Of a stretch of 64,000 bases of DNA, positions 1-64,000 are shown one piece after another. The translations under genes and the position numbers were made by a program. Location: assembly GCA_000182565.2 (NCBI GenBank), contig KQ257452.1; one strand, given 5' to 3'. Every line of letters begins with the position of its first letter. Within the stretch, counting starts at the first letter, position 1. The notes below the pieces were generated by a model. The model saw only the letters and a list, made by a program, of their open reading frames with translations. It was not told the origin of the DNA and made no database searches. The DNA is from Spizellomyces punctatus DAOM BR117. Its lineage: Eukaryota.

Positions 1-954
1 TGCAAGTCAGAGATTCCGTTCTTCAAGTCCAGGACGACATTCCGCACTCAGACGTCAATAGAGAATTCTTCATAGCTAGTGTAGAAGGGAAGCTCGGCAA
101 CGACTCGCTAATCAACTACGCAAAAGCCGATTCGTCTGCTCGCGACCAACTGAAAAAGATGTCGCGCCCGGAGCCTTACTACAAGCGCAATCGCCCCCAC
201 ATCTGCTCGTTTTATGTGAAGGGGGAGTGTAAGCGGGGAGACGAGTGTCCATTTCGTCACGAGGTACCTGTGGAGAATGACTTGTCCCATCAAAACATCA
301 GAGATCGGTACTATGGAAAGGACGATCCCGTTGCCAAAAGAATGTGTACGTTTCACTTATACGCATTGTAAACCTGTCTGTGGAGACTGAACACTGCTTC
401 ATTTTTTTTGCAGTAAATCGAACTGATAAGGCGTCTAAGTTGTCCAACCCCGAAGACACCTCCATCACATCTCTGTTCATCACCGGCATCGACGAAGAAA
501 TCAACGAACAAGACTTGCGGTAAGGGCTATGTTGTACTTCAGTTCTTTGAGTACTCGTGTCTTACTCTTGTCCGGCTTTTTCAGCGACTACTTTTATGCT
601 TTTGGAGAAGTAAAATCCATTGTCGTGATTCAGAAATCAAAATGTGCCTTTGTCAATTACGCCACGCGAGCAGCCGCTGAGCTCGCCGTTGATAAATCCT
701 ACAACAACCTCAATATTAAGGGAAAAGTCTTGCGAGTCCAGTGGGGGAAAGCAAGACCTCAGGGACCCAAAGGCGACGTGCAGACGGAGGTTGGGACGGT
801 GGTGCCAACACCTCAGCCCGCAAAACAGGGGACAACGTTGGATCAGCTGCTGAATATGCCACCAGCTCCACCACCTCCGGGTGCGGGACCGTCATTTTAT
901 CCTTCTCAGGATCCAAATATGCTTGGGACGTCGAATAGGGAGTTTAGGGCTTGA
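1..954 (+). CDS. RBM22: Pre-mRNA splicing factor RBM22/Slt11 (Ecm2), 5' part outside window
   Basis: PYYKRNRPHICSFYVKGECKRGDECPFRHE (CCCH finger), QNIRDRYYGKDDPVA and a C-terminal RRM (CAFVNY...LRVQWG); introns ~346-413 and ~520-584; stop at 954. Confidence 0.93.
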
Positions 955-1075
955 GATGCGCGGTTGTATAGAAAACGGGTATCCTTGTACGAGTCGTTTC
1001 TTTTTTTGTTTAATATCGTAAAATTATGGCAACGAGTGCGTAGTGTTTCCCAGTTGCGTGGGATTTCCACTGCTG

Positions 1076-1750
1076 TCAATCCTGTCCAAACCCAATTGCA
1101 CTGACTCGTTGTAACTCGGCGCACAGAACAGAAAGCTTGTCCTTGGCGGTCCACTTCCTCCTGTACATCGGTGGAGCAGATATCGACCTCGTTAGATTTT
1201 GTGACCTATTCCTTGATCCCCTAGTGGGTAGTGTACCAGCCCTCCTTATTCTTCGGATGCTCGGCAAACTTTTGACGGATATCCATTCCTCTGCATAAAG
1301 ATCATGCCATGTTACTGGCTCATCCTCTCTACCTCCTTCCTCATCTCTTCCACCTTCCAATCCAGCTGCTTCCCATTCATTAAGCCCCTCACTAGCACTA
1401 TCAATCATCTCAGTCTCCGCAATCCGACGCATCCTCGCGCTCTTTGAATGAGACCTCGGCGGCGGAACTGGCACGGTCGACTCAAAGGATCTCCTTCCCC
1501 TTTCTGTTTCTTCGGCCTCGGTTTGGGAGAGGTAAGGGAGAGACGGGAGTATCGAATGCGTCGAGAGGCGAAGGGGGTTGAGCTGGTAGTTTGGGGATAC
1601 GGATCGGGTGGGGAGGATGGGGGAAGTATGATGGGTGCGACGGCGGTGACGACGACGACGGCGAGTTAAAATGTAGAGTAGCAAAGTGAGGAAAGCGAGG
1701 ATAAGAACACCGAGGGCGGGTATAAGAATGATCAACCATAAGGGAAGCAT
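1076..1750 (-). CDS. Hypothetical single-pass membrane protein
   Basis: 224-aa ORF; N-terminal hydrophobic helix followed by an Arg cluster and a low-complexity tail; no family recognised. Confidence 0.55.
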   Translation of the reverse strand: MLPLWLIILIPALGVLILAFLTLLLYILTRRRRRHRRRTHHTSPILPTRSVSPNYQLNPLRLSTHSILPSLPYLSQTEAEETERGRRSFESTVPVPPPRSHSKSARMRRIAETEMIDSASEGLNEWEAAGLEGGRDEEGGREDEPVTWHDLYAEEWISVKSLPSIRRIRRAGTLPTRGSRNRSQNLTRSISAPPMYRRKWTAKDKLSVLCAELQRVSAIGFGQD

Positions 1751-2473
1751 TGTATTTTCGTTATTTTATCCCCTTTGGCTTGATTATGAAGGTCGACGGT
1801 TTACCGTCCTTGCATGGGGAATTATGAAAAGAAAATATGCTCGCTTCGAACTTTGACACTTTTGACATCAAGTTTCCCCACATGTAATGAGTTGTCTCAT
1901 AGTCGCGCATGTGAACTTCTTGCTTGTTGCATCACTGTGGCAATGGAAATCAGTGGAGAGGGGTAGGGTAGCATTGGACCTCCAACACTTTTGACTGGCA
2001 TGTATGTGCCGATTTCCCGCACAAATAGGACCAATTTCCCCAGGCATGTCATTGACGCAGTTTCGGCGCGTCTGCCAATGTTTTGTTTATACTAGATGTG
2101 TGGGTCGCGCTCCTGCGGTCCTTTCTCCGTGTGCACGGAGCTGTTAAAAAGTAAGGCCCAACGTGTGTGTTCGTGCGGTGTGTGGGTGTGAGAGGGGGGA
2201 ATGACCTTTCTCGAACGATAGTTTGTCTGTTCTAGCAGGGCACCCTCTTGTGTTCAATCTGATAATCAAGTGGCCAACTTTCATATGTAGGATTCCAAAA
2301 AGACCACTATACATTGATCGCTCTACACTTGGTACTCTTTCAGATAAAAAGCTGGAAAATTGCAGCACACGGAATGGATTGTGCAAGCATTCTCACGAAG
2401 AACGGTGAAGGCAAACATTCCACATCTATTAACGGTACAGAAAAGAACTACAAGCGGGCTCAGTCGTCCCAAC

Positions 2474-5400
2474 TCAAATCAAAGTCGTCTGACAGGGGTT
2501 GTTTGGGTTTTGGAAGAGCTTGGAGGTACGTGATTTAGTTGATTGTTTGTGCTGGAGCAAAAAGGACTTGCACGACGACATACCAGAATAAGATTTTGCA
2601 TTCCACGCCGGAATCTTTTCAATGTCTTCGTCGTCCGACATGTCAGAAAAGTTTTCGACGGGGGTTCTAAGAGGGAATATTAAGAACCATAATCTCAACG
2701 TTGGAGATAAAAAAGAATCACGTACACTTCGTTTTTGCCACCAACACGGGGCGGAGGTACATCCTTCTCCGATGCGACGCTGGGTTCAGGGGACAACGAC
2801 ATGGATGGGGAGGTGACGGAAAAGGGTGGTGATGGCGGCGACGGTGCTTTCACCGGTGGAGCCTTTGGCGTTGTAGGTGCTGATATCGGTTTCTGTACTG
2901 GATTTGGTGCCGGGCGTGTATGGGGTTTTATAACCGCCTCCATCGAAGCAGACGACGTCGAAAACTCAGATTCTTCCTGAATGGGATCAACGGTCCGAGT
3001 GTTGGCAAACTGCTGTCCATCGTCCTCGGATGCAGATGAGAGGGAGTCATCTGTTGATGAGGCTTGTTGTGTGTGCTTTTGCAGACGTGTTTGGAGGTCG
3101 TTCAGGGGAATATGGGTTTGGGTTGGGCGAGGGGGAGTGGAAGCTGGGGAAGAAATTGTTGGACTGGTTGCGTTGCTTGTTTGCGGAGAGTGAGTGTGTT
3201 TGGGGAAGAGCCGGCTAGGTGATTTAGGTGTGGCAGGTTTGGTCGGCAGACGATTGAATGAATTTGATCTGTCCCTCGTCATCTCCCGGTTTCGCTCCTG
3301 GCGTTTAGGTGATGACGGATTACTCAACGACCGAGACCGCTCTCCTGGCATTTGCCACGGTTCCTTCCCTGCACGTTCTTGATTTCTAGCCAAACTCCCG
3401 GCCCTGTCTCGCCTGGGTTCCACCGACAGTCTCCGATCCCGCCCACCTTCGAAGCTCTGTCTCCGATCCAAACTCAATCTTCTGGAAGACCACAAACTAG
3501 GCTCGCGTTTTCTCGTAAACGAAAGCGCTCTCGTGAGTTTTGCGAATCCTTCTTTGAGTTTATTCGGCGAAGGGGGTATGGAGACGGGGCGGAGGAGGGG
3601 CATGCTTCGTACGGATGCGCTGCGGAGGGGTGAACCGGGCCGACGCCGTTCTCGAGTTGGAGAAGCCGACATTGAACTCTCGGAGCCAGAAAACTCACTC
3701 GAATCGTCGTCCCAACGTGCAGCACTGTCGTGCTTCTCCCGTTTCAAAGACGGAAACTTCCATCCACCCAACGTGGGGGTGCCCGCAGGCAACGAGATGG
3801 ATCTAGTATGTCGGCTTCGCTTCTTTTTGATTTCCTTCACGTCCGTCTGGATACGTGGGGGGCGTACATTCATTTTAATTCTCTCGGCCTCTACGACGCC
3901 CTCCACAACCCTGTCAACATATTCCCTCATCTGTCCGTACAATGCATCATCCTCAACCTTCTCCTGGATGGCCTTTTCAAAGGATTGGACCCCGTGTATA
4001 AAATCTTGCGTTGCGTGCGTGTCCTTTTTGTATCTTTTGATAAATCTTGTGGGTGAAATGGAACGTTTGTGGAGAGTTTGGGTGAGGGTATGCTGGATCT
4101 GGGACTTGGGATGAGTGAATTGGGCGGCGGTGTGCGGGTACAGGGTTTTGACATGTGGGGAGGTAGGTAGGGGTGTTTCTGAAGATGGCGGTGTTTGAAT
4201 GAAGCGAGCATGACAGGGATGGTTTATCATGAAACTTACCTTTATGTTCCTTCATGAGCTCTACGGCCAGGTCCCAAGTTAGCTATTGGACCAAGGGAAA
4301 AAAGGATACATATGCGTCAGCCTTTTCAAATGCCCGTCGTCCCCTCACAAATGACGATAATGGTGATGACATACTGGTTCACCAACCCTCAAAAGTGGTT
4401 TCTTCTTGCGAGGCGATCGAGAAACTGGTGTAGTTGGCGCGCTTTTTTCTCGTCTGGTTGGTGATGGCGATGGCGTAGTGGGCTTGCTTTGAGATGGTTC
4501 TACGGGTGCGTGTGCTGGTTGTTGAGCTGGCTGTGGTGGATGTGCAATGCTCGCCTTGATTACTTCTATAGAATCCTGTATACGGAATGACATAAAATTT
4601 GGGACACTTGGGGATAAGTGAAGGCAACAACAACGAACCTTTAGCTCCTCCAAGCGGCCATCGCCTCTTTTCATCCATTCTTCTGTCAGACCCCTCACCA
4701 GCGCTTCTAGTCGCTCAATCTGGGTCGCTGGATCGGATCGAGGCTGTATCAAAGTGTGAGCACTGACATTCTATCTCCACAAATACCAAAACAGAAAGCG
4801 GTTACCTGGGAATCAAACGCTGCACGCAACTTTTGAATCTCTTTTTGTATTGGTTCAAGAGATTGGGTGTTAGGACGTGGCGGCTCTTCTTCGTCCTCAA
4901 GGGTACCAAAAGTTGATGGACGCTTTTCCTGTTGAAGTCGTGCCTAAGATACGTACATTAGTGCCCCACATTGGCAATAATAAAGGGATTGAGAGAAAAT
5001 GCCCATACTTTGATGGCTTCAAGTTCTTGACGCTCTTCAAGGAGGGCTTTACGCTCTTGGTCAAGTTCTTGATGTAAAGTCGTTTTCAAATCCTGGATTT
5101 CACGTTCGTATGCTAGTTTCTGGTGATTTAGGGTTTGGGATAGCGTTGCCTGAGATGGCGGGGCAAGTGCGTCATTCGATTTATTGTCTCGTGGGATACC
5201 ATGTTTTTGCATCAACGCACCTCTCGTTCTTTTATCTCCTTCTCCAATCGCCCTTCCATCTCCCTTCTCAACTGTCGCTCCACTTCAGCCATCCGAGCCG
5301 TAACGCGTTCCATTCCCTCCACAATCTTTTCCGCAAGAGGAGGCGTCGGATCTTCTTGTTTCTCTCGTTTGGGGTGAGACACTGCGTCGCTGTCCTTGAC

Positions 5401-6319
5401 GGGGATCGCGCCTGGGGAGGTGGGATGCCGTCTTTGCATGTGGCTGTCCAGGTAGACAGTTGAAATAAAGATTTTGGGACATATTGGGCAGCGCTTCGGG
5501 GAAAGGGGGGGGGGGGGAGGTGTTTGGAAGTTTTCATGAAAGTATAGCTGCAATAAAACTTACGTGATATGTTGTTGTTGTCGTCGTGGCATTGTTGATG
5601 TGTCCCGCAACACCGCTGCCCACCCCAGGCATCTTTGTCATGAGCTGATAGGCATACAAACTCTTTCTCAAGATCCTCGTCTCCTTTTTCATTCCTCCTA
5701 ATTCAGATTTCTGAACAGCAAAAGTTGACGCTAGTCAATCCTTCTATCAAGCACATTGAGATATCATTTACAACTGGGTACCTGGCTTTCGCACTCCTTT
5801 GTCAACCCCGCGAGCCGCTCTCTCAGCTCCTCCACCTGATCAGTCAACACTTTTCGATGGTCCAGCAAGTAATCCTGCACAAGGTTCAATTTCACCGAAC
5901 TTTAAAAGAAACCAAAACAAAACTACCTGAGAATGCAGCAGATACTCAATTGTCAATTGGGATAGCTGGAAAAGCTTAATATAAGTGGGATCGAGACGCA
6001 GATCTGTAATGTACATTAAGGGATCAGCGCAAGCACATGGTGATAACAAGAACAAACTACATACCCTCGGCCTCAATATCGCAATACGTCAGATTCTCCA
6101 TGACATCTTGTAGAGTTTGTATGTCCACCTAAACCCCAAAGCATCACAATTAGCTATACCAAACCACACCAGATCTCTGAGATGGTAACCAACCTCCTTC
6201 ATGACCCTTGACACATCCACAGACGCCATCACGCGCCAATTAAGCCTTTCTCGGCGTCTTTTAAAGAAGAAGCCCGCCATAACAGGCGGGTCACGGTGCT
6301 GTGGGCGGAAGTGCATCAT
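2474..6319 (-). CDS. DZIP1: DZIP1/Iguana-like ciliary basal-body C2H2 zinc finger protein (multi-exon; 3' end approximate)
   Basis: FFFKRRRERLNWRVMASVDVSRV and LFQLSQLTIEYLLHSQ (Dzip-like N-terminal domain), CPICPKIFISTVYLDSHMQRRH (C2H2), coiled coils, long Ser/Pro/Arg-rich C-terminal exon. Confidence 0.8.
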
Positions 6320-6822
6320 TAAAGTATGTAATGGGGAGAATGCAACAGATGGCAAGAAGTGGGAGGTTGGCGAAGACGTGCGGGGATTAGGTAATACGCG
6401 TTCCCCTCTAGCTATCGTTAACTCTATTAGGCATCTCATCGATTTCCAACTGTCGCATATGGTAAAAAATGGGTTTTTGTTTAGAGAGATATCTTTGCTT
6501 GGGTTTTAGAAAGCTTTTAAGCAGGATCTCGTGTGCAGATCGGGTTTGAGCATTGTTCAACCTCATCCGGTCTTACCTCAACCCAATATGTAGCAGGCAC
6601 TGAATACGTGCATCCAATTCCCAAACGGCCATGAATTGGAAAGTCAACCTTAACCAAAACAGTCAGATACAAGTTGCGTCTCCAGCGACCCGTCTGTTCA
6701 AAGTGTAGATTTCGAGCAGATGTAAATTACATGCAAAATAGATAAGTACATGAACCCCCCTTCCCCCAATAAGCCGTCTCATCAACCATCACATTCATCA
6801 CCTTTCAAAGCCCACTAGTTGG

Positions 6823-7356
6823 TCATCGCTTAACAGCCTTATCGAATGTCCTCTCAAACTCCTTCAACTTGGTCAAATACTCCTCCCCATATTTGGCACC
6901 CAACAAACTTTCCATCTCCGCTCGAAACACCTTACCCTTCCCACCCTTAGCTCCATAATACCCATCTACAATCTTTCTTTTATACATCTTGGCAACATCG
7001 CACTCCAAGTACTTCTCCGGCAGAGTCAGAATATACTCGTCAAACCCCCCTTTAGCATCAATCTCTCGTAAAGCGTGGGTAGAGAGCCTAGTCCAAATGT
7101 TCATGTCCAATGTACGAGAGTATAGGGGTCGGTAGATGACGTTGGGGAGGAAGGCGCGGCGAGTCCGGTTTGATCCCTTTTCGCTAATGTTGTCTCCGAA
7201 AGTTATCTTCTTGCCGTGCATAAATGTGGGGATGATTCGCCGGTATTGTTTAAGGTCAAAGGGGATGCCGCCCAGACGTCGTGGGTCGGCGAGCGGCCCT
7301 TTGGCGGCTACATCTCTGGCTAATTGCCAGACTCGCTGTGGGTATGGGAGAGGCAT
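6823..7356 (-). CDS. MRPL24: Mitochondrial ribosomal protein bL28m
   Basis: HGKKITFGDNISEKGSNRTRRAFLPNV...LREIDAKGGFDEYIL, the L28 family pattern; ATG at 7356. Confidence 0.88.
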   Translation of the reverse strand: MPLPYPQRVWQLARDVAAKGPLADPRRLGGIPFDLKQYRRIIPTFMHGKKITFGDNISEKGSNRTRRAFLPNVIYRPLYSRTLDMNIWTRLSTHALREIDAKGGFDEYILTLPEKYLECDVAKMYKRKIVDGYYGAKGGKGKVFRAEMESLLGAKYGEEYLTKLKEFERTFDKAVKR

Positions 7357-7528
7357 GTCGGGCTCAGGTTTACACTGCCTCTTGCTAGAAGTAGAGGTCA
7401 ATTCAAAGCGTGTAGATCCATCACCATAGCAACGAAACGCCGACCAACGCTTCGAGTGTCAATCGTTCTGGCAACGAGCATTTCTCTAGTTGAACTTGTC
7501 GTTTACCCTTCTCCAAAACGACATCAAC

Positions 7529-7789
7529 ATGTCGTCCATTCGCCTAATACGCCTCGTAACTCGCGTGTCCAAAGCCCCACTGGCTGGATTCACATCCCCA
7601 TGTGCATCCACGGCACCCGCTCAACTCGCCTCGAAATTGCACACCGCTCAACCAGCTACCCACCCAACTGCCCAACCAACTGCACAGCCAACGGCACAAG
7701 GCTGCGCTCCCGCTAGGTCACCATCTCCTTCTTCCTCCGCCCTCGTAGGTCCTTTTGTACTTGTTTCAGCAAATGTACATTGTGTCTGA
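7529..7789 (+). CDS. Small hypothetical protein (86 aa), possible mitochondrial presequence, PTAQ repeats
   Basis: ATG in AACATG context; MSSIRLIRLVTRVSKA is Arg/Ser-rich with no acidic residues; divergent from the bL28m gene. Confidence 0.4.
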   Translation: MSSIRLIRLVTRVSKAPLAGFTSPCASTAPAQLASKLHTAQPATHPTAQPTAQPTAQGCAPARSPSPSSSALVGPFVLVSANVHCV

Positions 7790-8154
7790 TCTTTATGGAC
7801 TAGGCATCCACACCAACTCTGAATGCAAACACTCGTCACAAAATTGCAATGTCTCTCCTACTAAACTATGGAGACCAACTCGGTGAAGGGGTATAGTAGG
7901 TTCGACTCTTCGTGCACCATTTTCGAGGTGAATGAGAGACCTCGAGAGAACTTCTTGCTGACATTTTGATTTGTTTATAATAGGGCTAATGACGCGCTTA
8001 GTATTTGAGCTGATGCAGGTGTTTTTAGTTGGATTTGGTACCTGGAAGTAGTGAATGGGGCATGCATTGCGCACGAGATTTTTGCGGTGATTGCAATTTA
8101 GAGACATAGTCAGATGAAGATAAATACAAATGCCGTGAAAATCTATTGTCATTA

Positions 8155-8254
8155 NNNNNNNNNNNNNNNNNNNNNNNNNNNNNNNNNNNNNNNNNNNNNN
8201 NNNNNNNNNNNNNNNNNNNNNNNNNNNNNNNNNNNNNNNNNNNNNNNNNNNNNN
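8155..8254. other. Assembly gap (100 N)
   Basis: N run that truncates the LTV1 3' end; the true gap is probably longer. Confidence 0.99.
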
Positions 8255-9581
8255 CAGTCGTTGCTTGCTGACGAGATTGTCACCCCGAACACTTGGATCA
8301 TCCGCGTCGAGTTCTCCAATTTCGTCATCAGAGTACTCGTCTAGTACCCGATCGAATTGGTCGTCAAGGAGTGTCAACTTGTCATTACGGAACATTGTAG
8401 AGGAAGACATCACAGAAAAGGAGGTTTCAGCGGTTCGTCGGTCCCATCGCGAATTATGGATGTCGCTTTCATCTTCATTTTCCTCATCCGAATCATGCGG
8501 GGTATGCTTTTTATATTTCTTGTACTCTTTGTACCAATCCTCCTGATCTCCATCATCTTCTTCTCCTTCTACCTCCGGGACCTCCTCCTCAAACCCCTCA
8601 GGTACCTCATCAGCATCCAAGGCAGCAAAGAAGTCATCATCAGCGGCGTCGTCGACGTATTCCTCGTCATCGAGTGCATACAAGACTTCACGGACATCGG
8701 CGCTCACTTCAAGTAGTGAAGGGTCAGCTCGGTTGAGCATCCCAACTCGGTCCTCGTTCGTTGATGGTAAAGCTTCGCTAGGGAGGTCAAAAGTTACCTT
8801 CCGTTTCCCAGAATGGGCTTCTGCTGCTTGTTCATCCTGTTTCAGACAGAATGTTCAACAACTTCACATTTACCTTCCATGCCATCACTGTATCGAAAAA
8901 CCTACCACAAATTGAATTCCTCCCGATTTATCCTTCTTTTGTGTCGCTTTTGGTTCCATAAATACCGCGCCAGGGTCTTCGCCAATTGGTTTCAAGTGCT
9001 TCATATAATCGTACTTGTCTTGATCATTGAAGAAGATACCGTATAATGATGGATCTTCCTTTGCATTCAATCTGTGCAATTACGCAACTGGCCCGATCAG
9101 CATTTTACCAAAGAAAATTGTGTTTGGGCGTACATACCGCTCTGACGTTGGCTTCCCTTCCTTAGAACGGTGTAAAGCATCCTTCGACTTTGCATTGCTT
9201 ACGCTGTTCTTCCCGTCCTCGTCCGCCTCCGGCTCGCTTTCTTCCTCATCCTCAAACTCCTCGTCAAAATCGCCGTCCTCAAACTCTCGGTCAAACTCTT
9301 CGTCGCTTTGTTCCTCAAATTCTGGATAGTCCCCTTCGGGAACCTGATCCACGTCATATTTTCCTTTCTAAAATACGGTTTGCGGCATATTCAGTTACTG
9401 CAAAAGTTTTGCTATTGAGGGAGCAGTCCAAACATACCTTGAGCAAATTGTAACTCGGTGGAACTGCTTTAAGCACATACCGACTCGAAGCTTCGTCAGC
9501 GAGCGCTGGATCTCGTTGTGACCTGTGCACTACTTGGTAGTGTATGGAGTTCTTAGGGTCGATGAACTTTTTCTTGCCCAT
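8255..9581 (-). CDS. LTV1: 40S ribosome biogenesis factor LTV1 (3' end lost in gap)
   Basis: MGKKKFIDPKNSIHYQVVHRSQRDP, YGIFFNDQDKYDYMKHLKPIG, SSSTMFRNDKLTLLDDQFD, EYSDDEIGELD. Confidence 0.93.
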
Positions 9582-9746
9582 GTTTGTCAAATGTGGAAGT
9601 TTCGTTCTTTCCTTCAGTCGCTTTCACACTTGCATTTCGTAAAGAATAATTATGCTGTGCCCCTGGATTCCATGGCAACAACCTGTCTATGGATCAAGTG
9701 GAACTCGCGCTTCTATGCCTTTGCGTTTTCGAATTTCTCACTCACG

Positions 9747-10409
9747 ATGGTATGTTTGTTTTAACACAGCGGACATCCCCATTTGATTACTTATATTCCA
9801 CAGGCAAAAGGGTCGGCGAAGAAAATTCACGAAAAGAATACCCAAACCCTCTCCAACCTTCTCAAAACGCATGCGGGAGTCACAGCCTTCTATATTCTTT
9901 GGCGAGTTTTCTTTCTATGGTCTTCCCTGTCAAAATGGCATATCATAGGGTGGGCTTTAGCAAACGGACTATTTGTATGGTTATACCGCTCGTTAGGTGC
10001 TTCTGCAACACCGAGTTTTGGTCCTAATGGCGTGATTGAGGACGCGGGGGCGGATTTGTCGGCGGAGGGCCTGGTTGCCTACATGTTTGACATAATATAT
10101 ATTGGATGGTTTGTGCTGGTCGCGACGGCCGTGATATCGGATAGTAAGTCAGCGTGCAACGTAGTGTTCGCAAATCCTGCGTTAGATCTAATGATTTGGA
10201 TCATAGAATTCTGGTGGACGTATCTAGTCGTACCAGGGTTCGCAGCATACAAGATCTATGATAAGGTTGGTCTATGTACAGGTAGTGATGGGGAGCATTA
10301 CCTAATTGGATTTTCTTCGGCTTAGGTAAAACCAATGCTAACGGGGGGATCGGCGCAACAGAGCCCGCAGCCGGCAAAGCAAGAAACAAAAGGTCAAATA
10401 CGTCCGCGG
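9747..10409 (+). CDS. SND2: SND2/TMEM208 SRP-independent targeting protein (3' end in gap)
   Basis: ATG at 9747, intron 9750-9803, then AKGSAKKIHEKN; DAGADLSAEGLVAYMFDIIYIGW and WWTYLVVPGFAAYK motifs. Confidence 0.88.
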
Positions 10410-10632
10410 NNNNNNNNNNNNNNNNNNNNNNNNNNNNNNNNNNNNNNNNNNNNNNNNNNNNNNNNNNNNNNNNNNNNNNNNNNNNNNNNNNNNNNNNNNN
10501 NNNNNNNNNNNNNNNNNNNNNNNNNNNNNNNNNNNNNNNNNNNNNNNNNNNNNNNNNNNNNNNNNNNNNNNNNNNNNNNNNNNNNNNNNNNNNNNNNNNN
10601 NNNNNNNNNNNNNNNNNNNNNNNNNNNNNNNN
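10410..10632. other. Assembly gap (223 N)
   Basis: N run between the convergent SND2 and RNA15 3' ends. Confidence 0.99.
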
Positions 10633-11840
10633 ACAACAAGATTCACCCACCTTCTGTTGCTCCTGAAGTATGTCGTCTATAATCGGATCCGCAGCAGGTC
10701 AATTTCATGACAGGCAGAAGACTATTTCTGTTGGTACTTACTGATCTGGGGTGCTGCAGTTGGCATGACTGGCACCGTTGGTTGTGCAGGTAATCCAGTG
10801 GGGACAGCCACTGGTAACTGTGGGTTCGGTGGTACGAATGGTTGGGTTTGGAAGTGGCCAACAGCACCTGGCGGAATTGCACCAGGTAGAGTTGCGGGTA
10901 TGAAAGGAGGGTTGACGACGGAAGTTGCCAGTCTCTGCTGCGGTGCTATCGCTTGGCTTTGCAAGATCCGTTGCATTATTGCAGGCTCCACCACGTTCAT
11001 CACCAACAATGCTTGGAATAAAGAGTAGGAAAGCTGAGGATTCTCGGTCAACAGCGCCCGGACCTGGTCCGGGTTACTTTGAACGTGGAACTGTAGATAT
11101 GAAAGGAAGAAAAGTCCTTAATCTTTGCTCAATCTTGTACTCAATGCATTCCCAATTACCTTCATCTGAGACAAGACTTCTAGCATTTGTTCGGGAGGGT
11201 AAGAAGATAGAGTCTTATTAATGACATCGGTTGACGACTGTCCAGGTATGACTGTCGGAGGGGCCATTTGGGTCGGTTGGGGCATATTTCTGTTTCTCTG
11301 TCATCCATATGGAGCTGTTAACGAAGGATATACAAGGCAAACCCCGACAAAAGCGTACATCATCGGGAGGAGGTGCGCGTCCCGCGCCGCCTGAATCCTC
11401 CTTGTCACTCTCCGCAAAATCTATACGCAACTGCCGACCTCCCACATCGTAACTATTCAAATTCCTCACTGCACTGGCGGCAGTTTCCGCATCTGGTTTT
11501 GTTTTGAGCTATCAGCAGATTAAGCACTTTGCATATTTCATCGCATACCTTGGAAGGTACAGAAGCCATATCCTTTTGGCTTCCCTGTTTCGCGGTCAAA
11601 AACCAGTCGAAATGAAACAACCGGGCCTACTTCTTTAAATATGTCAATTAATTGTGGTTCTGTTAAATCGTCTATGGAAAGCAGTGGTGAGCTTTGGAAA
11701 GATCTGTGACGGGCGTAAGATGGACATACAGGGAATATTGCCCACTATAGAGAAAAGTAAAACGGTGAGAGGGTGGAACATGGTGATCATTCAGTTCTAG
11801 GCAACGTACCAAACACCACTCGGGTAGGTCGTCCTGACAT
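10633..11840 (-). CDS. RNA15: Cleavage stimulation factor CstF-64/Rna15 (3' end in gap)
   Basis: Spliced RRM VFVGNIPY...[18 protein letters not shown]...[20 protein letters not shown]; hinge domain [19 protein letters not shown]. Confidence 0.92.
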
Positions 11841-12461
11841 TTTCAGCGTACAAATTCGGGAGATTATTCTGTCCAAATTGTGGAGATCTCGGCAAGCCCA
11901 AGAAAGGAATGGAGATAACCAGGATTAACTGTTGTGGAACGAACCGCATTTCATTCGCGACATGATATCCATTTTATAATTCATATTCCCGTTTTACAGT
12001 AATATGGCTTGTGCCTAGGCAATTGATAAAAAACACATGGTCATATATTGTGCGAAATAACGGAGCGAACTTTTGGGCAGCGGATGTGTATTTTCGATGC
12101 AACGAAAGATTGAGAACCAGCCCTCCTCAACAATTCGCTGGGGGAGCAATATTTCATGTTGACTTTAAGGAATTAACTATTCATTAACTGGATAAATAAT
12201 ACTAGCCAAGATTTGCAACTTCAGATAGGTCAAAGGATGACAGCTACTACGGACACCCACTACTGAGTGTTAATGATCACATTGAATGGCACGCACCAAT
12301 GTAGTGAACCTCGCCTTTTAAATGCTCCGTGGATAAAACACAACACGGGCATAGTAAATGCATCAACTTACAAAGAATTAGGGATTTGCATACTGTTTTA
12401 TACAGGAAAAACCGGACACCCTCCGCCACCAACATCCATTTATCCGTCAGATCCAACGAAA

Positions 12462-13277
12462 TCACTGGCGTATGAACGTCGGTTGTGGTGCCGGCGCACC
12501 ATAGCTGTAAGGATTCAGCGGATTCGTTCCAGGCTCGGGCATCCCCATCAAAGCAGCCCTGCCCCTATCCATCACCATCCCCGCTCCACCACCACCACCG
12601 CTGTATCCCGGTCTATCGTGTTTGAAAAAGAACTGCAAATGAAATTGCCGTGCATCCGGATCCCAAAATGTCCAAAATCGCCCCTCAGTCTTATCAATTT
12701 CCTTGCTTTGTACTTTAAAAGATATCGTTTCGTACGGCTCTGCCGCAAAGAGGAGGTATTGAAAGTACTTGTTGGGCTCCTCTTGTCGCTGTTCATATGC
12801 GGACATAAATCGGTGTCGTGGTTTGATTCCCTCAGCTGCTTCAGGATATTGGATTTGGAAGAGCAAACCAAGCTGCCTTGTATGTGGATCCCGAATCTTG
12901 GTGACTTTATATCCCGGGCGCCCAATCTTCACAGCAACTTTTTTTGGAACAATTCGAGGTCCGACGGCTCCTGTTGCATCAGGTATCCCAACAGTTTGAG
13001 TGTCCCGTGCATCTTTAGCTGCCCGACGGGCGAGATTGGTTTGATGTTTCTTTCCCTGTGTGTGCGCAAGGTAGGAACCCTCGTTGTTGTGTAGAGTTAA
13101 ACAAAGCTTGCACTCGTACGAGCCAAGATGGTTTTTCATGAAATATGGATCCTTTGCGAGGTCGATGGTTTCAAGAGCGAGCTTTCGAAGTCGCTCTCTA
13201 CGGTCTACGTTCGATTCGGATCCACCCGCCACGCCGGCGGACCCCGGCTTTGATCCGACACGGTTTTGAAAGTCCAT
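12462..13277 (-). CDS. SF3A2: Splicing factor 3A subunit 2 (SAP62/Prp11), intronless
   Basis: MDFQNRVGSKPGS...RRERLRKLALETIDLAKDPYFMKNHLGSYECKLCLTLHNNEGSYLAHTQGKKH. Confidence 0.97.
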   Translation of the reverse strand: MDFQNRVGSKPGSAGVAGGSESNVDRRERLRKLALETIDLAKDPYFMKNHLGSYECKLCLTLHNNEGSYLAHTQGKKHQTNLARRAAKDARDTQTVGIPDATGAVGPRIVPKKVAVKIGRPGYKVTKIRDPHTRQLGLLFQIQYPEAAEGIKPRHRFMSAYEQRQEEPNKYFQYLLFAAEPYETISFKVQSKEIDKTEGRFWTFWDPDARQFHLQFFFKHDRPGYSGGGGGAGMVMDRGRAALMGMPEPGTNPLNPYSYGAPAPQPTFIRQ

Positions 13278-13419
13278 TGTGAGTGCGCCTACTGATTGTC
13301 AACGATCGCAGAGGGACTGTGACTGCAACTGGGAAAGCCGGAAAGGTGTTGTGTGTCGCTGTAGATCGATCGCAGTCTCAAGGTCCTTCGCAGCAATGAA
13401 TGAAGCTGCGCTGGAGGTT

Positions 13420-13433
13420 GTTGTCATAGCAAC
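13420..13433. promoter_or_regulatory. RFX X-box-like motif GTTGTCATAGCAAC in the SF3A2/KRI1 divergent promoter
   Basis: Close match to the X-box consensus GTNRCC(N0-3)RGYAAC; related motifs occur in four other divergent promoters. Confidence 0.45.
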
Positions 13434-13538
13434 ACGCGCTCTGACCTGAAATCTGGCTTTGAACTTTTATTTTGTTTTTGCGCATTTCGTAACATTTGAC
13501 GCCCGTCGGCTTCTCGTCAGTCAACATAGTTTGCCAAC

Positions 13539-15872
13539 ATGTTTGAGGACGAAGAAGAGGAAGTGACACTTACCATAAACCGAAACTTTGCCGAAAAGTA
13601 TGAGAATAGGAAACGTTTTGAAGAATTTTCTCAGCGTGAGTGTTAAAAATGGAGGCGACTTTTCCGGCATACTAAGATATCGTATTTGAAGTCAAGGCAA
13701 AATATGGCGATGAAGTGGATGAGGAGGAAGGTTCTTTCGACTCAGAGTCTGAAGAAGAAGACGAAGTTGGAGAGCTTGTTACTCCAGAAGTCGATGCACA
13801 AATAATGAAAACAATTGCGACAATCCGTGCCGGAAAGCCTGAGGTGTATGATCCTAAACAGCATTTCTTTTCGGAAGCGGAAATAGAAAAGGCTCGAGCC
13901 AAGTGGAGGGAAAAGCAAAAGGAGGCGAAGCAAAATGGCAAGCCGATGCGGTTGAAGGATTATCATCGAAGACAGCTTTTGGAAGGAGGAGATGACGAAG
14001 AGGGGAAACCTAAAGTCTTGACGCATGCGGAGGAGCAGGATATGATCAAACGACAATTTAAGTCTGCGATTGAGGCCGACGATGATGGAGAGGATGACTT
14101 TTTGTCAATAAGGCCAAGAAGTGAGGATGAGCAGAAAAGGGACGAAGAGGAGTATCGAAGGTTCCTTTTGGAGAATATGGCCGCGGTACGCTGCTGCTGA
14201 CAGCTGTGGTGCTTTGGAAACTTGTCTCTGATATAGTAGCGCAATTATAGGACGGAGGACAAGGATTGAAAGACTATAGAGATTACAAAGCTGTCAAGGT
14301 GCGTAATCCTGAAGAGGCATTTTTGATGGAGTGAGTACATGTCGGACTACCATCACTGTGGCGTGCGTACTGATTGACTCGTCTTCTCAGGTACATCTTG
14401 AATCGGGGATGGGTCGATAAAGAGGCACAAAAGATTCCAACCTACAACGAGGTTGTAGGTGACATTGAGGAAGATGAGGAAGCAGTTGAGGCAGCTGAAG
14501 AGTTTGAGCGCCAGCACAATTTCCGATTTGAAGAAGAGTGAGTAGAGAGAAGTCGGAATTGTGCGACCACTGGACACTGACCGCAACTCTGATTCTGAAG
14601 GGGCGCTTTTGACATCGTTACACATGCCCGTAACATTGAAGGCACGATCCGGCGAAAGGACGATAAGAGGAAAAGACAGCGTGAAGCTAAGAAGGCCCGA
14701 AAAGAGGCAGAAGATACAAAGAAGACTGAAGAACTTAAACGACTCAAAAATCTCAAAAAGGAAGAGATCCGGAAACGCTTGGAACAAATTCGCCAGATTG
14801 CAGGTGGTGATGTGGTTGGACTGAACGAAGTCGACCTTGAAAAGGACTTTGATCCCGAAGAGTTTGATCAGAAAATGGCCGAAGCGTTTAATGAAGGATA
14901 CTACAACGATGAGGATGGTGATATCAAGCCGGAGTTTGGTGACGATATTGATATTAGTGATATCGCTCCGAACGCCGGCGCATGGTCTGTGGAGGAGGGA
15001 GCAGAAGAGGACGCTGGGGAATGGGCTGACGAATGGGTTGGTGAGGGGAATAAGGAGCCGACACATCAGGAAGGCAATGAGGGGAATTTCATTATGGATG
15101 CCGACTACTTGCCAGGTGGGGAACAGTACGTTGGGGACCAGGTTGAGGAATCAAAAGGTGAGAGTCTACGTGTTGGCTTGATGTATTCAAGTCCACTTAA
15201 CTCAGTGGTAAACTTGTAGGTAAATCGAAAAAAGACAAGAAGTCCAAGAAAAACAAGCAGAGTGATAATGGGGAGGAAGGGAAAATGTCTTTGGATCAGT
15301 ACCTGGATGAATATTATCAGCTCGACTATGAAGATATGGTATGAAGAAAAGGGTGATGTTTCTCGTTAATCCTCATATTCCAAGCTAAGTCGCCTGCATC
15401 ACAGATTGGAGACCTTCCAACACGCTTCAAATACCGTAAAGTTGCCGCCGACGATTGGGGGTTGACGCCATTAGAGGTTCTCGAAGCCGACGATGCCGAC
15501 CTGAACGAGCTGATTGGATTGAAGAAACTTGCACCTTTCCGACGACAAGATCTGGTTGAGAAAGACAAGGCCAAGTGGAGCAAAAGTCGAAAGAAGCGTC
15601 TGAAGGAGTTCCGAAAGAAATTGGCCGTAAAACATCCCGAGGAGGAAGTACATATTGCTGGATCTGAAGGAAAGCGCCATAAGAAGAAGGGTGAGGAGTC
15701 TGGACACAAGCGAAAACGGGGTGAGGAAAACGGGGAGGTGGAGTCTACGCGAGATAAGTCAAAAAAGCGAACAAAGCCTGCACAAGAAGATGGCCAAAGT
15801 GGATGGTATGTAGATACGAAGGGGCTCAGCAGCGACAGATTGGCAACTTATCAGATGCCAAAAAAGAAATGA
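13539..15872 (+). CDS. KRI1: 40S biogenesis factor KRI1
   Basis: LTINRNFAEKYE, FLMEYILNRGW, AEEFERQHNFRFEE, EELKRLKNLKKEEI, YYQLDYED, FKYRKV...WGLTPLEVLEADDADLNELIGLKKLAPFR. Confidence 0.93.
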
Positions 15873-16040
15873 GGATAGCAGGGATCACCTAGTCCCAACA
15901 TTGTACACATAGATCTTTTGCATTTTTTGTTATTATTTTGCACGTTGTGTTTTGTCAAAAAAGGAAGACTACTATAAATACAAGCAAAAACGCATTACTA
16001 TCGGAAATCAGTGTTTTCTGGCGCCGACCAGCTGGGCGAA

Positions 16041-17131
16041 TTACTTCTTTTGGGGACTGAGGATTCCCTCCAGTTGAGTCTGTCATTACAGGTTAGCACT
16101 AAAGCAGGGCACAAAAATATCGGATGGGTGCATCTCCGTACCTTCAACTGCACATTTGTCTTTTTCAAAAATGCAATCTCCTCGGCATGCTTACGCTCCT
16201 CCATGGCTCTCCGCTCGCTCTCCCGCTTTTCGATGGCTTCACATTTGGCTTTGAGTTCCAAGACACTTTGTTCCAATTGTCGCTTTTCTTCTTCGAGTTC
16301 CTTGATCTAAAGGAAACAAGCATGTTTTTCAGTTCACGATTAACACCAACATCAGATCTCGAAAGCGGTCGGACACGAACCCTGTTTTCCATATCTGCCT
16401 TGCCCTGTTCAGCCTGCAAAGCCTTGCGCATACCAAAAGCAACGGAGCTTTCGTATAAAGTTTGGTAAGCAGCGATAGACATGCGGATTTCATCGCGGAC
16501 GCGGAGGAGGAGAAGACCGCGTTCTTGGCACGAAATTGTGACCTGGCGAATAAGTTCGTCTATGATATCTTGTTAGATTGATTGAAATCCGGAAATTGAG
16601 ATGCGAGGGCGTATTACCAAAGCATTGACTGTAGAGTTCCCTCCGGACGGGGTCAATCCCGGTCTCGCGAGCTTGCCGCTTCTGAAGCATGTGGTCTAGT
16701 TGCTCCTGTTTCGTGCCGTTAGCACCTGCATCCCAGGAAAAGCACGGGCAAATATGGGTCTACCTGCAAGTTAATGACATCTAACCTCGTAGCCGGCGTA
16801 CTGGAAACTTTCTGAACCCATAATTGCCCAGTCTCTTCCCATTCTCTGTCATCAACAGCAGCATTAGCGAAAGTCGTAACGAAGTGGATCCCGCGCAGCA
16901 GACTCAATACCTAGGAGGCAAGATTGAATTTAAGATGTCCTCGGTCTGACTGGGAGTCTTGGGACGTCCCTTGTCATCCACAGGGGGAAGCTGCTTCTTT
17001 CCTGGTGGAAGAGGTGCACCGATCTTTTTGTCAAGGACAGTGCCTTTGAGAGGTGACTTGGTGGAAGCATCCGTTCGGGAAATGAGGACGGGATTGTCGT
17101 ATTTTACGAGCGAGTGAGAGGGCTGGATCAT
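16041..17131 (-). CDS. DNALI1: Axonemal inner-arm dynein light chain p28
   Basis: SLVKYDNPVL, TEDILNSILPPREW, WVQKVSSTPATRLDVINLQ, QARETGIDPVRRELYSQCF, YQTLYESSVAFGMRKALQAEQ. Confidence 0.96.
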
Positions 17132-17413
17132 GGCTGCTTCTGTGATGTTGAAGAACGCTGGCGGTTTGGGTTGTGATGTCCGGTCGGTGTTAAAGGTGGG
17201 AGGTTATGTAAGCACTATCACGTGGTTTAGGATTGAAGTCCGAGCTTCATTCCTCCCAACATTTTCACACAACCAATGTTCCAACGGATTCTCATACCTA
17301 TGTAATGATGGATGTATTTGCCAGTTACCCCAAGATGAATAATATTGAAAAAAAGAATGTAATGGGATGCCAAAAATGGCGATGCAGTTCACACAGTCAC
17401 AATCTAGCTCTCA

Positions 17414-18980
<1,567 letters not shown>

Positions 18981-19354
18981 CCCTCCTGTTTTGTCTCGCC
19001 AGCCTTCTCCAAAAGATGCAGATCACAATTGCCAAAGATCGCGGTAAAACCTCATTTAAGAATGGGCTCCCCGATCGAGGTTGGGCCGGACACGTGAGGT
19101 GAAATATCCGTTGCAATATATATTGGAATTACAGCTTAACAGACATTTGCCCAAATTGATTCACTTTTTGAATGCCATTATGATCTTCTGTCTCCACGAC
19201 GGGTTACAGTAGCGAAATCATGTATAGATAAACACAGCGCGATCATCCTACACAATCATAATATATTGATTGCGCTGGAGCAATTTCCACATTGGAGGAA
19301 ATAAGGTGTTCAGTTGGTTTTCTCGGGAAATCTGAAAATATATTCTTCAAAAAA

Positions 19355-21430
19355 TCAGATAACTTGCGTAATCCCGCTACTATTGACCATCTCCTCTTTG
19401 GTAATAAGATGTGTCGTCTTCACAATGCTGCAAATGGTATCGACGGTAAGTCATCGAATCGACGCAAAGCACCACGTCTGATCAAAAATACATACAGTTC
19501 AAGCAGCGAGTTAATGTTGGTGGACCACTCGTTAAGTACCGCATTGGGATCCTTTCGTTGTTGGAAGGAAACGATGCCTGCTGGTCGGTCGATTCTCGCC
19601 CAAATGGTCTTTTTAACAACCAGATTGGAAAGGAACTCCTCCGTTTCCTGTTTTGCGGCAGGTGAGTCTTCCGCAATGTAGCATACAAAACACGGCCAAG
19701 ACGCTATCTTACCGATGGGCTCAAGTCCAAGAGCTGAGTCAGGCGTTTCACCGTTATCCGATTGTAATATTTTGCAACAACCCGAATGTTCTAAATCGCC
19801 GCAAATGTCAAGATCAAGCTTCTATGAATCTGCGCACTGGAGAATTCAACTTACGTGCTCAATAACACGCTTATGCAACTCCTTGTACCGTTTTTGTCCG
19901 TCCTCGTTCTTGAGGTCGAATACGAAGCTCTCTCGCCACATGGTTCCATAGATTTCCTCCATTTTTGGCCATCGCATGAGCTCAATAATTATGAAGCACT
20001 TTGTGAACTCCCTACATCCAGTGTTAGTCAGCTGAACTCGTGGTTGTAGGCAGATAGACCCACATACTTGTAAAGTGGAATCTTGGCCAAGAAGGGATCC
20101 TCGTAAACACGGTGAATCAGATCCGACTGCTCGTTGTCATAGGGCGCTAGAGCGACGAAGAAAATGATATTTCTAAGGACCTGAAGTATTGTTATTGGGA
20201 AGCTCGAAGACATGTGGGGCATACAAGGACGCATTAACGACATTACCTCTGTTTTTCTTGCTTCATCCTCTTGCACGGAAGGGGTATCATAAATCTCACG
20301 GAAGTACTTGCAAACATCCAGGTATTGATTCTCATGCAGGGCATATTGAATCATCAACTCATAATAGCGCAATTTAAGATCCTACGCAGAAGTTTCGTTA
20401 GATCGAACTCCGTCAGATAGTGAAGGTTCAGAACTTATCTTACCTGGGTCTCTGTGGCTTTGAAGTATTTCGTGCTGATCTTGCGACTTATGATTTGAAC
20501 GCGAGGGAAGTCCTTCTTGGCTAAGCAGAGTCTCATTTGCTCCAGAATGAAGTCCGTCTTCTCACGCTTGTCCATAGAACCGAATGTTTCCACCTGACAC
20601 AAAAACAAGGATTTCAGTGACAAGTCAAAGATTGTATAACTTGACTGACACACCACTATACCTGGACATCCTGTAAAATATCGGCAGCTTCCACGATGTT
20701 ACCCTCATCTTCCTTTATTTTGGCCAGGGTTCGAGTCAAACGTGCACGCTCAACCTCCACAAAGATCTGCCGAAACAACCTGGTCAAAATCTGACACATG
20801 AAAGAACAACGTGGCCGTTATTCCATACCTTGCCCTCGGTCACCGTGCGCAATGTATTGATAAGTTCTAACTTCGTCGGCATATCAGGAGTTTGGTCGAT
20901 ATATGTCATGGCCTCTTGAATCATTTTGGTAACAGCCTGTTGTCCAAGTAAGTACGTCCCCGTATTCTTCTCATTCATGATATTGCAATCTCACCTGCTT
21001 CAATAGTCCATGCTTCTTTGAGAGTAGTATGATGTGTTCATTCAACAGCTTCCAGTCTCCCGAAAGTCGGCAAATTTGCATGGCAGCGATAAGCAATCTC
21101 GAGTTTGAAATCATGTCAGCAGCCTGGAAAGCAACATATCTCTTTAGCCGAGAGAATCGAAGGAAAACTGCGACTATCGCAGAAAGAAGAAGGCATACCA
21201 CACGTGTTTGCTTTTCCAGGGCTAGCAATTTTTCGAGCGCTTCGGTTATGTTTCCTTGCTGTAGGATCAATTAGTTTTCCTGAAACGACCAAAAGAAGTG
21301 CCGGTGTCCTCTCGCTCATAGCCTCCACTTCCCCAACCAAAACCAACGGTACCTTTGCCGTCTGCTCAATTTCCGGCAGCTGGACGTCCACAATCCCGGA
21401 ATAATCCTTTTGCATCTTCTCTTCTGACAT
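19355..21430 (-). CDS. RPN5: 26S proteasome lid subunit Rpn5/PSMD12
   Basis: [66 protein letters not shown]-like [10 protein letters not shown] (PCI domain). Confidence 0.96.
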
Positions 21431-21852
21431 GGTGATACTTTTGCGCGTTTCTCAAGGGGGAATAGAATAGGAGCGTGTTATCGTCTTTGAAGTATATTTC
21501 CTGTGTGTTCAGCCTTTCCACTGTTCTCGTCGGTTGGCTCAACCTGCGCGTTTTTCAAATGCTGATGGATTCTGTAAAGAACTGAAAGTCCAAAGGCCCA
21601 AAAGCGACACGTCAACCTAATCACGTGATTTTAGGATGGAACCACATTTGGTGGGTCATCAAGCTTTCTCACCATGAATCTGATTCCATTCTTGTGAGTT
21701 CGGAACTTTTTCACACTGCTTACTCCGACCGCAAATCTACATCTACATCCAAACTTACTCATCCTTGGAAAGAGCAACTAATTTAACACGGAGAAAGCGC
21801 ATCTCGAACCACATATACCCACTGAACGCTTAGCGATCTTACAACTGTTGCG

Positions 21853-23784
21853 ATGCCTCGACAGTCGACTAGACCGACACGCAAAGCAGCAGCCCGGGCT
21901 GTAGCATCACCCATCTCAAAGGAAAAGCGCAGTCCGTCCACTAGTCCCAAAAAGAACTCCAGCAAGAAGCAAAGTCCATCCACTAGTCCCAAAAAGAATT
22001 CCAGCAAGAAGCAAAGTCCATCCCCTAGCCCAAAGAAGGGTGCTAAAAAAGCTGCCCCAGCAAGAAAACGTGGTCGCAACGAGAGCAGCCTGACGCCTGA
22101 ACCAGAAGAAGTGACGTCGATTACAAAGGAGAAAGGCGGCGATCAAGTAAATGGCAAACCTACTCAAACCTCTCCGCGCGCCAAGAGACAAAAAGCTGGT
22201 GAGTGACAGCAACCTGTTGTTTGAAGCAATCTGATTAGATCTCATCCGGTTGAGCGGAAGCTTACCTATCTATTGTCCACACAGTGTCAGACTTCAACAT
22301 TCCCTTCCCATATACTAGGACTGGTGACGTTTTTGTCGTCGGTAGTGGCGACTGTGGTCAGTTAGGGCTCGGCCCGGACGTCTTGGAAAAAGAAAGAGTG
22401 GGTCTATTGCAGTACTTTCGCGACAAGAAAATTGTATCCATTGTCGCTGGCGGCTTGCACAATATTGCTCTTGACATCAATGGCAAGGTAAGAGCTTCAC
22501 TCTTTTTGTAATCGCGCATCCTGAACCTGCATTGAAATGTGCGCTCCTGAAATTGATAGATGTATAGTTGGGGCTGCAACGATCAGTTGGCCCTTGGTCG
22601 TGGGGGTGAAGAGACCGAACCTGCTCCGGTCGAAGGCTTGGAAGACAAAGTCGTAGTTCAAGTGGCATGTGGTGATTCTATTAGCGCAGCTCTTACAAAA
22701 GAGGGACAGTAAGTTCAGTGGAATGTTAATTGTGGATCGTCATCGTATAATGGTCTGATTTTCCTAATGTTTCTCAGAGTATACACTTGGGGCACGTTCC
22801 GCAATTCAACTGGTATCTTCGGCTATTACCCTGGTATCGAAATTCAGCCGCGCCCAAGGCTCGTGAAGGAGCTTCCCAAGCATGTTGCTCAGATCGCCGC
22901 CGGTACCAATCATTTGGTCGCAATCACTAAAGAGGGTACGCGTTCCGAGCAGAACAGTAATTTAGTGAGCGTGCAACTAATCTACAAGAACTTTAGGCAA
23001 GATGTACACCTGGGGCGTCGGCGAACAAGGCCAGCTCGGTCACAAAGTCATTTCCCGTCACACTAAAGAAGGTTCTCTCATACCGCGCCGTATCAACTTT
23101 TATCCCAAGGGCATCAGTAAAAACGGGCGTCGTGTGAAAAAGAACTTCACCAGGGTGTTCTGTGGAGGATATACTACATATCTTGTTCACGAAAGCAATG
23201 CCGTTTACGCCTACGGCCTGAACAATTACGGACAGTTAGGTGTCGGTCCAACGTCAGAAGAAGTTTATGATCCCATGCTTATTGATGGGGTGGATCCCGA
23301 AAACGGCCTCCAAGCCATCGCCGGTGGTGAGCATCACACACTATTACTAGATGATAAAGGTATGGATACTTGAAGTGTTCAATAGAAAGTTACCGCGAGG
23401 TTGTGGGTTACTCATACCAGGCCTTGAACCCCAGGGGATGTCTACGCCTTTGGACGTGGCGACTCTGGCCAGCTCGGACTGGGCAACACCGTGGAGCGCC
23501 AGGACACGCCAGTCAAGATCCCAACCCTTTCCAATGTTCGTTCCATCAGTGCCAACGGCTCGTTCTCTCTTGCTGTCTGCCATCCGGTGGAAAACGAAAC
23601 CGTGAGCAACTTTTATACATGGGGCTATGGCGATATGGGACAATTAGCGAACCAAGGAGCTGGAGACGAAGAAGCCCCTTTCCATGTTGACTTTAAGGGT
23701 CGAGAAGCCATCACAGCTAGTGCGGGTGGGCAGCACACAGTAATTTTGGTCCAACCCAGACCCGCACAGCCCAAATCTGAATAG
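21853..23784 (+). CDS. RCC1: Ran GEF RCC1/Pim1/Prp20
   Basis: Basic N-terminal tail and RCC1 repeats ([58 protein letters not shown]). Confidence 0.92.
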
Positions 23785-24159
23785 TGGCAGGACACACTGT
23801 CCCCCACACGTAGCAAGGCGCATATACATGCGGCTTATATTGTCAATGGTGCTTTTGATACCCTATGTTTTTGGAGTAAAAGCACCAGCGACTTTCGTTG
23901 GTTGAGGAAAGGCATTGTTTTGACGATGTCTGTAAGCTTATAAGCTTACCTTTTGCAAGACATAAGACACGACTGTAAATTTCTTTTTTTGTATTGCTTT
24001 GGAAAAAAGAATAATAGAGTGGAGAAAAGACCATGATATCTAACTGAGCTGCGTGATTGTATTGTATTGTCGGTTCATGAAATTGATGCGACTATTGTAA
24101 TGTTATCTATAAAATACATGGCAGCTTCAACTGCATTATATATACATGACGAAACCCTC

Positions 24160-25069
24160 CTACTTTCTATCCTTTCTTCTCTTGAAGCCCTTCCGAGTGA
24201 AATTATTCTTTTGTTCCTGGATTTCCAAGAACTTCCTCTTGTAATATGACTTTGCTTGATTATCAGCCAATAACTCGTCGACAATGTTATCCCGGCGCTC
24301 TTTACGGGTGAGGCGGCTAGAGAAGAACTCTGTGGGTCCTTGAACGATCGTTCCAATCTGCGGCAAGCAACTTGGTCAAACAAGTAATTAAGATATAAAT
24401 GAGAAATAGAGAAAGTGTACCTGAAAGAACTTTGGCAAGGCTTTCATTGTGCCCTTCTTGTAGTGCCGTTTGGGGTCGATAACCGCACGGGATTTGAGAA
24501 TGTGAAGGTCGCGCTTGATTTCCTCTGTCATGTCGGGTGCAGGCATATCAAACCATTTTGGTCCCGCCGTTTCCTTCTCCATCTGGAGTCGCGTTGCTTA
24601 GTGGATAGTTGAGCAGTAATGCATCATAATAATCCAACTTACAATTTTCTTCTTTTTCTTATCCCAATCTAATGCAGGTGGTAACGTCTCCGGCGCAGAT
24701 TGTACGTTTATCGCTTCTGGTCCAATCTGAACCTTCCTTTTCTCTGAGAGTTTGGAACCACTCGCCTCTTCCTTCAATATAACAGTTCGATCAGCTTGGA
24801 GTCGCACGGCGCCGTACTTGTTGGTATCTTCTATGTATAGCTCCTCAGATTTGACTCCAGGATCGAGTTTCACGGTTTCGAGGGGGGAAGGCTTTTCTTC
24901 TGTTATGGATTTCAATGAACTTTGGCCATGCCGTTATTGTAAAGTCCTCCTGAAATCCTTCTTCAACGACAGCAACTTACATCATGGCTGCTTGTTGCTG
25001 TTTGAGAACTTCGGTTGCCTTTGCAAGAAGCTCGTCGAGATCCATATCATTATTGTCTTGGTGCTCCAT
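24160..25069 (-). CDS. FCF2: Pre-rRNA processing protein Fcf2/DNTTIP2
   Basis: TAGPKWFDMPAP...KRDLHILKSRAVIDPKRHYKK...PKFFQIGTIV...FFSSRLTRKERRDNIVDELL. Confidence 0.93.
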
Positions 25070-25234
25070 ATCGCTTGTTGGATGGCCAGTGTCAAAGGCT
25101 TCAAGTTCTGGAAGTTCAGGACAAAAACAAGTCACCAATCATTCTCTTCTGGGTTAAATTAGATCACGTGAGCAAGTGTCGATGGAGTCAACAGCACGAA
25201 GCTTTCCATCCTCGCGTACTAAAGGCACCCCAAC

Positions 25235-26313
25235 ATGCTTACAGCAAACGTTTCTCGTCCGCTCTCCTCAGAGTCCCCGCCTTCCTCCCTTGCTTCAGAC
25301 TCTTCTCCTGAACGTTCCTTCTCTTCCGTTACGCAAGAGCGACCAACTTCTGCTATACCGCCTCCCGATTTCGTCGATGACATTGATTCAAGTTTTGCGG
25401 ATCTGGCTGGAGAGTCACCTCCGAGTTCCCTTGCATCAAACTCTCCAACACGATCTATGACACCCTTACCTCAGCCACCGGAACCCATTGACATTTCTGA
25501 ACCGGAGAATACACCTCCTCCAGTGCGAACCCTTTTCCCAATTGCACCAGCTGCAGTACCTGACAAGATCATACCACGTCCCACACAAGCCACCGATAGC
25601 ACTCAAACGGATTCAGAACCACTCGACTTTGCGTCGGCATCGCGTCAAATAAAAGAATGTTATGGGCAAGCTAGTCGAAAAGCTGACTACATACGTGCTG
25701 TTATGTCTTTCGGTACCGGGTCTGCCTTGGAGGTGTACGATATGGCGCAGTCGATAGATGAATTAAGCGTGAATATTAGCAGATTGAAGAGATATGATGA
25801 TTCAATTCGCAAATTGATGGAGGAGGCAGTGAACAAAACCAAGGTATGCTTTTATGTTTTTCGTATGATAATTCACGGTGGGCGAAGGGCTTATGCCATT
25901 TTACAGGCCGAGTATGAAACACGTTTGAAGAACCTCCGAATTGAGAAAGAAAAACTAGCGAAACATGAAGCAGCAATTGCCAAAGCCGATGAACATATCG
26001 CAAAAATGGATCGACAGGTGGAGGACTTGCGAGCAAAACGTATACGCCTAGAGGCAGAATATCAACTAGCTTTGCAACGGAAGTTGGCGGAGGAGAAAGA
26101 AGAGGCTGTAAAGCAAAGAAATCAGGTATTACCCCATTGATTGATTGTCTCAGATGTCGCGTCTCATGTCACCTCTGCTCTCAGGTCCGCCTCATGATGA
26201 AAGTGCTCCTGTCGTCCTTCGTACTCTCCTTTGGTGTCTTCCTTCCGCAATTTACCTACTTTTTGTTTTCCCTGGCAGTTCTTTCCATCCATGTGTATGC
26301 TGTAGTGGGCTGA
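25235..26313 (+). CDS. Hypothetical coiled-coil protein with C-terminal hydrophobic anchor
   Basis: Ser/Pro-rich N-terminus, long heptad-rich helix; probable introns ~25843-25907 and ~26126-26184; last exon VLLSSFVLSFGVFLPQFTYFLFSLAVLSIHVYAVVG-stop. Confidence 0.6.
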
Positions 26314-26527
26314 GGAATGGCCGCATGTCGGTTCGTGCCAAACTCTTGTATTTACTTGTGTACCATGATTGTAATATAAGGCGAAGACTTGGGACACTTC
26401 TTTTTGCCCTACTCAAATGGATTATCTGATTCTCATGACAATGTACAGCACAGCTGAGTGTCGCAGACAGAATCATAGAGTACGCTGTATAATATCTATA
26501 CACTAAATTGCGACATCCACCTCCTTT

Positions 26528-28208
26528 CTATATATCCCCTAAGGGCTTGGCTGTTGACAGCAGTCTCAAAATGTCCATCGGGTCCGCCACCTTCTCCTTT
26601 CTGTCTTTTTCCTCGTACGCTTTCAAGACCTTCTCAAAGACCTGATCAGTGAATCTCCGTGTCCTATGCTCAAAGGCCGTTGTTTGACGTAAAACGTGGT
26701 CAACATTGTCCAACTGAGCAAGATTCGTCAGTAGCATCGAGGGTGAAAATATTCTGATCGAACGTACCTCTAATTGTAGGGAGTCATATTGTTCTGCCAT
26801 CCACCCGTCTATGGACTTTGTAAAATCACCGGAGCATACTTCTTCAAGTATTGCCCGTTCGTCATCATTCAGAGATGGCTCAACAAGTTCATGCTCAGGT
26901 TTGGATTCGAGACGTGCAATAACATCCGCATGAGCTGCGGTGTGATCTTTGAGTAGAGAGATCCATTGTTGTTCTTCAGCTTTGAGTCTGGAATGGGGTC
27001 AAAGTGAGCAAAGATAGGAAAAGTGTTGACATTGTGGGAAAGTACCTCTCCAGATCGCGTTGGTATTCCTCTAATTGTCGGGCGCTTGCTTCATTTTGGG
27101 GATGTGGTAATTTTTTGGGTGTTTCGGGCTGTGGTGTTGAATCAGCCTGTAGATGTCATGATATGAATATCCGTCTATTCCCATGCACCTATGTGTCGTA
27201 CAGAAAGACTTACTGGGCGATGATACCATGATGTATTGATTTTTTTGCTTGTCAGTCCAGCAATAACATCTTCCTGTATTTCCCGAACTGGAGATCAACA
27301 TCAATCAGATTAACAAGCAGTTGGATGAGGTTCGAACGGAGTCACAAACCATACATATTCGATCAAGATTATCAGCCGGGTCCTCCTTATTCTCATTGCT
27401 TTGTCCATCCAACGTCCGTTGGGCGCACCAAACTAAAAGCTGCCTCATTCGATTAGGATCAGATAACTCCGCATCAATGTGTCGGTAGAAATCAGATGGG
27501 TCGATCGTTTCGTGAGGCGGCGCTAAAAACCAAGCCAGATCATCCAATCATGTTAATCGAGCCCTTTCACCGCAAGGGGCAACTAGGGAAAAGAACTCAC
27601 GACATAATCCATTATGTGCAGCAGACACCCTCTTTCCCCGTAATCCTAAACTTGACCTTCTCCGTCCGCCACTATTTCTCATTTGCTTATTTCGCTCAAT
27701 GATTGGCGTATCACTCGATGGTAAGTTCACAGTATAATCTCCTTCAGAAAGTTTTGAAGGAGCATAAGAACGACGGAGAGTCTGGACGCGAAGGTTGAGG
27801 GGTCCACCAGGGACTGCGATGGTCGTTTTCCGACGGGATGCGTTTGGATTCGGTTCGGGGAGAGATTCCTTCGTCTTCTTTTTGGGTTGAGGGGAGTTTG
27901 GGGACTCGGTTGGTGTTATGCTTTCCAATTTGATGCTCTTGCTGGGTTTAAAGACGAAGCCATTGTCTTCTCGGAGGTCGTCTTCAAGGAACATTAACAT
28001 TGCAATCAAAGAAATGAACGCCTAACGCCAGACTCGCGGTGCTTACCATTTTTCTTTGGCTAAAGTAGCAGTATGCACCAACAGAAGATAGCGTGAGTGA
28101 AAATGCGACATGTTGTTCTTTATGTGAAACTCCACACACCTTTCTGGCGTAAGGATGCGGTCGACCTTCCCCGTGATCGCCGTGGTTTGTACGGATAGGT
28201 CCACCCAT
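26528..28208 (-). CDS. DSN1: Kinetochore Mis12 complex subunit Dsn1/Mis13 (start approximate)
   Basis: RRRSSLGLRGKRVS, PHETIDPSDFYRHIDAELSDPNRMRQLLVWCAQR, C-terminal DPMDILRLLS. Confidence 0.85.
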
Positions 28209-28502
28209 ACTCCCCTTCTTACCCACTCACAACAATGAACACAATTAGGTGAAGCCTGCGGTTGGAACGTGCGTGCCGTGGGATGCTTCCTGCGTCGTCG
28301 TCGTCGTTCGTTTGTTCGTCGAGAGACGCGTTCCTCAAGTGACGCGACCGGACGTTCGGACGCGCGAGTGGAATCTCCATGGCAACTGGGAGCAAACCTT
28401 AAGGACAAGGACTCTGTAATGTTTGAAGCTAGCCGAGATCCTGCCACTGTTGACTTGTAACGGACATTGGCCCAACCATTGTCCCATCCACATTGTGACA
28501 AA

Positions 28503-28925
28503 ATGCTTCGAACGCCGTGCGCACTTCGTCTCCTCCCTTCCCGATCGCTTCACCGCTCCATTATTGCCCGTCTAGCCACCACCACCACAGCACCAGCAAC
28601 ATCACAAGGTATATACAGTGTCACTGGAAGATTTACAGCTTAGAAACTAATATTCTGCCTAGAACCTCCATCAACGGTAAAGCCCAAGGGTCCCCCAGAA
28701 CCGTCCTCTTGCAAAGAGGGCACCGTCCTGAAAGGTCTTAACATTCTGAAAGACGGGAAGGACCCGGTCGCACTGGCCGATGACGCCTACCCAGACTGGC
28801 TATGGTCTCTTCTCGACCCGCCGAAAAAGGATTGGACACCAGAGGAGCAATTGAGTAGAAAGTATTTGAGAAAATTGACCAAGGAGAAGATTAAAGCGAA
28901 CTCTATTGCGAAGAGGGCTCGGTGA
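28503..28925 (+). CDS. MRPL37: Mitochondrial ribosomal protein mL54 (yeast MrpL37)
   Basis: Presequence MLRTPCALRL; SSCKEGTVLKGLNILKDGKDPVALADDAYPDWLWSLL; one intron. Confidence 0.9.
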
Positions 28926-29025
28926 TGGGCAGTGATTGGTCGATTGATAGTTGGGTTGACGGTTCATGTATTTATAGATAAGCACTTTCATTATTGGAAT
29001 GGATATTTAAAATGGTAGTTTGGCT

Positions 29026-30194
29026 TTAGTATACTGGTGAGCATAACACCCGTCGAATCTTTTTCGCTAGAGCACCTCCTATAGCTTTCCGCCCGTTTCC
29101 ACCTGCTGAACGGATCAGTGATTCTCGTTCTGTATCATCATTACATGCCGCTAGTGCTTTCAAAAGACTAAGGATCCGGAAACTAAAATGTCAGGGATGC
29201 GCTCGTACTCAAAGTTATCAGATATCCCCACCTTCTCATAGTCGGATAATTCTTTGCAATAGCCACAGCCTTCTCCCCACTGACACCTTTTATCGTCATC
29301 AACTGCCGCGTCCAAATTTCCTGTACCCTGTACTCTTTTGACTTTGAGTTTATGGCTTGATACCCGTCAAAGGTCAGATGGCATTGACATCCATGTGTTC
29401 CTTCCAAATAAGCCCGCGTTTCTTTGAATGTGTCCCTATTCAGTACTTCACTTGATATCGCAAGCAAGTCCTGTTTCTATAGCGACTACAGGTAAGCATA
29501 TATCTAATGTGTGGCGAATTGGTCTGTAGAAAACATACTCCAAACTTTGCTATCAACCCTTTCGTCAACCGAACCAGATAGGCAATCGTCTCATCCAAAG
29601 ACGCAGTCTGTTTCAAAAAGAATCCATTGACAACTTGAACTTGTGCCATGGCCGTTCGAATCGCTGTCAGCCCAAAATTGAGCGCTTGGACCATGCTAGG
29701 TGATTTTTCGACCAGGTAAATTGTGTTTCGAAGGCCGCTGTTGCCTAGACGGAGCTGGGGGTGGTAAGTACTTTTGCCGTCAAACGTGTGAGTTAAAAAG
29801 AGGTTTAGGCATGTACTTTTTGGTCCTTGAATCGGGAATCCTTGATACTTGCTATTAGGTCATCCATTGTTTTGCGTTCAATAACATAATCGAGTACAAC
29901 TTCTTGTCCCTCGTTGGATGCATCTAGTTTAGATAAAGTTAGGTATGAGGTCGTGATTAAGGCCGTGTCTTGAAATCCGTACTTACCTCCCCGTAATTTG
30001 GCAACCCATAGGAAATCGCCTACGGTTAAACTTCTTGTCAACGTCTTTATTCCGTGCATCTCGAGCTGTTCTTGAATGTAACTTCGGTCTTTTTTGAGTT
30101 TGACTTCTCGCGTGTCGACAACAATGTATATATCAAATCTTCCTGCCGCGTAACGCAGCGGTACAGGCGTATTGGCTGTGATGGGTTGGGACAT
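29026..30194 (-). CDS. MUS81: MUS81-family ERCC4 nuclease (nuclease domain plus C-terminal HhH only)
   Basis: IVVDTRE, LTVGDFLWVAK, DYVIERKTMDDLIASIKDSRFKDQK, YLVE, QLMTIKGVSGEKAVAI. Confidence 0.85.
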
Positions 30195-30508
30195 GTTTGA
30201 GGGATTGTGGATAATGACCCGGTCGGAGGACGAAAAGCAAGACTGACCACAAAAGTCGCGCTCGGACGAACAGCCGGAGTGACTCACGCCGTGATGAGAT
30301 CAGCGCGTCCGATTCTGCTCACAGCATACAAGTAGGTGGTAGGGCATCCTGGTAGGGTCGTGCGGAAGGGTATTTCATAGTACGAGGCCCACATATTATT
30401 TACTACCTTCCGGCAATCATTACGCCGTCGAATAAAAAAAAACAGGTTCAAACACGTACAACACTACTACAATACACTTGTAAACACACTTTCTCAACTT
30501 CTTTTTTT

Positions 30509-31863
30509 CTACCACGTCATGGCTCTTCGGACGGGTAACCCCACTCCGCCAATTCCACCTGCATCCCTCCACAGCTCCACAACCCTGTTTCTTCTCTGTA
30601 CGTCTCCAGAGCGAACAGCATCCACGGCATACGCCATCACCTCCCTTTGAACACCCGCATCGGCTGCGTGAAGAATAATTGGTATCTCCCCTGCCGTCAC
30701 ACTTCGCACCTTTATGCCTGCCTCAAGACCAAACTTCACCTTTACACTATGTCGAACCGAAATTAGAGGCGAGACAAATGATATCACTGGCTGCTTGCTT
30801 TGTTGATTGGGTTTAACTCCCCGCAAGCTATCGAGGGGCACGTGCACCCGCTTTCTCCATAGATCACCACCATGTTGCGGCACGATACGGTGTACCAGGA
30901 TCGTCTCCGCAAGATCTTTGACCTGTCGCTGCGCTGAGACCTGAACGTGGGCCTGTAACGTCATTTCAACCCATTTTATTCTACAGCCTGGTGGAAGGGA
31001 GGCAACGTGGATATCGGCAATCATTGTCTCATCTAAGGCGTAGGAGCGGGACAACAGGGTGACCTGGTACGTTAAGGATGTGGAGGGAGTAGTGGTAAGG
31101 TTGGAGAGTGTGGCAGATGGTTGGCTTGGGATGGGATGCACACTAGGTAGACCGGATGTGCTGGCTCGACGGCCGACTTGCGGTGCGAGAATGTGGTGGA
31201 GGTTGTATTTTCTACATTCAATGTCGTGTAAAAAGTATCAGTGACGCGCGTATTCGCGGCAAATCCCACAAGCATAACTTACGATAAAACCACGGGGATT
31301 CTGACAGAAACCTTTCTCCTCCTCCTTCGCCCCCATTCCAAGACGGCCAATATAGTATACCCAACTCCCCCATCTTCACATTTGAAACTCGGTGGTAAAA
31401 TATCAGGCACGGAAAATCGAAAAGGTAACTCGTGGTCTCCACATTTCAGTGCCCCACTGTCCCCCAGGCATCCGACAACACTGTACGAAGGTAGTTCACT
31501 ACCCAATAGCACGATCTGTTGATGCACTAATACCCGCTTCTCCCGNNNNNNNNNNNNNNNNNNNNNNNNNNNNNNNNNNNNNNNNNNNNNNNNNNNNNNN
31601 NNNNNNNNNNNNNNNNNNNNNNNNNNNNNNNNNNNNNNNNNNNNNCATTTGGTCATGGGCACATGCCATGGGAGGATATGAGACCATTGTGTACGGGTTG
31701 CACCGTGGAGTGTGAGCGTTAGACGCGGAGAGTAGAGATGCTTTTGTGGGAGTATAGATAGGTGAACGGTGCCACGAATAGCGCAAGGGGTTATGCCTAA
31801 ACGGCCATGAATGAGGCTATCGTGTCCAGGAAGAGGATGAATGCTGATAGACAAAGGGGCCAT
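30509..31863 (-). CDS. Arrestin-domain (alpha-arrestin-like) protein, interrupted by N gap
   Basis: IRGTVHL...LTLTLHG, GDHELPFRFSVPDILPPSF, VGYTILAVL, SPLISVRHSVKVKF. Confidence 0.7.
31546..31645. other. Assembly gap (100 N)
   Basis: N run inside the arrestin-like ORF. Confidence 0.99.
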
Positions 31864-32895
31864 GCAGCGACTACAGTATTGACTATCGTTGTTGTTATTG
31901 CCGTAGTCGTCGTTCTCGTCGGGTACCGTACGGAAACACTCGCCAAAGTTTATAAAAACAAAAAGAAATTGTAATGAGGAATCTGTCAAGAAATGGAGAG
32001 GAGGTTTTGTTTTTCTTGAACCCATCCCATAGAACACTTCTCCCGCCCGCCTTCACAGCCACCTTACGAAAGCCGCGTGTCCTTGCAAATGTATCACACA
32101 ATCCAGAAGTGTGACATTTCACACTTCACACTGTTTGGCGGGTTTTGGTTCTTGGCAACGAAGAGGAGGACTGGAAGGAATGGAAGGGTTTGTTTATACG
32201 AATGAAGTTGGCATTTCAAAGAATTGGGACTTGCCAAAAAGGCATTTAATCATCAGGAGCACAACTGACAGGATGCGGTAAACAAATGCTAGGGATGTTT
32301 TGTTGAAAGCTCAGCCTTATTGTACATTGAACCCTTACAATCTGTTCTCGAGCTTCTTACCAATGGTATGTCATAAGTATTACGATGAGCTTCCTTGCAT
32401 TAGCCAAATGTTCCATGATAGCTTTGCACCCAGTGAGTACCTGATTATGACAGTGAAAACTTAAGGTGGGGAGCAAACAAAATGCTGAAGCGATGATTGA
32501 AATTTTTGATAAACTATGACAGCAGCAATGGAATAGCAGTGGAATACTTTACATTTAGTCTGACGTTTTGTAATAGTTTTCCTTGTCATAAAGGTGTTGC
32601 TCATTCCGATGTGCACTCACCAAGATTGCGACTGATAGCATTGCACTGTGTCACTTTAACTCTTTTACGCTGCTACACTAGAATTTAACAAAATCCCACA
32701 TTACAGCCAAAAAAAGGTAACAGCCATAGGATAAGTCAGCTGGTATGCACATACATTACTCTAAACCTAAATTCATATTCGCTTGTTTCAAAAGATGCAG
32801 GGACGCAGCTCCCAGAGTAGAAGGCTTCATTCTATTCACATACAACCAAGGATGTGAGATGCAAAAGTACGGCATTCGACAAGCAATTAAAAAAC

Positions 32896-34304
32896 TCACC
32901 TCGACAATAAAAAGGAGATAACTTCTTGCTGATGTAACATTACCGCCATATCCAATGGCAAGATTGTTTCCAAGGGGGGGGCTGCCTGTCCAGTAGACTT
33001 TCTCCTACTCAGCCGCCGCTGAGCTGGCAGGGGTGATGACGGTAGTGGTGCCGAAGATGACAAGGCAGTGGATGGTAATTCCAGCCCACTCGGGGTCGAT
33101 TTCGGCTGAGCATTTCGAAGGCGGACGAGAAGTCTGTAATCGGCAATGTTGAGTCCCTTTCGGGGATTCGCGCCATATTCGAGCAGCATGCGAACCATCG
33201 AAACCTGACCCCTGCAGCAGGCAATGTGGAGGGCCGTCAAACCGTACCAGGACTGGTTCACTTTGACGCGATGATTCTGCGGCGGATCGTTCAGCAAAGA
33301 GAATTCCCAAAAAAAAAATGCGGCAAGCGTCCCACCTGAATCATTCTAAACACCATAGTATGCAGTCCCAAACCCAATGCCAGCATAAAATATGACGGTG
33401 CATGAAAACTCTTACACCGCGCCGAAAACACGGGTGCATTCACGTCTGGAGGGTACCCCTTATCCAGCATGAGCATACAAACAGGTTCCATGCCATTCAC
33501 CATGGCTAGTAGGAAAATTTTTTCTGTCTCTGCTGCCCAGGTTTTGTGGAGCATGTTGGGGGAGATTTCGTCGAGGAGGGAGCAGGCTTGGGACATGCGA
33601 TGATCGTGTACAGCAATGTTAAGGAGGTGAAATGTGGCTGTTTTCAGGTATAAATAAGAGTGAGTGGCAGCAGCTATAGATAAGTGGAATCAGAGCTGAT
33701 TCATACTATGCTGAGATCGTTTCCGTTTTTTAGGTTTTAAGAGCTTTGACAGGACACCCTTTTTAGGGTCTGATCGATCTAAGAAAAAGGACAGCACAGT
33801 CAAAATCTTGCAATGAATGAACAACCACAAACAGCAAACAACAAGTTCCAAACCTTTTTTATGCTTCTCCCACAAATTCCCTTTTGACTTTGTGCCTTTT
33901 TCTAACATTGGCGTCGGAGCCCTTTGTCGCTTCTCCAACGCCATCAAAATACGTCTCTGGTGCTTAGCGCGCACATCCCCTTGCCGAAAATCTGCCAGAG
34001 ACACGACCTCGTTTGCCGACTTTGTCGGAGACCGTGACCTGCTCATACTCCCCCACGTTGACGGTCCACTTGCACTCCTCTTGAGCTGGTACAATTGTGA
34101 CCCATTCGGTATGATAAGTGAGGATGGACGTAATTTGGGCGACTCCGCCTTGGACGCTGGCAAACTCTTTGGTGACGTTGGTGCCGACTGGTTGATTGGC
34201 AGCGGGGGAGGAGGAGAGGACATGGACCGGAGGCGTTGAGCGAATCCCTTTTTGAGTTGCTTTCGTAGCGCCAGCTTCCCGCCATTGTCCGAGTTTGCGG
34301 CCAT
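32896..34304 (-). CDS. Ankyrin-repeat protein (3' end uncertain; may splice to further exons near 32770-32830)
   Basis: GLTALHIACCRGQVSMVRMLLEYGANP and LPLDMAVMLHQQEVISFLL ankyrin-like repeats; Ser/Pro-rich N-terminus. Confidence 0.7.
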
Positions 34305-34547
34305 GCTGCTGGAAAACTACTGCAAAGTCGGCCCTTTGAAATGGGGGATGCCCAACACCCACGGATTTTGCGTTGCCTGCTGTGCGTGCGCTGCCCTTGT
34401 AGACGATTCCAACTGACTTGAAAGAATAGAATCCGTAAAAACCCTCACCCTCATAACACCCCATTTTTGCTTACGTCATTATCGCGCACACGTGATCTAT
34501 GCCACAAGTTCTTGCCAAGTTGCCAAGTCTTTGCTTGTTGTTGGACG

Positions 34548-36410
34548 ATGGAAGGCAAGATCTCGTCGTTGCCAAATGAATTGCAGTACAGGATCCTTTC
34601 CTTCCTCTCCCTCTCTAGCCAAGAGCAGCCGAAAGCGTGTCCTTTTGTTGTGCCATCTTCAGGCTCCATAAAGATCCCTGATCTACCTGTACACGTCAAC
34701 GTCCAAGATGCCCTCAAGAGCCTAGCCAAACATGGTTTCTACCTTGTCGATAATGTGTTTGAGCCAGCCCTAGCAGAGAATGTCCTTCAGAGTCTCGTGA
34801 AGCTTGAAGCCAAGGGAGAGTTGCGAGAAGCCGGCATGGGCACGGGTATAACACGGTAAGCTACGGTAGTTTTATCTCTTTGCTATTGCGGCAACGTTTT
34901 TCTGACTCGCGGGCGTTTGATTAGACACCACGACGCTTCTAATCGCGGAGACAAGACTCGATATTTTTTGAATAGCGAGCTTACTGGCGGTGTGGACAGT
35001 ACTACGGTGCTCCCGGCACTTCAAACCCTCAAAGCCCATCTTGACTCGCTGACTGCACACATCAATTCCCGCCTATTCCCCGCCCCATCCGACAACCATC
35101 AACTATGTCCAAAAGGGCTCCAGGTGGCGTATTATACATCAAATGGGGCACGCTACGTCAAGCACCGCGATGCATCTCCGTTGAATCCGTACCGCAGATT
35201 GACGATCTTGACATACTGGAACAAAGATTGGACGTCGGACCATGGCGGGTGTTTACGCATCTACCTATCTGATGGAACGACAGTAGATGTAGAGCCACGA
35301 TGGAATCGTATGCTTATTTTCAGAAGCGAATTGGAACATGAGGTTTTGCCGTCCTTTGGGGACCGGTTTGCCATTACCATGTGGCTGTATTCTGAGAAAG
35401 ATATTACGGCGTTGCTCTCGAAACTTTTTTTCAATGGGCCTCCATCACCCCTATTACTAGCAGATCCCAGCAAAGACTCTACCATCTTTATATCCATTCC
35501 CTCTTACCGTGATTCCGAGACACACTCTACCGTCACCTCTCTCCTCCAAACTGCGGCCTACCCACACCGCCTCCATATCACCATCCTGTACCAAGATCAC
35601 CCAATCCAAGACAAAAACCTCCACCCTCCCCTCCCCTCCCATCCTACCATCATCACCCTTTGCATTCCAAGCAAGCAAGCCAAAGGACCGGCCTACGCCC
35701 GCGCACTCATTGCCAAAACATTTGAAAACCAAGACTACATACTCCAAATCGATAGTCACATGCGGTTTGGCGAGGGATGGGACACGTACTTGATTCAATT
35801 ACTTGAAGGTGTACGTAAGGGGCAAGGTCAACATCTTATTACAATGTACCCACCCAACTATGATCCCCTTACGGGAGCAAAGGATCCAGAACCATTTGGA
35901 CCTGTTATGATGTACCCAACGGGATTTGACCAGGATGGCATGTTGAGAATCAGTGGAAGGATGGTACCGCCTACAAATGAATTAGTTCCACAACGACTTG
36001 TTGCGTCGGGATTCTTGTTTGCGCCTGGGACACTTTACGTATCCTGTCCGCCGGATCCAAACTATCCGTATCTGTTCTTTGGCGAGGAAATTGTTCTCAG
36101 TGCCCGGTTATGGACTCGTGGATGGGATTTTTGGACGCCTGGGGATGGAAAGAGGGGTATCGTGTGGCATGCGTGGAAGAGAGGTTATCGGAAGACGTTT
36201 TGGGAGAATGGGAATGTAAGGGGTCGAGAGGAGGCTCAAAAGAGGGTACGAGTGCTCTTGGGAATGGAGGAGGCGGACATGGAGTTTGATCAGGAGATGG
36301 GATTAGGTCGTGTTAGAGGGTTGAAGGAGTTTGAGGCGTTTGTGGGAGTTTGCTTCAAGGAGCGGACCGTTGAGCCCTTTAGCTTTTCCAACTGTCTAAT
36401 TGCTGAATAA
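34548..36410 (+). CDS. Fusion: partial F-box-like motif + PHD/PhyA-type 2OG-Fe(II) prolyl 4-hydroxylase + Gnt1-type (GT60) hydroxyproline GlcNAc transferase
   Basis: One intron, 34856-34924. N-terminal ISSLPNELQYRILSFL; hydroxylase motifs RGDK, YVKHRD (HxD), RRLTILTYWN, GGCLR, HEVLP, RFAITMW; transferase motifs TIFISIPSYRD, AKGPAYAR, LQIDSHMRF, LFFGEEI, ARLWTRGWDF. Confidence 0.85.
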
Positions 36411-36520
36411 CCTGTGACAGAACTCGGCCTTCTACTCTACAAGGTTTCGCCATCACAATAAACATAAAAAACCACGCGGATCCCAAAATTGTCATACATC
36501 CATCCCAACCAATTCGCTCC

Positions 36521-37993
36521 CTAAAACCCATCCTCGGCTGCAGGCTTTTGAGATGGATAGGACCCCAACACCCTGATATCCAGACAGAACTCTTTCAATC
36601 CCTCCAGCGCCAAACGAACCCCCTCGTTCTCAACATGTCCATCAAGCTCGATAAAGAAATAATAATGCCTATGAAACAAACTAGAGTTAAATCTGCCTGG
36701 ATAGTTGGCATTAGGAGAAAGTAACCTACCATGGGCGCTGTCCAGATGGTCTTGAATCAATCTTTGTCAGGTTGATTCCATACTTTTTGAGGACACTTAG
36801 GGCGTCGCAGAGGGCACCGGGTTGGCGGTGATCAACGGTGAAGAAGAGGAGGGTGCGGTCATTGCCGCTTGGGTTGTCGGATGCATTGCCGATGATAAAG
36901 AATCGGGTGGTATTATCTAGGATTACGAACTTTAGAGTGGCCAAGGGTTATCAAAATGGGATGGGCACAGAGGGGGTACCTTTGGCATCTTCAATATTGT
37001 GTGCCAGGATATCAAGACCATACAGACTGGCGCATAGGCTGCTGCAAATAGCGGCCGCACCAGGTTCTCGTGCGGCAAGTTCAGCTGCATGAGCCGTGGA
37101 CGAGACGTTGATGCGTTCCACGCCGCGGAGGTGTTGAGAAAGGTAGGCTTGACATTGTCCAAACCCCTATCATCCAGTCCCAAATGAGACGCCATGTACC
37201 AGAATCTGACCGCACACGACAGCTCACCTGCGGATGACTATACACTTTACGCACTTGAGCCCGTCCCGTTCCACTATTCACTAACAACGCATGATGAACT
37301 CCCAAGTAATGCTCAGCCCGAATCTTGACTCCCCCAACCGACTTTGCAAACCGATCCAAAGTGGCTTGAACAGATCCAAATGTTGAATTCTCAAACGGGA
37401 CGACACCGTACGTGGCTGCTCCACTCTCTACTGCATCAAAGACGTCGGCAATGGTTTCTTGTGCGGCGTATTGGACGCTGTCGCCGAATCGTTCGCATGC
37501 GACTTGGTGGGTGTATGTACCGCGGGGACCGAGGAATGCAATGGTTATCTCTCGTTGAAGGGAAATACTGGCTGACATGATTTCGCGAAATATGGACTGG
37601 ATGGCGGGGGTGGGGAGGGGACCATGATTGAGGGTTTCTAGCTTTTGAGTGGATTGGGGTGAGGTTATGTTCGGCTCTCCTTGATATACGCATCCCAGGT
37701 GGTATACTCACCCTATCATAAATCTGTATTTCTCGACTCGGACGATGAATATGCTCATCCCTATTCCAGTAAAAAAGAAGGCTCGTAAAGACGGAGATAC
37801 GTTGCTGATAAACAAGAAAAAGATGTCCAAAAACTTACGCTGCACGACCTGTTTTGGCCTCCTTGGACTTTGCCAACCCGATATTCACACTCACGCTCGC
37901 CCGCTCATTCAAGAGTCGCACGATATCGGCGTCAAGGCCATCAATCCGGTGTCGTAGACGCTGCAAGTCGGAAGACGGTGGTTGCTCCGACAT
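36521..37993 (-). CDS. pheA: Bifunctional chorismate mutase (AroQ)/prephenate dehydratase with ACT domain (P-protein type)
   Basis: Exon 1 MSEQPPSSDLQRLRHRIDGLDADIVRLLNERASVSVNIGLAK, then RPSRE (CM); IAFLGPRGTYTH, VPFENSTFGSV, YSHPQ, NTTRF (PDT); PGALCDAL...NLTKIDSRP...YFFIE, LGSYP (ACT). Confidence 0.9.
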
Positions 37994-38240
37994 TGTCAAA
38001 AACCGCTACCTTGTCAAAAACTAAACTGCAAGCAAGCGCCCATCTAAACCTCAACCATCTTATCATGACTCACATACAGCACCATGGCAACAAGCACATC
38101 ACGTGACACAACCATGACACAGTCTGGCCTTTGCATCCAAACACGACGAGGTAGACACGTAAAGCTCATCCCGATCGCCCCGCGACCAATTACAAACGGG
38201 AACATTTTTGACGCTTGTACAAGGAAACTAGCAAGAAACG

Positions 38241-39406
38241 ATGCCATCTGCTACGACAAGCCCCGAGTCTGTGATTGTCCACCCCCTCGTCCTCCTGTCC
38301 GTTGTAGACCATTACAACCGAACAGCGCGTAATACCAAGAAGCGCGTGGTGGGGGTTTTGTTGGGACAAAATGTTGGGAGTAAAGTAAATGTGGCGAATA
38401 GTTATGCTGGTATGTTTGAGTTTTGTGAAATAAGGGTTCCTGTGTTGTATTCATTGGTGTCTAGTTCCGTTTGAGGAGGACGATAAAGACCCTTCGATTT
38501 GGTTTTTGGACCATAATTACCATGAAGCCATGTACGACATGTTCAAAAAAGTCAATGGTAAAAGATGCGATTCCGATAACATACCTGCGGGGAGACGTTG
38601 TTCCCAAAACCATACTGATTGTTTTCTAAACTTTCACACACACATAGCAAAGGAAAAGATTGTAGGATGGTATCACAGCGGTCCCAAACTCCGCGCATCA
38701 GATTTGGAGATCAATGAGCTTTTCAAGCGGTATATTCCAAACCCTGTGCTTGTCATTATTGACGTTAAGCCCAAGGATTTGGGAATACCTACCGATGCAT
38801 ATTATGCCGTAGAAGAGATTCACGATGTAAGTAGAGTAACAAAAGTACGAGTACCTAGAACATTGCTCTTTAACTTGTTGGGGATTTCAGGATGGAACCG
38901 CCACAACAAAAACATTCAATCACATCCCCTCCCAAATCGAAGCTGAAGAAGCCGAAGAAATTGGCGTAGAGCATCTCCTTCGTGATATCAAGGACACATC
39001 GGTCGGCACGCTTTCCACTCAAATCACCAATCAACTTAATTCCCTGAAAGGCCTGCAAAACCATTTATCGGATATTCAAAATTATTTGACAAAAGTCCTA
39101 TCGGGGTCGTTACCCGTCAATCATCAAATTGTCTATAACCTCCAGGATATCTTTAACCTCCTCCCCAACCTCCAGGTTCAAGAAACCGTCAAATCCTTTG
39201 CAGTCAAGACCAATGATGAATTGTTGGTCATGTATCTGTCGAGTTTGATTCGGGCAGTGATTGCTTTGCATGGGTTGATTGAAAATAAGTTGATGTTGAG
39301 GGATGCGGAGCGGAAGGAGGAGGGTGGGGGTGAGCCAGAAAAGAAGGATGTGGTGGAGAAAAAGGAGGGGGATAAGACAGAGGAAAAGACAGAAGAAAAG
39401 AAATAG
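38241..39406 (+). CDS. RPN8: 26S proteasome lid subunit Rpn8/PSMD7
   Basis: [17 protein letters not shown]...[49 protein letters not shown]. Confidence 0.97.
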
Positions 39407-39563
39407 TTGCCTTTCAAAATATAGGGTTTGTGTTCTGCGTGTTGATTTTTGCAACCATTACATAAGTCGCTAGGATATCACCAGCCGACCCTCTTTTAGC
39501 AAAAAAACAACACCCTCATGGCTATATACACTCCATTCATTATACATTGCTACCGCCCGTCCG

Positions 39564-41428
39564 TCATCTCGGCTCCAACCCAGCCTCGGCATACCCTTTT
39601 AGCATCCTATCAGCATCCAATTTATCTTCCTGCAACACCTCTGTCAAAACCGATAGTCCCTTTTGATGACCCGCCAACGTCTACAAAAAAATCCCAACAA
39701 ATGAGTAAACACCAGTTTAAATCTAAAATTATCCATTCCACATACCTCAAACATCAACTTGAGCTGCTCCTCATCCGCAATCTGATACCCCTCACTCACA
39801 CCCCCCGTCATCGAAAACTGTTTTGAGCTCTTTGTTTGCTGCATAAACGCCCAAATCTCATTCAACCTCCCTCGAAAGACGGATGGTTTTTGAAGATCGC
39901 GTTGCATGGCTTCGAGACGGGATTTGAAGCGTTCTTCTTCGGCGCGGATTGAGTAGCCGCGGTTACGGATCAGTTGGACTTGTTTCAATAGCTTTTGGTA
40001 GTGTGTTAGTGATTGCAAGTTTTTGTTGTTTGGAAAGCAGACGGAAGGCGGGACTTACTTGTAGGACTTTGGCGACAAGGACGGCTTGTTTGCGTTTATA
40101 TTCCTCTAGTTTGGGGAGTGTGTCTAGGTAATGTTTTCGTTGGAGGGTTTCTACTTGGGTTTTGATTTCCTGGTACAAAAAACCATTACAGATGCGAGGC
40201 GTGATACGCGAAACATGAATTTTTCGTTTTTTACCTCGAGTTTGGATTTATGCGCTTGGTAGGCTTGATCTTGCTGTGCGATTCGCTTTTTAATGTCTCC
40301 AAAGCCGACAGCGAGTACAGGAACCATACTGACAATGAACGTGTCAAAATAAAAGTTGTCCTTGTGATTTTTTTTAGGGACATACCATTTTGAATCTGGG
40401 TTGTCGCGTTGGGCTTGCTCATATAATGACAAGTCCGTTCCTTGTGGTGGTCCATAGCGCTGGATTTCAGATGGATGTACAATATTGTAAAAGTAATGCT
40501 TTTTATAAAAAGGTTGTGTGAGTCCTCCATTTCATAAACAGATATCACGGACTATATGGGATCTCACCTTGAATTGACATCGTGGGTCCCGGTCATCCCA
40601 CGCTGCAGCAGATGCCTGTATTTGAGCAGCAATCGCCATGGCAAGTTGTTGCGACCCTGCAGTTGTAGATAAGTCAAGATTTGTCGCTCGTATTTCTTAA
40701 ACACTCATCTTTACTCACCTTGTTGGGTAACGCCAATGGCTTGTGGCTGTTGTGTCGTGAGACCTCCTAACCCACCCCCAAATCCCACCTGTGGTTGCGA
40801 TGCACCCAAGGTCGATAGTTGTTGCTGAGGTTGACCGAATCCACCAAATCCCAATGAACTCGGTTGTTGTGCTTGTGTCGTCGTCGTGGTTCCGAATCCG
40901 CCAAATCCAGCAAAAGTGGGTTGTTGTTGTGGTTGGGAGGTACCGCCAAAGCCGCCAAACCCTGTTGATGCCGTCTGTTGTGGTTGGGATGTTCCAAATC
41001 CACCAAATCCTGTTGATGCCGTCTGTTGTGGCTGGGAAGTTCCAAACCCACCAAAGCCCGTAGACGCCGTCTGTTGCGGCTGAGACGTCCCGAACCCACC
41101 AAATCCCGTCGTACTAGCCCCTGCAGCTGGCTGAGAAGTTCCAAATCCACCAAACCCCGTAGACGCCGTCTGTTGCGGCTGAGAAGTCCCAAACCCACCA
41201 AACCCAGTCGTGGCCTGCTGCTGCTGCGGCTGTTGCAAAGACCCGCTCGGTGTACCAAATCCGCTAAACCCCGATGCTCCCTGTTGGGCAGCACCGAATC
41301 CGCCTGGTGTCGTACCATACGCTGGTGGTAACTCGCCTGGTTTCTGTTGGGCTGGATGTAATGTGTCAGACATGTGGATGAGAGGACATTTTATCGCGTT
41401 TGAACGTGTACTTACAAAAAAAGGACAT
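39564..41428 (-). CDS. NUP57: Central channel FG nucleoporin Nup57/Nup54
   Basis: Micro-exon MSFF; FG repeats; YEQAQRDNPD...MVPVLAVGFGDIKKR, LIRNRGYSIRAEEE, FRGRLNEIWA. Confidence 0.88.
40880..41210 (-). repeat. Coding tandem repeat (~48-54 nt) encoding (T)SQPQQTASTGFGGFG units
   Basis: Several near-identical units such as gacgccgtctgttgcggctgaga / gatgccgtctgttgtggttggga. Confidence 0.85.
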
Positions 41429-41935
41429 TGTCGGGTCGTGGAGATGAGGTTACGGATGAACAGTTTAGATAATAATGTAATGTCCGCAAAGTGTGATCAT
41501 CATCTCCGTCAACAAGTAATTAATGCAGAATCTACGCTTGCAATGCAACCACCTCGACACCATCACGTGCACAGTTGCCACAGCAACAACACTTCTTTTT
41601 GTTGTGCATCGAGCGAGATTCGAACCCTTGGTAGCAAGTTCTTGACAACTGCGACAAGCGGCCTTGTTTGAACGAAGTGGGTGTCATTTGGAGCGCTGGA
41701 CCTTTTTTTTTTTTGTTTTTGGTGACAAAGCTACTGCACAGCCACTCCGCTCTCGGGACTTGCAAAGGGTGATTGAGCAAAGGAAGATATTTGAGGTATG
41801 TGCGTTGTGTGTTGTGTGTGTGGGGTATACCCCTCTTTTCACGCTACATAGCTGACAGTGTGTAATTTTCTTGTCAAGAGAGCGGTGTACCGTCCTTTCT
41901 GACAGGACATTAGCACCGCAACAGTATAAACAACC

Positions 41936-43955
41936 ATGGCTCCAAGACGATTTTGTTCCACATGTAACCGGCACACCGAGGTCGAGCACGATGATGCCAT
42001 GGGGCATGTCGTTTGTACCGGATGCGGTGGAGTACGTAGCTATTCATACAAGAGCATATTTCCGGCGATAGTTCATGTTTTTTCTTGTTAGGTTATGGAA
42101 GAAAATGCTATTGTGGCTGAAGTTTCGTTTATGGAGAATGCAAAGGGGGCGGCGATTGCTGAGGGGTTTAGTATGGGGAAAGATAAAGGTATGATGTGTT
42201 GTTTTGTTCAGTTTTGGTAGGATGCATGATGACGGTTTTTGTAATGGATTTGTAGCGAGGGTGTCTCGTACGGCGCAAGGAAAAGGGGGCAAGTCCATGT
42301 TGGGCGGACAGGAATCGCGAGAAACCACCATCCAAAACGGTATGTCCAGTATAACCCATAACGTTCATAAAAAAAGGTGTTCATCTATAACAATCCCAAT
42401 CGTGTAGGCCATAGACGTATCCAAGATATCGCCTACCAATCCCAAATCCAAATGAACGCCCGCCAAATCGAATCCGCGCAACGATGGTTCAACCTTGCTG
42501 TTATTAACAACTTTACCAAAGGTCGGAAATTGAATAATGTTGCTGCGGCGTGTTTGTATGTTGTTTGTCGAATGGATAAGACGGCGCACATGTTGATTGA
42601 TTTTTCGGATGCCTTGTCGGTGCGTCTTCACGTTGACTATTTTTTTTTTTGGAAAGTACAGTAAAAACTAAACGTTTGATATGATAGACAAACGTGTACC
42701 AACTCGGCGCAACATTCCTCAAACTCGTCCAACTCTTACACCTCAACCTCCCCCTCGTCGACCCCGCCCTCTACATATCCCGCTTTGCAGCCCGACTCGA
42801 ATTCGAAGACAAGACGCCCCTCGTAATCAAGGATGCGAATCGCCTTGTACAGCGCATGAATCGGGATTGGATACAGGCTGGGCGGCGACCGGCTGGGATT
42901 TGTGCTGCGTGTATGTATGTTTTTTTTATTGGTTTGGGTATATTTTTTTTGGGATGTGGTTAAAAATTGATTGTTTATAGGTTTGTTTATTGCGGCGAGG
43001 ATGAATGGGTTTAAACGAACACACCGTGAAATTGTTATTGTGGTTAAAATCTGTGAAGCGACGCTTCGAAAACGGTAAATTCATTTGTCATATCGACAAA
43101 ACAGTCCTTCATTCCTCATCACTACACTCTAGATTAAAAGAATTTCAATCGACACCCTCGGCCAACCTCTCTGTCGAACAATTCCAAACGATATGGCTCC
43201 CAGATGAATCCAATCCCCCTGCTTTTGGGACAAAACGTAAACTTGATGAAGCAGAAGATGATGATACAGTTGATGCTGCAGGTGAACCCGATCAAGAAGA
43301 GTTGGACATGTTGAATGAGATTCGGGATATTTTGGCGAGACCTGATACGCAAGATCTCGTCCGGTCCGAAAATGGTAAATCTACAAGTATGTCATGTTAA
43401 AAGCCTGTACTCGAGTTGAATTGATTATTTTGTAGTGGATCCCATGGAAAATGAACCTAGTCTCTCCGACCTGGACAATGACCCCGAAATCGTCAACATC
43501 CTCGGTGTAACACAAGAAGAAGTTGAATTAAAAGAAATGATTTGGATGGAAGAAAACCAGGATTGGATACTCAAGCAACAACGTGTGTATTCACGCCCAT
43601 TCATCATCGCAGTCATGTTTATTGACTTTATATGTTAGTAAAAGAACAAACCAAAACAACCACCACCAAAAAACAACGAAAACCCCGACACCGTAAACCC
43701 AAACAAGCCCTCCCACCCGCCCAATCCCCGGCCGAAGCCACCAAAAACCTCTTGAATACCAAACCCCGCGCCTCCAAAAAAATTAATTACGATGTCATTG
43801 AGTCGTTGTTTGATGTGGATGATGATGAGATTCGGAAACGGGTTGCTAGTGTCAGTGGGAAGGGGTACTCTGGGATGAGTGTTACCGGGTTTGGAAGGGG
43901 TGGTGATGAGGATGTTGGTGATGGTGAGGAGGCTGGAGAGGAGGAGGGTGGGTAA
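41936..43955 (+). CDS. BRF1: TFIIIB subunit Brf1
   Basis: Zn ribbon CSTC...VVCTGCG, VAAACLYVVCR...HMLIDFSDAL, LVDPALYISRFA, MNRDWIQAGRRPAGICAAC, SKKINYD. Confidence 0.95.
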
Positions 43956-44226
43956 TGTGTCGAATCGTTGCTAGCCCCTGCCAGGGTGGGGTATGAGTGT
44001 TACGAGAGGGCTGTTGAGGACGAGTGGGTAATGTGTGTTTGGGTATGTATAGGTGACGATAGGAAAGGGAGTTGGCAACTTGTATATAAACCGTCTTTCA
44101 CATATTTTTTTGTTCGCAATAACAAAAAAAGGCACTGCACTACATACCAAAATATCCATTATAAAAGAAAACCGCCCAATAAACCAAGTCTCTTAAATAC
44201 ACACACATACACACACAAAAAAACAT

Positions 44227-47087
44227 TTAAGCATGCTGCAAATCCCAACTCGACAACCACTTTCGACTCTGCAAACTCGGCACACTCTCAAACCCAATTC
44301 CATATGTCAATGGTGCAAAATACCAGTAGCCCCACGCAGCACCCACCACAATCAAACTGGTCAACATGACATAGGTTCGAGACGGGCGGAGAACCGACTT
44401 TTTCCGTTGAGACAAGGACCATACACGCACAAAACAAAATTCAAGTGTACACACGAGAACCAAGACGGAAAAAATAAAACTAGGGAGGTAGTGATGCAAA
44501 AAGAGCATGCGGCCCATTAGGAAAAAGGGGAGGTAATGCGTCAACCAGGTCACAAATAGGAATCCAATGGCGTTATCCCACCACGTTCGAATGGGTCCGA
44601 AATCGTCAATACCCCGTCGGAGGAGGATGCGATCCATGATCCACATGGCGGCGTACATGACGGTTCCTGTAATCGAGAGCCACCAAATGAGGGGGTTGCC
44701 CAGAAGGTATATTTGGCGGAGACCGGCTTTGCGTTCCCAGAAACTGATGCCGCGGAGGACAAAGGGCCATGTTATTGGGGTGGAGGAATACGGGTGGGGT
44801 TTGGTCAGTCCGGCGTTGTGGGCAAACATGAGGGATTGGAGCTCGACGAATTTGGAGAGGAAGGGGAGGGTGGGTTTTTGCGGTTGGGTTTTGGGGTCAA
44901 TGATGGGTTCGCCGATTTCGGTGCCGTTGATGATGCGGGCGTGCTCGACTTGGTCTATCCACCAGACATTGTTGGCTTCCTTGAGGGCCTTGTTGCCATT
45001 GACTTCTTGCTGGCCGAATCCCCAGTCGGGGAGTTGGCCCTTGTGACAGTGGACGGCGACATTGTGGATAGCGTTCACGAGACGAAAGTGGGCGCGTTTG
45101 GACCAGAGTTTGTCTGAGCTGTCGTCGGCAACCAGTTGGATCTTCCACAGAGTTTCATTGTACCGGTTCGTGTCGTTGGCAGGGATGGTAGTCATTTCCA
45201 TGTGGGTGGGTGTCAAGGGACTAGCAACGTCGTGGGTGATGAGATGGCTGTTGGTGCGGGCATGCCTGAGGCGAACGAGATCATTGGGGCGGACGTAGCG
45301 GACGTTGCGCTCGGTTTCTTGGTCTGTGGGGGTATACGGGGCGGCAGAAGGGTACAGTGCGGGGTCAACGGGTTCAATGGTCCAGTGATTGTTGAGGTCG
45401 CGGTGAGGGTACCCAGTGACTTGCTGGCCTTGCGTGCTGATGCGGCCGTCATCATAGCGGAGCGGGTACTTTTCGGGGTGGGAATGAAGGTAGGCCGTCG
45501 TCTCGCGGTGCCGGATGGTAATGTTTGAAAAGAACGGAATGGCTAAATGAGGGGAACCCCAATCATGCATGAGGAATGGGAGAGTGAACACATGCAATAA
45601 AAACAATGCTTACCACTCGAGTTGGTATTCATTTCACTTCCTAAAAGGCCATCCTGGAACGCAGGGCTCATAAAGGCATCGCCTGGCCCACTCTTGACCA
45701 GAATCGCAAAATGAACATAAAAGAATGCAAGGTAGACCACGAGTGGGAGAAAGATTAAGCAGAGTGCACGGGCGGAAAAGTGCCGTGCAAATTCGCGCAA
45801 GGACAAGCCGCGACGGTAGTCGAGGAGATTCCAGAGGTCAAACAAGACGGCGATTCCGACGGCGGCGACTGTAAACAGCCCAACCATTTTGACTCTATCC
45901 ATCATCGGGTAAGCAATCTCGCGTTCAAGTGTATTTAAAATGTCTTGGCAAGACTTACCCTGTCGTGCAGGCCAATGCAATTCCGGTCATGGACAGCCAA
46001 AAGTACCATTCAAAGGAAAAGGGTCTATAAAAGAGGTTTTGTGAGCAAAAGTGTCCCAATCATTGTCCTCGTGTTTTGTACTCACACATGACGCTTTTTA
46101 TAAAACCGAATCCAGGCGTAAATGGAACACACGCAGAAAAGGGTGAGCATCGAGTCCAAGAGAATGAGTCGCGATTGTGTAATCAACGAGTTGTCTGGTG
46201 AAAAAGTAAAAACATGAGCAACATGCATAACCTCATGAACCGTCCTTTCTGTCCATCGAGACTTGGTGCTCAATCCTCAACGGACACTCACCCAAGATGA
46301 TGAGAAAGGCGCCAAACGTCGCACCAGCGACACTCAGACCCAGCTCTTTGAGAATCAAAAAGACGACAGGGACAATCAATGCTCCACAGGTAGCAGGCAA
46401 CAACCTCAAGGCGACATAGGGAACACCATGCTCTATATAGTCATCCCCAATGTGATCGAATAAAAAGTGGCCATCGTAACCGACTGCATAGCCTACTGCA
46501 GCGAGCAAGAGTTTTCCGAGGGGCGGATGCACGTCAAAGTAGTATTCACGACGGAGGTAATACGAAGCGAATTTTCCAAAGTGCACTTCATCGAATCTAC
46601 AACGAAAAGAGAGGGAAGAGAGTCGGCATACTCGGATTGCATTGAAAGACGCGTTGACAGCAAGACCGAGGGAGCGAGAGAGAGAGAGAGAGCGCGCGCG
46701 CGTAAGACCAGAGGTGGAATTCCAAAAGACGAATGCTCAACAAGCGTGCATTGCAGACAGTCCTTGTCTCTCACGCGGACCTTCTCCCTCTCTTCTCGAC
46801 TTTACTCTTGCAGGATAAACTTACACAACTTGAGCGGGATCACCGATATTCCAGCAGCGGGTAAAGAATGCCATGAACGTCACGAGCAAGAGCATGGCGT
46901 CAAAGCCGCGTTGGGGATTGTAAGGAGGACGCTGTTGCTTTTTAGTGTCTTGCTCATCCTGATCCTCATCATCTTGTTGTGGTGGTGGTGGTGTTGTGGA
47001 GGTGTCGAGAGACGTGTCTGTCGAGTGTCCCTTGCGGTGCCTGAGAGTAGAGAGTGTAGAGGATGGTGAAATGGTGTCGTCCTCCAT
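44227..47087 (-). CDS. PMT4: Dolichyl-phosphate-mannose:protein O-mannosyltransferase, PMT4 subfamily
   Basis: [50 protein letters not shown], MIR domains (YLHSH...GRISTQGQQVTGY), HYLPFFLMGRMLFLHHYLP. Confidence 0.93.
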
Positions 47088-47310
47088 AACGATAAAGACA
47101 AACAAGAATGAACAAGTATAATATAAACGGTTGGCAACACACACAAGCGGGATCGTGTGTGTGTGTGGGGAGGCGTGGTTGTTGGCATGGCAATAAGAAG
47201 TGTGAGAGTGTGAAATACTAGTAATAGTAAGAGTAAATACTAGGAATACACAACACATATATGAATGAAATATTCTCAAAGGGGGAATCAGTTGTTATTA
47301 GCAAGTCTCT

Positions 47311-47311
<1 letters not shown>

Positions 47312-47343
<32 letters not shown>

Positions 47344-47719
47344 GTAGGAATTACATTCAATTATAGAAATAATCTCTCTTTTATCACTCTATTCATATTG
47401 CAATTCTCTCTCTCTCTCTCTTCTCTCTCTCTTTTGTATGTATGTGTATGTGTGTGTGTGTGAAGTGTAGAGTATAAGTAATTCCCTTTGATTGTCAATT
47501 CCATTCTTGGTGTTTGAAAGGGGGATTCACACACGCGCGCTCTTGTTCTTGTTGTTGTTGCTTTCACACTTTTACTGCGCATTCTATCACACTCTTTACA
47601 CACTCTATACTCACTACGCATGGGTATTTGAATAGGAAACAAACGATTAACGGGTTTATCTTATTATCCACATATACACACACACTTGAAAGAAGGGAAG
47701 GGGACACTCGCTACTCTCA

Positions 47720-47759
<40 letters not shown>
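47312..47759. repeat. Microsatellite cluster (TG)n, (AG)n, (CT)n, (AC)n in the PMT4/homeobox divergent promoter
   Basis: (TG)(AG) run at ~47312-47344, CT run at ~47406-47431, TG run at ~47437-47462, (AC)n at ~47724-47759. Confidence 0.9.
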
Positions 47760-47761
<2 letters not shown>

Positions 47762-47774
47762 CTGCGGACACGTC

Positions 47775-48995
47775 ATGACGGGGAATCAACGGGAGAGGTG
47801 TCTCTCACCGTCACAACCTTCCACTCCCACTACTACTAGTACTAGTACTACTACTACAATGTCACTATCCGTTACTTTGTCTGCTCCTTCTCTCTCCTCT
47901 CCACCACCACAACGACGACTACAAGATTCCCACGACAACTCGCCTCAAGACTCGTCGTCTTCGTCTTCTGCGCTGGCCTTTCCCACAACCGCACAAGCAT
48001 TTGCTCAGGCTCAACTCGCTCACCTCCAGGCTCAACTCCAGGCTCAGATACACCACCAGATTCAGCAACACATTGCCCAAGGCATGCCGCCCATGCCTCC
48101 TCACTTGGTTCAGTACCACATTCAGCAACAACTCCAGCAGCAGCTCGCTCACTTTCAACAAGGACAACAAGGGCAAGGACAAGAGCAGCAACAGCAACAA
48201 CACGCCAGGCCCACTCCCACACCGTTCATGGAACCTTGGACTCCGCTACCCGGTCCCACAAGCACCTTTCACCAGTATCGCCCTCCCGTCGACCCGAGTG
48301 CATCCATGACTGTAACGACAACAACAACAACAACAACAACAACAAAAAGTCCATCGTCAATCACCTCAAACGACTCTCACGCGGCCGCTCCTCTGCCCTT
48401 TGCCAGCGTCCAGTCCTTTCGCAACTTTTTCACTCCCTACGCCTCTACGGTCCTCCCCATGCACGGTCGCCCCCCAACCACGCTTCATCGCCCAGTCGTC
48501 CAGCTCACGTATACCCAAATGCCCCTCACAAAAGCCAAACGACGCCGTCCGACCCCCGGCCAAGTCAAAGTCTTGAATATGGTCTTTGACAAGACATTCT
48601 TTCCCAGCACAGAACTCCGACAAGCCCTTGCCCACGAACTCGAAATGTGTCCGCGTGCCATCCAAGTTTGGTTCCAAAACAAGCGGCAGGGCTGGCGGAC
48701 CAAGCATGGACATGCCGCCATGAAGCGTGAACCCGTCCCCCTTGAGCAAGTCCAAACGTGGTGTAAAAAGTATTATACAAAACGAAAAAATCAAGACGAC
48801 GAGGTCACACCCGATGATGAATTCACGTCTCGCCCTGTGGATACCTATCGATCTGGACCGTCGTCTACTACAATACCCTCTCGGTCGCCGTTGCCTGCGC
48901 CGCGTACACCTCCAACGCCTTTGGATGCACAGGGCGCTGCGGCTGCTGCCTTGGCCTTTGCGACAGGTCAGAGGGCTCAATCCACAATTGTCTGA
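47775..48995 (+). CDS. Homeodomain transcription factor (non-TALE, Yox1/Yhp1-like) with Gln-rich region
   Basis: KRRRPTPGQVKVLNMVFDKTFFPSTELRQALAHELEMCPRAIQVWFQNKRQ; poly-Q and poly-T tracts; start at 47775 or 47859. Confidence 0.85.
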   Translation: MTGNQRERCLSPSQPSTPTTTSTSTTTTMSLSVTLSAPSLSSPPPQRRLQDSHDNSPQDSSSSSSALAFPTTAQAFAQAQLAHLQAQLQAQIHHQIQQHIAQGMPPMPPHLVQYHIQQQLQQQLAHFQQGQQGQGQEQQQQQHARPTPTPFMEPWTPLPGPTSTFHQYRPPVDPSASMTVTTTTTTTTTTKSPSSITSNDSHAAAPLPFASVQSFRNFFTPYASTVLPMHGRPPTTLHRPVVQLTYTQMPLTKAKRRRPTPGQVKVLNMVFDKTFFPSTELRQALAHELEMCPRAIQVWFQNKRQGWRTKHGHAAMKREPVPLEQVQTWCKKYYTKRKNQDDEVTPDDEFTSRPVDTYRSGPSSTTIPSRSPLPAPRTPPTPLDAQGAAAAALAFATGQRAQSTIV

Positions 48996-51635
48996 CATCC
49001 ACAACTGTCCAACACTGTACAGTTTGAGATGGTGGTAATGACGATAAAGCGTTGTGCCGAAGAATGTATAGCGAGGAAAAAGTGCGTAGCTGAGAATGGT
49101 TAAAGCAAATTGGGATGTAGTTGCAAAATCCATGCAAAGCATGGTGAAATATATATATTTTTTTATTATATTGAGGGACCGGGGGTTTCTTTTTGACTGT
49201 AGTTGACTTATGAGCATTCACGATCTGCACGCAAAACACATTCCTTGGACACTTGTCTTTTGCATACAAAGACATTGTTGACCAATTTATGCATGAGCAC
49301 TGACACATGCACAGCTCTTTTACTGTTTAGGAGGGATCACCACTGTAGCCATATTTCTGTAGACCAAAAACGTCGTATTTCAAAGGCTGTGATATTGTCA
49401 GATGTAGATAGTTTGTGGAATTTCAATCGAGTAGGTTATAGTATCAGACATTTCATTTCTGTTACATATATTTTCGGTTGAGCGTTGGTTACATATGTAT
49501 TTGCTTGTGGGTTATTGTGTTGCTTTGTCAGAGAGCGGGATGCGGATGGTAGGATGCAAGCGTCGTTAATGTAAGGTATTCCGTTTGTGCATGGATGGGT
49601 TTTGGGGTTAGGGTTCATACCTCTATTCTCTTCGACGCATAAAGAAAATACACATCTCATCATAAAAGCCATATCCTTGTCATGTACCTTGGTTTCTATC
49701 CTGCACAAACGGAATTTCATAACAAACTACAAGTTGCTATCCCACATTACAGGACGTGCGCGTGTAGAGTTGGTATTCTTTAATGCACTGTGTTGCATGG
49801 TATGTGTTCTGGATGGATTGGTAACAGTATGGAATGTGCACATGTGTGCGCTGAGATTGGATTCGCGAATAAACAAGGTTTTGTTTATTTGTTTATTTAT
49901 TGTAACAGACTTGTTTTCGCTAGTTTCTTGAACACTTTCATCTTGCGGTGACCTTTACTGTCGTCTCCCCAACGCTGCTACGTAGAGACTTGTTTGAATA
50001 CTATACCCACATCCATTCTACCCAAACGATAACGAGTTGACCACATTACCAATCGTTTGCAAAACTCATATTCGCCTTCATCTGACTCATCATCCTGCTG
50101 GACCCCACATCGCCACTCCAAACGAGCTCGTTTTTGTACCCAACATACCCACTCGAACGGGATTTTGCCAACCATGCATATCACATGCCTATGAGTTACT
50201 ATTGAACATGTCATTATACTTTTATATATTGAAGTGAATGAGTTAAAGTATTTGTGATGAACATCATGGTTGTAAGAGTCCAAAGACAAAAACTCTTCGT
50301 CTTTTTGATTTTTCGATGTGACTTTACTGATCGGTTTCTGGATTCGACAAGATCGTCTTGTCACGCCTTCTACACTTGTAACGTTTTTGGGCGCTTTACA
50401 AGAGTAACTCACACACCCATTCTGCAGAGTCAAGGTTTTTGTGGTTTGCTTTACGACACAAACGTGGTGGATTACGCTAAAGTACCTAAAAAGCGCTATA
50501 CCTTAACACACGCTAGTTTTTGATCGCGTTTGCGCAGCAGTTTGGTTCCTCGCTCCCGTCATGACGCGATAAAAGCTCCCTCCCTTTTCCTGCAGAGTCT
50601 TTTGTTCTGTTTACAAGTTACTTGAACGACTGGGAATCCGCCGTCTTTGTGTATCACTCGTAATGGTTTTTTTTTTTTTGCAGAGTTGTGTGTTGTATGG
50701 TTGTGATGTATAAGTCAGGTACGTACGACAAAGGTTGGACGCGGTTGAATTGTCCTGTCTATGCAAACAGGGAAGGTTACTGCACCAACAACGTTTTTGC
50801 AGAGTTGGTATGTGATTGCTCACTGTTGTTGACTGCTCGCTATTGCAGAGCATTTCGCGCGGTCGCGGTCGCGTTCGCGTCGACCAAAAGGGCGTGCTAG
50901 CCATCTGTGGGACGCGTTCTGTAAGGCTGGCTTCTCACCTCCAACCCTTATCCTACTCTTTAAGTCCAAAGTACAAAAAACTCTGCCAATCTTTTAGGGA
51001 AACTCCCCTTGCCATCCTTACACTTTCTGCACGTGTGTTGCTCATCAACAACAAGAAGGGATATGACACCTCCAAAAACACAAGTCCTGGGCAACACACA
51101 AACAACGCCCAACTGACTGTATTACAAAACGCAAAGTGAGTAAGATGACATGTTCAAGCCCTAGATCCAGAACCCTAGATCCAGAAAAACCAAAAAATGC
51201 ATCACATCAACGCCGATCTTCAAGCCCAATCATCAAAACCCAACAAAACATTCAATCACACTACACCAAATTGTCCAGTAAGCTGTCAATACCTGTCCAT
51301 TCCACTTGTCAATCTCTTGTCACTTGTCATCACTGACATGCCCCTCTGAGAAAAACCCCCCACTTTGCACGCACCTCGCCCCCACACGATATACCCTGTG
51401 GCCCAAACACACGACACAAAAAGTGTCATCCTTGCATGAAAAAAAAAAAAAAGAGAGAACGAGATGGGTGGGGTGGGGTTGGTGGGGTTGTTTTTTGTGG
51501 GGTATATAAATACGTAGTGTTTTGGTTTTCTTTTTACTCTCTGTAGGTACATTCAGTGTTCCAAAAGAAAAGTACATCCACTTTCTGCCTACACATTTGT
51601 TTTTGAGTTCCTATTTCTTTTGTTTTCGCTTCACC

Positions 51636-53146
51636 ATGCATCGGTTCGCCATCTTGTTTGCCCTCTTGGCGTGCTTGTTCACATCTGTCAAAACGTCGCC
51701 CTTGAGTGGAGCGCTCTTTATTTCCAACCTTGATGAAGAGAGTGTTGAGTTGTTTACTAATACCCTCAAGGACCGGCAGGAGGGGTCTCTTAGTATGTTT
51801 GTCCATGTTTTTTATATTGTATTGTCTTGGTTGCTGATAGGTTTTGTCAATAGTTGATCGGCTTAGGGGAGACAAACGGTTCAGTCGCTTTGTCGACGCA
51901 CTTTCTCGGGACCGCGGGCTTCGTGATGATTTGGAGAACAAGGACAAAAAGGCTACCGTGTTTGCTCCCACCAATGAGGCTTTCAAGCACATGGTAAGTT
52001 TTGTCCTTTTTCGCGACGCATCAAGATCTTTTGTAATAAAGGTTCGACACTGCTAGGAGGATGACAGGAGGCGCAACAATGATGAACGCGAGATGGGCGA
52101 GATTCTCCGCTACCACATCTGCCCTGACATGAACATTCGCAGTGACGAAATGCATCGAGGCATGCTGTTGCGCACTGACCTTCGTCTCAAGAAACTCAAT
52201 GATCGGCACCAGAGGATCCGCGTTTTCCGCTTCCGTGGGGACGTTTGGCTGGTAAGACTTTTCATCTCATCTCATCACATCACACTATGACGCTTGAATT
52301 GAATGAAAAACCTTTACAGAACATGCGTGCCCGGATTGTCGAAAAAGACATGGAAGCAGAAAACGGACGCATCCACGCCATCGACCGTATTCTCATTCCT
52401 CCCCGTGACGCCCGCGAAATGCTCTACATGATGCCCTCGGAATTCTCCACCTTCCTCTCCGGCGCGGAACGGACCGACATGGGTAAACACATGGCAGATG
52501 AAAAGGGACTCACCATCTTTGCGCCTAGCAATGAAGCTTGGCAGCGTCTTGGATTCGAGAACCTCCGATACCTCTTTAGCTGTGTTGGACAGGACCGTCA
52601 GCATGGCATGGAACGTCACCATGAATGCAAGGGAGTTCAGGATCTCAAGCGTATCATTCAGTACCACATGGGCCGAGACCTGGCTTACACGACCGACATG
52701 ATGGAAAAGCGCGAAATGCGTAAGTATCCAAACCAACTCCCTTCTCAACTTTTCCAACCACTGAACGCACGATCCCACATCATCTTAAAAGGCCTCAAAA
52801 CCCTCTACGAAGACAAAACCGTCCTCGTCGAAGCCAAAGAACGGAACCACAAGGACCGCGACCGTGACAGCTATTCCGACTCGTGCTCTGGTAAAGACCG
52901 AGACCGTAAACACGATGTTCGTCGGTACATGTTCCTAATCAACAAAGGGGAGGCAAAAGTTCAGGTGAGGTTTGAAATGTGTGATTGTGGGTTGGTTAAG
53001 GAGCGGTTATTGATTCTTTTTCTTTGTTTTGGGTGCTTTCTTTTGTGTAGTTTGCTGATGGGCTTGCTGAGAATGGGGCTATCCACATGATTGACAGTGT
53101 TCTTGTTCCCGATGATGTCAAGCTGCCGCATGATCGGTTTGATTGA
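51636..53146 (+). CDS. Secreted fasciclin (two FAS1 domains) protein
   Basis: Signal peptide MHRFAILFALLACLFTSVKT; TVFAPTNEAF, ILRYHI, DMEAENGRIHAIDRILIP; second TIFAPSNEAW...ENGAIHMIDSVLVP. Confidence 0.88.
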
Positions 53147-53326
53147 ACTGTTGCAAAGCGTTTGCAAAGTAGAAAGCTTGCATATCGCCAGAGTGGATGT
53201 ACATAAATCACTGGTGTACCAAAACTTGGATTTTGCACAAACCAAGTATTTTCAAAACCAATGCAAGATTCAACCCTTTGGCAAATGGTAGGGTCCTGTA
53301 TGAATTGTACACCTCTACCCAGTAGC

Positions 53327-53452
53327 AAGTGCAGATTAGTGTACAGTACAGAGTATCACGTGAATCACATGATGCTCAAAGGATGTGAGGCGCGGAATTG
53401 AATGGATAGACTATCACGTGGATCACGTGATACTCTGTACTAACCTGCACTT
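53327..53452. mobile_element. Short inverted-repeat (MITE-like) element
   Basis: Left arm aagtgcagattag...tacagagtatcacgtgaatcacatgat (53327-53373) pairs with right arm atcacgtggatcacgtgatactctgtactaacctgcactt (53413-53452). Confidence 0.6.
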
Positions 53453-53468
53453 CCTGTATGTACATACA

Positions 53469-54202
53469 CTAGTGGGAAGGCGTGCGCACAACGCACTTGA
53501 CAAAAAGACCAGAAAAATGCAGAAGATACATCGCATTGTTATCTATATCCTATGGAAGCACTTCTCTATGTTCTATATTTTGCGTTTTCCAAGCACATCT
53601 CACCCACTCAGGTAGTATACCAGATATAATTCAAGCTTTGTTCTTTGCATTTGTTGATTTCTTTGTTAAAAACCCAAGTTGGAAACTGCGGTTGCCAACG
53701 CTGACATGCATCACAGTCACGTGCGTAGTCAGGTGTCTTTCAGGTCACGCCGAGTTATTCTATTGTATGTATGTACATACACTAGTGGAAAGGCGTGCGC
53801 ACAACGCACTTGACAGAAGGCCAGAAAAATACAGAAGATACTATTATTGTTATTTATATCCTATGGAAGCAGTTCTCTATATTCTATATTATGCATTTAT
53901 CCCGTAAAGAGGCTTTGATTGCACCCATATCTTCCATAAATATTACACTATTTCAGTCTTCACGCATTCGAGTACATAAATGCATTGAACATCAAATTGC
54001 TTGTTGCAGCACATCTCTCACCCACTCAGCCAAGTATACCTATATAATTCAAGCCTATGTGTTTGTTGATTTCCAATGTTGTTAAAAGCTCAGGAATATG
54101 GCAACTCGGTTGCCGACTCTGACGGTCATGTGCGCGGTCATGTGCGCGGTCATGTGTTTTTCAGGTCACGCCGAGTTATTCTATATGTACAGCATTATAA
54201 GA
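53469..54202 (-). mobile_element. Two head-to-tail non-autonomous Helitron-like units (~313 and ~420 bp)
   Basis: Diverged direct repeat; each copy ends on the minus strand in hairpin gtgcg-ttgtg-cgcac, 9 nt, then CTAG|T (53469-53472 and 53782-53785); candidate A|TC 5' end near 54202. Confidence 0.65.
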
Positions 54203-54421
54203 TAAGATATTCAGGGATAATGGTTCGATTTGGATTCAGTGCCGCCCATAAAACTGGCTCATCAGAGCACTAAATGGCGGCCACTTGGTAGTTGTATAAA
54301 CGTTGAATCTCGGGGCTGCTCGACATCCACAGTACGCTACAATGGCAATCTATGTTAATTCTGTGCTGTGAGATTCACCTTTGAAAGACATCCACGTCAG
54401 TGCACGTCGGGAACCCTCTAC

Positions 54422-57400
54422 ATGACGACGCCCTCCCGCCAAATTGAACAGCAAGGTCCTTCAGGGCTCCCAGAGTTATATAAATATGGCTTTGCCGTGG
54501 CAAAGCGCGCAGTCCAAGAGGACAATGCGAAGCAGTGGACTACCGCATGGGGGCTCTATGAAGACGCAGCGCATGTATGTGCACCTTCGCTTTTGTGAGA
54601 TAGGCAAGGGGTGACTCGGTGTTCTCGGTCGTAGACTGTTTTACAACTGCTCCAGCGTAAGTTTACCCTAACGTCACATGTCAAAATCTCTTGGAATTGA
54701 CGAGTGTCTGTAATAGACGAAAGAGATCCGAAAAAGATAGCATTACTTCATCTGAAATGGGACGAATATTCGCAAAGGGCAGAAGAGCTGAGTCGTTTGG
54801 TTCGTGTTTCAAGAGTGGATGAGTTGCAAACGGACGGTACGCGCTGATGTTGTTGGCACATACGACTAGAGTCATCGCAATGTCATCTTGTAACCTGCAA
54901 GTATGGCTGTAGGCATTGAACAGGTCACTTGCGATACAGACAACCGCTTTGAGGCAGATGCTGCCCAGATTCCTTTAGAAATCGAAAAAGGTTGAGTAAT
55001 GGCCACAATAGTTTGACTGTTCTACGATACTGGGAAATGGGAAGTAAAGCATCCTCCATTTAAGCCGGTAGCCAGGAGAAAGACGACATTACCAATAGAG
55101 AGCGATCAGATTTGTCAGGCTCTCAAAGTATGCTACACATTCGCTTCTCTTGATATAGCTGTCAATGGAAATTCATAGCGCAGGGTTCAGTTGCGTCTCC
55201 CCAAGGACATTTAGCGCCATCCGAGATTGAAGTTCTAAAGAGATCCTCCATCATCAATGGACGATTATATCTGCCATGGATTGCAATGGATGATAAAGAA
55301 CGGTTTTCCTTTGATGTACCCTTCAAGTAAGCTCATTTCTCGTTACTCTATGACATACCCTCGTTGAAGCCTGTATCCGTAGAGACCCTCAAGGTCCACT
55401 AGTCCTCTCTATGATGCAAAGGGCTGCGTTTGCAGAATGGAAAAGGGTGAGCGAAATATTCTCAGAACATAGAATGGTCCGGTCCATGTGCGCTGGTGCT
55501 ATTGTACAGGTATGTGCGCGCTATCAATTACTTGGGATGATCCTCCTAATATCCTAGTTGTTTTGTTGAAAGGATCTTGTTACGGACTGCTCATTCGTTG
55601 CATCACTCTGCGTCAGCTCGGAATACGAGCGCAAGTTTAAAAAGCAGGTTGCACTGCCTTCTTATTCGGTTTCATTGACTTAAATTATAATTACTCATGA
55701 GCGTGCTCGCTAGCTAATTACAAGCCGTATCTATCCGCGAAACAAATCTGGTCAGCCTGTGTACAATCCGAGCGGGAAATATATGGTGAAACTAACTTGG
55801 AATGGCGTTCCCAGGAAGGAACGTTAAGTCACCCTGTATTCCTTCTAATTGTACCGCTCTTAATGCTGGACTAATTCTATAGGTTGTTGTGGATGACTAT
55901 TTGCCAGTCGGGAAAGATGGACGATTACTTTGCACCTTCTCTCTCAATCGGGAAATATGGCCTAGTATCGTTGAAAAAGCCTACCTCAAATTGCAAGGGG
56001 GCTACGGCTTCCCAGGATCCAACTCAGGAATAGACTTACATGCGCTTACAGGTTGGATTCCGGAACATATCTTCATCAAGGATGGGTCATTACCCTCAAT
56101 GAGCATCTTTCGAAGGCTGCAAGACGGGTATCAAGCTGGCCATGCCCTGATAACCGTTGCTACTAGCTCGCTTCGCGAGAACAATATTGAGCAATTCGGT
56201 TTGATAGCTGGCCATGCTTATGCCGTTCTTGATGTGCGAATTGTGCAAGTTGGGGATACACCGTACAACTTATTGCAAATCAAGAACCCATGGCGGTCGA
56301 TGCAAAGAGAAAGCAAAATATTTACCCAGGATCCTTATTTAAGGCAGAAAATTGCGCAAGCTCTGGCAGCAAGTGGTTTAGAAGTTGACGAGAAAACAGA
56401 TGGTAACTAAAGTATGACGATGATCACTCTCTTGATTGCAAAATATATGGACGCGTTCGCTCGATAGGAATCTTTTGGATCGACTTTCAAAGCATATGCG
56501 ACTGGTTTGATACTATCCATATAAACTGGAATCCGCATATGTGGGAGCATCGTTTTACGTTACACGCGTAAGTACAGCAGGCCGTTTCAACAAGCTGCGC
56601 TGTCATGTCTATCCAAAATAATTCACCTGCACTTGAAGGGCTTGGCCAGTTAGCGGCCCTCGGAAGGATATATTTAATTTCGGCAGTAATCCGCAGTTCT
56701 CTCTACAAGTTGATGTTTCAAACGAAAATTCAACCGCTGTGTGGATTTTGCTTACCAAGCACATCACTGTTACTGTAGGTACCATGATGGTATGCTGTTT
56801 ACGCTTTGGTTATATGGTGACCTCAAATCAGGAGGAGAATAGCGATTATATTACACTCCATTTGTATGGTGACTCCGGCGGCGAGAGAGTGTTCTACTCC
56901 GGTGAGCCTATGCTGCGAGGAGTCTACGTAAACAGTCCGCATGTACTGGTACGATATGCCGTGATATTGAATGTCACCGTTAACTGACAGCTGACTGCCT
57001 CCGGGGTATCAGGTTCGATTCAAATCACCGAAAGGATCTGGTTAGTTTTATCTTTGATAGCATATGCCCAGAATGTACCCAATAATCATTTCTCTTGTAT
57101 TGGGGATAGCAAAGTATACCATTGTGGTGGGCAGCATCCCGTACAGCGTGTCCAAACGTTTCCGTTGAATGCCGGTCTTCACTAGCTCTCTCAACACGAG
57201 AAGTCATCCCGAACGCTCCAATACACACTCACAGTATACGCGATGTCACCATTTCGTATTCAAGAGATTCAAGACACCTATCCATATTCTACTCAGGTAT
57301 CTTGATCGATGTTTTCCCTCTTTAGAGTTGCTGTTATCTCACTATGTGCTCTCTTGCGTAGGTTGTTGGTCATTGGACATCCACAACGGCGGGGGGATCA

Positions 57401-57782
57401 TTGAACCACCCGACTTTTCAACTAAATCCGCGGTATAAGTTGGTTGCTCTAAAAGAAACTCGAATTTTCATCACCTTAGAAGCACCGAAAGAATACCCTG
57501 TCAACGTGAAACTGATCAGGGACGACGTACCCCTTATCACGGTAACCAAAGAAACTATCGCCTTGAACAGCGGGGATTATCGGAACGGCTTCTGTTATGT
57601 GAAGGGAAACGACATCCAAGGTTCGCTATAGGCGCCAGGTTGTCGGTATTAAGCCTGAAAGTGAAACGATCGTTTTCATTCCAGCAGGAGTATACACTGT
57701 AGTGCCGTCTACTTTCCAACCTGGCCAGATTGGTACCTTCATACTCACGGTGCAGTCTACGGAACAATTGTCCTTTTCATAA
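54422..57782 (+). CDS. palB: Calpain-7/PalB/Rim13-type cysteine protease (MIT + CysPc + domain III)
   Basis: MIT-like AKRAVQED...AWGLYEDA; catalytic [77 protein letters not shown]. Confidence 0.93.
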
Positions 57783-58365
57783 CGGTGAGGAAGGGGACCG
57801 ACAATGAGTAGATCCGTGCTGTACATGTCCTCCATTCTTCCTGCAATGGACACCCAAAAATCGAGATGCACTCTTCTGAATATCAGTGCTGGATCTATAA
57901 TATTGAGCCAATGTACAATTGAAGCACGCTCAATTGGATCGAAGAGACATAGCCTTGGAGACAGGAATTTGAGATTGAGGATGAGCAGACAAAAGAACTA
58001 AGTCATTGAATCTTCTCTTCCTTGAAATCAAACACCGTTCTTTCCAGGCCTCTGTCGTCAAGCATCCTAAGATGTTGTAATGAATTCATCTGTAACGCTA
58101 AGCGGCGACAATTGGGAAACTATAGCAATAAGAGGCTGGTATTTGGTATACCAATAAAATATGTATAAATCAAACCACTGTGGTAAAAACATCAATACCA
58201 GTTATCTTACGGAATACCCTAATATGCGGTTGGTTGATTATGTCAGTCACTGCATTTGCTGACCGTTTTCCTCCTCAGTGCTCCCAAATCAAGGTTCCTG
58301 AACTTTGTCGTATACCAAGGCTCCGGACCATTTCGCACACTTACCAAGTACGCTTCATATAACAC

Positions 58366-58805
58366 ATGTCCAACTGTAATACTGAGGAGAACGGGAATGT
58401 TGTATCCACGGAGGAGAGCTCTGAGGTGCCGGTCCAGCCAGCAGCAATCGGTCAGCAAGAACAGCCCAGTGCTAGGCGAGGACGTCCTCCTCCCCTTCCT
58501 ATGTGGATCTCTTTCAGTGGTATTATCAGCATCGCGCTAATCCTTACCCAAGTGAGGCCAAGAAAGAAGAGTTATGCAACGAGACCGGATTAAACGCAAA
58601 ACAGCTTAATGATTGGTTCATTAATGGAATGGATGATGCCCTTCCCCTTGGCTTGCATTATTTCGATTATGGATTTAACCTCCATAACTTCATAGCGCGA
58701 CGACGGTACCACATCCCGCGCGCAGGGGCCTCACCGTACCACCTGGGTGGCCGGGTCACCCTAATCGAGAACTCAAGCACCAATGATCCTAGTAGAGATA
58801 CATAA
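58366..58805 (+). pseudogene. Probable pseudogene of a TALE-class homeobox gene
   Basis: LFQWYYQHRANPYPSEAKKEELCNETGLNAKQLNDWFIN-ARRR; relative to the paralog at 63693-64000 it shows a ~10-nt frameshifting deletion near 58509 and a GT>GA donor at 58627. Confidence 0.7.
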
Positions 58806-59118
58806 ACGGTTCATGATACAATCTGACCGTGGATGCATGTATACCATTCTCAGTGCAATGCTCATTATGTATTCGTTATTTCAATTGATTACTTTGTCGT
58901 TTGAGTAGTTGATACAAACATGTAATGCCTGGTTTTTTGACATCTTGATGACCACGTAGCAGGCTGGGATGTATACAGGGCCAAGCCAACTCGTAAGACA
59001 GGGACAGCTCCCCATATGCTACCGGTATGACTCGTTTCCCAATACCTATAAAATGTATTTATGAACCATACTGCCGACATTCAAAGAAAACCTATCCCTC
59101 TTCCAACATGCAAAGGCC

Positions 59119-61005
59119 CTAGTGGGAGCCAAACTGGGACTCTGTTACACCTTTACCCATTGCAGCCGTTGCGGTAACACCCCCAGAAACCGTTTTAACT
59201 AGAATACCACACTGTTAGCATCCAACACAAATTACCAGTACATAGAACAGCACTCACTCAAATTATCGTAATATTCAGCACCAGACCACTTTTGATGTGA
59301 AAGAGTTTCCACCGAATTGAGGCGCTCCTGACGCTGGATACCTTCGACATACGCAAGCATACCACGCTTTGAATAGTCGCGAGCGAAGAGGTCAGTAATC
59401 AAAGCATCAGAGTGGAACTGGAGAAAACAAAGTCAGCATATGTATGGGGGGCACTACGGAAATATTATGGGAGCATCTTACCCCAGCCAAGGTGATGAAT
59501 TGCCACGCGAAGCCCAACTTGGCAATATCACCAATAAAGCTCGAGATTTGAGCGTCAGACATTCCGGCTGCATCCCAGTTGAACGAGGGGGAGAGATTGT
59601 AGGCAAGCATCTGCTCCGGATGCACCTTGCGAACCCCATTAGCGAACTCTTCAGCTTGAGAATAGATAGGTTTCTTGGTCTCCATCCAAATCAGATCGGC
59701 GTACGGTGCGTAAGCGATACCCCTGTTGATACACGCAGGTGTGCCACCTTGGTATCTGAAGTATCCTTCGCGCACACGAGGAGCATTCCAGCACCAGAAC
59801 GGATCAACGCCGTAGGATTTCGCCAAAGCACGCGCCTCAGCATTCGAAAGCTTTCCAACCTTACTCAGGAAATCAGAAATGCGCCCATCCTTGCCAGCAG
59901 CCTTTAGTGCATCCACCACGGCTTCAGAGTAAAGCTTGACGTTGGCGTCGGCCATCCACTGATCTTCAACGGCCTGAAGCGCCTCTCCAGTTTTGCCACT
60001 ACTTTCGGCGGCATTCATTACGTCCACGAGTGGCGAAAGATTGGGGTTTGTGCTCCCAAGAATAAAAGCGTGATCACGACGATCAATGTTGGATGTGATG
60101 AGAGTTGCAGCTTCAGCGTCGGTACGTGCAACAACAATATTTTCTACTCCCATGATATCAAACTGTAGTCGGACAGCCACCAGACGGTTAATGTGCTCAG
60201 AGATGGGAACTAAGACTTTGCCCGCCATGTGACCGCATTTCTTTGTCCCAGCAGCTTGGTCCTCCAGATGAATACCGGCAGCACCTCGCTCCACAAACAT
60301 CTTAGCCAACTTCATGTTCGCAGTGATACCACCGTGTCCCGTGTCTGCATCTGCAATGATAGGTCGCAAGAAGTCAATGTGCTTCGACTTGGAACGTTCC
60401 GAAAGGGGGAGGGAGAGGCGGTCCTCCCGTTGTTTGCGGTCATGGAACAGCTGAGCAAAAAACAAATGCTCAACCTTGTTCGGTACGGTATCCTAAAGAC
60501 GAGAGGGAGACATCAGATTTAAAGTCTTAACAACACATTGTAAGGTGGAATGAATGTGTTCGTACCATTGGGTAGTCTGCCAAATCAGGTCCTGGCTCAT
60601 TAGAGGTAGAGGCCGTGGAGGAGCATTGCCACCCAGAGACGTAAATCGTGTCAAGGTATTTTGCCATCTGTGCAACTTGCACAGGATCCAAAGCACCATA
60701 GGTAAAAGACGCAGTCTTGTTGGCTTTGTGTTCTTGAAGGAGCTTCCACAGTTTTTTTGCCTGAATATCAGAAGCAAACTGTTGCTTTAGAGTTCCCCTC
60801 TTCTTCGCCACTGTGAACGAGTCATAGTTGGTCTCACGGCCGATGCAGGCACCTCAGAAAAACAATGGTAACCACACTTACCATCTTCAGCAGTGTAAGG
60901 ACGACGGATCAGCCGGAAGCGGTCTGATTGCCACCAAGATTTGATGTCCTTCACTTCCTGTTCAAAGAGGCGCTGTTCCTCGGCGAGAAAGGCGGAGGAC
61001 GACAT
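59119..61005 (-). CDS. ICL1: Isocitrate lyase (fungal type)
   Basis: [12 protein letters not shown]...[70 protein letters not shown]. Confidence 0.97.
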
Positions 61006-61278
61006 GATGCTTCGTGTGGAAATTGCAAAGAGGATGGGTGGATGCTGTGTTTACTTTTGAAGGGAAAGTGTTGACTGCGTTGCTTTTAAATCAAATCTTA
61101 AATCGATCTTGTTCACGTGTTCAGATGGCGGACTCGGCCGGAACCGGCCGGAAACGGGCGGAACCGGAGTTTTCAGATTGGATCCGGAACTGCGCCACTC
61201 GCGCCTCCCCATTTTTCTATGCACCTCTATCGCCAGCTCCAATTCACTTGCGATTCACAAGTGCATCTCATCCCAATC

Positions 61279-63399
<2,121 letters not shown>

Positions 63400-63692
63400 T
63401 ATGCTTCCTCTGTGGGCATCCCTTTATAGATGTCCATGATACATATTTACCCGGAACATATCATTTTGTTGAGAAGGTTTGGATCTCGGCAGAATATACC
63501 TGCATATGCGTTCGAGATCGGCTGCACCAAAGCGACCTCTTTCCTGTAGACTTTCAATTATATGCATTTTCTACCAGAAAAGTGTGCAGTTTCCAGCGCA
63601 CAAGTCAAAACTACAGAGTCATTGTAATACTGCAGTGAATGCCCTGCAAAGAGTACCACTTGGAACAATTATTGCAACTGCAGGCTAAGCTA

Positions 63693-64000
63693 CTATGAAG
63701 TGGCATCCATTGTGCCTTGTCTGGGAATGCGGTACCGTCGTCGCGCTATGAAGTTCATGGAGATTAGTTTTATGATCGATACAGTGCAAGCTAAGAGGAA
63801 GGGCAGCATCCATACCATTAATGAACCAATCATTAAGCTGTTTTGCGTTTAATTCGGTCTCGTTGCATAACTCTTCTTTCTCGGCCTCACTTGGGTAAGG
63901 GTTAGCGCGATGCTGATAATACCACTGAAATAGTATTTGGGTTTTCCACGGAGGATGGTTGGGACGTTTCGGTCGACCGCTCTCGCTGACCGACCGCTGT
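63693..64000 (-). CDS. TALE-class homeobox protein (5' part outside window)
   Basis: GRPKRPNHPPWKTQILFQWYYQHRANPYPSEAEKEELCNETELNAKQLNDWFIN[GT-AG intron 63746-63815]ARRRYRIPRQGTMDATS-stop. Confidence 0.85.

Follow-up and report, generated by a model that had tools for sequence, protein, structure and literature searches.

A putative Skp1 prolyl hydroxylase/GlcNAc-transferase fusion in the chytrid Spizellomyces punctatus

INTRODUCTION

Hydroxylation of the ubiquitin-ligase adaptor Skp1 followed by addition of GlcNAc, an oxygen-sensing system, has been described in the amoeba Dictyostelium and the parasite Toxoplasma. In both organisms, the prolyl 4-hydroxylase PhyA and the GlcNAc-transferase Gnt1 act sequentially on Skp1 and are encoded by two genes, and the specificity of Gnt1 for Skp1 is called well established in the literature. 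A published dual-function PhyA/Gnt1 enzyme modifies Skp1 in the water mould Pythium ultimum, and such fusions are said to be frequent in protists. In publications of the West laboratory, the pathway is presented as restricted to protists, and a 2025 publication mentions "pathogenic fungi" in passing. We found no description of the pathway in chytrids in the literature, where published surveys or their supplements may nonetheless list chytrid sequences. The GT60 family, which contains Gnt1-type transferases, also includes Golgi enzymes.

Here, we describe a gene in a 64-kb stretch of the genome of Spizellomyces punctatus DAOM BR117 (contig KQ257452.1; referred to below as the window) that joins both types of domain in one polypeptide. 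An earlier note on this DNA, made from the sequence alone, had raised the single-polypeptide fusion as a possible novelty. The fusion is confirmed here, but an enzyme of this kind has already been reported from Pythium ultimum, and no other architecture is as common among the closest relatives. The gene is therefore a fungal example of a system known before, since a water mould has the same fusion, and the fusion itself offers no new mechanism.

RESULTS AND DISCUSSION

Gene structure and domain content

The earlier note had read one frame with a single intron, and our gene model agrees with this (Table 1). The predicted spliced product of 597 amino acids aligns with zero gaps and 88.6% identity to a 597-amino-acid protein of Spizellomyces sp. 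'palustris' (P0003). The N-termini of the two proteins agree, and residues 95 to 112, which span the splice junction, contain no mismatch. The intron carries a branch-point-like CTGAC at 34902-34906, and its retention would place an in-frame TAA at 34857-34859. The part encoded by exon 1 comprises the N-terminal motif, a variable linker, and the opening helices of the hydroxylase core.

Table 1. Coordinates of the gene and its features within the window
Feature	Position	Strand	Remarks
Exon 1	34548..34855	+	Codons 1-102 and two bases of codon 103; ATG at 34548 is the first in-frame ATG past a stop
Conserved N-terminal motif, residues 8-20, LPNELQYRILSFL	34569..34607	+	LPxxLQxxILSxL; resembles first helix of F-box
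PHD/PhyA-type 2OG-Fe(II) prolyl 4-hydroxylase domain, residues 50-262	34695..35402, intron-interrupted	+	PF13640, 1.6e-18; DdPhyA (6t8m) is best solved relative
Intron, 69 nt, GTAAGC...TTAG, phase 2	34856..34924	+	Excision gives gapless 597-aa alignment to P0003
Exon 2	34925..36410	+	Open frame, 494 codons from 34926; stop TAA at 36408-36410
Hydroxylase residues	H183 35163-35165; D185 35169-35171; H241 35337-35339; R250 35364-35366	+	Invariant in 44 fused homologues
Inter-domain linker, residues 263-285 (23 residues)	35403..35471	+	No stop codon or frame change
GT60/Gnt1-type GlcNAc-transferase domain, residues 286-590	35472..36386	+	PF11397, 9.6e-62
DxH motif of GT60 domain	D379 35751-35753; H381 35757-35759	+	Invariant in 44 fused homologues

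The translation of exon 2 matched two Pfam families in a single frame, as the note had anticipated: PF13640, of the 2OG-FeII_Oxy_3 type (67.9 bits against a cut-off of 27), and the GlcNAc family PF11397 (209.9 bits against a cut-off of 21). Both matches are far above chance level. The residues H183, D185, H241, R250, D379, and H381 are all present in the window protein, and every motif quoted in the note was located in the predicted sequence, namely KHRD (H183, D185), LEHEVLP (H241), DRFAITMW (R250), SIPSYRD, LQIDSHMRF (D379, H381), and FFGEE. The linker between the domains is the most variable stretch of the protein, with 69.6% identity to P0003 versus approximately 90% in the domains. A membrane segment or signal anchor is not indicated because the Kyte-Doolittle 19-residue mean peaks at only 1.17 across the whole protein, which bears out the claim that the protein lacks a transmembrane segment.

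Relationships of the two halves

To place the hydroxylase half, a profile (A1) built from 44 fused P4H/Gnt1 proteins was scored against solved structures. The Skp1 hydroxylase of Dictyostelium, DdPhyA (6t8m), scored highest at 190.4 bits (4.5e-55), followed by human EGLN1 (PHD2) at approximately 156 bits, the Trichoplax PHD at 140.7 bits, and the Pseudomonas PHD at 134 bits, whereas collagen-type P4H chains reached 22.8 to 23.7 bits. This separation comes only with the profile, as the single-sequence query scored DdPhyA and human EGLN1 at 66.6 and 65.3 bits, respectively. Judged by the profile scores, the hydroxylase half has a nearer relative in the Skp1 hydroxylase than in the HIF or collagen hydroxylases. 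It shares with animal EGLN1/PHD2 the double-stranded beta-helix fold family, the HxD...H triad, the 2OG-binding Arg, and an RGD-like motif, but EGLN1 has no fused transferase and acts on HIF-alpha rather than Skp1. DdPhyA stops right past its last strand at Tyr284, whereas the window protein continues through the linker into the transferase. A search for stand-alone PhyA relatives returned 10 short proteins, with no named Dictyostelium or Toxoplasma sequence among them.

In a Gnt1-domain tree of 93 rows, the window protein clusters with 12 rows from named chytrids (SH-aLRT 99) inside a set of 53 rows, 51 of which are P4H/Gnt1 fusions. Physarum-type stand-alone proteins, one of which (P0050) is 35% identical to the Gnt1 half, form a clade of their own. 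Another clade of 14 rows holds proteins of approximately 430 amino acids with hydrophobic N-terminal anchors; these stretches were judged by inspection, and most members of the group show them. The tree thus places the Gnt1 half in the cytosolic/fused clade and not in the membrane-anchored Golgi clade. Golgi GT60 polypeptide alpha-GlcNAc-transferases, such as those of Dictyostelium and Trypanosoma cruzi, share the PF11397 domain with its DxH motif but carry an N-terminal membrane anchor and fall in a separate clade, neither of which applies to the window protein. The chytrid sub-groups agree between the two domain trees (the Spizellomyces pair, the Rhizophlyctis pair, Nowakowskiella/Cladochytrium, and Chytriomyces/Obelidium), and the two halves therefore evolved together.

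Proposed function in the Skp1 pathway

Given these relationships, we consider the protein to be probably a bifunctional cytosolic enzyme in the Skp1 modification pathway and the chytrid counterpart of the oomycete "Phgt," an assignment made at 32 to 35% identity to its relatives. With O2, 2-oxoglutarate, and Fe(II), the N-terminal PhyA-type dioxygenase would 4-hydroxylate a single proline in the Skp1 C-terminal region. The resulting hydroxyproline would next receive GlcNAc, donated by UDP-GlcNAc, through the action of the C-terminal Gnt1-type GT60 domain. The substrate, the chemistry, the O2 dependence, and an effect on SCF ligase assembly are all predicted by analogy with the Dictyostelium, Toxoplasma, and Pythium enzymes. 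The note's proposals of channelling between the two steps and of an O2 sensor acting on SCF are conjectural. Its link to the Skp1 hydroxylation and GlcNAc pathway finds support in homology, through the preference of the profile for DdPhyA over EGLN1 (190.4 versus 156 bits), the position of the transferase in the cytosolic Gnt1 clade, and the presence of this architecture in an oomycete, a member of the group from which the bifunctional enzyme was characterised.

The oomycete Phgt-type enzyme is the closest described architecture; its single polypeptide, which lacks a membrane anchor, places a PhyA-type hydroxylase ahead of a Gnt1-type GT60 domain. The characterised Pythium protein was absent from the named matches, and the comparison was made via a fusion from Albugo laibachii (P0034), which aligned to exon 2 across both domains at 32% identity (2e-66). 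The present gene differs in its host, a member of the Chytridiomycota, and in its divergence from the oomycete form (32 to 34% identity).

It is conceivable, but improbable, that the fusion is real while the chytrid substrate is something other than Skp1, or that one half alone is active, in which case the protein would be no SCF regulator. The literature that confines the Skp1 pathway to protists speaks for such a reading. Against it, the catalytic residues of both halves are all invariant, the hydroxylase half is nearest to the Skp1 hydroxylase among solved structures, Gnt1 is regarded as specific for Skp1, and the fusion has been retained in at least 13 named chytrid taxa among the 120 matches listed. 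As for other components of the pathway, the downstream transferases PgtA, Glt1/Gat1, and AgtA were not found among the large ORFs of the 64-kb window. A degenerate 24-base pattern for a Skp1 motif hit 116 metagenome loci, 63 of which had real Skp1 C-termini; when one full metagenome Skp1 ORF served as the query, the Skp1s among the 120 matches listed were all animal-like.

If a Skp1-modifying enzyme is indeed encoded here, the gene and its chytrid orthologues would place the first two steps of the pathway in true fungi, which implies presence of the pathway in early fungi. A chytrid would also offer a free-living, culturable fungal system for studying it.

Distribution and origin of the fusion

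The fusion is conserved across Chytridiomycota, and the same architecture is also present in oomycetes, diatoms, and green algae. The hydroxylase precedes the transferase in 53 of 131 classified sequences (the window protein and 130 matches). The same holds for 67 of 128 further nearest cluster representatives, among which this is the commonest architecture. The reversed order, Gnt1 followed by P4H, was found in five of the 130 matches and in five further cluster representatives. This reversed arrangement speaks independently for a link between the two activities. The named relatives nearest to the window protein among the matches listed are all chytrids, as expected from the note's description of the source as a zoosporic fungus.

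Function aside, the chytrid gene could have been acquired from an alga or stramenopile rather than from a fungal ancestor, and we regard this origin as very improbable. Chytrids, stramenopiles, and green algae are intermixed in the fused clade, whose deep branches lack resolution, and no other fungal phylum was named among the 120 matches listed, although the search relies on words shared with the query and so does not imply absence elsewhere. In the tree of the Gnt1 half, however, the chytrid rows, with the deep-branching Gonapodya among them, fall into a single clade (SH-aLRT 99). The gene also contains a spliceosomal intron, and its G+C content of 0.49 fits that of its flanks (0.38 to 0.54). 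The composition profile of the region shows nothing out of the ordinary.

We give still less weight to an artefact, in which adjacent hydroxylase and transferase genes were run together in the gene model or joined in a chimeric assembly. Three RNA runs matched the gene with small shares (0.09, 0.09, and 0.06) and yielded four contigs of 151 to 208 nt, all in exon 2 (35132-35282, 35193-35400, 35592-35742, and 35741-35889). None of the four bridges the intron or the linker at 35403-35471, and they speak neither for nor against a single transcript. A stop-free frame of 494 codons nevertheless passes through the domain junction, and P0003 has the same length and aligns without gaps. The hydroxylase-first architecture also recurs in both sets of sequences counted above, and many of the fused cluster representatives can be aligned to the query without interruption from approximately residue 5 to approximately residue 590. 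A Golgi-type GT60 polypeptide GlcNAc-transferase with an incidental hydroxylase, modifying secreted hydroxyproline-rich proteins, is barely credible: GT60 does include Golgi enzymes, and proteins with hydrophobic N-terminal anchors occur among the matches, but the window protein has no hydrophobic segment (maximum of 1.17), the fused clade is separate from that of the anchored proteins, and the hydroxylase belongs to the cytosolic PHD/PhyA type (22.8 to 23.7 bits for collagen-type P4H versus 190).

An F-box-like motif at the N-terminus

Besides the two domains of this presumed Skp1-pathway enzyme, the N-terminus is strongly conserved, with residues 1 to 23 at 95.7% identity to P0003 versus 73% for the adjoining linker. 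The strict pattern of the motif occurs in 13 of 24 and 17 of 40 full-length fusions in two sets; the window protein has the strict form LPxxLxxxILxxL, whereas two oomycete-like sequences have only a loose version. In Pfam, the N-terminus of the window protein matched F-box-like at 0.0097 and F-box at 0.011; the score of 16.1 bits falls short of the cut-offs (20.5 and 24.3). Residues 5 to 24 correspond to positions 1 to 20 of the F-box profiles (PF00646 and PF12937), covering the LP turn and the first helix, but only 20 of the 43 to 47 profile positions are matched, and a proline/serine-rich linker replaces helices 2 and 3. Among 35 N-termini, F-box-like matched nine and F-box seven, all below threshold. 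We therefore rejected a bona fide F-box domain, as scores are below the gathering cut-offs and the match is confined to positions 1 to 20 instead of three helices. A profile of 15 N-termini searched against the PDB returned no F-box protein (best matches, Prp16 at 0.28 and PDE2A at 1.6).

When the complex between the 45-residue N-terminus and a stand-in Skp1 was predicted, the score was 0.42, versus 0.02 for the best of three controls, which is weak support for the idea that the motif may dock the enzyme on Skp1. A more specific version of this idea, which we consider rather unlikely, is that the motif acts as a "half F-box" in which LPxxLQxxILSxL docks on the F-box-binding core of Skp1, leaving the flexible C-terminal tail of Skp1 free to visit both active sites in turn. 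If true, the enzyme would compete with F-box proteins for unmodified Skp1, the recognition determinants outside the active site would be accounted for, and many PhyA/Gnt1 fusions would recruit their substrate by mimicking its own partners. The motif is in any case a lead on how such enzymes find Skp1.

We also considered whether the motif moves together with the hydroxylase. Inspection by eye had revealed a comparable LP...LLG stretch directly before the hydroxylase core in the reversed Gnt1-to-P4H fusions. A model of the motif derived from 28 strict instances reached at least 8 bits in none of 12 reversed fusions, in 2 of 112 other fusions, and in none of 106 proteins that lack the hydroxylase, and the claim of joint movement was therefore abandoned.

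A comparable logic is found in the collagen lysyl hydroxylase/glycosyltransferase LH3 of the PLOD family, where a 2OG hydroxylase and a transferase that glycosylates the new hydroxyl also reside in one chain. LH3 differs in being built from unrelated families (PF03171, PF13704, and PF25342) in reversed domain order, in working in the secretory pathway, and in modifying lysine, not proline. LH3/PLOD proteins were the next language-model look-alikes beyond the protein's own family, with scores of 0.85 and 0.83 that serve as leads only.

Gene structure and genomic context

Stop-to-stop frames, together with a reading of positions 34000-37000, resolve the fusion gene into two open frames separated by a single short intron. 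A CTGAC sequence, a putative branch site, lies 18 nt upstream of the intron acceptor, and in silico joining of 34855 to 34925 gives 597 codons. The spliced product aligns without gaps from end to end with P0003, a 597-aa hypothetical protein of Spizellomyces sp. 'palustris' (69 mismatches, 88.6% identity), and residues 95-112, which span the splice junction, show no mismatch. The gene model is well supported because of this gapless match, by which the host can also be judged a close relative of that chytrid. The earlier note's observation of a gene with one intron and both domains was thus confirmed by the ORF reading, the Pfam matches and the P0003 alignment, and all of the motifs that it quoted are present in the gene.

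Three sequencing runs, each with a small share of the stretch, yielded four contigs of 151-208 nt (99-100% identity) on 34400-36600, one of them from a library registered as RNA-Seq. No contig spans the intron or the linker between the domains, and the four speak neither for nor against a single transcript.

Features of the fusion gene and its surroundings in the window
Feature	Position	Strand	Details
First frame of fusion gene	34548-34859	+	ATG at 34548; TAA at 34857-34859
Intron	34856-34924	+	69 nt, phase 2; donor GTAAGC at 34856, acceptor TTAG ending 34924
Second frame of fusion gene	34860-36410	+	TAA at 36408-36410
Contigs	35132-35282; 35193-35400; 35592-35742; 35741-35889
Prephenate dehydratase	36729-37707	-	PDT + ACT domains, intron-split; convergent with 3' end of fusion gene
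Rpn8/PSMD7	38840-39403	+	proteasome lid subunit, C-terminal part; 3.7e-64 to human PSMD7
Tandem repeat	40946-41211		in ORF 40711-41496; period 48/99 nt, 2.7-5.4 copies, 79-82% matches
ORF	40711-41496	-	261 codons; no Pfam match
ORF	2698-4251	-	518 codons; no Pfam match at E <=0.001
ORF	25223-26137	+	305 codons; no Pfam match at E <=0.001

The neighbours are ordinary housekeeping genes, including those for mitochondrial L28, SND2/TMEM208, LTV1 and an arrestin-like protein, and further for a protein O-mannosyltransferase, a homeodomain protein, a fasciclin protein and isocitrate lyase. The stop codons of the fusion and prephenate dehydratase genes lie a few hundred bases apart, and the G+C content of the fusion gene (0.49) is like that of its flanks. 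Neither tRNA genes nor Rfam families were detected in the window, and no further Skp1-pathway gene was seen among its large ORFs. The Rpn8 part lies 2.4 kb downstream of the fusion gene; its position near a Skp1-pathway gene is probably a coincidence.

Identity of the two domains

As the earlier note had proposed, the exon-2 product (P0001) matches 2OG-FeII_Oxy_3 (PF13640) at 1.6e-18 and GlcNAc (PF11397), to which the Skp1 hydroxyproline GlcNAc-transferase belongs, at 9.6e-62. The metal triad (H183, D185 and H241), the 2-oxoglutarate arginine (R250) and the DxH motif (D379 and H381) are all present in the window protein and invariant across 44 aligned fused homologues. Since the highest 19-residue hydropathy mean is only 1.17, no membrane segment is indicated, in agreement with the first reading of the sequence. 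The 23-residue linker between the domains is the least conserved part, with 69.6% identity to P0003 compared with about 90% in the domains.

Among solved structures, the best relative of P0003 in a single-sequence search was 6t8m (66.6 bits), with human EGLN1 (PHD2) barely behind at 65.3 bits. PMC7864055 gives 6t8m as the Dictyostelium Skp1 hydroxylase PhyA (DdPhyA). A profile built from the 44 fused proteins scored 6t8m at 190.4 bits (4.5e-55), EGLN1 at about 156, a Trichoplax PHD at 140.7, EGLN2 at 135.4, a Pseudomonas PHD at 134.1 and collagen-type P4H chains at 22.8 to 23.7, so that the similarity order of DdPhyA, EGLN1 and other hydroxylases, not clear with the single sequence, becomes clear with the profile. 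The DdPhyA chain stops straight after its last strand (PMC7864055), whereas the window protein runs past the equivalent ...ITMWLY through the linker into the transferase. The transferase half had no sequence match among solved structures in either the single-sequence or the profile search.

The Gnt1-domain tree (93 rows, quick IQ-TREE, LG+G4) left out 26 rows: 7 with a domain under 250 aa, 4 whose envelope exceeded 420 aa and 15 proteins of 309 aa that were nearly identical. It pairs the window protein with P0003 (support 100), and the pair belongs to a clade that unites all 13 chytrid rows (SH-aLRT 99); this clade is part of a larger set of 53 rows (support 92, not starred), 51 of them hydroxylase/transferase fusions. 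Outside this set fall a Physarum-type stand-alone group and a 14-row group, most members of which show, by inspection of their N-termini, the hydrophobic stretch expected for Golgi-type GT60 enzymes. The Gnt1 half therefore sits inside a fusion-dominated set and apart from the anchored type, consistent with the assignment made earlier. In the hydroxylase tree (60 rows; 10 short ones left out), the chytrids group together with support 90 without Gonapodya but only 62 with it, and both trees recover the same chytrid sub-groups.

Distribution and architecture of the fusion

A word-based search with P0001 returned 124 proteins at E <=1e-5, of which the best 120 were examined. Among these 120 matches listed, at least 15 proteins are named for at least 13 chytrid taxa (Spizellomyces, Rhizophlyctis, two Nowakowskiella strains, Borealophlyctis, Chytriomyces, Cladochytrium, Irineochytrium, Phlyctochytrium, Blyttiomyces, Obelidium, Gonapodya and Chytridium), and precomputed annotation places both Pfam domains in 14 of the 15. 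Fusions named for Albugo, Chrysoparadoxa, Skeletonema, Cyclotella and Chlamydomonas eustigma are also among the matches listed. No other fungal phylum is named there; because the search needs shared words, absence from those phyla is not established. P0001 aligns with the Albugo laibachii fusion over both domains (32% identity, 2e-66), and its transferase half shares 35% identity with the stand-alone Physarum protein.

Our own profiles, mapped onto 131 sequences (130 search matches and the window protein), gave 53 with the hydroxylase followed by the transferase, 5 in reverse order, 61 with the transferase alone and 12 with the hydroxylase alone. Searched exhaustively with P0003, a set of 1.84 billion cluster representatives returned 6643 proteins at E <=0.001 (3038 at E <=1e-10 and 515 at E <=1e-30). 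Among the 128 new proteins within the best 150 of these 6643, 67 carry the hydroxylase-transferase fusion, 5 are reversed, and in one a hydroxylase comes after four transferase domains; transferase-only proteins have two to four domains in 39 cases and one in 16. Four reversed fusions are sister to the oomycete-type fusions in the Gnt1 tree (support 95), which suggests that the domains were either swapped or fused a second time.

The reversed fusions, with Gnt1 first and the hydroxylase last, comprise P0024, P0027, P0039, P0053, P0091 and five further representatives. Other proteins (P0275, of 2461 aa, P0276, P0277, P0278, P0279, P0280 and more) are very long and have two to four copies of the PF11397 domain in tandem, and P0275 additionally ends in AhpC-TSA and 2OG oxygenase domains. 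PF11397 is joined to GT2, to methyltransferase domains or to AhpC-TSA plus 2OG oxygenase in P0016, P0018, P0057 and P0095; one protein combining it with GT2 is named for an alphaproteobacterial MAG. Virus-dominated clusters with PF11397 are present in the Atlas.

Proposed function and novelty

A Skp1 hydroxylase plus GlcNAc-transferase is the best functional reading that homology offers. This part of the earlier interpretation stands; for the Skp1 chemistry, we infer a mechanism following the characterised enzymes. The hydroxylase half would use O2 and 2-oxoglutarate to form 4-hydroxyproline in the disordered C-terminal part of Skp1, the transferase half tethered to it would then add GlcNAc to that residue, and more sugars could follow, provided the organism has the enzymes. 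Determinants of Skp1 recognition sit outside the active-site region, according to PMC7864055.

The fusion had been put forward as a possible novelty, but the architecture is already known and widespread. Van der Wel, Gas-Pascual and West (Glycobiology, 2019) reportedly described a bifunctional enzyme in Pythium ultimum. The introduction of PMC12101541 describes the modification as apparently limited to the protist domain. The presence of the fusion in a well-supported clade of true fungi is the new point. In the accessible literature we found no description of a chytrid Skp1 pathway, GT60 or prolyl hydroxylase; reviews and supplements beyond it may list the chytrid genes.

A conserved N-terminal motif

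The sole lead going beyond what is known is a conserved motif at residues 8-20 of the window protein (LPNELQYRILSFL). Residues 1-23 differ from P0003 at one position, compared with 73% identity in the linker that follows (24-49). Among fusions with a Met start and at least 35 residues ahead of the hydroxylase core, the pattern [LIVMF]P..[LIVMF]...[IVLF][LIVMF]..[LIVMFC] occurs N-terminal of the core in 13 of 24 and 17 of 40 (two sets), against a background of 7 matches at 54,514 positions in the rest of the proteins. The motif model did not detect it in the reversed fusions.

Pfam searches of a first 15 N-termini (45 residues each) matched F-box-like in 6 (best 0.0055), F-box in 6 (best 0.011), PRANC in 2 and no other family. 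A second, more diverse 20 gave F-box-like in 3 and F-box in 1, alongside chance-level UBM (2), DUF7120 (2) and DUF2065 (1). The window N-terminus reaches 16.1 bits for F-box-like and F-box each, below the cut-offs of 24.3 and 20.5, and covers profile positions 1-20 only; a motif profile matched no F-box protein in the PDB.

We predicted a complex of the 45-residue window N-terminus with a stand-in fungal-type Skp1 from a metagenome locus, with alignments not used. It scored 0.42 (runs 0.43, 0.42 and 0.41), compared with at most 0.02 in three controls, with partner pLDDT of at least 52 and at least 70% of contacts shared between runs. In calibration, 51 of the 78 solved complexes reached the mark, as did 2 of the 108 mismatched pairs, peptides being outside the calibration; scores of at most 0.60 held only 5 of the 78 solved complexes yet all 4 passing mismatches (of 180). 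Because F-box/Skp1 complexes have already been solved, the pass may reflect mere likeness, and the model gives weak support to docking of the N-terminus on Skp1. That the motif is a half-F-box docking the enzyme on Skp1 is a rather unlikely explanation.

Of the 116 metagenome loci (L001-L116) picked out by a degenerate 24-base pattern for the Skp1 NDFTPEEE motif, 63 carry genuine Skp1 C-termini; among these are 15 intron-less full-length Skp1 genes of several sequence types.

What the first reader, a model, noticed from the sequence alone, without database searches (positions are those of the whole stretch)
34548..34610. F-box-like N-terminus on the hydroxylase-glycosyltransferase fusion: an enzyme that may dock on its own substrate
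Seen: the protein starts MEGKISSLPNELQYRILSFL, matching the first half of the F-box consensus (LxxLPxE..xxI.sfL). The usual second half (V[CS]KxW) is not evident. Established: F-boxes bind Skp1, and the modified proline lies in Skp1's F-box-binding C-terminal region. Inference: the motif tethers the enzyme to Skp1, competes with F-box proteins, or makes it an SCF subunit or substrate in a feedback loop. An F-box next to both Skp1-modifying domains independently supports Skp1 as the target; I do not recall this three-domain architecture being described.
Basis: partly seen in the sequence, partly recalled or inferred. Interest (0 to 1): 0.82.

Follow-up and report, generated by a model that had tools for sequence, protein, structure and literature searches.

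The report
Conserved half-F-box helix on Skp1 hydroxylase-glycosyltransferase
A chytrid enzyme that hydroxylates and then glycosylates the ubiquitin-ligase adaptor Skp1 carries a short, conserved helix resembling the first third of an F-box on a floppy tether, which may be how it grips Skp1, though binding is untested.

Summary
The gene (34548..36410, + strand, one 69-nt intron) encodes a 597-aa prolyl 4-hydroxylase (PhyA-like) fused to a GT60 GlcNAc-transferase (Gnt1-like). It starts MEGKISSLPNELQYRILSFL.

Residues 5-24 match only positions 1-20 of the Pfam F-box and F-box-like models. Scores are 14-16 bits, E 0.008-0.06, below the curated cut-offs. There is no second half: AlphaFold2 gives one helix (10-22), then a disordered, unconserved linker (21-44).

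The motif is not chance.
- It is present in 10 of 10 named chytrid orthologues with complete N-termini.
- It is present in 18 further unnamed or non-chytrid relatives, one of them a stramenopile.
- In 8 of 8 permuted (Gnt1-then-PhyA) fusions it sits between the domains, again just upstream of the hydroxylase core.

So it belongs to the hydroxylase module and is not an N-terminal signal.

It is not a member of the F-box family. A family profile finds no solved F-box protein, and the permuted versions show no F-box signal.

Best reading (about 0.45): a tethered helix that mimics F-box helix 1 and docks on Skp1's core F-box-binding surface, leaving the disordered Skp1 tail with the target proline free. 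Binding could not be tested because no Skp1 sequence was available. The two-enzyme fusion is already published. I found no description of the motif.

The parts
34548..34550 (+). Start codon of the PhyA-Gnt1 fusion gene
   Evidence: It is the first in-frame ATG after the stop at 34419-34421, with A at -3 and G at +4. Orthologue P0003 starts at the same Met.
34566..34607 (+). LP-helix / half-F-box motif, residues 7-20 (SLPNELQYRILSFL)
   Evidence: Pfam F-box and F-box-like match profile positions 1-20 only, E 0.008-0.06, below the cut-offs. AlphaFold2 on the 90%-identical P0003 gives a helix at 10-22 with pLDDT about 61. Matrix score is 36.0 against 12.2 for the next best site in the window. Conserved in orthologues.
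34608..34694 (+). Flexible linker, residues 21-49
   Evidence: pLDDT is below 50 for residues 21-44 of the P0003 model. In 26 motif-bearing relatives the linker is 21-68 aa (median 27), rich in P, S and A, and 16% identical after alignment.
34695..34855 (+). Prolyl 4-hydroxylase (PhyA-like) domain, first part (exon 1, residues 50-102 plus two bases of codon 103)
   Evidence: P0003 residues 54-258 align to DdPhyA(60-284), PDB 6t8m, E 1.4e-17. pLDDT is above 90 from about residue 50.
34856..34924 (+). Intron (69 nt, GTAAG...TTAG)
   Evidence: Read from the sequence. The joined reading ...GITR|HHDAS... equals the orthologue P0003.
34925..35402 (+). Prolyl 4-hydroxylase domain, second part (residues 103-262)
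   Evidence: Pfam 2OG-FeII_Oxy_3, E 1.6e-18. H183, D185, H241 and R250 are invariant in 42 fusions. Foldseek best matches are prolyl hydroxylases, including 6t8m.
35403..35477 (+). Inter-domain linker (residues 263-287)
   Evidence: Helix 263-272, then residues 275-281 with pLDDT below 50.
35478..36410 (+). GT60 GlcNAc-transferase (Gnt1-like) domain, residues 288-597, and the stop codon
   Evidence: Pfam PF11397 GlcNAc, E 9.6e-62. Several homologues are named '[Skp1-protein]-hydroxyproline N-acetylglucosaminyltransferase' by their source. D379, S380 and H381 are invariant or nearly so.

Best explanation
The N-terminal LP-helix (consensus L-P-x-x-[LIV]-[QK]-x-x-I-L-x-x-L in the chytrid clade, and [LM]-P-x-x-hydrophobic-x-x-x-[IL]-x-x-hydrophobic family-wide) is a tethered substrate-docking element of the Skp1 prolyl hydroxylase module.

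Proposed mechanism, all steps inferred:
1. The helix mimics helix 1 of an F-box and binds the core hydrophobic F-box-binding surface of free Skp1 (helices 5-7, 'subsite-1').
2. It lacks F-box helices 2-3, so it does not organise Skp1's C-terminal region. Helix 8, which carries the target proline, stays disordered and can reach the hydroxylase active site across the 21-68-residue flexible linker.
3. The tail can then pass to the fused GlcNAc-transferase without Skp1 being released.
4. Occupying subsite-1 would restrict modification to Skp1 that is not bound to an F-box protein. It would also compete with the Skp1 homodimer.

Shown here:
- the motif exists and is conserved;
- it sits next to the hydroxylase core in both domain orders;
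- it is an isolated helix followed by a disordered linker;
- its resemblance to an F-box is limited to helix 1.

Inferred: that it binds Skp1, and where.
For: 1. Conservation
- 10 of 10 named chytrid orthologues with complete N-termini carry the motif within their first 30 residues.
- L8 and P9 are invariant in 15 and in 27 aligned N-termini.
- A matrix trained on those 10 scores 17 further hydroxylase-bearing proteins at 12 or more in the stretch upstream of the core, plus P0252.
- Only 1 of 139,531 background windows reaches 12, and that one is the internal motif of P0240.

2. The motif follows the hydroxylase
In 8 of 8 eukaryote-like Gnt1-then-PhyA permuted fusions, a [LM]Pxx[IVA]xxx[IL]xx[LM] helix lies between the domains. 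It lies 15-52 residues before the core in the 7 of them scored. Its proline is the only invariant residue of that inter-domain stretch. This rules out an N-terminal targeting or N-degron role.

3. Tethered-helix anatomy
Helix 10-22, then pLDDT below 50 for residues 21-44, then a confident domain from about residue 50. The linker is unconserved and rich in P, S and A.

4. F-box helix-1 likeness
- The only Pfam families hit by more than one of the 15 N-termini are F-box-like (6), F-box (6) and PRANC, a viral F-box-like domain (3).
- F-box-like is hit by 2 of 14 further N-termini and by 0 of 20 motif-less N-termini.
- The three nearest named Atlas clusters to residues 1-30 are all F-box families, at score 0.77-0.78, which is a lead only.

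5. Context from papers (passages read)
- Skp1 peptides are poor PhyA substrates, and P143A Skp1 inhibits, so recognition determinants lie outside the active site (PMC7864055).
- Skp1 bound to F-box proteins, GAT1 or AgtA resists PHYa (PMC13278062).
- Subsite-1 (helices 5-7) suffices for F-box binding, and the hydroxyproline is at the start of helix 8 in the disordered tail (PMC12101541; 10.1101/764126).
- Another Skp1 glycosyltransferase, GAT1, binds that same core surface (PMC13278062, Discussion read).

6. Precedent for very short F-box-like Skp1 binders
- Polerovirus P0 has a minimal LPxx(L/I) motif, and LP-to-AA abolishes SKP1 binding (PMC6593998).
Against: - No F-box model reaches its curated cut-off: best 16.4 bits against 20.5 and 24.3.
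- Across all N-terminal motif pieces, only 8 of 29 hit an F-box family at E<=1. None of the 9 other pieces does (the 8 permuted inter-domain motifs and P0239's motif at residue 86).
- The Atlas gave no usable hit for the permuted version.
- Family profiles of 15 and of 27 N-termini found no solved F-box protein at E<=10. The hits were Prp16, PDE2A and CagY, taken as chance matches.
- The position after the first hydrophobic residue is Q or K in 26 of 26 strong N-terminal motifs. The rows were selected by score, so this count is partly circular. It is not a feature I associate with F-boxes (recalled).
- In full-length scans only 1 of 42 fusions reported F-box-like, at E 0.14.
- A large clade of 58 fusions that includes the diatoms has no strong motif, so the element is dispensable in some lineages.
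- Whether one F-box helix alone binds Skp1 is not established for cellular proteins.
- No Skp1 sequence was available, so nothing here tests binding.
Confidence: 0.45

Rival explanations
1. The LP-helix acts within the enzyme. It packs on the hydroxylase or transferase domain as a lid, an autoinhibitory element or a dimerisation helix, and does not touch Skp1.
For: It is always placed a short linker away from the hydroxylase core, in both domain orders, which would also suit an element acting in cis. It is an amphipathic helix with hydrophobic residues at i, i+4 and i+8.
Against: AlphaFold2 does not place it confidently on the body: pLDDT is about 61 for the helix and below 50 for the linker, while the domains are above 90. 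The linker is long and unconserved, which is unusual for a fixed structural element. This reading does not explain the F-box-type hits.
Confidence: 0.15
2. The helix recruits a different partner, for example the next glycosyltransferase of the pathway, a chaperone or a localisation factor. Its likeness to F-box helix 1 is coincidental.
For: The family-wide core ([LM]PxxhxxxIxxh) is generic. Profiles of it pick up unrelated proteins (Prp16, CagY) at the same weak level. UBM and DUF7120 each appear for 2 of 14 N-termini, at E about 0.1.
Against: Of all proteins in the genome, the motif sits on the one whose only known substrate is the F-box-binding protein Skp1. F-box families are the only recurrent Pfam hit in the chytrid set. 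No other partner is suggested by any result here.
Confidence: 0.15
3. It is a working, if degenerate, F-box. The enzyme enters an SCF complex as a substrate receptor, or is itself controlled by SCF in a feedback loop. These are the first reader's other options.
For: The element sits at the N-terminus, as in cellular F-box proteins. Another oxygen-dependent dioxygenase, JcdI/FBXO13, is a true F-box protein in the Skp1 interactome (PMC9485057 and PMC11570480, passages read).
Against: Only helix 1 is present, and the rest is disordered and unconserved. It scores below both Pfam cut-offs. In permuted fusions the motif is internal. Stable F-box binding would order the Skp1 tail, and F-box-bound Skp1 is reported to resist PHYa (PMC13278062), which would defeat catalysis.
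Confidence: 0.08
4. It is a chance resemblance with no function.
For: The Pfam E-values (0.008-0.06) are of a size expected now and then when many proteins are inspected.
Against: The motif is conserved with invariant L and P across chytrid orders and beyond, while the adjoining linker is unalignable. It keeps its position when the domain order is permuted.
Confidence: 0.03

Closest known systems
Canonical F-box domain (Pfam PF00646 / PF12937)
   Same: Leu-Pro followed by an amphipathic helix with the same hydrophobic spacing. N-terminal position. The match covers profile positions 1-20.
   Different: About 14-20 residues instead of 40-50. Helices 2 and 3 and the conserved Trp region are missing. 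Scores are below the curated cut-offs. A family profile retrieves no solved F-box protein. A Q or K is conserved where I recall F-boxes being hydrophobic or variable (for the count; the comparison is recalled).
Minimal or truncated viral F-box-like motifs: polerovirus P0 LPxx(L/I), and poxvirus PRANC, including the 13-residue element of cowpox CP77
   Same: Very short LP-led elements are reported to bind SKP1, and LP-to-AA abolishes P0 binding (PMC6593998; PMC3185573). PRANC is a weak Pfam hit for 3 of 15 N-termini.
   Different: The viral elements hijack the host SCF. Here the carrier is a cellular enzyme whose substrate is Skp1 itself. The P0 spacing rule (x10-13 then P) is not kept: by my count there are 15 residues in the window protein. 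PRANC hits are far below the cut-off.
Skp1 capture by the terminal Skp1 glycosyltransferases: Toxoplasma GAT1 (core hydrophobic interface) and Dictyostelium AgtA (WD40 domain)
   Same: These are enzymes of the same pathway that hold Skp1 outside the active site. GAT1 uses the surface also used by F-box proteins and by the Skp1 homodimer, so only free monomeric Skp1 is modified (PMC13278062).
   Different: Those contacts come from folded catalytic or WD40 domains, not from a tethered F-box-like helix. No such element has been described for PhyA or Gnt1 in the papers I could search.
JcdI/FBXO13, a JmjD6-like dioxygenase with an F-box
   Same: An oxygen-dependent non-haem dioxygenase that carries an N-terminal F-box-like sequence and associates with Skp1 (PMC9485057; PMC11570480).
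   Different: JcdI is described with a whole F-box and as an F-box protein in the Skp1 interactome. Skp1 is its partner, not its substrate.
PhyA-Gnt1 fusion proteins
   Same: This gene is one of them. [quoted passage not shown]
   Different: The passage I read does not mention an N-terminal motif.

Membership tests
F-box domain (PF00646 / PF12937) | Score at or above the curated Pfam gathering cut-off | tested here: not met
   Best scores are 16.4 bits against 20.5 (F-box) and 16.4 against 24.3 (F-box-like). 8 of 29 N-terminal pieces reach E<=1, and none reaches the cut-off.
F-box domain (PF00646 / PF12937) | Three-helix domain of about 40-50 residues | tested here: not met
   Only profile positions 1-20 of 43 are matched. 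AlphaFold2 gives a single helix at 10-22, then pLDDT below 50 for residues 21-44. The region after the motif is unconserved.
F-box domain (PF00646 / PF12937) | Leu-Pro followed by the helix-1 hydrophobic pattern | tested here: met
   L8 and P9 are invariant, and L17 is conserved in at least 90% of 15 and of 27 N-termini.
F-box domain (PF00646 / PF12937) | Conserved second half (helix 2-3 region with the Trp; consensus recalled from memory) | tested here: not met
   No conserved column lies after position 20 in alignments A1 and A4.
F-box domain (PF00646 / PF12937) | Binds Skp1 | not testable with these tools
145 of the 179 window ORFs of 100 aa or more were scanned, and none was Skp1.
Skp1 prolyl 4-hydroxylase (PhyA) | 2OG/Fe(II) oxygenase fold of the PHD type, with HxD...H and the 2OG-binding Arg | tested here: met
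   Pfam 2OG-FeII_Oxy_3, E 1.6e-18. H183, D185, H241 and R250 are invariant in 42 fusions. Foldseek top hits are prolyl hydroxylases.
Skp1 prolyl 4-hydroxylase (PhyA) | Closer to characterised PhyA than to HIF-type PHDs | tested here: inconclusive
   DdPhyA (6t8m) is the best PDB sequence hit, at E 1.4e-17, but human PHD2 follows at 3.3e-17. In Foldseek 6t8m ranks sixth.
Skp1 prolyl 4-hydroxylase (PhyA) | Hydroxylates the Skp1 proline | not testable with these tools
   Inferred from the fusion to a Gnt1-type domain, following the argument of PMC6437050.
Gnt1 (GT60 Skp1 hydroxyproline GlcNAc-transferase, PF11397) | PF11397 domain above the cut-off, with the conserved D-S-H metal motif | tested here: met
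   E 9.6e-62, 209.9 bits against a cut-off of 21. D379 and H381 are invariant and S380 is conserved in at least 90%. Homologues are named as the Skp1 enzyme by JGI.
[quoted passage not shown] | LPxx(L/I), then a Pro 10-13 residues later | tested here: not met
   LPNEL is present, but by my count the next Pro follows after 15 residues. The rule is taken from PMC6593998.

The most novel reading that the evidence does not exclude
The LP-helix is an ancient substrate-capture module of the Skp1 oxygen sensor. It is an F-box helix-1 mimic that seizes the core F-box-binding groove of free Skp1 and pries apart Skp1 homodimers. It holds Skp1 while its disordered tail is hydroxylated and then glycosylated by the two fused active sites. 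That would explain why only Skp1 free of F-box proteins is modified. It would also give the first structural account of how PhyA recognises its substrate. Three enzymes of one pathway (PhyA-Gnt1, GAT1, AgtA) would then have independently evolved ways to grip the same surface.
Probability: 0.4. Interest if true: 0.75.

Novelty: new variant of a known kind. Interest (0 to 1): 0.6.

Why it matters
How the oxygen-sensing hydroxylase PhyA picks out Skp1 is open. According to the passages read (PMC7864055):
- no enzyme-substrate structure exists;
- Skp1 peptides are poor substrates;
- recognition determinants are said to lie outside the active site.

A conserved, tethered helix shaped like F-box helix 1, always placed next to the hydroxylase core, is a concrete and cheaply testable candidate for that determinant. 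The tests are an LP-to-AA mutant, deletion of residues 1-45, and peptide competition with an F-box protein.

If correct, the helix links substrate choice, exclusion of F-box-bound Skp1 and control of the Skp1 monomer pool to one short element. It would also extend the idea of minimal F-box mimicry from viral hijackers to a cellular enzyme acting on Skp1 itself.

If wrong, the motif remains a conserved, unexplained feature of a widespread enzyme family.

Tried and rejected
- Skp1 docking by complex prediction was not possible. The tool's reference option covers bacteria, archaea and phages only. I did not type a Skp1 sequence from memory, and I did not fish for one in the bacterial genome collection.
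- The single complex job went on the cis-docking rival instead: P0003 residues 1-45 against residues 46-597. The verdict was 'no answer' (score 0.02, mark 0.34, controls not run, alignment not used). This counts neither for nor against.
- A Pfam scan of 42 full-length fusions was too insensitive for a 14-residue motif: 1 of 42 reported F-box-like, at E 0.14.
- An HMMER model of the 17-column motif gave useless local scores. I replaced it with an ungapped scoring matrix.
- The search for homologous proteins on residues 1-40, longer proteins, E<=10, returned only P0003 out of 15 candidates. The first attempt was rejected for an out-of-range E-value.
- A search for unfused short PhyA proteins (region 1-285, 'shorter') gave 10 short hydroxylases, none with the motif. 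None is a named PhyA. I could not see the N-terminal 59 residues of DdPhyA, which were removed for the crystal, or the N-terminus of TgPhyA.
Their taxa stay unknown. I placed them by a tree instead.
- AlphaFold2 of the permuted fusion P0240 with 8 sequences gave a poor model (mean pLDDT 50.4). I use only the fact that it shows a helix at 354-363.
- Nuclear export signal: the window sequence can be read as one spacing class of export signal (pattern recalled). That spacing is not kept in orthologues such as P0004 and P0005. Rejected.
- BC-box / SOCS-box (Elongin C binding; consensus recalled): the position that should be Cys, Ser or Ala is Leu, Ile or Val in 23 of 26 motifs. Rejected.
Full report
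WHAT IS THERE

Window 34548-36410 (+) holds a two-exon gene.
- Exon 1 is 34548-34855, ending at a GTAAG donor.
- The intron is 34856-34924, 69 nt.
- Exon 2 is 34925-36407, followed by the stop.

The 597-aa product has two enzyme domains. One is a PHD-type 2OG/Fe(II) prolyl hydroxylase (Pfam 2OG-FeII_Oxy_3, E 1.6e-18). The other is a GT60 'GlcNAc' transferase (PF11397, E 9.6e-62).

The closest relative is a 597-aa protein of Spizellomyces sp. 'palustris' (P0003), 90% identical over exon 2. Its sequence runs straight across my splice junction. The window therefore comes from a Spizellomyces-like chytrid.

The best solved relative of the hydroxylase part is Dictyostelium PhyA(60-284), PDB 6t8m, at E 1.4e-17. 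Human PHD2 is close behind at 3.3e-17. Foldseek agrees on the fold. The catalytic H183, D185, H241 and R250, and the transferase D379 and H381, are invariant in 42 fusions.

THE OBSERVATION

The protein does start MEGKISSLPNELQYRILSFL.

The ATG at 34548 is the credible start.
- It is the first ATG after an in-frame stop at 34419-34421.
- It has A at -3 and G at +4.
- The next Met is residue 97, inside the hydroxylase.
- Orthologues begin at the same place.
- A divergent minus-strand ORF starts only about 240 nt upstream.

Residues 5-24 hit Pfam F-box and F-box-like.
- As the 103-aa exon 1: E 0.032 and 0.06.
- As a 40-aa piece: E 0.0085 and 0.0076.
- Only the first 19-20 of 43-47 profile positions are matched.
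- Scores are 13.6-16.4 bits, under the cut-offs of 20.5 and 24.3.

PRANC, the poxviral F-box-like domain, is a weaker third hit.

AlphaFold2 on P0003 with 42 aligned fusions (mean pLDDT 86) shows three parts:
- a single helix at 10-22, pLDDT about 61;
- residues 21-44 with pLDDT below 50;
- a confident domain from about residue 50.

IS IT MORE THAN CHANCE?

Yes, because of conservation.

All 10 named chytrid orthologues with complete N-termini carry the motif within their first 30 residues. They are Spizellomyces, two Rhizophlyctis paralogues, two Nowakowskiella, Borealophlyctis, Chytriomyces, Phlyctochytrium, Blyttiomyces and Obelidium. Three further named models (Cladochytrium, Irineochytrium, Gonapodya) start at or inside the hydroxylase core and cannot be judged.

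L8 and P9 are invariant in alignments of 15 and of 27 N-termini, and L17 is conserved in at least 90%.

I trained a 14-column scoring matrix on the 10 chytrid sequences. I then scored everything else the session held: 256 proteins, among them the best 150 of 18,849 hits from a profile search of 1.84 billion representatives.
- Past residue 100, only 1 of 139,531 background windows reached 12. The next best was 10.1.
- 17 non-training proteins scored 12-29 just upstream of their hydroxylase core. P0252 scored 25.6.
- These include Chrysoparadoxa australica, a stramenopile (16.3). Chlamydomonas eustigma has a weak version (6.2).

In the window itself the site scores 36.0 and the next best of 77,085 windows scores 12.2. 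P0003, with an identical motif, was in the training set, so this figure is not independent.

In 26 strong N-terminal motifs the columns read L 26/26, P 24/26, Q or K 26/26, I or L 26/26, and L or F 26/26. The following linker is 21-68 residues (median 27), rich in P, S and A, and 16% identical. The rows were chosen by score, so the motif counts are partly circular.

THE MOTIF BELONGS TO THE HYDROXYLASE, NOT TO THE N-TERMINUS

Ten session proteins have the reverse order, transferase first. Eight of them are eukaryote-like and full length. In 8 of 8, a helix of the form [LM]Pxx[IVA]xxx[IL]xx[LM] lies between the domains. It lies 15-52 residues before the core in the 7 of them scored. P0240 scores 17.5, above all other background. 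In their alignment the motif's Pro is the only invariant residue between the end of the transferase tail and the start of the hydroxylase.

This rules out an N-terminal targeting signal or N-degron. It points to a role tied to the hydroxylase.

On a FastTree tree of 117 fusions, built from the catalytic-domain columns only:
- 19 of the 26 strong motifs fall in one clade of 22 that holds all named chytrids;
- the rest are scattered among the Chlamydomonas eustigma group, the Chrysoparadoxa group, the permuted clade and two lone rows;
- a 58-row clade that includes the diatoms has none strong and 3 weak. Many of its members (for example the Skeletonema and Cyclotella proteins) start with a different motif that abuts the core;
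- the label needs at least 11 changes, against a shuffled mean of 23.6 (0 of 500 shuffles as low).

The root is unknown, so I cannot tell one old origin with losses from several gains.

IS IT AN F-BOX?

As a family member, no. Three defining features were tested and not met: the Pfam cut-off, the three-helix domain and the conserved second half.

The likeness to helix 1 is real but modest.

In favour:
- F-box-like (6), F-box (6) and PRANC (3) are the only Pfam families hit by more than one of the 15 N-termini at E<=1.
- F-box-like is hit by 2 of 14 further N-termini (E 0.17 and 0.18) and by 0 of 20 motif-less N-termini used as controls.
- The three nearest named Atlas clusters to residues 1-30 are all F-box families. 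The score of 0.77-0.78 is below the 0.9 at which the tool calls a hit more than a lead.

Against:
- Profiles of the 15 and of the 27 N-termini find no solved F-box protein at E<=10. The hits are Prp16, PDE2A and CagY.
- None of the 9 other pieces (the 8 permuted inter-domain motifs and P0239's motif at residue 86) hits an F-box family, and the Atlas gives nothing for P0240 343-372.
- Full-length scans report F-box-like for 1 of 42 fusions.
- UBM and DUF7120 each appear twice, at E about 0.1.
- The conserved Q or K is not something I associate with F-boxes (recalled).

The family-wide core is therefore an LP-capped amphipathic helix. The chytrid version happens to sit closest to F-box helix 1.

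HOW IT MOST LIKELY WORKS

This is inference, at confidence about 0.45: a tethered helix that docks on Skp1.

The published context fits (passages read unless stated otherwise).
[quoted passage not shown] No PhyA-Skp1 structure exists, and the crystal used DdPhyA(60-284), without its first 59 residues (PMC7864055).
- Helices 5-7 of Skp1 form the core F-box interface (subsite-1), which 'is sufficient for binding'. Helix 8 is the variable subsite-2. The hydroxyproline sits at the start of helix 8. In free Skp1 this C-terminal region is disordered (PMC12101541; 10.1101/764126).
- Skp1 bound to F-box proteins, GAT1 or AgtA resists PHYa (PMC13278062).
- GAT1, the last glycosyltransferase of the pathway, binds the same core hydrophobic surface. 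This limits it to free monomeric Skp1 (PMC13278062; abstract and Discussion read).

A helix-1 mimic without helices 2-3 would occupy subsite-1, leave the tail unfolded and let it reach the active site across the flexible linker. In a fusion, Skp1 could stay bound while the tail passes from hydroxylase to transferase.

Very short F-box-like elements that bind SKP1 have precedent. One is the minimal LPxx(L/I) motif of polerovirus P0, where LP-to-AA abolishes binding (PMC6593998). Another is the 13-residue element of cowpox CP77 (PMC3185573).

None of this shows binding here.

RIVALS

- A helix acting in cis, or a dimerisation helix (0.15).
- Recruitment of some other partner, with a coincidental likeness to F-boxes (0.15).
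- A working degenerate F-box that puts the enzyme into SCF or under SCF control (0.08). This is disfavoured. Only helix 1 exists, the motif can be internal, and stable F-box-type binding would order the very tail that must stay free.
- Chance (0.03).

WHAT I COULD NOT DO

- The names of the unnamed motif-bearing proteins could not be looked up.
- The N-termini of DdPhyA and TgPhyA could not be inspected.
- Supplements that may show such N-termini were closed.

NOVELTY

The fusion is known. Short F-box mimics are known. Skp1 capture by pathway enzymes is known.

What is not in the papers I could search is an F-box-helix-1-like element on PhyA or PhyA-Gnt1. Those searches were made, for the PhyA structure paper. 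The library holds CC-licensed PMC papers and bioRxiv only.

I file it as a new variant of a known kind. Interest is 0.6: a narrow field, but the motif turns an open question, how the oxygen sensor chooses Skp1, into a one-mutation experiment.

Noticed in passing
session proteins P0044, P0045, P0047, P0049, P0054, P0056, P0142, P0145, P0100 and others: The diatom-containing clade of PhyA-Gnt1 fusions lacks the LP-helix. It starts instead with a different conserved N-terminal motif (G-W-T-P-K-T-x-H-L-L) that abuts the hydroxylase core at about residue 9. This may be an alternative recognition element.
   Followed up: partly
session proteins P0026, P0148, P0034, P0158: The clade with the oomycete Albugo has yet another N-terminal helix (L-S-P-Q-L-Q-A-L-V-E-A-x-L in P0026 and P0148). 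It has a similar look to the chytrid motif but a different register.
   Followed up: no
session proteins P0133-P0141: Very long proteins (1088-2461 aa) match the profile in 3-6 separate stretches (best-scoring stretch in the Gnt1-type part). They top the profile search. Their architecture is unexplained.
   Followed up: no
session protein P0016 and others with PF00535 plus PF11397: A protein named as from an alphaproteobacterial MAG combines a GT2 domain with the Gnt1-type domain (35% identity over 61% of exon 2). Bacterial relatives of the Skp1 GlcNAc-transferase therefore exist, or the assembly is contaminated.
   Followed up: no
window 58476-58802 (+) and 63688-63999 (-): Two oppositely oriented ORFs encode nearly the same TALE/KN homeodomain segment (Pfam Homeobox_KN, E 3.8e-16 each). 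A third, non-TALE homeodomain ORF lies at 47478-48992 (+). This may be an inverted duplication or a paired homeodomain locus.
   Followed up: partly
window 8155-8254, 10410-10632, 31546-31645: Three runs of N (100, 223 and 100 bases), which are assembly gaps. The third lies inside the arrestin-like gene region.
   Followed up: no
window 32899-34316 (-): The divergent upstream neighbour is a multi-exon gene with an ankyrin repeat (Pfam Ank, E 1.9e-10) and a Ser/Pro-rich first exon that has no family hit. It shares a promoter region of about 230 nt with the PhyA-Gnt1 gene.
   Followed up: no
window 38434-39403 (+) and 19423-20381 (-): Two proteasome-lid or PCI/MPN-type subunit genes lie in the same window as the Skp1-modifying enzyme: JAB/MPN with MitMem_reg, and PSMD12/RPN5-like. 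This is probably coincidence.
   Followed up: no
PDB chain 5lj5_Q residues 613-631: Yeast Prp16 contains a stretch very like the chytrid motif, and it is the best PDB hit of both motif profiles (E 0.11 and 0.68). I took it as a chance match. It shows that the pattern is not exclusive to F-boxes.
   Followed up: no
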